Source: Epithemia pelagica | Lineage: Eukaryota > Protista > Bacillariophyta | Assembly: GCA_946965045.2 (NCBI GenBank) | Contig: OX337238.1 | Span: 1,736,001 to 1,800,000 of the forward strand | Reading direction: 5' to 3' | Length of the DNA stretch: 64,000 nt | In this document: in pieces, positions 1 through 64,000 of the stretch | Layout: each line of letters starts with the position of its first letter | How positions within the stretch are numbered: position 1 is the stretch's first letter | Position numbers and translations under genes: made by a program | Notes under the pieces: generated by a model | The model's input: only the letters and a program-made list of their open reading frames with translations | Database searches by the model: none | Told to the model about the DNA's origin: nothing

Positions 1-1448
1 AACCTTGCGAACGCATCTGTGTTGACGAATCAATGATCCGTTGGTATGGTTTGGGTGGCCACTGGATAAACATTGGTCTACCACAGTATGTGGCAATTGA
101 CAGAAAGCCTGAGAACGGATGCGAGATCCAAAACTCTGCTTGCGGTGGATCTGGGATATTTTGTCGTCTCAAGCTTGTCAAGACTGCCGAAGAAGATGAA
201 TTGAATCATGAGGAGGACGATGACACAACACTCCTCATGAATCATGGGACAGCTGTCCTCAGAGAATTAGTGGAACCATGGGCTCATTCACAGCGTGTTG
301 TCTGTGCCAACTCCTACTTTGCTTCTGTGAATACGGCAGAGGAGATGGCAAAGATGGGACTCCGATTTATCGGAGTTGTGAAGACTGCAACTCGCAAGTA
401 TCCAATGGCGTACCTGTCAAACGTTGAACTACTTTCTCGTGGGGATTGCACTGGTCTCATAAGGAAAGATGCAGATGAACAAGCCACCATGATGGCTTTT
501 GTGTGGATGAATAGGGAACGGCGCTATTTTGTTGCAAATACATCTTCTCTTGTGGAAGGAGAGCCGTACACACGAACAAGGTGGCGCCAAATTTCAGATG
601 AGGCAGATGCAGAGCCAGAGCGTGTGGAATTGACAGTGGCACAGCCCCAAGCATGTGAGATCTATTACAAGACATGTGGACTAATAGATCAGCATGACAG
701 GTGCCGGCAAGACACTCTCTAAATGGAAATCAAAGTGGAAACGAAGCGATGGTGGGTACGTGTGGGGCTTGGAGTGTTCGCAATGTGTGTGGTGGACTCT
801 TGGCTTTTGTATTCTGGGGCAACCCTGACAAAGGAAAAGCAACAAGACTATTATGCACTGCTTGCAGAGGAATTAATAGACAGCACATTCGAAAGAAGTG
901 GAGTCCCTTGTTCTGCAAGAAGAAGAGGACGAGTGAGTGACGGAACAGATAATGCCGAAAGCCCATCAGATCTCATCAATCCACGCAGTGGACAAGCAAG
1001 GGCAGGCATTGACATCCATCTGAGCCCAACCAAGAGAAGGAGGAAGGTTGATGGAGTTGCAACAAACCAATGTGCACAAGGAAGATGTAGAGTATGTCGA
1101 AAGAAAACAAAGTATATCTGTTCACAGTGTGAAGACAGTGAAACTCCCTCCGACAGAAATTGTTGGATTTGCCATACAGAAACTGGCCGGATGTGCTTTC
1201 CAACACACGTAGCATCTTGCCACATTAACATAGAACATGATGGTTGATTGTGGTCTAATACTTTTCATTTTTAGTTGTTCATTTTTATGGTCAAACGGCA
1301 GATTCCCATGGTCGGGGTACATTTTTTGTTCCTCGGTTCGTACAAAAGATACTGGGGGCTACGTATGCATGTTATTCGTAGGATTGTCCTCATATGAGGA
1401 CAAACGCTGTCCTCATATGAGGACAAATCGGGGTAGAATAGACACTAG
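1..1448 (+). mobile_element. Right part of a piggyBac-like DNA transposon (5' end lies outside the window)
   Basis: Transposase remnant at 33-1247. Two copies of the palindrome TGTCCTCATATGAGGACA (1385-1402, 1408-1425). Terminus GGTAGAATAGACACTAG (1432-1448) matches the right TIR of the element at 50247-50501 at 16/17 nt. Confidence 0.8.
33..1247 (+). pseudogene. piggyBac-family (DDE_Tnp_1_7/PGBD-like) transposase, inactivated
   Basis: ORFs 33-722 and 723-1247 are in frame and separated by TAA (720-722). Motifs: DRKPENGCEIQ, VVCANSYFASV (expected catalytic D replaced by N), IDQHDRCRQ, and a C-terminal Cys-rich domain CRVC..KTKYICSQC..WIC..CF..H. Confidence 0.85.
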
Positions 1449-1621
1449 TTGAATACTAAAAGAATTGAAAGTAGGACATCAAGCCGGATGTTTTCATTGG
1501 GGTTGGGGCGACCGTTGGAGTAATACGCGCGCCGCGCGATTGGGAGTCATTTCTGTAGGCGAATTATACACTACCATTGAGCAAACAGTATCCCTAATGC
1601 GATTTCAGGTTTGGAGGGTTA

Positions 1622-1645
1622 ACAAAACCTGAGCTCAGGTTTTGT
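1622..1645. repeat. 24-bp perfect palindrome ACAAAACCTGAGCTCAGGTTTTGT
   Basis: Read directly; equals its own reverse complement. Confidence 0.9.
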
Positions 1646-3274
1646 AAAAACCAGAGGTCGACCAAAGTTGAACGATCGGACAACCCGGATTTGACGTCAT
1701 ATTTCCGGGTTTTTTGTGACGTGTCACGCTTCAGTTTTGGTTTTGTCAATGCTATAGGGTCAGCCTCATAACCTATGACCCATCATAGATGCTAGGAGCT
1801 AGGAGTAGCAAATAGAAGACATAGCTCCTCTACTATTACTATCTACAATAGCAATAGGGCAAAACTCTCCCCCGTCTCAAGTCACAAGACTCCTCTTTCG
1901 TCGCGTCACCATGACTGGGGTGACATGACGTAATGACGTTTTGACGCTGAGAGACGCAGTATTGACTGTTGACGAGGACCATACTTTGCCGCATTCATGC
2001 TTGTTAGGAGTAGGACAGAAGGATCGTTCCTGTGAATGGCGCAAAGTCCTCTCGATCATTTATATGTCAATGCTGTAGTCTTGCCCAGGCAATGGGTGAC
2101 TTTCTTTGTCATCCTCTTCTGGATGGGTCATCCTCAACGGCATCTCCCAGGTACTAGGTAATATCCCCGGACGACAGTTGATATTTTGAGGCATCCCCTT
2201 ATGATGTGTTCTGTTATCTCTTGGACAAATTCTCACATGATGAGGCATGCGACACCTTGATCCTTGAGCTTATTCTCTAGCCAACTCGTATTTCACAAGG
2301 ACTTCTGCTCATGCTCATAGCTTTTTTATCATACTCTCCCTCCTCCTATTGATGATGATTGGCTTGGGCGACCTAGGTTGTCTTTTTCTCCAATATCAAT
2401 GTCAGCGACATCTTCAATGTCATCGTTAGGAAGCATAGAGGGTGATGAGGGATCACCATGGCTGAAAAATCATCCATGCTCACGAGGACCTAGAAACTAG
2501 AAAATGAATAGGAGTAGGAGTATTGTCCATTCAAGATTTAACGTCAACAGAAGACAAGACGTAGTGACTAATGACCCAAGTCACAATACGTCATGTGTCA
2601 AATACGTCATATTAAGTCTACGAGGGACTGTTCGCTGTAGACGTTGTACCTGCCTAATTCCTCTCGCTTTTATTCGTACTGTCTTTCAACTCTCCAGCGT
2701 ACGAGACGTAAGGAGATCGGAGACCTTTAGATCAAATTGTACGACCCACTACCCATAATTAATGGAGGGAATGGAGCGCGAGAGAGTGAGGGGTAAGGGG
2801 AGAGAAGAGAGAACACTATCGATGCAACCTCTACGTACTCTTAGAGATCAGAGATCGGAGAGGGCTGTAATCTGTCTTGTTTGAAGCAAAATGAAGACTG
2901 AAGACACCTCGACTGTTGAACTTTTACACACGCACAGTTCCCGTTTCCCGTCTCCACTACGAGTTCGCATTTTGCGAGATGAATTCTTGGATATGACCGG
3001 TTGCTACTACTCTATTGTTGACACCTGGAGACTTTAGCTAATCCAACGTCCTCTAGCAAGCGGAGTACGGAGTGCATCGACTTGTGAAAAGGGATGGAAT
3101 CGGCGCAACTTTTTCGACAAGGTTGATCGGATACATGACGATGCATCATACATTGTACCACATACCTGTCCCTGGCCATTGAAGACGGTTGGGATGCAGA
3201 TCGATTCTCCAAAATCATCTCCTCCCACACCCAACCATTCATACGGGACATTCATACGGGACCCCTTCGTGTTA

Positions 3275-4072
3275 CTAAAGACCAGAAGAACGAAGAAAAG
3301 ATAAGCCAATTCGGCGATCGCCCGTTCGAATCATGGAAGGCAACATGTCCATATTAAACGACGACGAAGAAGACGATGCGGATTGTGAGGATCGAGGCGA
3401 TGGGCCTCGATCGTCGTAGTAGCCGCCATAGTCTTGTGGAGAATTGTCATTTCTTCTTTCATTGTAATAGCCATTGCGATCCTCCTCGTAGTAGTAATCG
3501 TCGTCATCTCGATCTCCCCCTCCTCCTCGGGGAAACCCTTCCAACAATTGTACCAACGATTGACATTCGTCCAAAAAGGTTCGACTCGTGACGGGCAACG
3601 GCATGGAACTGGTGGAGGACATGCCCCAGGGAGGCAAAAACGATGATGACGACGATGAGGATGGACCATGTTTCTTGGGGAAAGGACTACGGTACGGTCG
3701 TGATGGTCGAGGTCGCTGTCCATTCCATGCGGGTCGTGGGAGGTCGTCGGAGGTGGCAGCGACGGTGGAGGCTACTCCTGTTGTTGCATTTCCATTTCTA
3801 CCAGCCACATGTCGCTGAACAAGGCAAAGAGGCTTCGAAGAAACTGTCACAGAAGCATTTTAACCACAACCGATGCTACATCCTCCACACCCGCAATGGT
3901 GACACCAAAATCCGAGGAAGGAAGAGGCGAGCACAGAAGTAGCAACCAGACCGTATATGGATGTATGCCTTTTCCTTTCTCTGGACCATATGGAAGAGAA
4001 AGGTTTGAGCGTGAACCAACAAACACACCGGGTCCTGGTATTCGCATTGCTCACCAAAATGACGTTGACCAT
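3275..4072 (-). pseudogene. Truncated gene, possibly Got1/Sft2-like vesicle-transport membrane protein
   Basis: ORFs 3860-4072 and 3275-3850 are in frame across a TAA. The low-complexity N-terminus ends in PSMIRTGDRRIGL, which resembles the start of the Got1 domain. The expected transmembrane helices do not follow. Confidence 0.3.
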
Positions 4073-4180
4073 CGAACGTAGAATAGGATCATTTAGTTCG
4101 AAGGTATGGCGAAGTCCTTGACGGAGAAAGAGAGTTCAGCTCAGGTTGCGTTACTCCAAATGATATTACAAGCTCCAGTT

Positions 4181-7100
4181 TCAGCCCATACTGTCGGACA
4201 AGTTGCTATTGTCATTCATTACATCTGCCATGGGATTCATGTAATCCACAGTGAAACCGGCCGTGTAAGTTGCATCGCCTTTTTTCATCTGCTTATTTCT
4301 CATTTCAGCCAGTAGAGCCTGTACAACAGGACTTGTACCATACTTCCCGAACTTTCCTCGTCCATATGACTCGTTTGGAACACTAAACTGACCAACATCA
4401 CCCTCGACAATACCATTTGAGGGTATGAAGTTGGTCAGCATTAGCGCCATGGTTTGTTTTTCCAATGCAGCAGCATCTCTTGTAGTAGTGGCACGTCGGA
4501 TGAGCTCTTCACGCTCGGTGGTTGTCATGGTACTGTTGATCTGTGCCACTGTTACTGCTTGTTGCGTACGCGTCACCTCCTTTTCCAAGACTTGAGCTCG
4601 ATGAACGGCACTTTTTGCCGCTCGTGCCTGTAACCTACGTATAGAAACCTGATAGTCGTGTCCATCCAATTCACTCATGTGATCAAATCGAAACCCAAGT
4701 CCAATACCAAACGTTTTGTAAACGGCCATTCCGAGCGGATCATCATAGATGTTCTGTTCGTAATCCAGATGGTGTTGTTGAGCAATTTGTTCCATAGCCC
4801 TTGATTTCCATGTCGATTGATCGGGCCATGACAACTTGCTTCGACCGTCTGTAGCACTCCGTAAAGCAGTTGTCACGGCGGGATCGATGGCGCTGGCTTC
4901 CATTTGTTCCCTGGTAGCAGACAACGTCGGTGCGACACCTATGGACTCGTTTTCGACCCGCCGTAGAATATGTGGACCATACAATCGAAATTCTTCTTCG
5001 CGGATTGAATCTTGTCCCAACTTCAATCGCTCGTCGACGGTTTTGTACACGGAAAGATAGTATAATAGTCGCATACCAAGGTTACCTATGGATGGTTGTT
5101 GTGTAGGGTCTCTCCACTTGAGATAGCATCGCCATTGAAAACGATGGGGATCGTTGCGGGCAACCAAGTTGAACTCTTCCGGATCCATGGTCAGCGGTAG
5201 ATTGTGCGTATGTCGAATTTGAACCAAACGAGAGAACGCAATCATGTGACCAATGGGACCGACGAGTCCGACAATACTTGCCAGCGCCACGGCCGCAAAC
5301 GAAGTTGGTGGAACAGAACCCCAGGACTGATGCAAAGACGAAACAAATGCACGTCCCCCACATGCAACGTGTCTTGTCAATTCACTGAAACGGGCCGACG
5401 AGGAAAGGAACATGGATTTCAGGTCAATCATCGTCTGAGAGAAAGACATGAAAAGCAGTGAAAGAGCATGTTTTGGGCCATGGTAGTGTATGTTGCACAC
5501 AGAAAGCATGCCAATCCAGACAAATGAAAACAATACAGTCCTTCTCATTATTTGAGCTGGGAAACACGCAATCAAGCTACGACCAACATGAATTGGGGAT
5601 GCATGTAGGATGTTTTGGCGTATCTTGACGAATTTCCGTGGCAATTGTTCACCGGATGCATTCACAGCCCAAATTGCATGGTTCTTGATGTTCCGATCGT
5701 CTTCATGTGAAGACGGCCCTACGGTTGGGACTGGATTCGAGCCTGCCATGGCTGAAACGGAGCTGGAAGTCATACCGCAAGGGGCCCATGCAATCACTCC
5801 CAATATTGTCGCCACAAACACCACTCCTCCCAATACTGCTTCATTGTGCTGTTTGGCCAGACGTATAATTCCCTTGAGTATCACGATGAAAGTGGAGCTG
5901 AAGGTTCCTCCAAGTGCAGAAATTGTCCCAGATCCGGCTCTGGCCAAGCGTTGAAACAATGAGAAACCATGATTGGAAGACAACGAGTGCAAATAAGGGT
6001 CTTTTAAAAGCCCATCCAGAAAGATCTGTAACTGCAAAGACGAAGACGTCGATGCCACCGCCGCGGACGATGAAGTTGCAATGAGGCGATTGTTCCATCC
6101 CATGAAAACCGACATGCCAATTATACCCAGCAGTCCTCCCAGAAAAATCATTCCAAATCGAATCAACTGGCTCAAGGCTCGTTGACGAACCGCTCTATGC
6201 TGCCGCCATTGACGTGCCAGTAATTCGCCTTTAAGGGCGGATAAGAGGGGGTCATTGTCATGACTTGAATACAACCTGTTGTCGGACGTTTTCCCCACCA
6301 GGACTCGTATCGCTGCCACGGTCCAAAAAGTGGTCAGAGCCATTAGGGCGGTGATGGGTATCAAGCGATCCACGCCGCCTCCATTCTCGAAGGGCACCCA
6401 AGACTGCCATTTTTGTATCACCCAGCATATGTAGGGAATGGAGGGCGTTGTCGTGGTGCTGGTGGAGGTAGAAAACAAGTACTGGAGGACTTCGTGTTTG
6501 AGCATGAAACTGCGAGTCCACACGGGCTCAACCAGGTTCAACACAGCCAGGATACTCCCACCAGTCACAACGAGGCAACGAACGAAAATGCGTCCCAAGG
6601 AAACAAGGGCATGGCGTCGTGCCAGCCGCAGCGCCATGGCATCCTTCTGGTCGTCGTCCTCTTTGGTTTGAAAACGGAAACGACGAAGAGGAATTGTAAC
6701 CGACAGGGATGATGGAGGTGATGTTGACATGGACGTAGACGACGAGGTCTTATTAGACAGCGTCGCCGCCGCCGACGGTGGCGGCATGTCCCGTTGGCGT
6801 TGGACCCAATACGACAGGACAATGGTAGGTAGGCCATAAATCATGGTTAGAAAAGCAATTCGTTGTGGCAGACATGATCCGAGTCTTGAAAGTGTGGAGC
6901 TGAGGATCAAGGCCACTTCAATGGCAAGCATCCATGGTATTGTCTTGGGAGTGACTCCACTCAATCGTAGAATTTGTTGCAAGCACCATGTCAAACAGGA
7001 ATAGGGACGATATTGTTGGTGACAAAAGGTAAACCATACCGATTGCCATTGTTGCAAGGACACTGCGGCGCCTACTCGAACCAGAATACGACTGAGCGAC

Positions 7101-8188
7101 CACCACCATCTTGCAATAGGTACGAGATTCGTGCTATATACACGTGACACGACACCCACAATGGCAATCCCCAGGACGGCATGTACCCATTCACGCAACA
7201 AGACTTGTGCAGGACGCGCATCACGACTGTTGTTGGTTGTTGCTGTCGTTTCACCCACAGAGTTGTGGGGCAATTCCACTTTCTGCTTCCCCCATGGCAG
7301 CGTCCTTGCGACCATCAAACACAAGGGTGCCATCACCACCAAGGTCCAAAATTGAAGGGCCACGAGTTGATTCCAGAATGGTCGGGACAGGGGTCCAACT
7401 TGTATCAAGAATAGGACAGCAATCATCCACGAGACAAGCGTAGTTTTCCATACGACCACTGGTACGGTTAGAGGCCGTCGTGCCCAAGCCATGGCTTGCA
7501 AGTGTTGAATGCGATGCCGTCGTTCCAGAGCCTCGGGTGCTTGTGCTCGTTGAATGGCACCCTCCAAGGCTTTAAAATCACCTTCGACATTGGCACCCGC
7601 AATCCACGGAGTGGCATACTGATTCGTTGTTGTGCTGGTAGGGCTTCTTTGTTGCAAAGTGTCAGTCCATCTTGTTCTGGATGCGATTCTCTTCCATTTG
7701 TGGACGCAACCGTGTCGAGGAGAAGCAGTACTAGGAAAGCGTGACGAGGAAAATGGATGACCTGATTGTGAGGACAAGCCAAACTGTCGCCCAAAAGATG
7801 AAAAAGCAGCGGATCTTCCAAAACCATGAACAGCTACTGAAGACGAAACCAGCAGGAGAAACCACCAAACAAGGACATTGCAGTGGGCATAAGGATGATG
7901 ATGCTTGCACAAACAGTAGGTCCTTCTCCTACATCCGGATTCCCGCTGAGACTTGTGAGCGTAAGATACAATGAATCTCGAAGGTCTGTTTTCTCTTGTT
8001 TCCTGCTTCTTTTGTTGCAAGGTTGGTGTAGTCCCAATCAAAGTAGTAGTCGCCCTCGTTGTGTTGACAACGGTTGCACTCGGTGCACCTGTGACGGACA
8101 CTGGGATGAAAGACGGTTTCTCGCTTGTTCCCGGGTTCTGTTTCTGTGGTTTCTTCTTTGGGTCAACCATTCCAGTTCCTCCGTCCAT
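4181..8188 (-). CDS. Large multi-pass membrane protein of unknown function (1335 aa)
   Basis: Uninterrupted 4-kb ORF with many hydrophobic segments. Internal signal-like segment VLVWWFLLLVSSSVAVHG-F. Hydrophilic C-terminal domain (DDPLGMAVYKTFGIGLGFRFDHM...RLQARAAKSA). Confidence 0.75.
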   Translation of the reverse strand: MDGGTGMVDPKKKPQKQNPGTSEKPSFIPVSVTGAPSATVVNTTRATTTLIGTTPTLQQKKQETRENRPSRFIVSYAHKSQRESGCRRRTYCLCKHHHPYAHCNVLVWWFLLLVSSSVAVHGFGRSAAFSSFGRQFGLSSQSGHPFSSSRFPSTASPRHGCVHKWKRIASRTRWTDTLQQRSPTSTTTNQYATPWIAGANVEGDFKALEGAIQRAQAPEALERRHRIQHLQAMAWARRPLTVPVVVWKTTLVSWMIAVLFLIQVGPLSRPFWNQLVALQFWTLVVMAPLCLMVARTLPWGKQKVELPHNSVGETTATTNNSRDARPAQVLLREWVHAVLGIAIVGVVSRVYSTNLVPIARWWWSLSRILVRVGAAVSLQQWQSVWFTFCHQQYRPYSCLTWCLQQILRLSGVTPKTIPWMLAIEVALILSSTLSRLGSCLPQRIAFLTMIYGLPTIVLSYWVQRQRDMPPPSAAATLSNKTSSSTSMSTSPPSSLSVTIPLRRFRFQTKEDDDQKDAMALRLARRHALVSLGRIFVRCLVVTGGSILAVLNLVEPVWTRSFMLKHEVLQYLFSTSTSTTTTPSIPYICWVIQKWQSWVPFENGGGVDRLIPITALMALTTFWTVAAIRVLVGKTSDNRLYSSHDNDPLLSALKGELLARQWRQHRAVRQRALSQLIRFGMIFLGGLLGIIGMSVFMGWNNRLIATSSSAAVASTSSSLQLQIFLDGLLKDPYLHSLSSNHGFSLFQRLARAGSGTISALGGTFSSTFIVILKGIIRLAKQHNEAVLGGVVFVATILGVIAWAPCGMTSSSVSAMAGSNPVPTVGPSSHEDDRNIKNHAIWAVNASGEQLPRKFVKIRQNILHASPIHVGRSLIACFPAQIMRRTVLFSFVWIGMLSVCNIHYHGPKHALSLLFMSFSQTMIDLKSMFLSSSARFSELTRHVACGGRAFVSSLHQSWGSVPPTSFAAVALASIVGLVGPIGHMIAFSRLVQIRHTHNLPLTMDPEEFNLVARNDPHRFQWRCYLKWRDPTQQPSIGNLGMRLLYYLSVYKTVDERLKLGQDSIREEEFRLYGPHILRRVENESIGVAPTLSATREQMEASAIDPAVTTALRSATDGRSKLSWPDQSTWKSRAMEQIAQQHHLDYEQNIYDDPLGMAVYKTFGIGLGFRFDHMSELDGHDYQVSIRRLQARAAKSAVHRAQVLEKEVTRTQQAVTVAQINSTMTTTEREELIRRATTTRDAAALEKQTMALMLTNFIPSNGIVEGDVGQFSVPNESYGRGKFGKYGTSPVVQALLAEMRNKQMKKGDATYTAGFTVDYMNPMADVMNDNSNLSDSMG

Positions 8189-8423
8189 CCCTCCACAAAA
8201 TCAACCGCAGTCCGTAGCCTTCTTGTCTCTTGTCTCTCTAGAGACAACTACCACAAAAGAGTGAGATTATGTTGTGTGTGTCGCCCTCTAAGGAAATTTC
8301 TTTTGAAAAAATCTTGTCTTTGTTGTGTCCACGCACCAAGGCCTGTCGGCTGCCGTTCTCTCGCTAGGTACTTAGCACGCCAGCCGCAGAAGAGTTTTCC
8401 TACAAACGGAATCTGTCTTTAAA

Positions 8424-10532
8424 CAGTCCCACATTCGGATGGCATCGCCTAACTATTCGACGCGCCATGCGGAGTGGTTGCTTCCGGCAAGCGAGGCGAC
8501 ACTCGCGGCAAAACGGCAAAGGCGGACAGACAAGTTCGCCTACGCGGTATTGTAAGGGGCGACTGAGTTCAGAAATGTACCCCCAATCGCCGGCTGAGTT
8601 GTGAATCCCGCCTAAGTCGAAGAAAATGTGCATTCTTAGGATAGAACTTTTAAGTGCGACTCAAAAGTCGCACGGCGCTGGGAGATAGTTGTATGACAAT
8701 CTGTCCTTCGGACGTATCCCCCAGCCCCCAGCGGAGATTACCTAGGTAGTCATGAGGATTAGTGATTCGATTCTGGTAAGTCAAATTCACGACACATGTG
8801 CGACCCGACTTTTCACCCCTGCTTGGGGATACCTTCTACCTTCGGCTTCGGACGGTCATCACAAAATATTCACTTCGGCGTTGACGTTGTCGACAACACT
8901 TACGTTACTATTAGAAGCTTGCACGGTACTTCTACCTCCAATGATACTCTCAGAGTCATGACAGATCAGGGTGGTGCTGCAGCTGCGGCTGAGGGGGCTC
9001 CAACACAGTTGGAGTTCCCTGCCGATGCTCGATCGGTTTGGAAACGAAATACTTTTCTCGTCTCATCGAAAGAGATAATCTTTGTCCGCCCATGCTACGT
9101 GGATTTGTTCGATATGTGTCGAACAGCTTGGACGGGCATGCATAGTGTTTTTTTGAAAGGGACGCCTGGGGTGGGAAAGTCGTATTTTTTGGATTACGCC
9201 ATGGATCGTCTTCTTCTCGCGAAGGCGAAGGTGCTCCTTCTATCTGGTCCGATGAAGCTAGCCTCGTTGTGTTGCGGATATGACAAGCCCATCCAAGAAT
9301 GTACTCTCGATGTCGCCTTAGCCGATAAGTGGGCTGACCAAGCAGACTACGTCCTGTTCGATCCGCATGAAAACCCGGACGAATCTGAAAAATTGGCCCC
9401 GAACATCTTCTGCGGCAAGCAATTTCTTATTGCAATGTCGCCCGACCCTAAGAATTGTTCGAAAATCGTGAAAGACGTAGAAGAGTCCGAAACGGTATTC
9501 ATGGGCCCAACGACAATTGAAGAGTCAGAAAAGATGCGCGTGTGCTGCTACAACACGAGAGTCACTGCAGAGCAGTTGCAATACCGATTTGATCAAATGG
9601 GCGGAGTTCCGCGCTACCTGTTCAAGTCTGCTGGCCTTTTCACTCGTATCGGTATACAAGATGCCGTGGTGTCTGCTTTTGTGGATCGGCAGGCTTTTGC
9701 ATTGAACGACGCGGTACAAAATCCGCAAAGAATCGACGCGGGAAGTGTGGCATCTGAGTTCAAGAGCCTATGGTCTCTATATCACTTGGCACCCGATCAG
9801 TACTACACCACCTACACTATACAACTCGCATGTGAGAATGCGAGTTCGCTTCTTCTTCGGCGCCTAATGGACAAAAGCGTGCAAGAGCTGTGGCGATTGT
9901 TTGATAGAACGGATGAGAGACAAGGAACACTTCGTGGTATCCGCTTTGAAGCCTACGCACATAAAAAGATTGCAGTTGATGGGATTAACCTCAAGGCGAA
10001 AAAGTTGAACACAAACGGCATCTCAAAATCTACTGAGATCAGCGTTGTCATTCCTAGTGATCTGTCTGTGGTTGAATTGCGTGACAACGATACTGAGAAA
10101 TTGCACACCCAAGTCGCAGACGCAGTCACCCGAGGTGGAGGATACTTGCTTCCACGTCTTCCCAATTACCCAGTGCTTGACTCCGCATTTGTCAAGCCGA
10201 ACTCATCTGCGATCATTCTACAAATGAAAGCAAGTCGGAGCAAGCCTTTGTCGTCGAATCATGTTTCTACCGTGCACGCGGCACTCGGAAACGTGTTCAT
10301 AGTTGTTGTCCTCGATGAGAATATTGTCAGCAAGAAATTACCCGGTGGACCAGACGGCTTGAAGCAGTACGTTCTCGTTTTGAAGGAAAACCCGAGGCTG
10401 TGAACATTCCACCGACCCAATACCAGTTCCAGCCAGCACCATGTCACACAAAATATTGTATTATACGTTCGTTTGTTAAAATACGGAATCATTTTTGCAT
10501 TGGTCTTATAATATGTGGGACGTTTGTGACAG
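8424..10532 (+). mobile_element. Putative TIR-bounded cassette carrying the CR-NTPase/REase gene
   Basis: TTTAAA on both flanks (8418-8423, 10533-10538). Inverted ends TCTTTAAACAGTCCCACA vs TCTTTAAACTGTCACAAA (15/18). Exact inverted GTCCCACAT at 8426-8434 and 10513-10521. Confidence 0.4.
8958..10403 (+). CDS. Crinkler/RHS-type P-loop NTPase + restriction-endonuclease-fold (CR-NTPase/CR-REase) protein, 481 aa from ATG 8958 (ORF open from 8796)
   Basis: IFVRPCY, Walker A GTPGVGKS, Walker B YVLFD, GGVPR, then GIRFE...NYPVLDS...LQMK (E..D..QxK nuclease signature). Intronless. Confidence 0.8.
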   Translation: MTDQGGAAAAAEGAPTQLEFPADARSVWKRNTFLVSSKEIIFVRPCYVDLFDMCRTAWTGMHSVFLKGTPGVGKSYFLDYAMDRLLLAKAKVLLLSGPMKLASLCCGYDKPIQECTLDVALADKWADQADYVLFDPHENPDESEKLAPNIFCGKQFLIAMSPDPKNCSKIVKDVEESETVFMGPTTIEESEKMRVCCYNTRVTAEQLQYRFDQMGGVPRYLFKSAGLFTRIGIQDAVVSAFVDRQAFALNDAVQNPQRIDAGSVASEFKSLWSLYHLAPDQYYTTYTIQLACENASSLLLRRLMDKSVQELWRLFDRTDERQGTLRGIRFEAYAHKKIAVDGINLKAKKLNTNGISKSTEISVVIPSDLSVVELRDNDTEKLHTQVADAVTRGGGYLLPRLPNYPVLDSAFVKPNSSAIILQMKASRSKPLSSNHVSTVHAALGNVFIVVVLDENIVSKKLPGGPDGLKQYVLVLKENPRL

Positions 10533-10872
10533 TTTAAAGAAGAGTGCCATCCATTGTTAGCGACGACTACCACAGCCGCGGAAGTAGGCGAATTGACTAT
10601 TTCCATTAGCTCATCACCCAGTGTCAACGGTTAGGGTTAAGTTTTTTTTGTTACACAACGGGAGGGTACCTTTGTTCGTCCGTCATCTGAAAGGAAAAAT
10701 TGTCTCGTGTTTAGTTCGGATAAATTAGGCTATAGAAGGAATCCCTGGATCCAGGGCATAACGCTCTATCAGACAAAAGGGTGGTGGAAAAGGATGATAT
10801 CGACGACAAAGGCTTCTGTCTTGCACGAAGGAATTCTTGTCATCAAGCGAATGTTTGAGGTTGTTGTGCAGG

Positions 10873-11913
10873 TTACAAAAAGAGGCGCAAAAAGAGTTCG
10901 GTAGTATCATTACCCAACGCTTGGGCAAGGGCTTCCATTCGGTTGCTTTTTCGAGAAGACTTACAATAGCAAGAACAAGGACGACCTAGAGAGGCCCCGC
11001 AGCAATCTTGATGATTCTTTTCACAGCGAGGTGCCAGGGGAGACGCGAGGTTGCTGTTGTTGTTGTTGTAGTGAGGGGCAACAAATTTATCTCCTGTTGT
11101 ACTACCACCCGAAAAATTTCGAACAAGAACGGGTGGTGCTTGTTGATAGAAGAGTACATGACTCTGTTCTTGTCGACCGCTGGTAGCCGTTCCTCCAAAC
11201 GCGGGAGAGGATGAGACGCTTGGTGGGCTCATCATGATGTTCGGCATAGGAGCGGTGACATTTGGCGGTACCACCACGGTACTGGTACTAGTACTAGCGG
11301 TTGCATACAGTGTCCTGGAATGTTGGTGCTGCTCATCCAAGACTAGAGCTGGTTCAGGGACTTCCTGGTATGTGGGTGAAAAGACTGTTGCTGGTGACAA
11401 GAAAAATGATCAGTGGGCTTGAGGCATGCCAGGAGTGTTAGCGTCATACCTGCTTTCTTCCTCTCGACATCGCGATTCTTGTTTTTCTTGTTGATGATCA
11501 TCTTGATGGGGCAGCTGACATGTGTGTTCCTCTTTTCCATCTCCCTGACTATCTTGATCTTGTGGTTCTTGTTCGTACTTCTCCTTCCATTCCGCGAGCT
11601 CCCGCTCATAGCGGATTTTTTCTTGTTTGCCCATAAGTTGAAACTGTTCCTTTTGTTCCCGGTCCAACTGTTTCCACTTGGCGGCAATTGTTCGGGCCAT
11701 TTCGGCAAATCCCATTTTTCCATGACCATTCCGAGGAACTCCCTCTGGCCGAACTGGTCGGTTGGCCAAGAGGATTTGTCATTCCTGTTGAAAGAAAAAG
11801 TTGTATCCACACAAGGGTCGCTTGGGTTTGGACACGAGGCAGCTATTACTTGTACTGATGGTTGCGCTGCTCTTCTTGGTCTTCTCGATCAAACTTCCAG
11901 CTTCCGGCTTCAT
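10873..11913 (-). pseudogene. HMG-box transcription factor with two in-frame TGA stops
   Basis: ATG at 11913, then KPKRPLCGYNFFFQQE*QILL...HGKMGFAEMARTIAAKWK...EKIRYERELAEWK. TGA at 11779-11781 and 11410-11412. The frame continues to 10873. Confidence 0.85.
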
Positions 11914-13868
11914 ATTATTTTCTGTCTTTTTCTAAATCTCCGTGGACGATATGTCAGAAGCCGATGGAAGACGCTTTGTGAAATCAAAGTCCCAAATGAC
12001 TTGTGCGTTTTCTTCTTGATCGAAACGAAAGAAGTGCTCCAAACAAAACACAGCACAAGTCATCCACCGCAAAGAAATTAATGATGATGGCAGGTAGGCT
12101 GGGTATAGTACAACAGTTAACCAGTGACGAGTTCATGGTTCAAACGTCTCACTTTTCGACATAATGAAAGCAGACAGCATACACTAAATTGCATAAATAG
12201 TAGTAAATAGGTCAGAGGTGCGTATGCGATCTGGATTCTCTGGATTCGCGCTGGCCACATGCTATGCGGATAGGAAATCCCGCTGGATCAGCGGACCGCA
12301 TATCTTCAAGCATCCACCGCCAGTCTAGCCAGAGGAGTTAATGTCTAAGTCTACGAGAGCCTCAGGAATCAGGAATAGTACAATAGCTACCTAGCTAGTC
12401 GTCGTAGTCATCCAATGCACGAGGTGGAAAGTAAGACTATTGAAAATTGAAAGACAAGAAATTCCTGTCTTTTTTCAAGAAATGGCGTTCAATGACGCTC
12501 CCAGCACTATTCCAAGGCAATTTGGGTCTAAACGAAGCTTTAATTTAGGCTTCACCACAGCGTATACCGGAGTCACGACGACTCAGTTAATGAAAGGATA
12601 GTGCCCAAAAAGACGGGATGGTTCCCAAAGAGGGTGGTTCATCTCTACTCACAAAATGTATTTAAAGACATGTGTCTCCTCCAGAATCTCATTCTGAGAG
12701 GAATCCTGGTGATCTGCTTCGAGTAGAAGAGTTACAGAAAGAGAGTTCCTTTCATCAGACTGCATTTGTGTTGCTTTTGGCCTTCTAGCATTTGCATAGG
12801 GACAAACATTGCTGGTTATTGAAACATAACCATTGTGTGATGAGGCTTCTTCAGGTGTCATCATTTTCCATCTTTCATAACTCGGTTCTGTTGTAATCGT
12901 CATTTTTCACTCGCTCGCATACAATGTGAAGCTGGGGAGTTCCGACATCCATGTCATGGTGTCTTATTGAGTTATTACAACTAGGAGTAGGTGCAAGAAG
13001 TTCTACATTAGGAGAACTAGCTAGGGACGCCGAAAGACTGGGTTACAAAAAGACTGCCTTTGTTTCGATGGGTGCGGCTCGGATCAGCACAAAATCCAAT
13101 AACTGCAAGTCTCACTAGAAGCTGTTCGGACTAGCGGCTCCCCATAACATGGCAAAGGGGACCCAGGGGACACTTCACACTTACATTTTCTACTTTTCAT
13201 ACTTCTCTACGAGTACGAGCTCGTATTATCTACGAGTATCGAGTATTGAGCATGAAATGGTGGGTGATCGTGGATCTTGTTACTTAAACTTGACCATTGA
13301 AGAAATTGAAAGGGAAGTTGGACCAATGTATTGTTGATAGGATAGTCGATAAGTTACGACCTACGACCGACCAGATTCATCTCCACCTATCACCTATTAG
13401 GAAAGCGTCTTTTTTAGACTTCCCACTTCCCACTTCCCGCTCCACCTCCCACCTCCCACCTCCACTACTCATTACTCTGTACTGTTGTTGTTATGTGTCA
13501 TGTCCTACTACTCGGACCTCGACGACGAGTATGTCCAGAATCCAGACTAGAACGAAGATGACGGGGACTTTTTCGCCCCTCCCCATTCCCCATTCCCCAT
13601 TCCCCATGCGCCCAATGCCCACATGATAATATTATTGTATACTGCATACTCGTACCCTCGTCCCTCGTAGGACAGGAGACATAATACATAATAGATACTA
13701 CTCCTAGCTCCTAGTATTACTACGCGGAAGAGGTTTACTCGTAGTTTTAAGTTTTGATTCGCTGGACTCGATAAACGGCAATGCGGGAATTATGAATTGG
13801 TTGGGAAGGGGTATACCACTTCTTTGAAACTCCTTGGGCTTTCCCGGCCAGGAAGTGGAGACATCATG

Positions 13869-14658
13869 TTAATCATCGTTCTTGTTTCCGAAACGTTCAT
13901 CGAGAACACCATCGTTGTCGAAGGCTGTCGTTGGGATTGCGGCGACATCTTGTCGAAAGACGCAGGAAAATCCAGAATCGCCTGGACTCATATGATACAC
14001 GTTGATAAAGCCGCCCGACGACCCATCACGAAATGTTGCGTATCGAATGGCTTCGACAGCCAAACGTACAGCCTGCTGCTTTGTAAACGAAGGCGACATT
14101 CGGTCTTTGTTTTGTTGCTGGTGACGATCCACAACACCTAAAGCAAACGTACTCCCGGATCCAACTGAAAACATATCACCCTCAATCCGAGTTCCCAGAT
14201 TGTCAACGTAGAAAAGATGAGGGTGCGAGTTCTGACCATCACCATCTTCGTCGTAGCCCATAATCATGCTGCCTACAGACAACTCCAGCCCTCGCATTCC
14301 ATACAAGTAGTTGGAAAGCAACCGGCTTGCGCGTGCCACAGACATTCGTTTTCCTTGAGGATGAAGTGCTTCATACAACGCTGCCTCGGCCGCAAGCTTC
14401 CGAATCCAGTACGAACAGTCTGCCGCACCACCTGCCATTGTACCTAATAGCTTGGGATGTATGGGAAGCACCTTTTGTACTGTTTTGCTTCCGATGAATG
14501 TCCCCAAACTCGCACGAGAGTCCACCGCCACAACAATACCACCCTTCAGTGAGCGAAACAGAATCGACAAAGGTTCAGCGAATCCATAAAATTGTGTCTA
14601 AAACAGGCGATGCCATGACATGGTGACTTACATGATACAGGAATGCAAGAGTGGTAGT
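13869..14658 (-). CDS. PSMB5: Proteasome subunit beta type-5 (chymotrypsin-like), mature domain; exons 14658-14632 and 14543-13869
   Basis: Splicing GTAAGT(14631)...AAG(14544) gives [33 protein letters not shown], with Thr1, Asp17 and Lys33 at canonical spacing. GTMAGGAADC, SVGSGS and RDGSSGG also present. Confidence 0.92.
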
Positions 14659-17600
14659 TCCATGGGCGAACAGTAATGGTGGAGTCGGTTTCCTCATGTC
14701 GATTGGTCCAAATGACTCGATTTTTTGTGAAGGTACTGGATGTGCGCCTAGATGAGATCCACCAATGCTGCATGGAAGTGAACTAGCTTGATTCATCTGC
14801 ACATTGTTCTCGGAAAGTCCATTGTTCTGCCGTTGGCGTAGGTCAAATATTGTGGCAGCCGCAGAAGCACCGTTCACCATCCAAGCCGCAGTCACGAGCA
14901 ACCCGAAAGTCAACATATGTATTCCCTTTCGTTTCACATGTCGTAAATGCGAAGTAGTGCTTATACTATGATAAGGCTTTCGCTCGAATCTTGGACATGA
15001 AGAAGTCATTGAAGGATGACACACGACACCAGTGGCACCTCGGGGGGCACGGTGAAAACTTGTTGTTGAAGCCCCTTTTCTCGTCCAATCGAGTGCTCTT
15101 GAAGAAGAGAAAGAGGCCGTTGGTCGCGTCCATGTGGAAAACCCTCGGGCCATCGCCTTCGTTTGATTCGAGTACTGGGCCGTCTCAGCCGAACCTACCG
15201 ATTCTTTCAAATTTCCAATGCGATTTTGTTTTTGATCCATAACGGAAATGGTGGATCTGGTAGTTCCTCGGTTGACTGGTTTGGCAGCGCGATAGGGGTC
15301 TTTTTCCAACAACGCAGGTAGATTAACCAAACGGCGATCTTCTCGCACAGGTTTCCATGTTGTAACAAACAAAGGGACGTCCACTTCAAATTTCGAATAA
15401 AGCTTACCCATTACCGATCCCGTAGAACCCCTCTCCTTATTCTCGAAGTTTGCAATCTCGGAAGCTTCACCAGGAATTTTTGATTTAATGGTATGAACTC
15501 GTTTCAGTGGGCGCACCGACAAGAGAATCTCAGAGGGCGATGTCGATGGAAGATTGGTTGTACTTCCCCGCCGCGATGACGATGACTGCGACGATTGAGG
15601 AGCATCCGTATTTTGCTCTACCAGTGCAGCATCGTCGGTAACACCCGCAATGGACAAACCTCCTGTGCCCGTCAGTTTCCCACCCTTTCTGTACGCTTTG
15701 ATAATCGATTTGATTCTCGTCTTTCTGTCCTCAGCTTCTTGTCCAGTCCAAACTCTCAAACGTTGTTCCTCTCCCATTTTGGTACTGGATTTCCCTCGAA
15801 TCTCTCGACGTGCATCGGAAACGGCCGTAACAAAGGCCTCCGTCATGAAGGGGTAGTTAATGTACACACAGGTTCCAATGAGATGTTCGGCCATCGATTC
15901 TAACAACATGGATTTTGACATGACCGACTCGGGTAATTCATTACGCATATTCAATAAAGCTGTCTGGTATCGACTTCCCGTACCATGGACATTGACCCTG
16001 ACTAACCGGCGTTTCATTCCAGTGATAGTTCCATCCCGCAGTGTAGGGAGACCGTCCAATGGAATTTCGACATTTGGTTGCAACATGGGCTTAAATCTTG
16101 GTGGATGCATACCTTGACGGGCACTTGTATTCTTGTACCGCCAATGCGATTTGGAAAAGGGCACACGAACTGTTGTGCAGTTTTCCACTCCACCAAACTG
16201 AGGGTATAGCGGATTCAATGGTTCCAATTCACCCACAGAGTCATTCCGCTTAATTGCTTTCTTCTGGTAGTCGACATTCTCGGAACTGTAAAAGACAACG
16301 GCCTGATCAACCGAATTCCGATCAACTTCCTCCTTGGTAAGTTGCCCCTGCTGATTAATTTGAGACGCGGCGTTTCGCAACTTTTGCGAGTCAATAAAGG
16401 GAAGCAACACCACGGCTTCCCAGGGCCATCGCTTCCCATTCATGTCCACCGTAAAGGATTGTGGATAAAACTCAATCAAGGGAGAATCGGCATCTCGCAT
16501 GAGACTGCGGTATGGTTGTGGAAGGATATGCGCATGCGATGCGGGCATACAAGCCAACAATTGCTCAAAGGGCAGAAGCGGTTCGCCCTTTGCAAAGCGA
16601 ATTTCCTTCTTGAGCAAGTGTTCCAGATTGGTTAAATCACTCATCATGGGACCGTAATGGTAGGGATAAAACCATTCCCAACTGGCTGGTTCATCATGGT
16701 AATAGTACTTCAGCGTCCAGACCAGTCCTTCAATGTAGGCCTTGCGCAAAGCCAAGTGCTTGTCCTTGTCAAAGGGTGAAAATCCAAACTTGTCCGCATA
16801 ATAACGACCCTTAAAGTCCTTGTCATCAATGGTATCTTTCATGGCACTCGTGGTCACGTTGTTTGCCATTTTCACGACTTTGTTCTTGTCTTTCTCTTGT
16901 CGATTTTGGTCCTTCTTCTTCTTCTTCTTCTTATTTTTCTCCAATGACACCTCCTCATTGCCTTCAACACTGTCGGTATTCTTGGTTCCTGCTGGATTCT
17001 GGATGGAAAATCGAAATACACGGCCAATGCGATTCAATAATCCTTCTTGTTCGCGTTCATCGTCCTCCTCTTCTTCCATTTTAGATCCCGTCGTGTCGTC
17101 TTCCTCCCGACGACGGGACGTGGCTTGGACTGTGGCCGCTTCCATGACTGAGGTCAAATTAGTGGCCGACAATGACGAGGACATGACAGGGACAAAGTCA
17201 TTGGTCGGATTCTTTCCCCCACTCTGAAGACGACGAGACAATGGCGTGCTTACATCGACCGCCGTTTGAGCGGCCGCTGTTGCCACGGCATTGGCGGCTC
17301 CTTCTGCCACCAATGCTCGATATCGTTCTCGATCAGCCCGTTCTTTGGATTCCAAGATATCATCTTCGGGTGTCATGGAATGCCCCCATTGTGCTTCGAG
17401 ACGACGGATTTGTTCCATATCGGTGGTGGAGTCCTTAAAGGCATGATAATTGGATTCGTACGATCCAATGTGTTGAAAAAAGGCTTGTAAGCGATCGCCG
17501 GAAACAATGGATCCCGCATGCGTCAAGTAGGGCGGCGGGGGAAGAACAAGGTCTTGTTGTTTGTCAGTGCTTTTACGTGATGATTGCTGTTGCTTTTGCC

Positions 17601-19296
17601 GCCTTTTGACTTCTTGCTGGTACTCTTGCATCCATCCCTGTCTCAATTGACGGTAGGAATAAAAGAGTAAATCAAAGGCGTCATCGCCAATGTCCATGGC
17701 CGGTAAGGAAGGCAAAAAGTCATTGCCGACCAAAAAGGTTAAAAAAACAAAATCATCAATTGTTGCTTCCAAGTCGTAGGGGGATTCGGGAACGACATTG
17801 GAAGTACCAAATTCCAAGGCCAAATAATCGCGCAACACATTCATGTGCAAAAATTCAAAATGCGCATTGTGCAAATACAAGGCCAAATCCCAGCGAGCAG
17901 ACGACGCAGTCGCAGGAACAGACGAGGAGGAGACACCTTCTTGATCCTTATCTTCTTCGTCTTTGGTATCATCCTCCGGTCCAAACTGTTCTTCTTCGTA
18001 GTTTGTACGTGCCATGTCAATTCGATTTTGTCGTGCTTGGCGAAGTCGAGGATCAAAAATTACCCGTTCGCGCAAAAGCAGCAAATTTGGTTCATGAGTA
18101 GCCAATCCTAAGACGATTAAATCACCATCTTGTCCGACAATGCAATGACGCAAATTGGGATTGTAATCCTCCAAAGCCTGTTGACAACGAATAAAGTGCA
18201 AAATCTTGTGTTCGCCTTCACCAGGAACATTGGGACCGGAAAAAATGACGGTCAAATCTTTCCAGGCTGGATCGGTCGAGATTTTGCGTTGAATAAAGTG
18301 TTCCAAATGTTGCGTACACCGATCGAAAAAGGGAGTTCCGGGCGTAATTTCATTGGAATGAAAAGGGTGATGTTCGTCCGATTCTGTTTCTCTTTCTTGG
18401 TCGGTAGTAGAAGTTGTAGCCGATGGGTTCTTGGTGTGCTTGGGTTCGTCGTCCTTGTTGCTCGATTGTGAGGATCGTTGAAAGACGAGAGGTTTTTCGG
18501 TGGGCGAATCCATGGATTGTGTTTCAAATTTGCCGGTAAATCGCCAATCCGAATTGGCCGTACGAACCTGCCCTCTGTCATCCTCCTCTGCATTGTCGGT
18601 AGTAAAGGGATCCTTGTCATACGGATCGTCACCCGTGTTCTGTTGTTCCTGCTGCTCTTGCTCTTGTTGCTGCAACCAGTGGGCATCATACACCGTTTGT
18701 TCAATTTCGCCTTCCTTGGCCGATCGATAGCGACGTGCTCGTTGTTGATTGAGTTTGGCTCGAGGTGCGACACCATCAATGGCCAAATAAAGCAATTCAC
18801 GAGGCTGCGCCACATCCTTGACAATACGATCCAAATAATAGCACAAGTCGGCAAAGACGTCTTGTTCGGTTCGTTCGGTTGGTGGTGGTATCTCTGAGTC
18901 GGTCAAGATGGAGTCGAGGAGTGCCTCGGCTCGTTGGTCGCTAGTGCTGCTACTTGTTGTCGTTTTTTCAGCATTGTTATTGTGCGAACACCCATGAATG
19001 AATCCATTCATATCAATGTACAAACGATCAATGGGAGGAGGAAAGTGCCCACTGCAAGTCGACAATGGATCGGGAGGTGGCATGTACGTGCCTGGAAAGG
19101 GCAAGGGTGGAGAGGGAGGTGAATGATGGGAATTCGCGTCGTTGTCCTCGGCATTCCATTCCTCCTTCTCCTCCTGTTTCCCCTCCTCGTCTGGATAATG
19201 CTCTTGATAGGTTTCCGGTGACACACGTGATCCATGACGTTGAACCGTCAAGGGATAACGTTCGGACAACCAACGAAAAAATTTGGGAATGCCCAT
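14632..19296 (-). CDS. XRN1: XRN1-like 5'-3' exoribonuclease, in frame with the beta5 propeptide and Thr1
   Basis: MGIPKFFRWLSERYP, DRLYIDMNGFIHGCSH, AIDGVAPRAKLNQQRARRY, ITPGTP, PGEGEHKI, GQDGDLIVLGL, DDFVFLTFLVGNDFLP, YIEGLVWTLKYYY, SWEWFYPYHYGP, FYP..F.VDMNGKRWPWEAVVLLPFID, plus a D1-like segment (LIG..VYINYPFM.EA.V.AVSD). Confidence 0.93.
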
Positions 19297-20308
19297 CCTC
19301 CTTGTAGTATGGTCGGATTGGAACCAAAGCCTCGGACGGAATCAAAGCAACAACAGAACGGGCGATTCAAACGCTTTTGTTCGCAGTGTGAAGTGTCCAA
19401 TCTGGTGAGGTCGAACCCAAGAACAGCAGATCCAGCTGCTTTGTTGAGGGGAAAGGAGTCGATCCAAAGATACCAATGCTTCTTTCGTTTGTTCTAGTAC
19501 CGAGTCTTGTTGTTGTTGATGGCGTTCTTGTTCTTGTTCTTGTTCTTGTTCTTGTTGCTGCTGTCGTTGTTACTCTTGCTCTTCCTTTTGTGTGTTCCAA
19601 TAGTCTTTTTCGATTGGATCTTCCAGCAGGAGACGACATACAGCACACACGTTTGGTTTGGTGGCTTGGATTGGCTTTTACCACTCGATGGGGTCCAGCA
19701 ACAACAATTGGGAACCAACTAAACACCTCGATACTCTGCGATGCAACAACACGACACAAGAGAGAGGTAACGGAGATGGTATCGCTCTTGTCGTTGCCGT
19801 CGTCTTTCCTTTTCGCTATAGTTGAGATAAAATCTTGGGATCTTCTTCTTTATGCCGAGGCATGTCTACCTCCCAGCGAAGAAAATAGTGTGGTATGTGA
19901 GCTGAATTTTCATGACCCTTGTGACCACAAATCACCATCGCTGGGACGTACAGAGGCACAGCCACAAAGATACGTAGAACGGGTAGACGGACGGACAGGG
20001 AACCATCTGCCCTTCCTCGTTTGCTGCACGACCAAGACTCATGGGGAGCGCCAGCCTACGCGGAACGGCGAGAGGCCAAAACGAACCGAATGGAAGTCCT
20101 TGTGAGCTTCCGAGGAAGCAACTGTTGACTTTTTTCGCTCCCAAAGCTGCATAAAACAAAACAAAAAAGACAAAACGAAAACTGTAACGCACAACAAGCA
20201 ACCACAAACAATTATCTCTCCTTACTCTCCTTTCATCGAGCATCGAGTTACTTTTGTTTCGACAGGTATACAGCAGCGATTGCCTCAAACTTGCTCTGAG
20301 GAACAAGA

Positions 20309-23300
20309 ATGAAACTTTCCAGAGACCATACACCACCCTACGACCATTCGGAACTGGAAGGTGTGGAAGTTGCTGCCGCTCCATCTTCTCCTAGCAACGA
20401 GTTGGATGTAGGTCCTGACAAAAGCAACGAGTTTCAAGATATCCCGCTCTCCACTGAATCGAACAACCAGCACCAGAATCAGGACGCAACGGTAACCAAA
20501 GAATGGAGCTCGACCGACATTCCTGTTGTTCCATGGCTGCGCCAATTGGCGTTTTGCTTACGCAAGAACAATCTCTTGATTGTAAGACGTCCCATCTTAT
20601 TGGGGATAATGGTACGTGAATGTGTTGGTTGTTGTGGATATGACAGAGTTTCTTGCAGAGCGGCGACCGTGAGGTCAGTTGAGACAATTAGGCTAACCCA
20701 AGTTTTGTGTGACGATGGTACTTGCAGGTGTTTAGCTCCATGTTGTCAGTTCTCTTGGCCTGGAATTGGGGCAAAGACGACGATGCATGGGATTTTGGAT
20801 CCGTCCCTCTCGACGTTTGTGGTACGGTCAATTATACGTACCATTCCTTGAACGAGGAGGGCAACGGCACTCGAGATTGGCGAGAGGAACACTCCATTCC
20901 CCTTTCCTACAACGAAGAATGGCGCGATGGAGCCAATGTAGCTATTGTCGGTACGTGTGACCATTCACATCAGGGTGGCGGGAAAGAGGAAAGGATGTCA
21001 AACGGAATCTCACGAGACTCTTACACCTCTACCGTGCATGACGAAACAGGTTTGGGACCAATGCTTTTGGCCATTTGTGTCTTTCTGTACATGCAAACGG
21101 AACTTGAAATGAAACTGTTGGGTGTTCTGCGATCATTGGGTGTTCGAGAAGGTGTTTATTGGGCCAGTTGGTGGATTCCCTTTGTCATCATTTCTATCGT
21201 CAATGCTCTGTTGGGCGCCATTACCGCTAAACTGATTGACAATGTTCATGTATTTCAATCCACGTCTTTTGGATCAATCTTTGTATCGATCTTTTTCCTC
21301 AATGTGGCCCTGGTCGGTGGCTCCTTTCTGTTGGTGGCCATGGCGGGGGGTTTGCGATCGGTAGCTGCTCTGTGTATCTTGATCATGGTCTTGGCCACCT
21401 GGATTCCCTATATTGCGGTGTCGGCCAAAAGCGATATTCCAAATCATGCCATTGATGTCAACTGGAATTGGTGGTATCCTCCCAGTGGTCTGTTTTGGGT
21501 GAATGGAAATACGGTGCGTGATGTCGAATCGATTCGTTGCTATTACGTGAAAGTCGTCGATTGTCTCATGATTTGTCAAATGCTTGTTGTTGCTGATGGT
21601 GCCACTATAGTCCTTTGCCACTCTCAACTTTATTTGGGACGAAAACTGGACCAATCCCGAACCAGAGTCGATTGAAGTTGAGTCCTGTCAAGTCCCTCTC
21701 ATGTCGGCTTCCGAAGCACGATTTCTGAAAACTCCAGAAGAGCGACAGGAGGTGGAACCAGATGAATATTATATGGGATGCTACTTTTCGGCAGGATATG
21801 GAAGCTATGCGTCATCTCAGGTATGCAGGATCACCTCAGAGTGTCGTCAATGGCCCATAAGTATTGCGAAACTCACAGGTTTTGTGTTTATCCTCGTTCA
21901 GAATAGCGGAATAGCGAACTTCTTACTCCACGCGATCCCTCATATGCAGTTCACTTTGATTTGGGGAAACTTTCTGGGGTATACGGGTATGCACCATCGT
22001 GAATTTGGCCTGAAACACTTGTCGATGAGTTCTGAAACTCTCGCACGGCGTTCGATTGATCCCTTGGACGACGAATTGAGTCTCGGTACTTCCTTGTATG
22101 AGCAGGGAACCACGTTGTTTCGCTTTTATGTGATGGGATCCCGTGGCTCTCGAGTCCCTTTACAATTGTCCAGCCGCCAATCTTTCTGATTCCTTTTGTT
22201 CTAGTTTGGAATACAATCAATGCCAAGGATCTGAAGAAACGGAATCGCTTACCAGCAATGCCATGATTGGCATTATGCTCGCGTTTACCACTGTCTACAT
22301 GTTGCTGGCCGCTTACTGGATACAAGTGGTGCCGAGTGGGGTACGTGTTGGTTTCGTGGTTGTGATTGAATTTCAATTTCTCCATGCCCTGACGACTTGT
22401 TCCCTTTGTCTACTTATGTCTTCTCTTTTTTTAATGATCAGAATGGAGCAGTGCAGCCCTTTTATTTTCCTTTCTTGCGTCGTTATTGGTTTGGAGCTGC
22501 ACGAGCCAAACGTGATGGCGTCCAACCCGGTGGGACCGGAGTATCTACTACGGGCATATCCAAGATTTATGGGGAAAACCACGCAGTTGATAATGTCGAT
22601 GTTTCGTTGGCTGTCGGGGAAGTGACTGCCTTGCTTGGTACGTTTTCACGACAACTGGTTGGTTTTGATTGGATCTGGATGTATACTCATGAACGCTCCA
22701 TGTTTAGGACACAATGGCGCCGGGAAAACGACCCTCTCTCACATGCTTTGCTGTGAGACGGAACCAACTGGCGGGTCGGCGTCAATCTTTGGTCTCTCCG
22801 CTTCCAAGGACAAATACATAGTTCGACAGTTGGTTGGTGTTTGCAAACAAGACGACTACTTGTACCCCAACTTGTCGGCTCGAGAACATTTGGAGCTATT
22901 CGCAGGTCTTCGAGGCGTGTCCGATGCTGACATGGGAACAATGGTGCAACAATGGTTGGAAAGCGTGGATCTGGACCTCGTCCAGGATAGCCGTGCCGGT
23001 GGATTTTCGGGTGGAATGAAGCGTCGTCTTTCCGTCGCTTGTTCGGTACGTGTTAGCAGAACCAAGGAGAACCTTTGTATTTTGTTTCTTTGCATCTAAC
23101 CGTTGAATGTTCAATGCCCATTGTGTTTCCTTTCCTGCTTTTCCATAGACCATTGGGGATCGACCGCTGATTGTATTAGACGAACCAACAACTGGAATGG
23201 ATCCTGTGTCACGTCGTTTTGTATGGAAGCACATTTATGGTATCAAGGATGGACGCGTGGTTCTCCTCGTAAGTTTGGAAATGACTGTTGGCCTGCGTAT

Positions 23301-26300
23301 GGTTCGATGAAAGCCATTCTCACATGTCTTGCATTGCAACAGACCACTCATGCCATGGAAGAAGCAGATCTGCTTGCAGACACGGTTGTTATTATGCGAA
23401 AGGGTCAAGTTGCCGCTAGTGGTTCGCCTTTACAGCTCAAGGCCGAGCATGGCTCATCTTTGCAATTAACTCTTCTCGTAGACCACGAGGATGTAGATCG
23501 TACCATCGATCTGATTCGTGAACGGTTCAAGGGGATGGAAGAATGGGTCGATATCCAGTCCGTGGGCACCGGCAATGTAACAGTTACTATATCTAAAATC
23601 CAAGGCGAGGGGTCTGATGGAAACTCAGTCAATGGTGATGGCGTGGATGTGGAAACATTGGCTGGGTTTGCGTCGTTTTTGGAAAGCAATGAATCTAGAG
23701 TACGAGAGTACGGATTTTCAAATAGCTCCCTGGAAGAAGTATTTCTCAAAGTGACTGAAGGAGACGAGGAAGATGAATCAGATGAGAGCAGTGGAGACCA
23801 AAACGACGAGTCCAGCAACATGGTAACGTCTGATGTCGAAGCTGGAACTAATGCTGTTTCACGATCAGTCGTTCTTGATGATCAAGTGGATGGAATTGCG
23901 TCGTTTACACCCAAGCTTTCGGTGAGAGGGCAGTTCAAGGCTCTTCTGAAGTTCATGGTTATTCGAGATTGGACGGGGAAAAGTTCCATTGGAAATTGGG
24001 TCACACACGGCGTCCTTCTTTGTTTATCTGTGCTGCTGTCTGTGTATGCAACAACAAACAAAGATCCAGCCTGGGTGCTTTCAGTGATTGCATTCACATT
24101 GTCGGTCACGCTTTTGACCATGGGAATACCACTATACTACGAACGATACAATGGCCTTTTCTACTTGACAAGGGCCCAGGGGATGCTCAAGAACGCGTAC
24201 ATTCTCTCTCAGGTACTCTATTCGTACTCACTCTCCTTCATATTTACATTTATTGTATTATCTTTGGTATTCGCAACGCCATTGTTCCGAGATTATGAAG
24301 TCTGTGAAGAGAACAAAGCTGGGTTTGAATGCGTCTGGAAGTATGGAGACCGCGTCCAGCTCAACTGGCCAGGCTCTCTAGACTGGTGGGATGAATTTGA
24401 GGGTAAAAACGTCAGACTCTTCGCTCGACGCACTCCAGGGCACTACGGTCTCATTCTCGGCATTGTCGCAATCTTCCCCTTAATATTACCCGGAAGTGTT
24501 TTTGCGAGCTCACATTTTCCAGGTTTCAAGATTGCCATTACGGTCTTAACAATGATTGTTCTAGGTGTTAGTGTGGCGCCTCTGATCATATATGCTTCCT
24601 TCAATGGGCAGAGTGATGAAGACCTTTAGGAATGCAAGTGGGATATCTGCAACACGACATTCTTCGGCAATGAATCTTCGCTGGACGCAGAGGAGTTCCT
24701 GAATTGTGTTGGGCTTCAAGTGAACGAGGGTCAGGTGGGGGCACTGTGCGTGCCCACAGCTGCAGGCCTGCTTCCACAAGCAGGAGTCTTTCAAACTTTG
24801 TACATGGCGATCATGTCCGACGTAACTTTCTATTCGGAGCCACCGGGGTACGTCGAATCCAAACTCTTGCCGTTGTTTACAGGGAACTACGATTGTAAAG
24901 GTTCAACGTGCCAGTTTCCGTACGCAAGAGAACAATACAGCGGGTATATCGGATACATGGTTCTAGGGTTTGTGATTCTTTCTGTTCTTGGTCTTTTGAT
25001 GCTTCTGGTTTTCTCTTTCCCTGATAAACGAGTCTTACAGTGCAAGTCGTGGGTGCGCACTGCCTTTAAAACCGTGATGCACCCCCTTCAACGTAAAGCT
25101 CCTTCCAGCGACGGGAGAAAAGATGACGAGAACACAATAGATATTTCAAGGGAGGTCCAAGACGAGATTCAGGTTGTTGAGGATATGGTTGGACCCTTTG
25201 TTGTAACAGAAGATAGAGGGGCCAATGGAGTTGCGGCAAGAATTCCAAATCTGGACGCCGTCCCGCGTGATGAAATACCTGCGATCGTCGCCTACAAGTT
25301 GCGGAAGGAATACACGTTGCCTGGAGGGTTCGGAACTAAGGTCGCGTTGAAATCACTGGACTTGCACGTACCAAAAGGTCAAGTTCTTGGCTTGCTTGGG
25401 AAAAATGGAGCGGGAAAGAGTACAGCACTAAAGATCTTTGCAGGAGGACATGAAGCAACAACCGGCGTTGCGTTGGTAGCTGGCTATGATATTGGTCTAG
25501 AGCAGATTCAAGCATTTGAACGACTTGGAAACTGTGCACAATTTGATGTTATATGGCCATGGGAGACTATCAAAGTACATTTGGAGTTCTTTGGCGGACT
25601 AAAAGGTTTGCCGAAAGACCGCCTCAGTAAGATTGCACATGCAGTGGCGTCATCCGTCGGCCTGGGGTCTCCGGAAGTATACAATCGACGGGCGGGGGCG
25701 CTCTCCGGAGGTATGCGTCGTCGCCTTTCCATTGCTATATCCTTGATTGGTGCCCCAAGTGTTCTTCTTCTTGATGAACCGAGTAAGTTCACATATTTCA
25801 AAGAATCGTATGTTCTTGTCTCGTGATATTTCGACACGATGAACTAATCATCTCCTCTTTGCTTGTCGTTTATCGATTTGCCAGCTACTGGCTTGGATCC
25901 ATCAACACGAAACAGTATCTGGGACCTAATTGCATCCTTTGCGACTACAGATCGCGCGATCATTATCAGTAAGTGTATCCAGCTTATCTCCGTCGAACCT
26001 GTGATTGTTGCTTTGTGCTAACTTGATTGTATTTGGCGGGAAATCAGCCACACACATGATGCTAGAGGCCGACTCCCTGTGCAATCGGATAGCAATCATG
26101 ACAAAGGGTTCCTTGAAAACCATCGGAACACAGCAATGGCTGAAAGACACGTATGGTTCAGGTTATTTGTTGCAGTTGAACTTGACTCACAGTGATGAAG
26201 ACACTCAGGATCGTGCATTGGAATTTGTCCGCGCCAATTTGCATCCCAACGCGACCATCCTCTCCCGGCAAGCAAAAACAGTACACGTTGCGTTGCCCAA

Positions 26301-26448
26301 GAGCGGTGGTGACGCTGGCGACGTGAGTTTATGTGATGTTTTTCGTGTTCTTTACAGTGACAAGAGATTCAAAGAGGGCCAGATAAATCAATTTCTGTTT
26401 TCTCAGTCGTCTTTGGAAGACGTCTTCATAACTTTGGGAGACGACTAA
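20309..26448 (+). pseudogene. Full-size ABCA-subfamily transporter, multi-exon, with an apparent frameshift (~22140) and in-frame TAG (24627-24629)
   Basis: Two NBDs: LLG|HNGAGKTT...FSGGMKRRLSVA...LDEPTTGMDP and GKNGAGKST...LSGGMRRRLSIA...LLLDEP|TTGLDP...TTHMMLEAD. Membrane segments and GT-AG introns (first at 20612-20727). The frame continues after the TAG into ORF 24720-25826. Confidence 0.85.
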
Positions 26449-27237
26449 AACTGCGTCGGACTGAACAGTTTCATCTAGCGAAACTCGGTGTTCTTGTAAT
26501 GTTCTGGAAATCAAAATGCTAGCAAAGACGAACAATAGCATGGATGCTTCTGCCACTTAGATACTAGATGCATGGTCGGTCTATGAGAAGGCAGAAACAG
26601 GAGTACTGATACTTTGGGGTGCTTCGAAGAGTGACATACTGAAAACTCTGCCAAAGCCGTTCGCACATATGATATGCTTCTGATCTCCTGTGTCTAGTAG
26701 CGGTCAGGAGTACAACTTCGAATACAGGAGACATGTGTCCATTGGCTGTATATTCGAATCATTTCTAGCCAACTTATGTTTTGTCGCCCTCCTTTAAATC
26801 ACGTTGCTAACATCCTGCGCCTATGGGGTCTCTCTTGTTGTCACACACTTCAGCTTTTTTAGCTCTTTGACCAGCTCTCCTTTCCAACAATCTCTTTGTT
26901 GTGAAATCACCATCTGTCTCCTTGACGTGTGTTAGTCCCGCATGAGAAGAATTCCCTGTCATTCGCGGGCGACAGCGCGACACGGATCGCGAGTCCACAC
27001 GGGTCGCGTACTCTGCGCTGCTGAGTCCCAGAAAGACTGGGAGGAGGAGAACAAGATCAAGCTCTAATTAAGCCTATCAAGACCAAACCTGTCAACCGAG
27101 TCGTGGTCGGCGCGACCGCACATCTTGCGTCTGGGTTTCCGGCGGGGGAAGTTCAGTTTTTGTGGAAGATATCGACTCGTCCAGACTTGCTCTGGAGAGT
27201 TCCAAGAGCAAAAGAGCAGCCATAAAACCGGAAGACC

Positions 27238-28557
27238 ATGGGATACAATCGTGAGAATACCATACCGCCGCAGTGTTCATCTCCCTTGCCTTGCCTGCAG
27301 CGAGATTTTCCCAGCAACCGTACTGAAGAATGCAACCCATTGCAGTGCCCAGTGAGTGCGACTGATCGAGATGCCATCGATGCCACCACGACAACATCCA
27401 CCAAATTCCCGTCCTTCTTGTTCACCAAACCGTTCCACAACAAGGAAAACAATGGACGCGGACAATGCCTGGACGACGAAAAGATGGCAAAATCTGCTCA
27501 AATTTCTGCAGCACGAGACATGACGGACCAACAAGTACATCCCAAGAAACGACACGAAGAGCGACAGAGGGGACCACGAGACGTGCTCTGCCATATATGT
27601 GGTCGAAAGTATACCATTCATTCCATTGGAATTCACGTTGCACAGTGCGAACGCTTGTGGGAACAACGGCAAGAACAAGAGTATCAACAGCGCGCAGTAA
27701 TTGCCAAGAACGGATACAAATTGAAACCAGTCCCTCAGTTACCCGACAGCGTGACAAAGGTACCGCCACGTGACATGACTCCAAAGCAGTTGGAGGAACG
27801 AAATGCAATGGCTATGCAGGTGTACAACGATCATGCATTGGAAAAGTGTTCGTATTGTCACCGAACCTTTTTGCCTGATCGACTGCAAGTCCATTTGAAA
27901 AGTTGTGCGCGTCATCACCAACGGAGTAATCCAAAGAACCACTCTCCTCGCTTCTCCAATACAGTTCAGCCCTCTCAAGGGTCTACGTCAAGGCCAAAGT
28001 CGGCCATGGATACAAATGACTTATCCCGAGGTTTTGTCCCGTGTCAACCAGTCTACGGGGGAAACTCACCAGCCCTGGCTCCCGAACCCAAGCATACAGC
28101 TCTGTGTCACATTTGCGGTCGCAAATATACCATTCACTCCATCCACATTCATATTCCTCAATGCGAGTACTTGTGGCAAGCCCGACAAGAACAGAAGGGC
28201 AACCGAGATACTACTGGTTCAATCTCTACCATGCCGCAACCTGGCAAACCAGTTCCTCAATTGCCAGTGCAGTTCCGTCACCCACCACCAACTAATACCA
28301 CCCATCACGAGACTGGAGATGAGTTCAGTGCGACCTTGTTTTGGAAGGAACGAAATGCCATGGCACAACAAATCTATGAAACCCATACTTTGATCCCATG
28401 TCACTGTTGTGGACGAACCTTTTTGCCGGATCGATTACAAGTTCACTTACGAAGTTGCGAACGTCATCACAACAATAAGCACCTTCATTCAAACAGTTGT
28501 CGGAGTCCTGGTCGCAATGCCACCAAAAGTAGGCACCAACAGAATCGTAAACACTAA
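27238..28557 (+). CDS. C2HC-type zinc-finger protein (ZC2HC1-like) with four fingers
   Basis: Two repeats of the pair CHICGRKYTIHSI.IH..QC and C..C.RTFLPDRLQVHL.SC. Confidence 0.85.
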   Translation: MGYNRENTIPPQCSSPLPCLQRDFPSNRTEECNPLQCPVSATDRDAIDATTTTSTKFPSFLFTKPFHNKENNGRGQCLDDEKMAKSAQISAARDMTDQQVHPKKRHEERQRGPRDVLCHICGRKYTIHSIGIHVAQCERLWEQRQEQEYQQRAVIAKNGYKLKPVPQLPDSVTKVPPRDMTPKQLEERNAMAMQVYNDHALEKCSYCHRTFLPDRLQVHLKSCARHHQRSNPKNHSPRFSNTVQPSQGSTSRPKSAMDTNDLSRGFVPCQPVYGGNSPALAPEPKHTALCHICGRKYTIHSIHIHIPQCEYLWQARQEQKGNRDTTGSISTMPQPGKPVPQLPVQFRHPPPTNTTHHETGDEFSATLFWKERNAMAQQIYETHTLIPCHCCGRTFLPDRLQVHLRSCERHHNNKHLHSNSCRSPGRNATKSRHQQNRKH

Positions 28558-28961
28558 AGTTAAAATCGACTGGCACTGAAAACACTGCTTTAATGGTTCA
28601 AAACAGCGTACCATGGTTTCCACATGAAACATGGCCACACGAAACGGAAGAGCGTCTGCAAAAGAGGGACCCATACCCATCTGTCTGCGTCTGCGGTGTG
28701 TCATCATGGTCATAGCTCGCAGGAGTCTGCAGAGATTCAAGATTATATTATGTTGCACTCGGCACAACGGAATAAGAATGGAAAGGAACATGCGAATGTG
28801 TGTTATTGGCTCTGCGCGAATGCACTGACGTGGCACTATTCACGCGTGCAATGCGCGACTTGTAAAAACAAAACACACCATCGTTCTCACAAAACTAGGA
28901 GTAGCAATCAACACAATCAAAGCAGAACAACAAAGCTCTTACTCTTTCCCCACACAAAGAC

Positions 28962-29995
28962 ATGACTTATCCATCCAAAACTACGACATCCAATTCCTCC
29001 AAAATGAAAGCCATTGCCATTCAAGAAAAGAAAAATGTTTCCGTTGTCGAAATAGCTAAACCATCCCTTCACGACAAACCTGATTCCGTACTGCCTTGGA
29101 AGAAATCGTCAATAAAACCTTTACAGGCATCATGGTTCACGATCGATCGGCGAAACCGTTGATTCCAGGATATCACTTTTCGGGAACTATTCAAGCCGTG
29201 GGATCCAAGGTTGCCAAGGACGACTTTCACGTGGGTGATTCGGTATTTGGCCATTTGCAATACACCCCATTCACGAAGCAAGGTTCATGCAGCGAGTATG
29301 TGGTCGTCCCCAAGACAGACTTGGCCAAACTACCATCGTCGTACAAACACTTGTCCATGAAGACTGCAGCAGCCTGTACCACTGAAGGAATTACCGCGTT
29401 GCAGGCTCTGCGAGATTTGGGTCAGGTACAGGCCAAGGATTCGGTACTCATTGTGGGTGCTTCCGGAGGTGTGGGATCCATGGCCATTGGTATTGCCCAT
29501 CAATTACATGCAGGAACTGTTACAGCAGTGTGCAGTTCCAAGGATGTTGCCAAGGTCAAGGCCTTGGGTGCCAACAAGGTGATTGACCGTACCAAAACCA
29601 CACTGCAATCCCTCAACCTAGACAATCAATCTTACCCTTCCAGACACACCTTGTACAATGTCATTTTCGATGCCTCAGGAAAATACGAATTTTCAGACTT
29701 AAAGCACTTGCTGGCGCCCGGTGGTCGCATGGTTTCGACAGAAGTCCATATCGACTCAATGTTGTTGGGAAGTTGGTGGTATCCTCTTGTCTGTTCCGGC
29801 AAGTCGTCCAAGTTTATTCCCTGTCACGCCACCAAACAAGACTTAGAACTCGTGGCTCGTTGGGTGGAGCAAAAGTCGGTACGCGTATCAATCGACTCGG
29901 AGTTCAAGGTATCCGATTTTGCCAAGGCATGGGAACGTCAAAACGATCGAAACAAGAACGGTCGGGTCCTGATCAAGGTTCAAGGTGGTTGGTGA
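28962..29995 (+). pseudogene. Zinc-independent MDR (quinone-oxidoreductase/RTN4IP1-like) oxidoreductase, copy 1, frameshifted
   Basis: PGYHFSGTI.AVG, GASGGVG and GRVLI motifs. A 31-nt deletion near 29090 relative to the copy at 58931 splits ORFs 28962-29162 and 29096-29995. Confidence 0.85.
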
Positions 29996-30332
29996 TTGGT
30001 AACACACATCCTTCTCTTCGATGGTGCGATCACCGTTGAAGCAAGATCTTCATAAATAGAACTGAGTAGAATATTCATGCCATATAAACAAAAATGAGTC
30101 CTTCAGCAACACACACAACTTTGTTGTTACTTTGGAAAAACACTGGCAATCTAGTCTCAAGAGACATGAATGTGTTACCTTGATTCGAAGTGCCAGAATG
30201 GTAGTTGTCGCATTCTCACTGGTTGTGGGTGGCCTTCAAGGTGGAGTATATGGCATAGAACCAGAGATGGCCTATCCTGGGAAGGGAAGTATGGTGGTCG
30301 TGAATGGATATTCGCCCACTGGGTAGAATACG

Positions 30333-30600
30333 ATGATAGAGGATCAAGTGAAGACATTATATCGCTTACATCATCGATTCAGAGGAACACAGGATCCAGT
30401 GACTGATGAGGGAATGCACAACTCTCCGTCGATTAACTTGTCAGATGTGCTCTGTTTCTCGCTGGATTACAACCAGTGTCAAGGTAGGAAAGAGACAGAC
30501 TCGATTACCAGCACCGCAATGATGGGAATCACCTTGGCTTTTGCGATACTTCATGAATTGATTGGCTTGTATTGGGTCCAAGTCATTCCCACGGGGGTAA
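30333..30600 (+). pseudogene. Orphan ABCA exon fragment 1
   Basis: NLSDVLCFSLDYNQCQG.KETDSITSTAMMGITLAF..L..L.GLYWVQVIPTG followed by GTAAG. Matches the ABCA exon at 22150-22340, including the splice-donor position. Confidence 0.7.
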
Positions 30601-30963
30601 GTTTTCATTTCCTGGTCTTTACAGATTAGGCATATATCCCTCACCAACTGTCACCTCCGGCCCAGAATGTACCAGCACAACCATACTACTTCCTTGTTAT
30701 ACGCGTGTACTGGAACAAAGCCAATGAAACGCAACAGCGGCTTCATATCCCAGTGCAGAAATGGGCGTGACCTCGAATTTCCTGACCAAGTTCATGATTG
30801 GTGTTTAAACTCATCTCGTGGACAAGTCGACTTTCCGACGTCACTTGAGCTTCTGTGGTGTTATCCTGTGCTGACATTGTTGCCTTTTTTGCATTGCGTT
30901 ACAGACAACACAATCAGCGCTCGATGCAGAAGAGCTTGTCACGCGCGTGTTCGTCCATAATCA

Positions 30964-33292
30964 TTAGCTGCTTTGATGAACAGTTTGTTTCTTCTTCCAG
31001 TTCCGCCAGGCGTCAGGGAACATATCGTCGGGAACCCGCATATCGTGGCGAAAGGCATTCTCCAAAAACAGGTCGGATGTGTACGGTTTGTCTTGAAAAT
31101 GAAAGACTTGTTTAGGGCGGTTGCTCCATATACCACGACGAGGCCGACTCCGTTCCTCCCACACATAGACCGTGTACCACACCTCAGGTCGGGTTGTAGT
31201 TGTCGTATTGCCTCGCTTAGTCGTAGTCGAGGCGTTGATAATTTCGCAAAACCAATAGTCTGCGTCTTCTCGACTGTACTTTTCTAGGTCTTTGTCGAGA
31301 GTACCATTTTGGTAGCTTGGTAACCACCGATGTCGCTTGGCAAAGTAGTCATTGCATGTCAAATCTACATTGGGCGGAATGTCAACCATCTTGTGTTCCT
31401 CAATACGCGTTTTGAGTTTTCCCGTCTTCCAGGCCCGATTCATGTCATCGGCACTAATGTACGTGTCTGCTCCCGTGACGGGTTGCCAGTTTTGAATGTG
31501 TCGTTGCCATGCTTGTTCCCATTCTGGACCATAATCCAAAAAAACTTCGTCGCCTTTGCGAATTGTTTTGGTGGCAACAAGTTCAAAGGCCAATTTGGCG
31601 GCCGAGCCCGTCTCCAAGGACTCGACGGACCGGTCAAGCAAGTGCGGTTGAAAGGTTCCCCGTTTTGGATCGGCCCATTGAATCTTGACGTTTGCTTGCG
31701 TCTGGTTGTGATTGCTATGACAAGAATAGTGGACGAGTCCAGAATAGTGGTGAGCCTCTACACTTTTGTTTCGCAGCAGACAAAGACCAGGGCGACCACG
31801 ATGCACTTACATGTACCCAACCATGGGAGCATAGGGACACAACAAAAGTGAACTCTCGCCATGACCAAAACAATAATTGAGCAAGAGTTGAGGGGGTAGA
31901 GGCTTGTTGAGATTCGGTTGCTTGTGCCTCGGTCCCTCCATAATGTGCATGTTTAATCGTGATCGATTCGTCAAGTGAATGAGTGGCATGGCAGCCACAG
32001 CAGTCCCTTTTGGCAAGTCTCGACTGGCAAAGGCACCCCGTCCCGCTTGCGGCAATGTGGATGGTTGGGGCTCGAGGTGATCTCCACACGTTCCATGTTT
32101 TTGAAACCATTCCGTGGTCCGAGTTCCTTCCTGTCGACGCAGTTCTTTGAGTGTCTTGCCCTGCTGCAATTGAACCAATTCATTGGGATCATTATGATGA
32201 AAGCTTCCAAAGACACGCGAGGTTCGATTGAATGCGCTGTGTCGGACAAAGGTATCCCACAAGTCATCAAACACACGAGACGAAACCGTGTTTTGCTGTT
32301 TTTGGAGTTTGGCAAAGCGTTGAAACAAGAGATAGGCACGATCGAGATCGTGTGTGAGGGGCACGGGGCCTAATTCCGGTCGACCTGTATTGCAAGACAA
32401 CGAAAAGGAAAATCAAGAAAAAGTCTCGCGTCAGTACAATTCTGCTGATATCGTCAAAGAAAGGATGCAACTCGATTGCGATATTACCTTGAAACCACCG
32501 TGATCCGTAATAGAGATAAAATTCTTCGCCTGCCTGAATGTTGCGAGTGGCGGTGGAGAATCGATCAAAGTAGGGCGTAAAGGCCCCGGCACCAGGATCC
32601 TTGGATCGATGCAATCCACTGGCATCGCGTTGAGTGGAATGCTCGTCGACATTGGTGAGCGCGTGAAAGGCATTGGGAGTGGCACCAAACCCGGATACGG
32701 CACCATCAACATCATGATACCCTTCATGGCTCATATCGAGGGTTTCACCCTTCCAAATGTACTCATCCCACAAAAAATCGAAGTCTTCCTTGTTGTTTTG
32801 ACGTACCAAATCGACAATGGGGACCGCCACATCACCCGTTCGTTGCAACTTGTCTCCTTTCCGATACGACTTGCCGGCATACATGCCCAAGCCGGCTCCT
32901 GGTAAGACGGAAGGAGCCACCCAAATGCCGCAATCCAATACAACTGGTTGCGGATGCGACAAAGCATGACTACTGTTTCGTGCCTGGTTGTCACTGAATG
33001 AATTTCGAGCAGCGTTGGTGGTGGTCGTACGCATCGAAGGGATGGATGGAATTATCGTCTTTCTTTCGGAGTTGTTGTTAACACGTTTGTTTATTGGGAG
33101 CTGACCCGCAGTGGAAGGAATTTGTTTCTGAGTGTCCTGAGGACGCGTCGCTTGAGACTCTTGTTCTTGAACCTGATCTACTGCTTTTCGATGAATGCGG
33201 CATGTTTGGAGTAAACAGTATCCAATCAGGAATGCAAGAATCAGGCTATGACTTCGCTTTATGGAGGTGCCTGGTCGGAAACAAACCATCAT
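30964..33292 (-). CDS. Double-SET-domain membrane-anchored protein (diatom BacSET-like), copy A, 709 aa; exons 33292-32488, 32384-31811, 31714-30964
   Basis: N-terminal TM segment. SET1: CGIWVAPS..PGAGLGMYAG...GEEFYLYYG. SET2: PQAGRGAFA...GYINH...GDEVFLDYG. Exon lengths sum to 710 codons with no internal stop. Confidence 0.85.
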
Positions 33293-33889
33293 GGTGTATG
33301 CATCCAATATTCAATGTCTGCTTCGATATTCCAGGTTTAGGAAGGGAAAGTTTTCAGTCTAAATGTGGTGCACGTGCACTTTTGCCTATGTCACTATTAC
33401 TTCCACGACCAAATATGTGCTGACTCGCGCTATATTATGTGACATGCACGGGATGAGTCACGCCAACCAGTCGCTACAAATTCTCAGTTTGTCACAATTT
33501 GAAAGCTTTCTCATTTCATCAAAGGTCAGTGCAAATGAGACGGAACATATGGTTTGGAGAGAGATATGAGTCTAAAAGCTTGAGGATCCAATCCAGAGAG
33601 TTTAGAACTGCAGTGTTGGTTGTGGTTGCTTCCTTGTGTTCGAACAAAGAACATTATGTCCTAATGCCCAACTTACCACAATCACAGGGACCGACAAATG
33701 AACCGAATTGACCCTGTGATCACATACTACAATTGGCCATATGAAGCACTGTCGGGATCAGATTCGGGACTCCACGCCACTGCTCGTATGCATTCGTGGT
33801 GGTCGTCGTCCGCAGTGGTTTGTTTGAAGAAAGCACTCGCGAGGAATGACCTCTCGATTCCTTGTCATGCAGTTTCTATCAAGTCGTTG

Positions 33890-36276
33890 CTACCGAGATG
33901 GAGATACCAAGTTCCTCCATGCCTTGGGGAACAAGTCATTCGGAATCCGCATGTCATGGCGAAAGGCATTGGGCAAAAACAAGTCACTTGTGTAAGGCTT
34001 GTCTTGAAAGGAAAAGACTTGAATGGGACAATGACTCCAAAACTTTGTCTTCTTCTGTTTCCCCTTCTCTTTCTCTCCACGTGGTCGTTTCCTGGAAACT
34101 TGTACCTTGTAACGAATTTCGGTCGTGTTGTTGCGGGATACCATGGTGGTGGTGTTGACAATGTCGCAGTACCCAAACGTGGCACGGTGTTCAGCATTGT
34201 ACTCTGCCAAATCCTGCTCCAAGGAGGAGGAGCCATCCGCACTGGATCCCTGCCACTCGTATTCGAAAAAGTCATTGCACATCAAGTCTACATGGGCGGG
34301 AAGTTTGGCAGTTGGGTCCTCTCCAGAGGATGGGTCCCATGAAAAGGTCCCCTTCTTCCAGGCCATGGTAAGATCCTTGGCTGTGAGATAGTCGGCTGCT
34401 CCCGTGACGGGCTGCCAAGTTTGGACGTGGTCTTGCCAGGCTTGTTCCCATTCGTCTCCATAATCCAAAAAGACTTCTTCGCCCTGACGAATGAGTTTGG
34501 TCGCCACCAGTTCCATGGCCAATTTGGTGCTACTCGTAAACTCTTTCAAGTCATCTATGGAATGGTTCAGGAAGCGAGGTTGAAAGTTGCTTCGTTTTGG
34601 ATCAGCCCATTGTAATTTGACATTGGCTCGTGTCTGATTGTGATTTCTACAGCAGTATCGAACGAAAAGAATAGAGAGTGTGAGAGGAGACAGCGAGAAT
34701 GAAACTTCTCTTTGTGGATCACTGTTCTTGCTGGACCATTCCGCACATGCACAAAACTCACATGTAGCTTGAAATGGGACCATACGGACACAGCAAGAGC
34801 GAACTCTCGTTATGACCAAAACAATAATTGAGCAAGAGTTGAGGAGGTCTTTTGATAGGAGAATCGGCATCTTGTTCTGGTTCTTCCTGGAAGGGATCGA
34901 ACCGGTCCCTGAGGGACCGATTCGTCAAGTGAATGAGTGGTAAGGCAGCCACCAACGTCCCTTGCGGCAAATCGCGACTGGCAAAAGCTCCACGTCCCGC
35001 TTGGGGCAGTGTCGAGGGCTGGGCCTTGAGATGATCTCCACAGGTACCATACTCGTTCAACCATTCTGGAGTTTGCGTGGCTTGTTGACGACGAAGTTGT
35101 GTCAATGTGGTGTCGCCCCGCAAGAGTTTTGGTAGTTCGGTAGGATCGTCATGATGAAAACTGGCCAAAACACGCGAGGTTTCGTTAAAGGCAGTGCGTC
35201 GGACAAAGGTATCCCATAAATCGTCCCAAATGTCAGAAGAAACGGTCGGCATGACCTTTCTCCAATGGGTAAAGGAACGAACCAAACCTGAGGCACGATT
35301 GAGATCATGTCCCAAGGGAATGGGACCCAGAAAAGGACGGGCTGTAGAGTAGTAACCAAACAACAAACAGAACACCGACACGAATCGTCGGACCACATAG
35401 GACAGGATATCATAATAAGAACATGTGACGAAGGAGGCAAGTAAAGAAAAACAAGAACAAGATGAGAGAGATTTTGTCGTGTAGGCTTGTTTCTCTCCAG
35501 TATCAGTAGAGACAGTTTCTTGTCGTCATACCTTGAAACCAATTAGAACCATAAAAGAGGTACAATTCTTCACCGGCTGAAATCTTTTGAGTGGCAATGG
35601 AGCTTCGATTCACATAGGGGGTAAAGGCTCCAGCACCCGGATCGGTGGAATGATGCAACCCCAAGCCGTCCTGTTGAGGTGCCTGTTCGTCGACATTGAC
35701 CAAGGCATGAAAGGCATTGGGAATCGCACCTATTCCTGGTACCAATCCATCCACTTGATGCAAACCTTCGTGTTACATGTCTAAGACACGCCCAATCCAT
35801 TTGTAATTGTCCAGGATATCCAAGGATGATTCCTCTGGACGATAGTTGTGGCTGTGTTTGAGATCAATGAGAGGAATGGCCAAATCTCCCATGGATTGCA
35901 AGAGAGTCCCTTTCTGGTAGTCCTTTCCCGCATACATGCCTAATCCAGCACCTGGCAAAACAGACGGTGCCAACCACAAACCACATTCCAACTGTGGTTG
36001 TTGCTGGTCTTGTTCTTGCTGGTCTTTTGCTGGTTGCTGCTCTTCTGGTGTTGTCGTCGTCGTCGTTGTTGGATAATGGTCGTCGACCCATTCGAGAACG
36101 GAGGAGGATGGGGGTGGAGTGCATTCACTTGATTCAGCATTTACCGAATGCGCAGAGTCAATCATGGCATGCTGATGCATAACAACTGTTTGAATCAAAC
36201 AGAATCCAATGAGAACGGCCAAAACAACAATGAGTCGAGCCTTGCGGTAGTGTTGGACTGCCAAGCACCACAACAT
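33890..36276 (-). pseudogene. Double-SET protein copy B with in-frame TAA (35773-35775); exons 36276-35532, 35341-34762, 34646-33890
   Basis: Same motifs and intron positions as copy A. Reads RVLDM*HEGLHQVD where paralogs have LDMSHEG / LDMTHEG. Confidence 0.8.
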
Positions 36277-36427
36277 TTTTTGGTAAGTGTAACTCTTGAT
36301 TTCAGTCTCTAGTTGGGGATTCACAAAAGAAGAAAGTGTCTCTCTCTTTGTCTATCTCGTCGTCTTACGGCAATATTGGATATATTGTGAACATTGGACA
36401 GCTCCGACAACAAAGATTCTCGCTCAC

Positions 36428-37342
36428 TAGAGCTGTGTCAAGCAACAGCTTTTTTCTGCTGGAGAACTCAAGCGCTTGAGCGCTTGAGCTAGGACCAAAT
36501 TCAAGCGCTCAAGCGCTCAAGCGGCAGCAAACAGGGCTAACACGGGAAACTATGGCAATAGACTCATCATAGCATCTCTAGTAAAATGGTAACTTGTCAT
36601 ACTATCTATTGTGTACATGATAGGTGATGGAAAACCTATTTTGAAGTTACTCTTAAAAGATACTTTTCATTCCGTTGTCTTTGTGCGATCTCGTGGTGTA
36701 GCTTCTTCTTGCAAGAATAATGCCTTCTGATTGCGTGAGCTTAGTTCGTTGCTGGGCACAGACGAAGAGCTCGTAGTGGGAAGTTGTGGAGAGATTCTTG
36801 TCTAATGATGAGTCGTTCCTCTTTTCAATTGTTAGAGTCTAGCTAGCGGAGGTTGTGTAGTAGGCTTCGTCCATTTTTTCTCACTCCAACATGGTACAAA
36901 TGCCAATGAACAGTTTTCCTGTCCAATAATGGGACGCAAACTCCATCAGCAGCATCTTGAGATATCTTTGTAACACATATTTCCTTGCCTTTGTGAATGG
37001 CAATAGTAGGAGGCCTTACGTATTCTTTTTCCATGGATGACAATTTATTCTTCTCACTATCATCATTGTCATCTGTTGGGCCCTCTTCAGCCACTTGCTC
37101 ATAATTTTCATCATCTGGATGGTATGATGACTCATTGTGATCATCAATAGATGTCTCAGGCATTGTAGAAAGGCTGTTAGGGGCAGACGAATGACGGTTT
37201 GCTGCGTTTTGGCACTTTCCTCTAGTCTAGGTGCTTGAGCGCTTGAGCTCTCAAGCAACACCCTTTCTGTGCTGGAGCTCCTCAAGCGCTTGAGAAGTCA
37301 AGCGCTTGAGCGCTTGAGCGCTTGACGCTTGACCCAGCTCTA
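36428..37342. mobile_element. 915-bp non-autonomous hAT-like DNA transposon
   Basis: TIR TAGAGCTGTGTCAAGC / rc TAGAGCTGGGTCAAGC (15/16). Exact 8-bp TSD TCGCTCAC at 36420-36427 and 37343-37350. Subterminal arrays of GCTTGAG/CTCAAGC at both ends. Confidence 0.88.
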
Positions 37343-37827
37343 TCGCTCACTCAACATCATCCACACAAATAATAATCTATCTTATTACGAGTGACGAATT
37401 TACGTAAGGTTGTCGGTTGTCGCACGTGTTTCAGTTCTCTTTGTTCTACAATAAGCACGAATAGGCACATGTACTCCCCCAAAGCGCGTGCCACTGGGAC
37501 TGTCTCTTGCCTGGCACGTGGCACGCACCGGTTGGGATATTGTACGCCGGGGATGTTACCCAATTCCCCAAGTTGAAAATTGAATCGCCTAAAATAAGTC
37601 GAAGGACGGCTGAGTTCAGTATTCAGTAGAGCTCTGACCCGCGTGACGGTACCTTGTAGAGCCCTGACCTCCCGTGACCGTAACTTGTCGAGGCGAGTCT
37701 GATCAGCGCTGATCCTGGAAGTCATTTGGGTTCGCATGGGTGAGCAGCATAAGCGCATGCGACACGAAGCAAAATAGCGTAGGTAGTCCCAACTCCCAAC
37801 CCCCCTAGCTTAGGCGAGATAGGTGTA

Positions 37828-38130
37828 GTTCAATATTAACGCAACACCTCAAAACGCAACGCCATCACTGATTACTGATTACTGCCTCCTCGGGCGCAAG
37901 CGCCCTCCTCGGCCGATTCGATCCATTCACACCAAGAAGGGATGGAACGGTTAAGTTCAATGTTAACGCAACACCTTCAAAACGCAACGCCGTCACTGAT
38001 TACTGATTACTGCCTCCTCGGGCGCAAGCGCCCTCCTCGGCCGATTCGATCCATTCACACCAAGAAGGGATGGAACGGTTAAGTTCAATGTTAACGCAAC
38101 ACCTTCAAAACGCAACGCCATCACTGATTA
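37828..38130. repeat. Tandem repeat of 127/128-bp unit, about 2.4 copies
   Basis: Units start at 37828, 37955 and 38083 (GTTCAATRTTAACGCAACACC...) and are nearly identical. Confidence 0.9.
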
Positions 38131-38322
38131 GTGAAAAAGCGAGCGAGAAGCGAAAGGTGAGGAAAGGGACGCTATGATCTTGAATGCTATGTCATCAAAG
38201 GTGAGAATGGCAAAACGTGGAGCTAACCTCCATCATGTGAATCACTAGGGACCAGTCTTTATCATTACCATTGCATGTTATCATCTACAGAGTACTTTCA
38301 TGTTAGTGTCATCGTTCAATCG

Positions 38323-38754
38323 TGTTGTTGTTACGGGCATCCCGGCTCGACACCATTGACGACATTTCGTCAATTTGGTCGGTGATTCCTCAAGTCCGTG
38401 ACGCGTCACGTCACACGAGGGTCCGTGCCGTGCCGTACAATAGTAGCAACCTTGATCTTATCAACCTGTTCCGAAATGTTTGTACTGCTCTTCTGCGACC
38501 ACTGAGCATTAATTACCGTTACGACTGCCGTCCTCTTGTCTTGACACACTATCATTCAACTGCCTGTAAAAGTCATTTGTTGTTGGTTGGGAAAATCAGG
38601 ATATTTGTATATTACAATGGAGACATTTTTGAATTATACAGTTTATCGACTTATGACCCTGCGCGATTTAGAGTGAATAAAATGACCAGAACACATCTTG
38701 TAATATACAACTCTGTATATTCTTGTATGTTATTACTATCAGAATTAACGTTCA
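38323..38754. mobile_element. Possible solo LTR
   Basis: TG...CA ends, 432 bp, AT-rich 3' half with AATAAA, and imperfect 5-bp flanks AATCG/AATCC. No second copy in the window. Confidence 0.2.
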
Positions 38755-39236
38755 AATCCTGACCAAATTTGTCATTGTACTTCCCCATCCACTGTCAGAT
38801 GACTATGTCCGTTTTGCAGTCATTGCTGAAATCTCCACCCCAAACCCCATCTAAACGATCTACCCGACATCGTTCATACTGAACTCAGTCGAACTTCTTC
38901 CACAAACTACGAATCGTCGTCCCGGAGAACTTGCGATTCATCGATAGATCCAATAAAGACAATGAAGGTAGTAGAAAAGACTGGAGGATAATCCAGGGGC
39001 ATACTCCTACAAAACGAAACTCTCGAAGGAAAGGAAACTCTACCATTGGGTATCAGCAGATCAGCAGCACTAAAAAAGCACTCCACAAGGAAAGGATGCG
39101 TTCCGTTTTACACCCCCTTGTGATATCAGCAGCATCGACGGAACGGGCTGTTGTGGTCTACCTTTCAGGGTGTACTCCACCGCAGTGACACTCTCATAAC
39201 CATGAAACTTCCTCCTCTCTCGCTATCTTTATCGTG

Positions 39237-41596
39237 TTATTTCGATGCACCCAATGCCATTTGGTTGCGCCAAGCCATGGGAAACATGGCATCGGGAACA
39301 CGTAGGTCGTGTCGAAAGGCATTTGGTAAAAACAGGTCGGTCGTATACGGCTTGTCTTGGACATGAAACACTTGGTGTGGACAATGGGTCCAAATCTGTG
39401 ATTCCTTTTCTTTGGTCGATACACTGATCTTGTTGTTGTTGTTCTTTTGGTTGTGGTCTCGTCGTTTTTGAGGAGGTTCCCAAACACGGACGGTATACAA
39501 AATCTCTTGGTTTGTTTTGGTGGTAGAAGTAGTCCCATGGATGGATCCAGTTGTGGTATTCAGTATTTCGCAAAACCATTGCTTGCGGTGATGGCTGTTG
39601 AAGGACTCAAGGGCCTCGTCCAAGGACCTGTTTTTCTTGTGCTGAGAGTCCCATCGACTCTTTTTGGAAAAGAAATCATGACACAGTAACTGAACATTTG
39701 GAGGAATGAGGGGGCATTCTTGGTTGCGAGGATCCATGGTCATTTCTCCCTTCTTCCATGCCTCATTAATTTCATCAGCACTGCGATAGTCGTTTGCTCC
39801 TGGTACGGGCTGCCAGGTTTGGACATGGTGTTGCCAGGCCTCTTCCCACTCGGGACCATAATCCATAAAGACCTCGTCGCCTTTGCGAATGGGTTTGGTT
39901 GCCACGAGTTGAAAAGCAAACATGGCTTGAGAGACGGTTTGCAGAACGGATACCGATTGATTGAAAAAATGTTCTTGTTGTGTGCCCATCCGTTTCGGAT
40001 CGGCCCATTGCAGTTGCACATTGGCCCGTGTCTGATTGTGATTTCTACCAATGTGTTGCAACAATGGGTGAGCCTCTTTGGGGACCGTCCGAGATGTGAG
40101 AAACACGTTATGGTAAGACTTACATGTAGCTTGCCATGGGACCATATGGACACAGCAACAGCGTGCTTTCTCCATGACCAAAACAGTAATTCAACAAGAG
40201 TTGAGGAGGCATGGGTGCACTGAAATCAATCTGTCGTTGATTTTTGTGTCGTCCTAGTCGGAATTGATACATGTCCAACCGTGCTCGGTTTGTTACATGA
40301 ATGAGTGGTACTGCGGCGACAATGGTCCCGGGTGGCAAGTCGCGACTGGCAAAGGCACCACGTCCGGCCTGGGGGAGTGTGGATGGGTGAGCCTCCAAAT
40401 GATCACCGCAAATGCCATGTTCTTGAAGCCATTCGGGTGTTTGTGTGGCTTGTTGACGACGAAGGGTGGTCAGAGGCATTCCAGCTTCCAATTGGGACAA
40501 TTCGTTGGGATCGTCGTGATGAAAAGAGGCCAAGACCCGTGAGGTTTCATTGTAGGCACTATGTCGGACAAAGATATCCCAAAGATCCTCCAACAAGGAA
40601 TCCTGATGCTGCGACGCCGAACCTTTCAAGTTTGTATAATTTCGTTTGATCTTCAAAAACGATTGAAACAGACGAGATGCTTCACTAAGATCTTGCTTCA
40701 AGGGTACTGGACCAAGTTTGGTTCGATCTGTCCCCCAAAACACAAAAAAGAAAAAAAAACACCACGGGGGTTTCGAGTATGTGAGCGGCTTGTCGACTGG
40801 TTTGGCCTGCGGTGTGGTAGGGAAAACGCTTCTTGTACGTACATTGAAACCAGTTGGGTCCATAGTTGATATACAATTCTTCTCCGGGTGCAATCTCACG
40901 AGAAGCAGTTGCTAATCGATCAAAGTAGGGAGTAAAGGCACCGGCCCCTGGATCGTGTGAACGATGCAACTGGACGGCATTGCGTCGACATGTAGATTCA
41001 TCAACATTGACCATGGCATGAAACGCATTGGCTACCGCTCCCAGTCCCAGTGAGGCACCATTGACATTGAACCGTCCTTCTTGTTCCATGCCCAAACTCT
41101 CGCCGGTCCAAGCATAGTGATTCATCATGAAGTCAAAGCGTTCATGTTGGTTGTGAGCGACCAAATCGACAATGGGAATGACCAAATCACCGACGGGTTG
41201 TTGCATTCTTTGGCCGCGACGGTACGCCTTACCCGCATACAGGCCCAAACCGGCTCCTGGTAAGACCGAGGGTGCTACCCAAATGCCACATTCCACTACA
41301 GATTGGTCTTGTTGTCGGGACGAACCGAACCCATGATTTTGTAAAACATTCCAGGATGACAAGGAGACGAAGGGGGACAATAAATGATGCATCCAAACGA
41401 AAATTACACAATAGATAATGACGATAAGACACAACACAAAACACCGAATCTTTTGCTTTCTTTTCTTCGTCGCGACGAGTGGTCCAACATGGTCTCGTCG
41501 TCCTCCTCTCATGATTCCTCCTCGGATGATTCCTCCTCGCCTGCCATGTGTTGTCGTGCTTGTCCCATGGATTGTTGCAGTATGATGAGGCATCAT
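39237..41596 (-). CDS. Double-SET protein copy C, 721 aa; exons 41596-40843, 40727-40124, 40044-39237
   Basis: Same motifs and introns as copy A. RGG-rich N-tail followed by a TM segment. Exons sum to 722 codons. Confidence 0.85.
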
Positions 41597-42217
41597 AGAT
41601 CGCTGATTGTACTCCAAGTCGGTGATGTACGAATATAGCTTGTCGTAGATGACGGTCTTGAATTTCGGAAGCTCTTTCAACTTTCAATCTCTTTTGAACC
41701 CTGGGACATTGCGCATCAAATCTGGACCGCATGTCGAAATTCAAACGAGAGCTCTCCTCGCGCTCGTCTACCGGCGCATGTCCGACCTGTCGGCCTCCGC
41801 ATGCCAGTACATATGCCCATTGACTCTTCTTAAGAAATAATCATCTGTGCGCCGGGTGGGCTATGGTCTGTTGTCACAATGATGCGCCCTGCAACTACGC
41901 ACTATCATCGAATAAATCAAGTCCTGAGGTACTTTTTCACCTGTCACGGCAGCAATGGTCCAGTGCTACTACACATTGATTACAATCGATCAATATCTGA
42001 GGAGAAACCGAACAAGGCAACAGAGGCCAGAGCAACAAGTGGCATTGGCGTGAAGCAACCACCACACACCAGTGAGAATGCGACAACTCTATCATTCTGG
42101 CGCTACGAATGTCAAAGTAACAACAAAGTTGTGTGTGTTGGTGAAGGAATCATTTTTGGTTCTATGGCATGAATATTCTACTCTTGTCTACTCATGAGGT
42201 TCTGACTTCAATAAGGA

Positions 42218-42602
42218 TCACCACAAGTCAAGGCAAGGGCGTACTAGCACCCGCCATGGACCTGGATCACAACGCGACCGGTCGTTTTGACGGTCCCATG
42301 CCTTGCCAAACTCGGAGACCTTGTACTCGGAATCGATGGAGACCTCTACTGACTCTTGTTCCACCCACTCGTCTGGGAAGTTGGTGGTATCCTCTCGTCT
42401 GTTCCGGCAAGTCGTCCAAGTTAATTCCCTATCACGCCACATACAAGATTTAGAACTCATGGCTCGGTGGGTGGAGCAGAAGTCGGTACGCGTATCATTC
42501 GACTCGGGGTTCAAGGTATCCGATTTTGCCAAGGCAAAGGCACGTCAAAACGATCGAAACAAGAACGGTTGGGTCCTGATCAAGGTTCAAGGTGGTTGGT
42601 AA
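42218..42602. pseudogene. Two MDR oxidoreductase 3' fragments joined in opposite orientation
   Basis: 42218-42372 matches the minus-strand copy (46536-46677). 42374-42602 matches the plus-strand copy (29766-29995). Confidence 0.8.
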
Positions 42603-42937
42603 TTGATAATACATCCTTCTCTTTGCACGGGCGCGATCCCCGTTGAAGCAAGATCTTCATAAGTTGAACTGAGTAGAATATTCATGTCATAGAAACAAAA
42701 ATGAGTTCTTGAGCAGCACAAACAACAAACTGGCAGCCTAGTTTTAAGAGAGTAGTCTATGAATTGAATGTGTTAGGAGTAGTTGTCGCATTCTCATTGG
42801 TGTCGCCCGACTAGGTGGAATATATGGCGTAGTGCCAGAGATGGACTGACCTAGGCCTGGACGGATAGTGGTCGTAAAGGAATAGACGTAAACGTGGGAA
42901 GACTCCCGGTTGGTATAGAGAGAAGATATTAAAGTAC

Positions 42938-43205
42938 GTGTACAATCAAGGCACGATATTTTATCTCTTTCAACGTCGATTCAGAGGAGCACAGGATTCA
43001 GTGACTGATGAGGGATTGCACAACTGTTCGTCGATTAACTTGTCAGATGTGCTCTGTTTCTCGCTGGATTACAGCCAATGTCAAGGTAGCGAAGAGAGAC
43101 GGACAGACTCGTTTACCAGCACTGCAGTGATAGAGATCATCTTGGCTTTTGCGATACTTTACGCCTTGATTGGCGTGTAGTGGATCCAAGTTATTCCCAG
43201 AGGGG
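42938..43205 (+). pseudogene. Orphan ABCA exon fragment 2
   Basis: YNQGT.F..FQ...NLSDVLCFSLDYSQCQGSEE..TDSFTSTA...*WIQVIPRG followed by GTAAG; paralog of 30333-30600. Confidence 0.7.
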
Positions 43206-43584
43206 TAAGTTTTCATTTCCTGGTCTTTTCACAATTCGGCATACATCTCTTACCAACTGTCAACCCCAGCACAGATTAGACCAGTACAACCATACTACTT
43301 ACCTTTTACACGCGTGTATTGGAACAAAGCCAATGAAACGCACCAGCGACTTGATATCACCAGTGGAGAAATGGACGTGTCCTCGAAGTCCCTGACCAAG
43401 TTCATACCCGTCAACTGATTGGTGTTTAAACTCATCTCGTGGACAAGTCGACTTTCCGACGTCACTTGAGCTTCTGTGGTGTTATCCTGTGCTGACATTG
43501 TTGCCTTTTTTGCATTGCCTTACAGACAACACAATCAGCGCTCGATGCACAAGAGCTTGCCACGTGCGTGTTCCTCCACAATCA

Positions 43585-45865
43585 TTAGCTGCTTTGATGA
43601 ACAGTTTGTTTCTTCTTCCAGTTCCGCCAGGCGTCAGGGAACATATCGTCGGGAACCCGCATATCGTGGCGAAAGGCATTCTCCAAAAACAGGTCGGATG
43701 TGTACGGTTTGTCTTGAAAATGAAAGACTTGCTTAGGGCAGTTGCTCCATAGAATGGGTTCTTTGGGATTTTTGGCTTTACCACGACGAGGCCGACTCCG
43801 TTCCTCCCACACACGGACCGTGTACAACACCTCAGGTCGGGTTGTAGTTGTCGTATTGCCTCGCTTGGTCCTAGTTGTGGCGTTGATAATTTCGCAAAAC
43901 CAATAGTCTGCGTCTTCTCGACTGTACTTTTCTAGGTCTTTGTCGAGAGTACCATTTTGGTAGCTTGGTAACCACCGATGTTGCTTGGCAAAGTAGTCAT
44001 TGCATGTCAAATCTACATTGGCAGGAATATCAACCATCTTGTGTTCTTCAATACGCATTTTGAGTTTTCCCGTCTTCCAGGCCCGATTCATGTCATCGGC
44101 ACTCATGTACGTGTCTGCTCCCGTGACGGGTTGCCAGTTTTGAACGTGTCGTTGCCATGCTTGTTCCCATTCGGGACCATAATCCAAAAAAACCTCGTCG
44201 CCTTTGCGAATTGTTTTGGTGGCAGCAAGTTCAAAGGCCAATTTGGCGGCCGACCCTGTCTCTAGGGATTCGACGGACCGGTCAAGCAAGTGCGGTTGAA
44301 AGGTTCCCCTTTTAGGATCGGCCCATTGAATCTTGACATTGGCTTGCGTCTGGTTGTGATTGCTATGACAATAATAGTGGACGAGTCCAGAATAGTGGTG
44401 AGACTCTACACTTGTTGTTTCGCATCACACAAAGGGAAAAAGCAACGACGGAGCACCACTTACATGTACCCCACCATGGGGCCATAGGGACAAAACAAAA
44501 GCGAACTCTCGCCATGACCAAAACAATAATTGAGCAAGAGTTGAGGGGGTAGAGGCTTGTTGAGATTCGGTTGCTTGTGCCTCGGTCCCTCCATAATGTG
44601 CATGTTTAATCGTGATCGATTCGTCACGTGAATGAGTGGCATGGCAGTCACAGCAGTCCCTTTTGGCAAGTCTCGACTGGCAAAGGCACCCCGTCCCGCT
44701 TGCGGTAATGTGGATGGTTGGGGCTCGAGGTGATCTCCACACGTTCCATGTTTTTGAAACCATTCCGTGGTCCGTGTACCTTCTTGTCGACGAAGTTGTT
44801 TGAGTGTTTTGCCCTTTTGCAATTGGACCAATTCATTGGGATCATTGTGATGAAAGCTTCCAAAGACACGCGAGGTTTGATTGAATGCGCTGTGTCGGAC
44901 AAAGGTATCCCACAAATCATCAAACACACGAGACGAAACCGTGTTTTGCTGTTTTTGGAGTTCGGCAAAGTGTCGAAGCAAGAGATTGGCACGATCGAGA
45001 TCGTGTGTGAGGGGAACGGGGCCTAATTGCGGTCGAACTTTATGCAAGACAACGAAAAGGAAATTAAAGAATAAGCTAGCGTCAGAGCAATTCTGGTCAA
45101 GAAAGGATGCAACTCGATTTTGATATTACCTTGAAACCATCGTGATCCGTAATAGAGATAAAATTCTTCGCCTGCATGAATGTTGCGAGTGGCGGTGGAG
45201 AATCGATCAAAGTAGGGCGTAAAGGCCCCGGCACCAGGATCCTTGGATCGATGTAATCCATTGGCATTGTGTTGACTGGGATGCTCGTCGACATTGTCGA
45301 GCGCGTGAAAGGCATTGGGAATGGCACCCAGCCCGGATACGGCACCAACAACATCATAATACCCTTCGTGAGTCATGTCGAGAGTTTCACCATCCCAAAT
45401 GTAGTACTCTTTCCACAAAAAATCAAAGTCTTCCTTGTTGTTTTGACGAGCCAAATCGACAATAGGGACCGCCACATCACCCGTGCGTTGAAGCTTGTCT
45501 CCTTTCCGATACGACTTGCCGGCATACATGCCCAAGCCGGCTCCCGGTAAGGCCGAAGGAGCCACCCAAATGCCACATTCCACTGCAAGTTGGTCTTGTT
45601 GCCGGGACGAACCGAAAACATGATCTTGTAACACATTCCAGGATGACAAAGAGACGAAGGAGGACAAGAAATGATGCATCCGAACGAAAATTACAAAATA
45701 AGTAATGCCGACAATAGATAACACCAAACACCGAATGTGTTGCTTCCTTTTCTTCGCCACGACGAGGGGTCCAACATGGTCTCGTCGTCCTCCTCTGATG
45801 GTTCCTCCTCTCCTGCCATTTGTTGATGTGCTTGTCCCATGGATTTCTGCAGGATGATGAGGCAT
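43585..45865 (-). CDS. Double-SET protein copy D (chimeric C-type head, A-type body), 695 aa; exons 45865-45130, 45037-44464, 44362-43585
   Basis: Exons sum to 696 codons. N-terminus resembles copy C; SET domains and 3' flank are near-identical to copy A. Confidence 0.82.
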
Positions 45866-46535
45866 CCTAGATCCTGGATCTCTGGTTGTACTCCAAGTCG
45901 GTGATGTACGAATATACTTGTCGGTCGGAGATGACGGATGACGGTCTTGGATTTCGGAAGCTCTGAGACCCAGGCGCCATTGCGCGCATCCAAATTCCAA
46001 ATGTCGAAATTCAAACGAGAGCTCCCCTCGCGCTCGTCTACCAGCGCATGTCCGACCTGTCGGCCTCCACTTACTCTTACATAAGCCCATCGTCTTTGGG
46101 CGCCGGGCGGGTTATTGGTCGTGTTCAAACCGAAACGAGTTAACGATCCATGATCCATGATATCCACCCTACTTTTACTCTCTTCTCGAGGACTATCATC
46201 TCGATTCTGAGGTACTTCTTCACCTATCACGGCAGGAATGGTCCAGTACCACCACACATTGATTGAAATTGAACGAGGAATGAGAAGAAACCGAACAAGG
46301 CAACAAAGGCCACAGCAACAAGTGTGGCAATGGCATGAAGCAACCTTGACGGCCACCACACATCAGTGAGAAAGCGACAACTATCATTCTGGCGCAACGA
46401 ATGACAAAGTAACAACAAAGTTGTGTGTGTTTGGTGGGGGAATCATTTTTGGTTCTATGGCATGAATACTCTACTCATGTCTATTCACGGGTTCTGATTT
46501 CGACGAGGATCACCACAAGTCAAGGCAAGGACGTC

Positions 46536-47591
46536 CTACCACCCACCATGTACCTGGATCACGACGCGACCGGTCTTGGTCCGATCGTTTTGACGCTCCC
46601 ATGCCTTGTCAAACTCGGATACTTTGTACTCGGAATCGATGGAGACTTCTACTGACTCTTGTTCCACCCACTCGCCTACGAGTTGCAAGTCTTCTTTCTT
46701 GGACCAGCAGGGAATGAATTGTGACGTCTTGCCAGAAAAGACGAGTGGATACAACCAGGATCCCAGCAATATTGTGTCAAGATAAACTTCGGTCGATACC
46801 ATGCGACCACCGGGAGCCAACAAGTGTTTCAAGACCGAAAAGGAATACTTGCCCGACGCATAGAAAATCACATTGTATTGTTGCTTATGTACAGTTGGGT
46901 TGGTCTTGTGGAGAGTTTCCAGTTTGGTTTGGGTACGGTCAATGACCTTGTCGGCACGGAGGGCTTGGACTTTTTTGATATCCTTGGTACTACATACGGC
47001 AGTGATGGTTCCGGCCTGTAGTTGGCGAGCAATACCAATAGCCATGGATCCCACACCTCCAGAAGCACCCACAATGAGCACGGAATCATTGGGTTGCACA
47101 TTGGCCTTGTCTCGTAGGGCCTGTAAGGAGGTTGTACCTTCGGTGGCACATGCGGCTGCCTTTTGTAAGGAAACATGTTTGTAGGAGGATGACAGTTTGG
47201 CCAAGTCAGTCTTGGGCACGACCACATATTCACTGCAGGATCCTTGTTTGGTCGATGGGCTATATTGCAAATGTCCAAAGACTGCATCACCCACTTGAAA
47301 TTCATTCTTGGCAACATTTGATCCCACGGCCTCAATGATACCAGAAAAGTGATATCCTGGAACCAATGGTTTAGCCTTACGATCATGTACCATGATTCCG
47401 GTAAAGGTTTTGTGGACAATTTCTTCCAAGGCAGTATCCAAAGCTGCATAGGCCACCTGGACAAGTATAGACTCAGGTTTGTCTTCAATAGATGGCTTGG
47501 TTACTTGGACAATGGAAACGGATTTGTTTTCTTGAATGGCAATGGCATTCATCGTGGTACTGGAAGCTTTGGATGTGGCTGGAGAAGTCAT
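46536..47591 (-). CDS. Zinc-independent MDR oxidoreductase, intact copy (351 aa)
   Basis: Uninterrupted. PGYHFSGIIEAVG, GSCSEYVVV, ACATEGTTSLQAL, GASGGVG and TGRVVI motifs; no Zn ligands evident. Confidence 0.88.
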   Translation of the reverse strand: MTSPATSKASSTTMNAIAIQENKSVSIVQVTKPSIEDKPESILVQVAYAALDTALEEIVHKTFTGIMVHDRKAKPLVPGYHFSGIIEAVGSNVAKNEFQVGDAVFGHLQYSPSTKQGSCSEYVVVPKTDLAKLSSSYKHVSLQKAAACATEGTTSLQALRDKANVQPNDSVLIVGASGGVGSMAIGIARQLQAGTITAVCSTKDIKKVQALRADKVIDRTQTKLETLHKTNPTVHKQQYNVIFYASGKYSFSVLKHLLAPGGRMVSTEVYLDTILLGSWLYPLVFSGKTSQFIPCWSKKEDLQLVGEWVEQESVEVSIDSEYKVSEFDKAWERQNDRTKTGRVVIQVHGGW

Positions 47592-48110
47592 TTTCTTGTT
47601 TAGAAAGATCTGATGGGTCGTTGTTTTGTTTGGATTGTTGTTTTGTGAGACAAGTAAGCTCTCTAGGGAATTCGCCACCGTAGACAAATCGCGTGCTCGG
47701 TTCTCGGTTCGTATTCGGGTGTTCTTGTGCGCGGATCAGCTTCCGCGCGGGTTGTGGGTATCCCCAGCGGGGTGGATTTTAAGGTGTAATTTTTACACGA
47801 AATTTCCTTACCCCCCCGCTGGGGTATGGTTGTGTTTTCTCCAACTCCGAAGCGGCTAATGCTCGAAAATGGTAGTGTATCACTTTATTCATGTGATCCG
47901 TCTCACGATAGAAATTATAGCTCACCGTATTCGCGTAACGAGTGCTCTTGTCTCTATTACTCGTACCTTAGTAAGGTAGCTAGTGGAGTACGCCATTGGA
48001 TGTTGTATGGCAATAATATCTCTATCTCTGTGAGTAGCTCCTCAATGATTTCTATCTAAATTCGAGTGTTTCTTGTCTTTATCCTTCCTACAACACAAAT
48101 CGTATGTTAT

Positions 48111-49211
48111 CTACCAACCACCGTCGACTTGAATCAAGACACGACCTGCCTTGGAGGTTTTGGAATTGTCAAAGTGATGCCAGGCTTTGTCAAAGTCTCG
48201 AATGGGGTGGACGGAATCAATCGAGACTTGTACCGGAGCTGACGACGAATCATCTTTTTGTTTCGGCTCGACACCGATCCTCGATACCAACCATTTCAAA
48301 TCGGATTGGTTCGACTGACACAAGACAAAGTGAGACGATTTGCCGCGAAACAACAAGGGATAAAGCCAGGATCCCCACACCATGGCATCGATATGGGGCA
48401 ATGTCGAAACCAATCGACCGCCGGGTGCTAACAAGTGCTTGATGGACCAAAACTTATACCGACCCGATGTGTCCAGAATCACATTGTAGTACTGCGATTT
48501 TTTCTGGTACGGTTGGGTTCGTGGGCGTGGCATACCAATCCTGAAGAGATTTGGCTTGATTCCGATCAATCACTTGATGAGCTCCCAGCGCTTTGACGTT
48601 GGCGACATCTTTTGTACTGCATACAGCCGCGACATGGCCAGCCTCGAGTTGTTGGGCAATGCCCACAGCCATTGATCCAACACCACCCGAGGCACCAATA
48701 ATCAAGACGGAATCACCCGTTTGCATGCGACCATAATCGCGCAAGGCTTGCAAGGCGGTCATGCCTTCCACCGCACTGGCGGAGGCGCGTTGCAAGGCAT
48801 TGTCCTTTGGGATGTGGGCAGAGCAAACTTGGCCACATCGGTGGCGGGCACCAATACGTATTCCGATGCGGCACCTTGCCGGACAGACGATTGATACTGC
48901 AAATGTCCGAGTACCGCGTCACCGACGGCAAAGTCCGTCACGTCCTTGCCGACAGCCTCGACCACCCCGGAAATATGAGTACAGGGAATCAAGGGTTTCG
49001 ACTTGAGATCATGGGCCACGGACGCACTCCACGTTTTATGGGCCAATTCCTCCAAAAAGGTATCCACCGCCGTATACGAAACCTTGACCAAGATTGATGT
49101 GGGACTATCATTCACCGTGGGTTTGGTCACCTCCACCACTTGCGACGAGGAGGCATCCACCAAGTCAATCGCCTTCATCATGGTGGTGGTACTCGTGGCC
49201 TGACTAGTCAT
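48111..49211 (-). pseudogene. Divergent MDR oxidoreductase paralog with two frameshifts
   Basis: Three overlapping ORFs (48759-49211, 48454-48795, 48111-48569) tile one MDR protein. Confidence 0.8.
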
Positions 49212-49579
49212 TTGAGTAGTTCTTCTTCTTCTTCTTTTAGAAACGTTGCTTTGATTGAAATGACAAAATGCTTTTCGGTTTTATGACAACATCTTTGTTT
49301 TTTCCTCCTGTCATGGTATATCTTTCTTGAATTCTTTCGATCAAAGGTCGTATCTTTGGTCTTTGGCTTTTGCCTCATTTCTTTGAATTCTTACGATCAC
49401 AAACGTTGTTCCATGGAACCAAAAAGAACCCCAAAGTGTTCATTTCTTCAGACACAATAGGGATAAGGCTTTCAGGAAAAGATCTAAGCCGTCTAGCCAC
49501 AGCATCGCATAGTGCATACTCCTCTAGAGGAGTAGAGGAGATAAGAACAACCAACCTATTCTCTATTCTCTCAACATAT

Positions 49580-49735
49580 CACTTCGATTGATTTCTACCA
49601 TGGAACAAAACCGGATCGCATGATAGAATCCTCCGACAACGATTGGAGAATTAAAAAATACTAATGGTCATATCCCTCCATTATATACTATACTTGCGAT
49701 TGACAAAGGCTTTGGTGGCAAATCTAAATCGGAAC
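49580..49735 (-). pseudogene. Diverged duplicate of the AlaRS 3' end and 3' flank
   Basis: CTATACTTGCGATTG.CAAAGGCTTTGG.GGC and the adjoining flank align to about 50595-50772. Confidence 0.7.
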
Positions 49736-49869
49736 GATGCGTCGCTTGCGGTCTTCGAGCCGGGTTTTCCTCGACCATGGTCATCTGAGTGTATACGGAA
49801 TGGGTAATTTCACGAGCAAGGGTTTCTATAGCAAAGCACGAGTCTCGACAGTCCCCTCAATTTGAATGT

Positions 49870-49971
49870 AAGGCCGAGAAATGAGAGACAAAATCGAAAC
49901 TTGGGAGACTAATCAGTCTCCCAAGTTTAATTAGTCTCCCAAGTTTCGATTTTGTCTCATTTATCGGCCTT
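49870..49971. repeat. Foldback of about 102 bp with 42-44-bp arms
   Basis: Left arm AAGGCCGAGAAATGAGAGACAAAATCGAAACTTGGGAGACTAAT vs rc of 49930-49971: 1 mismatch and a 2-nt indel. The loop carries a third AGTCTCCCAAGTTT. Confidence 0.85.
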
Positions 49972-50246
49972 GTCTCCAAGCAATCCTTTGAGTTCGGTCA
50001 CAACTTTATGTTTCGCCTCTTTCGTAGCTATGGTTTGTTGCAACTGCCCGTTGAGCTCGTTGCTGCTGCCGATGCTGCTGCTGCTGTTGCGAGGGTTCCT
50101 TGGTGGGTATTGTTGCAATCAGGAATCCCTTTTCCCTTTACCTCTCTCTCGTGTCACAACAACTTTGATGAGCGGTGTGGGAGAGTGTGACTATGCTGCA
50201 ACCCGGAGGTTCGCTTCCTGTCGACCTTCAAATACAAGGCCTAGCT

Positions 50247-50501
50247 CTAGTGTCTAGTCTACCATTGTCCTCATTCCTCATATGAGGTCATATCCTCATA
50301 TGAGGACACATTTGGCACATCTCAGTTCATGGTATTCTTTGCAGCATAGAGAAAAATGGATGGCACCATCGTTTTCCTCAGGTTTAGTTTGGTCATAGTA
50401 CCAGTTGTCAGGCTTTAATATCTTGGTAAAGGTTGCCAGGCTTTAATATCTTGGACATGATGTCCTCATATGAGGACAGAGACCGGTAGACTAGACACTA
50501 G
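50247..50501. mobile_element. 255-bp MITE of the same family as the piggyBac-like element at 1-1448
   Basis: Perfect 17-bp inverted ends CTAGTGTCTAGTCTACC / GGTAGACTAGACACTAG. CCTCATATGAGG palindromes at 50276-50287, 50294-50305 and within 50461-50478. Confidence 0.88.
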
Positions 50502-50712
50502 GAGGCCTAAGCACCAACAAGATTGGGGTAGCCACGAATAACGCAAATCGTCCTAAACCGGACAATCATCTACCTAGAATCTCTACGAAGACAAATCACC
50601 TTGATTGAATTCTACGATGGAACGAAACTGCAACACACGATAGAATCTTCCGATAACGATTGGAGTATTTAAAAAGAAAATGGACATGTTCCTGTCTCTC
50701 CACTATAATATA

Positions 50713-53700
50713 CTATACTTGCGATTGGCAAAAGGCTTTGGCGGCTTCCACCACGGCATCTAGATCGGAACACTCCGGTGCTTGCCCTTGAGCATTGTCT
50801 GGTTTGCCTCCACCCTTGCCATTGCACGGTTGTAACGCGGCCAACACCCATTCATTGGCCTTGAGAGTTGCCGCGACGGGGCCGGAGGAGGGAACCATAC
50901 CAAAGGCCAAGAGTTTGCCTTGACACTTGCCGTCGTCGACCAATTCCTCGGGACTCAATCCCAAAAAGGCCAACTCCGGAGCCCAGTCTTGTACGGCATT
51001 GCGAACCCGTTGGGACGCCTTGGAATCAGCACCAATATCGACCGTGGTCACCAAGGTCGATTGACCGGACGCAACAGCTTCTTCGACTTGAACCTTGAGT
51101 TCGTTCAAGACGATATCGACGCGTTGTTGCAGGGCTTGTTTCTTGGCTTGTTGAATCTTGTTTTGCACAACACTAATGCGTTCTCTCAAGTCCGCTTTGA
51201 GGGGAGCCGAAATGACCGCGGCATCCAAATCTTTGCGCAAGACTGTGACTGTGGCTTCCACGTCCGACTGTTTCTGCTGCAGTTGTGCTTCAACCGTCTC
51301 GACTTGCTGGGCCATGGTCTCGCCTTGTGCCAAGGCATCTGCCGCCGCTTCTTGTGTCACGGCTGAAATTCGACGAATGCCCTTGGCCACGGCCGTTTCT
51401 TCTACCAAGCAAAACGCCTGGGCTTCCCGTGTATTGGAAATGTGGGTTCCACCGCAAAATTCAATCGACGTAGCGCTATCGTCATCGCCAATGCTAATGA
51501 CTCGAACAGGATCGGGGTACACTTCTCCAAACACGGCTCGGACACCGGGAATAGCTTGGGCTTGTTCCAAGGGCAAGACTTGACTCGTGACAGTTTCGGC
51601 TTGGGCGACGACGGTTTGACAATAATCCTGGACTTGTTGCAATTCAGGGACTGTCAAGGCCTTTTTGTGGGTAAAATCAAACCGCAACTTTTCTTCGTTA
51701 CACAAACTACCCCGTTGTTCCACCTTGTCTCCCAATACGTTTCGCAGTGCGGCATTCAAGACATGAGTCATGGAATGATTGGGAGCAATTCGTTGACGGC
51801 GCTGGTAATCTACATGACACGAAACACGAGATGATACTTTCAAGGAGGCCGTGGATGTTGCGTCAATATCCGTGCCCTTCCAATAACCCTTGTGTAAGAC
51901 ATAACCAGCATAAACTTGCACGTCTGTCACCACCATGGTTCCCACTGGTTCGTTCGTGTCGTCGTCGACAAGATGAATGACACCGGTATCGGCTTCTTGA
52001 CCTCCTGCTTCAGCATAAAAGGGCGTTTGATCCAACACGAGACCAATCGATGATCCAGCCGAAACTTCCTCCGAACAAAAGGTTCCATCCGTTTGGTAAA
52101 TGGCTTGTACTGTAGCCTTCGTTGCGACAGACTCGGTACTACCATCGGTATTCCATTCGTATTTGGGAGAATCGTCCGTGGGAGCAATGCCTTGGTCTTG
52201 CAACCAGGCCGTTTGTTCGGCTTGCAATTCACCCACCAACTCCATGGATGTAGCGTCCATGTCAGTACCGTCAGCGTCAGAGGTTGTTCCACTTCGTCGT
52301 TGTTGTTGGGCGCGTTTTTGAGCTTGTCGCGATCGGTCCTTTTGTTCTTGCATGGCCGTTTCAAAGCCGGCCGTATCGACGGTCCATCCAGCTTCGGTTG
52401 CCATGAGTTCTGTCAAGTCCACGGGGAAACCCAAGGTATCGTACAAATAAAAGGCTTGGTCTCCAGAAATTTTCATATCCGTTGTTTCTTCTTGTTTCAA
52501 GATTGTTTCTTCAAAATACCGAATACCACGTTCCAACAAGAGTCCAAACGAGGTTTCTTCTTCCCGAACCAATTCGACAATGGTATCTTGTGCTGGAATC
52601 AGTTCTGGATAGGCTGCTCCAAAGGTTTGTACGACGGTCGGAATGAGTTGCGTCAAGAATCCCGACGGTGCTTCCAGGACTTGTTGCCCATAGCGGAGCG
52701 CCCGTCGGACAATGCGTCGCAAGACATAGCCACGTCCTTCATTGCTCGGTACAGCACCATCGGCCAAGGCAAAACTCAGTGTCCGAACATGATCGACAAT
52801 GGCACGATAGGCGGTATCCTTGTATCCAACATCGTCATCCCCCACCCTACCGGTATAGGGTCCCACCTTACTATAGGGCTCGACAGCCCGAATCAAGGTT
52901 TGAAAGACGTCAATGTCATAATTGCTCGTGACATTCTGCAAAATGGACACGAGTCGTTCCAATCCCATACCGGTATCAACATGCTTGGCGGGGAGGGGTT
53001 GCAGTTCGGTGGCCGATTGTCGATTGTATTGAATAAAGACCAAATTCCAAATTTCAATCACATTGGGATCATCGGCATTGACCATGGAGGCCGCGGCACT
53101 GTCGGGTCGTTGAAACCGATCGTAATGAATTTCCGTACAGGGACCACAGGGACCAGTGTCTCCCATTTCCCAAAAATTATCCTTGGCACAACAGGCAATG
53201 ACCCGATCGGGTGGCAAATATTGCAACCACAAATCACGTGCTTCGGTATCGGCCGGAACTTGATCATTGCCTTCAAAGTAGGTGGCATACAAGGAATTTG
53301 GATCCAATTCATAGACGTTGGTCAACAATTCCCAGGCCATCCGGACAGCTTGTTCTTTGAAATAGGTTCCCGAAAAGGACCAGGTCCCTAACATTTCAAA
53401 AAAGGTATGATGATAGGTATCGACACCGACTTCTTCCAAATCATTGTGTTTGCCCCCGGCTCGAATGCATTTTTGCGCATTGACGGCCGATTCGAGTTGC
53501 GCCAAGGGACTGCTGGGATCGACTTGACCCAAGAATACTGGTTTGAATTGATTCATACCGGCATTGGCAAACAAGAGGGTCGGATCGTTGAGAGGAACAC
53601 AGGACGAACTCGCAACTCGGGCATGGTCGTACTGGTTGGCAAAAAAGTCGCAAAAAGTACTGCGGACACGATCCGTTGTCCACTCGAGCGTCGTGTCGTC

Positions 53701-53913
53701 CTTGTCCGTGCTACTACTACTGCTACTCGTTGTTGTTGTCGTCGTCTCGGTTGTGGAGTCGGATGTACTGTGGTAAATCTTTTGGCTTCCTGGATGGTAT
53801 AGTGTGGTGGTTGTTCGGGAGTTTGACAAAGGTCTTGGTGAAAATGCCACGGCTGGTTCCCTCCACCAAACAGCAAGAGCTGCAAATGATAGTATGAGAA
53901 ATGGTTGTCTCAT
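50713..53913 (-). CDS. AARS: Alanine--tRNA ligase with bipartite organellar presequence (1066 aa from ATG 53913)
   Basis: PTLLFANAGMNQFKP, HHTFFEMLG.WSF, DNFWEMGDTGPCGPC, KHVDTGMGLERL, GRGYVLRRI, editing motifs HSMTH and EFCGGTH, GKGGGK. Presequence MRQPFLILSFAALAVWWREPAVA-FSP. Confidence 0.96.
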   Translation of the reverse strand: MRQPFLILSFAALAVWWREPAVAFSPRPLSNSRTTTTLYHPGSQKIYHSTSDSTTETTTTTTSSSSSSTDKDDTTLEWTTDRVRSTFCDFFANQYDHARVASSSCVPLNDPTLLFANAGMNQFKPVFLGQVDPSSPLAQLESAVNAQKCIRAGGKHNDLEEVGVDTYHHTFFEMLGTWSFSGTYFKEQAVRMAWELLTNVYELDPNSLYATYFEGNDQVPADTEARDLWLQYLPPDRVIACCAKDNFWEMGDTGPCGPCTEIHYDRFQRPDSAAASMVNADDPNVIEIWNLVFIQYNRQSATELQPLPAKHVDTGMGLERLVSILQNVTSNYDIDVFQTLIRAVEPYSKVGPYTGRVGDDDVGYKDTAYRAIVDHVRTLSFALADGAVPSNEGRGYVLRRIVRRALRYGQQVLEAPSGFLTQLIPTVVQTFGAAYPELIPAQDTIVELVREEETSFGLLLERGIRYFEETILKQEETTDMKISGDQAFYLYDTLGFPVDLTELMATEAGWTVDTAGFETAMQEQKDRSRQAQKRAQQQRRSGTTSDADGTDMDATSMELVGELQAEQTAWLQDQGIAPTDDSPKYEWNTDGSTESVATKATVQAIYQTDGTFCSEEVSAGSSIGLVLDQTPFYAEAGGQEADTGVIHLVDDDTNEPVGTMVVTDVQVYAGYVLHKGYWKGTDIDATSTASLKVSSRVSCHVDYQRRQRIAPNHSMTHVLNAALRNVLGDKVEQRGSLCNEEKLRFDFTHKKALTVPELQQVQDYCQTVVAQAETVTSQVLPLEQAQAIPGVRAVFGEVYPDPVRVISIGDDDSATSIEFCGGTHISNTREAQAFCLVEETAVAKGIRRISAVTQEAAADALAQGETMAQQVETVEAQLQQKQSDVEATVTVLRKDLDAAVISAPLKADLRERISVVQNKIQQAKKQALQQRVDIVLNELKVQVEEAVASGQSTLVTTVDIGADSKASQRVRNAVQDWAPELAFLGLSPEELVDDGKCQGKLLAFGMVPSSGPVAATLKANEWVLAALQPCNGKGGGKPDNAQGQAPECSDLDAVVEAAKAFCQSQV

Positions 53914-54666
53914 GATTGATGGCTCTTCTGTTGTGTGTTTGTCTAACAAAAGGGTGACTTGTTGTTGTTTGGGGTTTCCAGTCCGTTTCCGAGTTGCAAA
54001 CGCTGCCAAACAGAGAGTACTTTTTCCTTGCAAAACTGGTTCGAATGGGTGCGATCCTTGCTCTAGTTGCTGTTGTTGTTATTATTATTGCTGTTGTTGG
54101 TGTGTTCGGTGACAATCGATCTTGTTGCTCTTGTCGTTGTAGGTATAAGGGTGTGATGGTAGGATGTGGACCACCACACAACAGCGACACTGTGAAAAAG
54201 AACGCCGTTTGTTCTTCTTTCGCTACGCCAAGTTACCAAAGGTGAGAGCGTCCACAATCAAAGAGCGAGAGAGAGAGACAGAGAGGCGTGGATCTACACA
54301 CTCTCCCACGAGAACGACGTTGTCTGGATGCTGATGTCTTTGGTTCGTTGTGATGAATGAGATGAGAGTGTGAGAGGGATACCAATGGCACACCCATGGG
54401 ATTGTCGTTTGGGTCCGCGCTGACGCACGAACATGTTCGGCCGTCGTCCGTGCATCCGTCATCGCGGCCATCAAAAGGGTGTTGTGAAACGAACATCCAA
54501 ATGGATTCGTATTCGTCCAAAAGATCCAATCTGTAAAATCTACTCGACTGTCTCTCTGTCCTCTCTTCCACCAACCTGACAACAAGAAATCAATACAAAA
54601 AGAGACAAATATCGAGACAAGAAGAGATTGCCAACAAGACTCTCTCATCTTGGAGCGAAACGAACC

Positions 54667-57600
54667 ATGGCGGTCATATTGAAGGATGACGACAAGGTTC
54701 AACGCGTGGCGGTCGTGGGGGGTGGTGTGACGGGGTTGGCAGCCGCCTGGCATTTGCAAACGCAATGCAATGGTCGATATCAAGTTCATGTCTACGAATC
54801 CGAAGCTACGTTGGGAGGACATGCTCATACCATGGCCATTCCCCATACGACACCTAAAGCTACGAGTACTGTTAGTAGTACTAGTACTACCGCCGAGGAT
54901 GCGACTACGACCATGGTGGATTTGGGATTCATGGTGTTCAATCAACCCAATTATCCCAATTTGCGGGCTTGGTTTCGTCAATTAAACATTGCTCAAGAGA
55001 AAACCGACATGTCGCTCTCTATTAGTTTGTCCACCAACAACGACGACGAGAACACGCCAAAGAAGGACGACGATCCCCCCAAACGCAACATGATGGTCGA
55101 ATGGTGTTCATCGGGTGGATTGCGTGGTTTGTTGGCCCATTTCCCTCAAGTATGGTCCTATTCCTTTTGGCAATTTATCTACGATTTAGTCATTCGCTTT
55201 CATGCCGTGACACCGCATACCGACTTTTTGGCCTTGCCCTCGGACGATCCTCGGCAACACGTGACATTGGGTCAATATTTGCAATACCGGGGCTATTCCT
55301 CGGCCGTGGCCACTCATTATCTCGTCCCCATGATGGCCGCCTTGTGGTCCGCCACGTCCTTGCACGATGTCTTGGAATTTCCCGCCGCTCAATTGTTGGG
55401 ATTTTTGGCCAATCATCAAATGTTGCAAATTTTGCATCGTCCCCAATGGTACACCGTCACGGGACGCTCCCATCAATATACGCAAAAACTACACGTTGTG
55501 TTGGCCACGCACGATGCCGTTCATGTCAATTCTCCCGTTCATGCCGTGGTGAAAAATAACAACAAGAACAACGACACAACCTCCTTTACCTTGTATGGAC
55601 CACCACCCGCATCCGCATCGACCAACCAGGAATCGCTCGACGACTGTCCTTGTTATGGCACGTACGATCAAGTCATTTTTGCTTGTCATGCTCCAACGGC
55701 TGGAGACATGTTGCGTCGGGGAGAATATCACGATACAGCGTTGGTGCAAGCCTTGTTGGACATTCGGTACGAACCCAATGTCATTTACGTCCATTCCGAT
55801 GTGTCTCTCATGCCACAGTCCCGCAACGCATGGGCCTCTTGGAATTGTTTGGGCGATTGGCATGCCTTGCAACGAGCCGTGTTGGGGGGACCGAGCACAT
55901 CAGAGGACGACGACGAAACCAAAACGAACAAGGAGGAAACGAGAAAATCGTCATCCTCGGGTTCTGGCGTCTATGTCACGTATTGGTTGAATCAACTGCA
56001 AAATTTGACTTGTCAGGAACCCATTTTTGTGTCACTCAATCCACCTCGTCCTCCTCATCATCAACATTGTCCTCCTCGTATTTGGTCACATCCTCAGTTT
56101 ACCCTCTCTACGCTCCGGGCGCGTCAATACGTCTTGCAACAACAATATCAGACCCCCAAAAGCAATAGCGGCTTGTGGTTTTGTGGTGCCTGGGATGGTT
56201 ATGGCTTTCATGAAGATGGATGTCGATCCGGCTTTCATGTGGCCACAGAATTGTCGGGTGTACCGGTGCCCTGGAAATCCACGACTACGAGCAGCACTAC
56301 AGCCAAGACGGAACCACCTCCAGCCACCACTTTGCTCAAAGACAAGGACAAGAACAACGACATGACCTTGGCGGCCAATCCGGAAACCCAATTGTTTGAC
56401 TTGGTGGAGGCTCCTCCCGATTTTGTCTCCACCTTGACGCAGCATGCCCACAAGAACAAACAAGGATGGTTGACCGCCGTGGGACGGCACGTCCAGGCTC
56501 TGTACCAGTTTGTGACTCGGGAGGTGCCCATTGGGTTGGCCAAGTACGTTGTCCGACGTACCGTGACACGTCTCCTTTCGTCCTCCTCGTCGCCACCGAC
56601 GGACCCACGGGTACCCACTCAATTGCAAGTCCGCCATGTCAATGGGACACTGGAAACCTATGGTACGGCTTCTTCTTCGGCTGCGGCCGTCACGGTACGA
56701 GTTTTTGACGATTGGTTCTTTGTCAAATTAGCCACGTCCTGGTTCTGGGGATGGTCGTTTTGTCCCAACGACGATGTGGGATTGGCAACGAGTTATATGG
56801 AAGGTTTGTTCAATGTGCAAGCCATTGCAGACCAAACAACCGAGGACGACGCCGACGAGTCAAAAACAGAAACTTGCATTGCCTTGGGCGATCCCACCGG
56901 ATTGCTTCGATTGTTTTCGTTGTGGAATCACTACCAACCAGGAAATGGGACTCAAAGTGGAATCACAAGTTGGTTCTTATCATCGTGGTGTTGGTGGTCC
57001 CCGTATCATCGTCGTCGTCGAGACGGCATGTATACACAATGGTATCAACTATGGTGTAAACGCCGTGGTCCAACCTTGTTTGACAGCTTGATTCGTCGGG
57101 CGTTGGATCCCGAAACGGCACAATCGTCTACCGCAATCTTTTCACCCAGCACCATTCGTGCGAATGGTACGTCAACCTATTGTGTCGGGTCGGTTTTGCT
57201 TGTTGTTGTTGTTCTTTGTGTAGATTGCGTCACCTGCTCGTGATTGGATGGTTGAATGTGTGTCGCGGTACTGTTCTTATCAACGATATCTAACCCTCTG
57301 TCCCTGCTGCTTCCGGCACCACACCTACAGAGTCGAGTCTCGGATCCTTGCCTCGTAGTTCGTTGTTGGAAGAAGCGCAATGGCGAAAGATTGACACCTA
57401 CCTAGCTCGTGCCAAACTCCAACCAGGTCAGGTTGTGTTGGATTTGGACTGTGGATGGGGAAGCTTGGCGATCCGAGCTGCCTCCAAGTATGGGTGCTTT
57501 GTGACGGTCTTGACCACGTCGATTGAACAAGCGACTAGGGTGAAGCAACGAGTTCAAAAAGCAGACGTTGCCTCGATGGTGACAATTTTGTCCCCTCAAG

Positions 57601-58211
57601 TGGATGCCCGCAACCTGAGTCGAAATTCTGAATACATGGGAAAATTTGATTGCGTCATTTGTTCGTCTGAAACCATCACAACCAAGTCCAGCAAGAGTGC
57701 CTGGAAGACGTTCTTCCAAACGGTCGGGCGAGTGCTCAAGCCAGATGCGGGAAAACTCGTATTGGCAGCCGTCACAACACCTGTTACCAACAATTCGAGA
57801 AACTTTTTGAATACAATCTTGTTTCCTGGTTTATGGATTCCCACCGTTTGGTTTTTGGTCCACGGGGCTCACGATCATGCCCATTTGAGCTTGAACCATG
57901 TCGACCAGTTGGGACTACACTTTGCCCAAACCCTATCTCTTTGGCGACGTCGACTGAATCTCGAATCCCAAAATGAAGCTCGTGCCTTGCGTATGGATGA
58001 TGTATCCCTCCGCGCCATTAACTATGGGTTGTTGGTGTCGCAAGCGGCACTTGTTACGCAACAACAGCACCTTCAACTGCTCGTATTTTCAAACTCAAAG
58101 GACAGTAAACCGGATGCAATTCCTGTTTTGGATACAGTCATGGAACCAGTAATGGATCAAGCTGCGCCATTGACAGACGCAGCACTAAAGGCACTTGTTC
58201 CTTTGGCCTGA
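54667..58211 (+). CDS. FAD-dependent amine-oxidase-like domain fused to a degenerate cyclopropane-fatty-acid-synthase (SAM methyltransferase) domain; exons 54667-57166, 57331-58211
   Basis: VAVVGGGVTGLAAAW, LGGHAHT, VDLGFMVFN, WASWN and GFHEDG..SG motifs. Intron 57167-57330 (GTACGT..CAG) joins in frame to LEEAQWRK...VLDLDCGWG...LFPG. Confidence 0.85.
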
Positions 58212-58930
58212 ATTTCACGTATGGCGGATACAATAGTCCTCTGAAAGCTCCCACTCACAACCTTCACCATATTTCCTCTGTACAAATGGCGCTCTTCTTT
58301 TGCTCAAAGAAACTGGACAAAGTCTTACAACCTTAGTTTTCATACATATATATATTACTGAATGAAAATACTGCTGAATGATCTCGTTTCAAAAACGTGT
58401 TGATGGGATTTCCGTCGTATCTGATTTATTCGCAGTGCGACGAACCAACCTATAACTAGACGTTGAAATGGTCCATTGTCCCTATCTATCGAAAAAGGAG
58501 GTCCCGGGCCTCCTTTTTCCCATGTTGAACAATAGGAGTAGATTTCTTAGACCCTCACAAAGACTACCTCTACTATAGGTAGCCTTATGTCTTGCCCTTC
58601 CGTAGCTACCTTACTACCCCTACTACTCCTAGGAGCTAGGAGTAGTAGAAAAGAGCAAAGGATGTCTCGTAGACGTGAATACGGAAAGCGATAATTTCTA
58701 TCGTGACGGATCACATGAATAAATTATATACAATAGCATTTTCGAGTAATAACCGCTTCGAAGTTGTAAAATCCCCACACCCCGCGCGGAAGCTAATCCG
58801 CGCACAAGAACACCCGAATACGAACCAAGCAGGCGATGATGGCGGGGGGAGTCCTACCTCTTTCGTGGTCTCACAAAACAACAAATCGAAAATCGAAACA
58901 ACGACCGATCAAATCTTCCGAAACAAGAAA

Positions 58931-59985
58931 ATGACTTCTACAACCTCATCCAAAGCTTCAAGCACCACGATGAATGTCATTGCCATTCAAGAAAACAAAT
59001 CCGTTTCCATTGTCCAAGTAACCAAGCCATCTATTGAAGACAAACCTGATTCCATACTTGTACAGGTGGCCTATGCTGCTTTGGATACTGCCTTGGAAGA
59101 AATTGTCCACAAAACCTTTACCGGGATCATGGTACATGATCGTAAGGCTAAACCATTGGTTCCAGGATATCACTTTTCCGGAACCATTGAGGCCGTCGGA
59201 TCCAATGTTGCCAAGAATGAATTTCAAGTGGGTGATACCGTCTTTGGACATTTGCAATATAGCCCATCGACCAAACAAGGATCTTGCAGTGAATATGTGG
59301 TCGTGCCCTAGACTGACTTGGCCAAACTGTCATCCTCCTACAAACATGTTTCCTTACAAAAGGCAGCCGCCTGTGCCACCGAAGGTACAACCTCCTTGCA
59401 GGCCCTACGAGACAAGGCCAATGTGCAACCCAATGATTCCGTGCGCATTGTGGGTGCCTCTGGAGGTGTGGGATCCATGGCTATTGGCATTGCTCGCCAA
59501 CTACAAGCCGGACCATCACTGCCGTATGTAGTACCAAGGATATCAAAAAAGTCCAAGCCCTCGGTGCCGACAAGGTAATTGACCGTACCCAAACCAAACT
59601 GGAAACTCTCCACAAGACCAACCCAACTGTACATAAGCAACAGTACAATGTGATTTTCGATGCATCCGGCAAGTATTCCTTTTCGGCCTTGAAGCATTTG
59701 TTGGCTCCCGGTGGTCGCATGGTATCGACCGAAGTTTATCTCGACACGATATTGCTGGGATCCTGGTTGTATCCTCTCGTTTTTTCCGGTAAGACGTCGC
59801 AATTCATTCCCTGTTGGTCCAAGAAAGAAGACTTGAAACTCGTGGGCGAGTGGGTGGAACAAGAGTCAGTAGAAGTCTCCATCGATTCCGAGTACAAGGT
59901 CTCCGAGCTTGGCAAGGCATGGGACCGTCAGAACGATCGTACCAAGACCGGTCGCGTCGTGATCCAGGTACATGGAGGGTGGTAG
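58931..59985 (+). pseudogene. MDR oxidoreductase, inverted duplicate of 46536-47591, with TAG at 59309-59311 and a 1-nt deletion near 59512
   Basis: Direct comparison with the intact copy: AAG>TAG, and GGAACCATC>GGACCATC. Confidence 0.88.
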
Positions 59986-61152
59986 GACGTCCTTGCTTTG
60001 ACTTGTGGTGATCCTCGTCGAAATCAGAACCCCACGAATAGACAAGAGTAGAAATTCATACCATATAGAAAGAATACAGGAGTCATTCAACATTGCGGAT
60101 CGGATAGAACATATCGTCAAGACTATTCGTTCAGATATAGGCACGACGTTAGCTTGGGTTTGGTTGTGATTGCTACCGAGAAAGCAACGTCAATCGTCTT
60201 CCGAGAGCATGGGAACTTTTAGATCGGAGGTGGTGGGAGTCTCCTCAGCCTTGTTGGTGCTGGTACCAGCTCGGTTTACGTGTTGGTTATGGTGGTCTCC
60301 CGACATTTGATGGCGAGGCCGTATGTGGGTTTCGTGTATTCGGCCGAGAAGCGCGCATCGTTGTTGGTTCGCCTTTGCTCCCGTACTGGCAAGGATGCTT
60401 CTGGTTCGGTTCGCTTGACACAATCAATGGTGGCTTGAGCAATGGATCGCCAGTGTCCGCAGATAAGCTATCAGCCCATGGTTCCATCCCCATGAATTGT
60501 CCCCGAATCAAACTGATTTGGTATGATCACCAACCAGAAGCCATCGGCCAACCGTTGCGGCTCTTCTTTTTTCTTTCGTGCCGTGTTACACTTCTTTACG
60601 AGTAGACTCTCTACTCTATACTCGTAAGTCGCAGCAGTTTGGTCTTGATCCTTTAAATAAATAATGTGTACTTGCGCGACTGGTGCGATAGAGCCTCGCG
60701 ATAGCTCGCAAGATCTGTCGCCCGCGAATGAGGAAGCGCTGCACAATAAAAAACAAAGCCCGTACATTTCGCTTGCTTTTCTCCAGGAAGTTGCTACCAT
60801 CAATAAGTGAGCAGCAACGAAGAAAATGATAATCCCCTTTACGTAGTCGTTGCTGATGAGCAAATCAGAAGTAGTTGACGGCTATTCGGTCGTTTCGCTG
60901 TTTGCTGTTCTACAAAGCTGTCTGTCTAAGGTTGACCTGTTGAATTCTGGTTCCAATGATTTTGTTGAAGGTTATAATCCCACGCACTAAGCCCCAAGTT
61001 TTGTGACTAGAACGACGGTGTTGTCCGAACGAAATTCCATCGGCTGGTGGCGTTAGGTGTCTTTCTGTTGGGGTTCTTGGATTGGTTGGTTTTGATGAGA
61101 CGATTATGAAGAAAAGACCGACGTGGTTGTTGTGTTTTTTTCTTGACTTGTC

Positions 61153-63922
61153 TTACTTTCGCGAAGTTGTCTTGACTCTTTCTGTCATCATAGCGACTAG
61201 TTCCTTTCCAAAACATTCCCACTGTTCTCGATTGCGAATGGCATAATTCCAATATTCGTCACTGGACACACCAAACACACCACAGTCTAGGAGTTTGCAA
61301 GCCAAGGGAAGTATGTGGGAATCCCACAAGTCCAATTGAGCCGTGTACCAATATTCGGCGGGATGCTGTGTGGCACGACCCTGCGAAAAGGCTTGGTAAC
61401 ACTCGACAAACAAGCGTTCGTTCCATTTACGATAGACATGCCAATGTTGCATGGCATGAGCCACATCAGATGCTTGTATCAAGTGTTCCAACACAAGGGT
61501 GGCCTTGCGATTCACCATTATTTGAGACTGTTAGTCTTGCCCTTTATTGAGAGATTGTCCTTGTTGTTGGGTGAATGAGAGCGGGCTGGACGTTGTGGTC
61601 GTAGTTGTCGCCGTTTCGTGGTGATGGCTCAAGAGATTTCGAGCACTGCGACTTCGTTTGTGCTGGTCCAGTTTCTTGTTGTTGCTGCTGTAGGGGAATT
61701 CCTTGTTCCAACGCTCGTTCCGCATGGCTTGAAGTTCGGGATCCATCACATCAGTGGCCAAGACCAAATGGATCAAGAGTTGTCGAAAGCGTTGGAATTC
61801 CTCTTGTGTCGTGTAAATGGCCGACCTCAAATTTTGAAATCTATCTTCCAAGAGCTTGGTCCAGCCTAATCCAAACGCATGTTGTTCCGCCATACTCTGT
61901 TCCTTGTATTGAGTCGCCCAAATATGTCCTTCCGTAACCAGTTGACGATTCGGAACACCGGGATGATCGACGGTGTGCATCAAGGCTGCCAGGACACAAG
62001 AAAATTGCGTCAAGGGATCCGAAATTATGCCATGGGTAGGGTCGTGTCCTGACTTGGTGTTATTGTCCTGTGGTTTCTCCCCCGACGACAAGCTTGCAGT
62101 GTTGGTTTCCTCGACTGCTGATGATGATGCGCGCTTTTCCAAATCCATGGGAGATGGAGCCACAACGCGAGACAACAACTTGACGACGGACATAGCCACA
62201 TGAGCCGAATGGTCAAAATTGTGAAATGCGTGGTCACGGTGCCGATCGGCCATTTCCATGACATAAAGGACCAACTCGTCGTATACCGTCGCAGGCAATT
62301 CGGAGTTACTTGTAGCAGGGTCATCCTTGTCACCATCTCGTTGGGTCGGTTTCAAAGCAGTTTGGTAAGTCCACGAGGGACGTTCGGCCGTTTCCTTCAC
62401 TTCTTCGAGAATTGTTGTACTTCGGTTCGCCAGAGATTGCATGTATTTGGATTCATCAAAGCGTGATGACGGTTGTGAAGATTTTCTTGCAAATCCAACA
62501 CTGTGTAGTTTGCCTTGTTTCTTGGTCGCCATTTGCTGGTTTCGTTGTTCAAAATTTTGTTTCAAAAACGAAAAGAGTATTTCAGTGTACCAATTAATTA
62601 GCCGGGTAGCCTTGCTGTTCTCCTCGAGGGAGAGAGGATCCGTGTCATGGGAGGACGAAGCAGCCGACTCAGAATGCCGTGTCGAACGGTCATCGGCACT
62701 AGACCTTTTAAACCAATATGTTTTGAGAACCCCCTTGCCTTTGGCCGCAACGGATTGTTCACGTGGCGTGACCCAGTGTTGCTTCCCAGCCTTGATCAAG
62801 AGATTGGCCGTTTCTTCGGAAATGTGAATCTTATTGGCTTCTCCCGTGCTTTCCATTCGCGACGCCGTATTCATGCTATCCCCAAAGAGCTGAAATCGAG
62901 ATCGGTCTCCACGCAAAACTCCTGCCGTGACGGGCCCACTGTGAATTCCAACGCGGAGGCTCAAGTCACCCGTTCCCGGTCCCAAACTGATTTCAAGTCG
63001 TCGTGTCAGGTCCATCATTTGATTAGAACATTCACGCGCAAACCGTGCCATGGCAACGGCGTGGTCCTTGCGCACATCGGGGAGACCACAAACGGCCACA
63101 TAACAATCTCCTACCATTTCAACCTTGAACACACCACGGCGCTTAGCACATCTATCGAAACGACCATTAGTAAATGACAAGATCAAGGTGAGAAAAAGAA
63201 CAGGATCATTCAACAAGAGCGTCAGTTGTCGAATTTCTTACAAGTCAAAGGCATGAAAGATTGTTTCCAACAGAATGAATATTTGCGATGGTTCTCGAAC
63301 CGAACTTTATGCATTAAATCCCCATATATCGGCAAACATGATGGTTGTTTCTGTAAACAAATCCGCGACAGGCTTTGACGAAAGAAGCCATTCGGTATCA
63401 TCTCCAGATGTAGCACCGCCAAAGTCACTGTCATGACTTGTTGTGGCACCATGTTCGCTCTGTTCGGCAAGGTAGCCCTTAACATGCGTCTTGGCTGGTT
63501 TCATGGCAGAGAAAAAGGGAATGGCGATACCACCGCCGCCTCCACCCGTTCCCACACCAGTCTGTTTGGTCGAGTCATTTGGAGGTACCGTATTGTCTCG
63601 AGCCGCAAAGAAGCGATTGCAAAATTGAAGACGCCAGCGTCCCGGATCGGACCGCCGTGTCCAGCATTTTGGCATTCCGGCGTCGTACGTAGACATCGTA
63701 AATCAAAAATATGACAGCCATGACACCAAAAATGACAGCCATCAAAATGGCGACCACGAGAGGAAGATTCGATTCGTTATCTTGCATGTACACGGACGTA
63801 GGGGACACGATGAACTTGTAGCTACAATATCCTGTCGGCCATTCGAGAGAATTGGTCGTGGCATACAAGACTTCGTCAAACAAGATTTCCTTTTGAATAT
63901 GAGCATACGCAGGATCTCTCAA
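61153..63922 (-). pseudogene. Receptor-type adenylate/guanylate cyclase with C-terminal PDEase (HD) domain; 5' part outside the window
   Basis: TM segment, ADLFTETTIMFADI.GF.A*SSVREP, VGDCYVAVCGLP, RVGIHSGPVTAGVLRG..SRFQLFGDSMNTASRMES, HAFHNFDH..HV, H.VDHPGV.N, IQASDVAH.MQHW. Stops at 63307-63309 and 61531-61533; frameshift near 63620. Confidence 0.88.
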
Positions 63923-64000
63923 ATCTCCTTCACCCAGGAGAATCGGCTGAAGCGTCGACCATCACAACCGAAAGAAGGTTGATGCGAAGTGAGAGCATCT

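What the first reader, a model, noticed from the sequence alone, without database searches (positions are those of the whole stretch)
13869..19296. XRN1 exoribonuclease fused in frame to a catalytically complete proteasome beta5: a candidate self-cleaving RNase-protease polyprotein
Seen: the 1573-aa XRN ORF has no stop before [14 protein letters not shown]. That is followed immediately by a consensus GTAAGT donor (14631). An 88-nt intron ending AAG (14544) joins phase-0 to [12 protein letters not shown]. The junction puts Thr1, Asp17 and Lys33 at exact beta5 spacing, and SVGSGS and RDGSSGG are retained. Predicted product: 1555+224 = 1779 aa. Established: beta subunits are Ntn hydrolases that autocleave at Gly(-1)/Thr1, normally during 20S assembly, and known propeptides are tens of residues. 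Inference: here the propeptide would be a 1546-aa XRN1, either released on maturation (stoichiometric co-production) or tethered to assembling proteasomes, physically linking RNA decay and proteolysis. Caveat: so large a pro-region may block assembly.
Basis: partly seen in the sequence, partly recalled or inferred. Interest (0 to 1): 0.92.

Follow-up and report, generated by a model that had tools for sequence, protein, structure and literature searches.

The report
Diatom XRN1 fused to signal-peptide proteasome beta5
One diatom gene, conserved in most diatom lineages sampled, encodes an RNA-degrading enzyme (XRN1) followed in frame by a buried secretion signal and a proteasome protease subunit, so one message probably makes a cytosolic RNase and a protease subunit sent into the plastid's outer compartment.

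Summary
A minus-strand ORF (19296-14632) encodes an intact XRN1-type exoribonuclease. It runs without a stop into ...FAHG|TTT, and an 88-nt GT..AG intron joins it in phase to a proteasome beta5 domain, giving 1779 aa. One spliced RNA contig covers about 3.9 kb of the XRN ORF, the exact junction, beta5 and the 3' UTR. DNA runs show no indels.

The fusion is ancient. 136 long proteins carry a beta5 domain, and nearly all of the 120 listed also carry XRN domains. They come from pennate and centric diatoms, Corethron and Rhizosolenia included.

The interpretation needs revision. This beta5 is not the canonical cytosolic type. It belongs to a fast-evolving clade, with a brown alga inside it. Unfused members of that clade, including two verified stand-alone genes, start with a textbook N-terminal signal peptide. 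In all 129 fusions analysed the same positively charged, hydrophobic, small-residue element lies 50-100 aa before Thr1, with no conserved Met.

Diatoms are reported to have a periplastid 20S proteasome for which no beta5 was found. My best reading is cytosolic XRN1, an internal signal peptide and a periplastid-type beta5, separated at the ER membrane, with beta5 then maturing by Gly/Thr autolysis. I found no paper describing the fusion. No second, canonical diatom beta5 was found.

The parts
13869..19296 (-). Whole coding region of the XRN1-signal peptide-beta5 fusion gene (two exons, 1779 aa plus stop)
   Evidence: spliced RNA contig.
15292..19296 (-). XRN1-type 5'-3' exoribonuclease, aa 1-1335. 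It starts MGIPKFFRWLSERYP and ends at the conserved LLEKDPY block.
   Evidence: Pfam XRN_N, XRN_M and XRN1_D1. The active-site blocks DRLYIDMNG, AIDGVAPRAK..NQQR, GEGEHK, GQDGDL and GNDFLP align to solved Xrn1/Xrn2 structures.
14941..15291 (-). Ser/Thr/Arg-rich linker of low complexity (aa 1336-1452). In homologues it is poorly conserved, 157-394 aa long where measured, but always in frame.
   Evidence: AlphaFold2 gives pLDDT about 45-59 and no secondary structure for the equivalent region of P0008.
14854..14940 (-). Internal signal-peptide-like element. The basic n-region HVKRKGIH is at 14940-14917 and the hydrophobic/small-residue h+c region MLTFGLLVTAAWMVNGASAAA is at 14916-14854.
   Evidence: In 129 fusions the 10 aa before the hydrophobic stretch carry net +2 to +5 in every case. 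The uncharged stretch has a median of 20 aa and ends A/G/S-rich. The homologous element sits at the N-terminus of unfused orthologues.
14659..14853 (-). Pro-region between the signal-like element and Thr1 (aa 1482-1546), ending in the conserved PPL(E/L)FAHG
   Evidence: About half of the homologues carry an [RK]GG(D/E) motif 25-35 aa before Thr1; here it is degenerate (SIGGS).
14656..14661 (-). Gly-1 | Thr1 autolysis site (Thr1 = aa 1547, codon 14658-14656)
   Evidence: Gly-1 and Thr1 are invariant in 130/130 long homologues and His-2 in 129/130.
14544..14631 (-). 88-nt phase-0 intron (GTAAGT...AAG) between TTTLAFLYH and [12 protein letters not shown]
   Evidence: Skipped exactly in the X5 RNA contig and kept in the X2 and X4 contigs that span it. 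A relative (L008) has an intron at the same position, GTACGT...CAG.
13869..14543 (-). Exon 2: the rest of the beta5 Ntn-hydrolase domain (Asp17 at 14522-14520, Lys33 at 14474-14472, SVGSGS, RDGSSGG) and the stop codon at 13871-13869
   Evidence: Pfam PF00227 at 4e-34. The beta5-type S1 pocket residues Ala20, Met45, Ala49 and Cys52 can be read directly from the sequence.
13682..13868 (-). 3' untranslated region, up to the end of the RNA contig
   Evidence: X5 record 15 ends at 13682.

Best explanation
This is a conserved diatom gene fusion. An intact, presumably cytosolic, XRN1-type exoribonuclease is joined through a disordered linker to an internal ER signal peptide, a short pro-region and a catalytically complete proteasome beta5. 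That beta5 belongs to a signal-peptide-bearing clade found in heterokont algae, and is probably the periplastid beta5 missing from the reported diatom periplastid 20S proteasome. Proposed mechanism: XRN1 is translated in the cytosol. When the basic-hydrophobic-small-residue element emerges, the ribosome is targeted to the (chloroplast-)ER and the C-terminal part is translocated. Signal peptidase then separates the two halves. XRN1 is left on the cytosolic face, perhaps anchored by the signal sequence. Pro-beta5 is left in the lumen, from where it reaches the periplastidal compartment and matures by Gly-1/Thr1 autolysis during 20S assembly. Shown here: the fusion, its splicing, its presence on one RNA contig, its conservation, the catalytic residues, membership of a clade whose stand-alone members have N-terminal signal peptides, and conservation of the internal signal-like element. 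Inferred: ER targeting from an internal position, cleavage by signal peptidase, the periplastid destination, and the existence of a separate canonical cytosolic beta5.
For: Gene model and RNA. Conservation: 136 proteins of at least 784 aa have a beta5 domain at E<=1e-20, and nearly all of the 120 listed also carry XRN domains. Named species include Cylindrotheca, Fistulifera, Nitzschia, Seminavis, Mayamaea, Amphora, Pseudo-nitzschia, Detonula, Conticribra, Skeletonema, Thalassiosira, Rhizosolenia and Corethron, several from MMETSP transcriptome assemblies. The Conticribra genome has one continuous frame. Catalytic residues are invariant. In the 125-row tree, a clade of 59 rows (support 95) joins the diatom sequences (35 rows, support 99) to 24 unfused sequences, among them a brown alga. 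All 19 of those with at least 60 aa upstream of Thr1 have a hydrophobic N-terminal segment, and nearly all start with a classic signal peptide. Among the other 66 rows only 2 have any such segment (Fisher test). Verified stand-alone genes with an N-terminal signal peptide exist: Leptocylindrus (in-frame stops upstream, no XRN within 15-21 kb) and L004. The internal element has the n-h-c design in 129/129 fusions. A nearby Met occurs in 47%, which matches the roughly 44% I estimate by hand for about 2% Met in the linker, so independent initiation is not conserved. Linker lengths vary while the frame is always kept. The clade diverges fast from canonical beta5. AlphaFold2 does not pack the segment onto beta5. 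Literature: Phaeodactylum tricornutum has periplastid-targeted 20S subunits alpha2, alpha7 (two), beta2, beta3, beta6 and beta7, but no beta5 was found (PMC3101018; PMC5756292).
Against: No signal-peptide predictor could be run; the call rests on charge, hydrophobicity and small-residue statistics. The segment after the signal-like element is not a classic positively charged transit-peptide-like sequence: median net charge is 0 over the first 25 aa and -3 over the last 30 aa. The periplastid destination therefore rests on the published localisation of other 20S subunits, not on this sequence. RNA support in this organism is one assembled contig, which cannot exclude a shorter beta5-only transcript. 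The sample of long proteins was selected for length, so the always-in-frame result is partly by construction. Some diatom lineages have unfused or ambiguous arrangements.
Confidence: 0.55

Rival explanations
1. Two products from two messages. The long ORF exists, but functional signal-peptide-beta5 is made from a shorter transcript or an internal start codon just upstream of the hydrophobic segment. In this window a Met directly precedes it. The XRN1 message simply reads on into beta5.
For: In this window Met1461 sits at the start of the hydrophobic stretch. Short beta5 sequences flagged 'complete' in MMETSP exist, for example Thalassionema P0081 and P0063. In L002, XRN and an M-started signal-peptide-beta5 are adjacent but separated by a 155-nt stop-rich spacer. 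X5 contig depth is higher over the 3' part (24 against 6).
Against: A Met near the element occurs in 47% of fusions, the same as my hand estimate for chance. Many fusions have no Met for more than 30 residues upstream. The linker varies from 157 to 394 aa and is poorly conserved, yet it is in frame in every long homologue and in the genomic loci checked. That is hard to explain unless beta5 translation depends on the XRN1 start. One 'short' hit that I checked (L001) was an ORF open to the 5' end of its contig, so it is a fragment of a fusion. The depth difference fits 3' bias equally well.
Confidence: 0.2
2. One reading: a cytosolic self-cleaving polyprotein. The fused beta5 is the cell's ordinary cytosolic beta5, the hydrophobic segment is only a propeptide feature, and XRN1 with the linker is released by Gly-1/Thr1 autolysis during 20S assembly, or stays tethered to it.
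For: The Gly-1/Thr1 site and the full catalytic set are invariant. No second diatom beta5 turned up among the 120 best hits listed.
Against: Stand-alone orthologues carry the hydrophobic segment at their very N-terminus behind basic residues, which is a signal peptide and would export a cytosolic subunit. The clade is much more divergent than canonical beta5s. A folded protein of about 150 kDa attached to the propeptide is topologically awkward for joining two half-proteasomes (established knowledge of 20S assembly). Only 120 of 2584 hits could be inspected, so the absence of a second beta5 there is weak evidence.
Confidence: 0.12
3. An uncleaved type II membrane protein. The internal element is a signal anchor and is not cut, so XRN1 on the cytosolic face stays covalently linked to the luminal pro-beta5 until Thr1 autolysis.
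For: The uncharged stretch is fairly long (median 20 aa), which is within signal-anchor range.
Against: The stretch is Ala/Gly/Ser-rich and ends in small residues like a cleavable signal. The stand-alone orthologues look like ordinary cleavable signal peptides. Import into the periplastid space would be blocked by a membrane tether.
Confidence: 0.08
4. An assembly or annotation artefact: two neighbouring genes joined by a sequencing error or by chance.
For: None found.
Against: None of four runs of this organism shows an indel anywhere in the gene, and those whose contigs reach the linker read it unchanged. A spliced RNA contig spans the junction. The same fusion occurs in more than 100 independent sequences, and in a relative with the same intron position.
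Confidence: 0.01

Closest known systems
Periplastid ('symbiont-specific') 20S proteasome subunits of diatoms (Moog et al. 2011, PMC3101018)
   Same: These are nucleus-encoded proteasome core subunits that carry a signal peptide and are sent to the periplastidal compartment of a heterokont alga. The beta5 here belongs to a clade that contains a brown alga and diatoms, and the unfused members of that clade have N-terminal signal peptides.
   Different: No beta5 was reported in that set. Here the signal peptide lies about 1460 residues inside a protein that starts with XRN1, so a screen of N-terminal targeting signals would miss it. The post-signal segment is not clearly transit-peptide-like, and localisation is untested.
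Canonical proteasome beta5 (PSMB5 / yeast Pre2), an Ntn hydrolase with a propeptide of tens of residues
   Same: PF00227 fold; Gly-1/Thr1 autolysis site; Asp17 and Lys33; the SVGSGS and RDGSSGG blocks; beta5-type pocket residues Ala20, Met45, Ala49 and Cys52.
   Different: About 51% identical to canonical beta5s, against about 67% among canonical ones. The canonical motifs KKVIEIN, FWER and GWD are replaced by QKVLPI, FWIR and G(F/Y)D. It is preceded by a signal-peptide-like element and, in diatoms, by a whole XRN1.
XRN1 / Pacman / Kem1 cytoplasmic 5'-3' exoribonuclease
   Same: XRN_N, XRN_M and the Xrn1-type D1 domain; the N-terminus starts at the catalytic domain; all acidic active-site blocks are present.
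   Different: It has large low-complexity insertions in XRN_N. Its C-terminal tail runs on into a signal peptide and a proteasome subunit instead of ending.
Viral polyproteins with internal signal peptides, such as flavivirus capsid-anchor-prM and hepacivirus core-E1 (from my own knowledge, not tested here)
   Same: A cytosolic N-terminal protein is followed by an internal hydrophobic signal that translocates the downstream protein and is cut by host signal peptidase. The upstream protein is left at the membrane.
   Different: Those are viral. This would be a cellular gene conserved across an algal phylum, and the cleavage has not been shown.
Ubiquitin-ribosomal protein fusions (UBA52, RPS27A), which are cellular polyproteins (from my own knowledge)
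   Same: One ORF is processed into two unrelated functional proteins made in fixed 1:1 amounts.
   Different: Those are cut by deubiquitinases in the cytosol. Here separation would be by membrane targeting, signal peptidase and Thr1 autolysis.

Membership tests
Proteasome beta subunit, T1 Ntn hydrolase (beta5 type) | PF00227 fold | tested here: met
   Pfam E=4e-34. The AlphaFold2 model of homologue P0008 has pLDDT mostly 86-97 over most of the domain.
Proteasome beta subunit, T1 Ntn hydrolase (beta5 type) | Gly-1/Thr1 autolysis site with Asp17 and Lys33 at the canonical spacing | tested here: met
   for the window. Invariant in 128-130 of 130 homologues.
Proteasome beta subunit, T1 Ntn hydrolase (beta5 type) | beta5-type S1 pocket (Ala20, Met45, Ala49, Cys52) | tested here: met
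   Read directly from the spliced sequence. TMAGGAADC is invariant in alignment A1.
Proteasome beta subunit, T1 Ntn hydrolase (beta5 type) | Actual autolysis and incorporation into a 20S particle | not testable with these tools
   Needs protein work (N-terminal mass spectrometry, a Thr1Ala mutant).
Canonical cytosolic beta5 orthologue (PSMB5/Pre2) | Groups with the canonical beta5s of other eukaryotes and keeps their conserved motifs | tested here: not met
   It falls in a separate clade (support 95-99) together with signal-peptide-bearing sequences. Identity to canonical beta5s is 51.5% against 67% among them. The motifs differ.
XRN1-type 5'-3' exoribonuclease | XRN_N and XRN_M plus the Xrn1 D1 domain | tested here: met
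   Pfam 1e-78, 6e-83 and 7e-10.
XRN1-type 5'-3' exoribonuclease | Conserved acidic active-site blocks | tested here: met
   The blocks are aligned to solved Xrn2/Xrn1 chains; coordinates.
Cleavable ER signal peptide | Basic n-region, hydrophobic h-region and a c-region of small residues | tested here: met
   Net +2 to +5 in 129/129; uncharged stretch with a median of 20 aa; A/G/S-rich end. The homologous element is N-terminal in stand-alone genes.
Cleavable ER signal peptide | Recognition and cleavage from an internal position | not testable with these tools
   No predictor or assay was available; this is inferred.
Periplastid (PPC) bipartite targeting signal of diatoms | Signal peptide followed by a non-aromatic +1 residue | tested here: inconclusive
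   The residues around the end of the uncharged stretch are mostly A, S, V, I, G and then D, E, K or R, but the exact cleavage site was not predicted.
Periplastid (PPC) bipartite targeting signal of diatoms | Transit-peptide-like part with a net positive charge | tested here: inconclusive
   Median net charge is 0 over the first 25 aa and -3 over the last 30 aa. This is not clearly transit-peptide-like.
Periplastid (PPC) bipartite targeting signal of diatoms | Localisation in the periplastidal compartment | not testable with these tools
   Only literature precedent for other 20S subunits is available (PMC3101018).

The most novel reading that the evidence does not exclude
This would be a cellular 'polyprotein' split by the secretory machinery. 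In most diatoms, one ribosome run would make a cytosolic XRN1 that ends in, and may be anchored to the chloroplast-ER by, an internal signal peptide. It would also make the missing catalytic beta5 of the periplastid proteasome, delivered across the membrane. Cytosolic mRNA decay would then be coupled 1:1 in synthesis and in place to protein turnover in the relict endosymbiont cytoplasm.
Probability: 0.4. Interest if true: 0.88.

Novelty: new variant of a known kind. Interest (0 to 1): 0.78.

Why it matters
1. It may supply the catalytic beta5 that was missing from the 'minimal' periplastid proteasome of diatoms. It also explains why screens of N-terminal targeting signals missed it.

2. If the internal signal works as proposed, this is, to my knowledge, an arrangement otherwise familiar from viral polyproteins: one ORF yielding a cytosolic enzyme and a translocated protein. 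It can be tested directly in transformable diatoms.

3. It suggests that diatom XRN1 may sit on the chloroplast-ER membrane, which bears on where mRNAs are degraded.

4. The fusion is a rare genomic change. It is present in Corethron, Rhizosolenia, Thalassiosirales and pennates, and absent at the verified Leptocylindrus locus, so it could be used as a marker for early diatom branching.

5. Annotation pipelines split or misname this gene. The public model of a near-identical sequence (P0001) reads through the intron and lacks the proteasome domain.

Tried and rejected
1. I looked for a separate canonical diatom beta5. The 120 best short hits held none with a diatom name. The candidate 'IK(M/F)NHG' group clusters with Paulinella (Rhizaria). 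P0158 and P0122 group with the red alga Porphyridium, and a plastid protein on their contig lacks a signal peptide. Cluster look-ups, Atlas searches and notes of this scan gave no names. This question stays open.

2. 'Short' beta5 hits as evidence for stand-alone genes. L001 turned out to be an ORF open to the contig's 5' end, so it is a fragment of a fusion. Only Leptocylindrus and L004 were verified as stand-alone.

3. L002 as a pre-fusion state. XRN and beta5 are separated by a stop-rich 155-nt spacer, but several in-frame GT..AG pairs, for example a 251-nt intron, could join them. I left this ambiguous.

4. A conserved internal start codon: rejected, because Met frequency near the element equals my chance estimate.

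5. The hydrophobic segment as a structural part of the propeptide: AlphaFold2 leaves it unstructured and unpacked. This is weak evidence.

6. Extra RNA evidence: a second run search found no further RNA runs of this organism, and environmental runs hold only fragments of 170-330 nt.

7. Literature: five term combinations aimed at the fusion, over about 8.4 million full texts, found no description of an XRN-proteasome fusion.

8. A crude motif classifier for canonical against divergent types misfiled Rhizaria. The tree is the better basis.

Full report
**1. The observation**

The minus strand carries an ORF from 19296 to 14575 (1573 aa). It starts MGIPKFFRWLSERYP and contains XRN_N, XRN_M and XRN1_D1. 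All XRN active-site blocks are present and align to solved Xrn1/Xrn2 chains. The ORF runs without a stop into ...[17 protein letters not shown], directly followed by GTAAGT. Eighty-eight bases later...CACTGAAG is followed by [12 protein letters not shown]....

Joining 19296-14632 to 14543-13869 gives 1779 aa with one terminal stop. Exon 2 is a Proteasome domain (4e-34). Thr1 is aa 1547, Asp17 and Lys33 are at the exact spacing, and the beta5-type pocket residues are present.

Contigs of four runs of this organism were laid on the gene. X2 (whole gene) and X4 (across the intron) are colinear with the window; X3's listed contigs cover only the 5' half. X5 has one 4771-nt contig that runs 18534->14631, skips exactly the 88 bases, and continues to 13682. 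No run shows an indel. A relative (L008) has an intron at the identical position.

**2. The fusion is old and widespread**

A search with the linker region returned 40 proteins, and 38 of them combine XRN domains with PF00227. A search restricted to long proteins, scored on the beta5 part, found 136 at E<=1e-20. Nearly all of the 120 listed combine XRN domains with Proteasome.

- Raphid pennates: Cylindrotheca, Fistulifera, Nitzschia, Seminavis, Mayamaea, Amphora, Pseudo-nitzschia.
- Thalassiosirales: Detonula, Conticribra, Skeletonema, Thalassiosira.
- Others: Ditylum, Rhizosolenia and Corethron.

Several come from MMETSP transcriptome assemblies. In the Conticribra genome the frame is continuous.

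In 130 long homologues Gly-1 and Thr1 are invariant, His-2 is present in 129, and Asp17 and Lys33 in 128. The linker is poorly conserved and, where I could measure it, 157-394 aa long, yet it is always in frame. The sample was chosen for length, which weakens this last point. The genomic cases checked agree with it.

**3. What changed my reading**

Every fusion has a conserved element 50-100 aa before Thr1. It usually reads R-G-R, then about 20 uncharged, Ala/Gly/Ser/Leu/Phe-rich residues ending in small residues. In 129 of 129 fusions the ten preceding residues carry net +2 to +5. This is the n-h-c design of an ER signal peptide.

A Met lies nearby in 47% of them. With about 2% Met in the linker I estimate roughly 44% by chance, so an internal start is not conserved.

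Orthologues that are not fused carry this element at their very N-terminus:

- Leptocylindrus: genomic loci L005 and L006 have in-frame stops upstream, different neighbours and no XRN motif within 15-21 kb. MMETSP transcripts agree.
- L004: an adenylate kinase gene lies upstream on the other strand.

An exhaustive HMMER search and a 125-row tree show a clade of 59 rows (support 95). It consists of the diatom sequences (35 rows, support 99; fusions occur only here) and 24 stand-alone sequences that include a brown alga. All 19 of these with at least 60 aa upstream of Thr1 have a hydrophobic N-terminal segment, and nearly all open with a textbook signal peptide. Among the 66 rows outside the clade only two have any such segment.

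The clade is also divergent. It is 51.5% identical to canonical beta5s, while canonical beta5s of red algae, streptophytes, fungi and Rhizaria share 67%. The canonical motifs are replaced. AlphaFold2 models the beta5 domain with confidence but leaves the linker, signal-like element and pro-region unstructured and unpacked.

**4. Link to published work**

Moog et al. (PMC3101018) found in Phaeodactylum tricornutum periplastid-targeted versions of 20S subunits alpha2, alpha7 (two), beta2, beta3, beta6 and beta7. They localised several of them and found no beta5. Cavalier-Smith (PMC5756292) refers to a degenerate heterokont periplastid proteasome.

A beta5 clade with signal peptides, found in a brown alga and diatoms, fits that missing subunit. 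A signal buried behind XRN1 would escape a screen of N-terminal signals. My data support the targeting-like nature of the segment but not a conserved separate start.

**5. Mechanism proposed**

XRN1 is made in the cytosol. The internal signal then brings the ribosome to the (chloroplast-)ER, and the C-terminal part is translocated. Signal peptidase separates the halves. Pro-beta5 goes on to the periplastid space and matures by Gly/Thr autolysis. XRN1 stays on the cytosolic side, possibly membrane-anchored.

Everything after 'the element looks like a signal peptide' is inference. Large cytosolic N-terminal domains ahead of a first membrane-inserted segment are known in cellular proteins, and internal cleaved signals are known in viral polyproteins (my own knowledge).

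Weak points:
- No predictor was run.
- The post-signal segment is not positively charged like a classic transit-peptide-like sequence.
- I could not show the second, canonical beta5 that this reading requires.
- RNA support is at contig level only, and extra runs gave nothing.

**6. Rivals**

- A beta5-only message or internal start: 0.2.
- An uncleaved type II membrane protein: 0.08.
- An artefact: 0.01.

**7. Novelty**

The sequences are public and automatically named, for example '5'-3' exonuclease/20S proteasome alpha/beta subunit' and 'proteasome endopeptidase complex'. Five full-text searches aimed at the fusion found no paper that describes it. I rate it a new variant of known kinds (gene fusion or polyprotein; periplastid proteasome subunit), with high interest because the architecture is unusual and directly testable.

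Noticed in passing
window 18257-18725 (XRN_N low-complexity insertion, about aa 190-346): Contigs of runs X2, X3 and X4 include a form in which 467 nt are replaced by 209 other letters. The difference is 258 nt, or 86 codons, so this looks like an in-frame length polymorphism or second haplotype in the acidic insertion of the XRN domain. A cluster of SNPs lies next to it at 18490-18603.
   Followed up: no
pro-region of homologues, 25-35 aa before Thr1 (window equivalent 14755-14769, degenerate SIGGS): About half of the fusions and many stand-alone orthologues carry a (L/I/M)-[RK]-G-G-(D/E) motif reminiscent of the ubiquitin C-terminus LRGG. It could mark a second processing site, for example removal of a targeting part, or a contact site. 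It is unexplained.
   Followed up: partly
linkers of P0004, P0006, P0009, P0013 and P0229: Some diatom fusions carry SAP domains (PF02037), and P0009 and P0013 also carry PF13297, in the linker between XRN1 and the signal-like element. This argues that the linker is translated and can hold nucleic-acid-binding modules.
   Followed up: no
L002:5900-6700 (Logan contig; also L003): The XRN ORF ends 155 nt before an M-started signal-peptide-beta5 ORF, with stops in all frames between them. Several in-frame GT..AG pairs, for example 6100..6350, could splice them together. This is either a tandem unfused state or a fusion through an intron.
   Followed up: partly
L004:1655-3528 and L005/L006 (stand-alone signal-peptide-beta5 genes): In the beta5 trees, the stand-alone L004 gene nests among Bacillariaceae-like fusions, and Leptocylindrus groups with Rhizosolenia. 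This hints at secondary fission events as well as a possibly primitive unfused state. Support on a 211-column alignment is modest.
   Followed up: partly
tree, 10-row clade (P0372, P0356, P0393, P0389, P0299, P0386, P0342, P0343, P0361, P0351): A second long-stemmed beta5-like clade (support 100) is sister to the signal-peptide clade. Nine of its ten members lack a hydrophobic N-terminal segment. Its origin and identity are unknown.
   Followed up: no
P0001 versus the window: The public model of a near-identical sequence (ENA, contig of 1.07 Mb) starts at an internal Met, reads through the intron to a stop and lacks the proteasome domain. It differs from the window at several residues, so it may be a different strain or haplotype.
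   Followed up: no
L008:6577-8808: A DDE_Tnp_1_7 (piggyBac-type) transposase ORF of 743 aa lies about 5.6 kb from the beta5 exon in the closest relative's contig.
   Followed up: no
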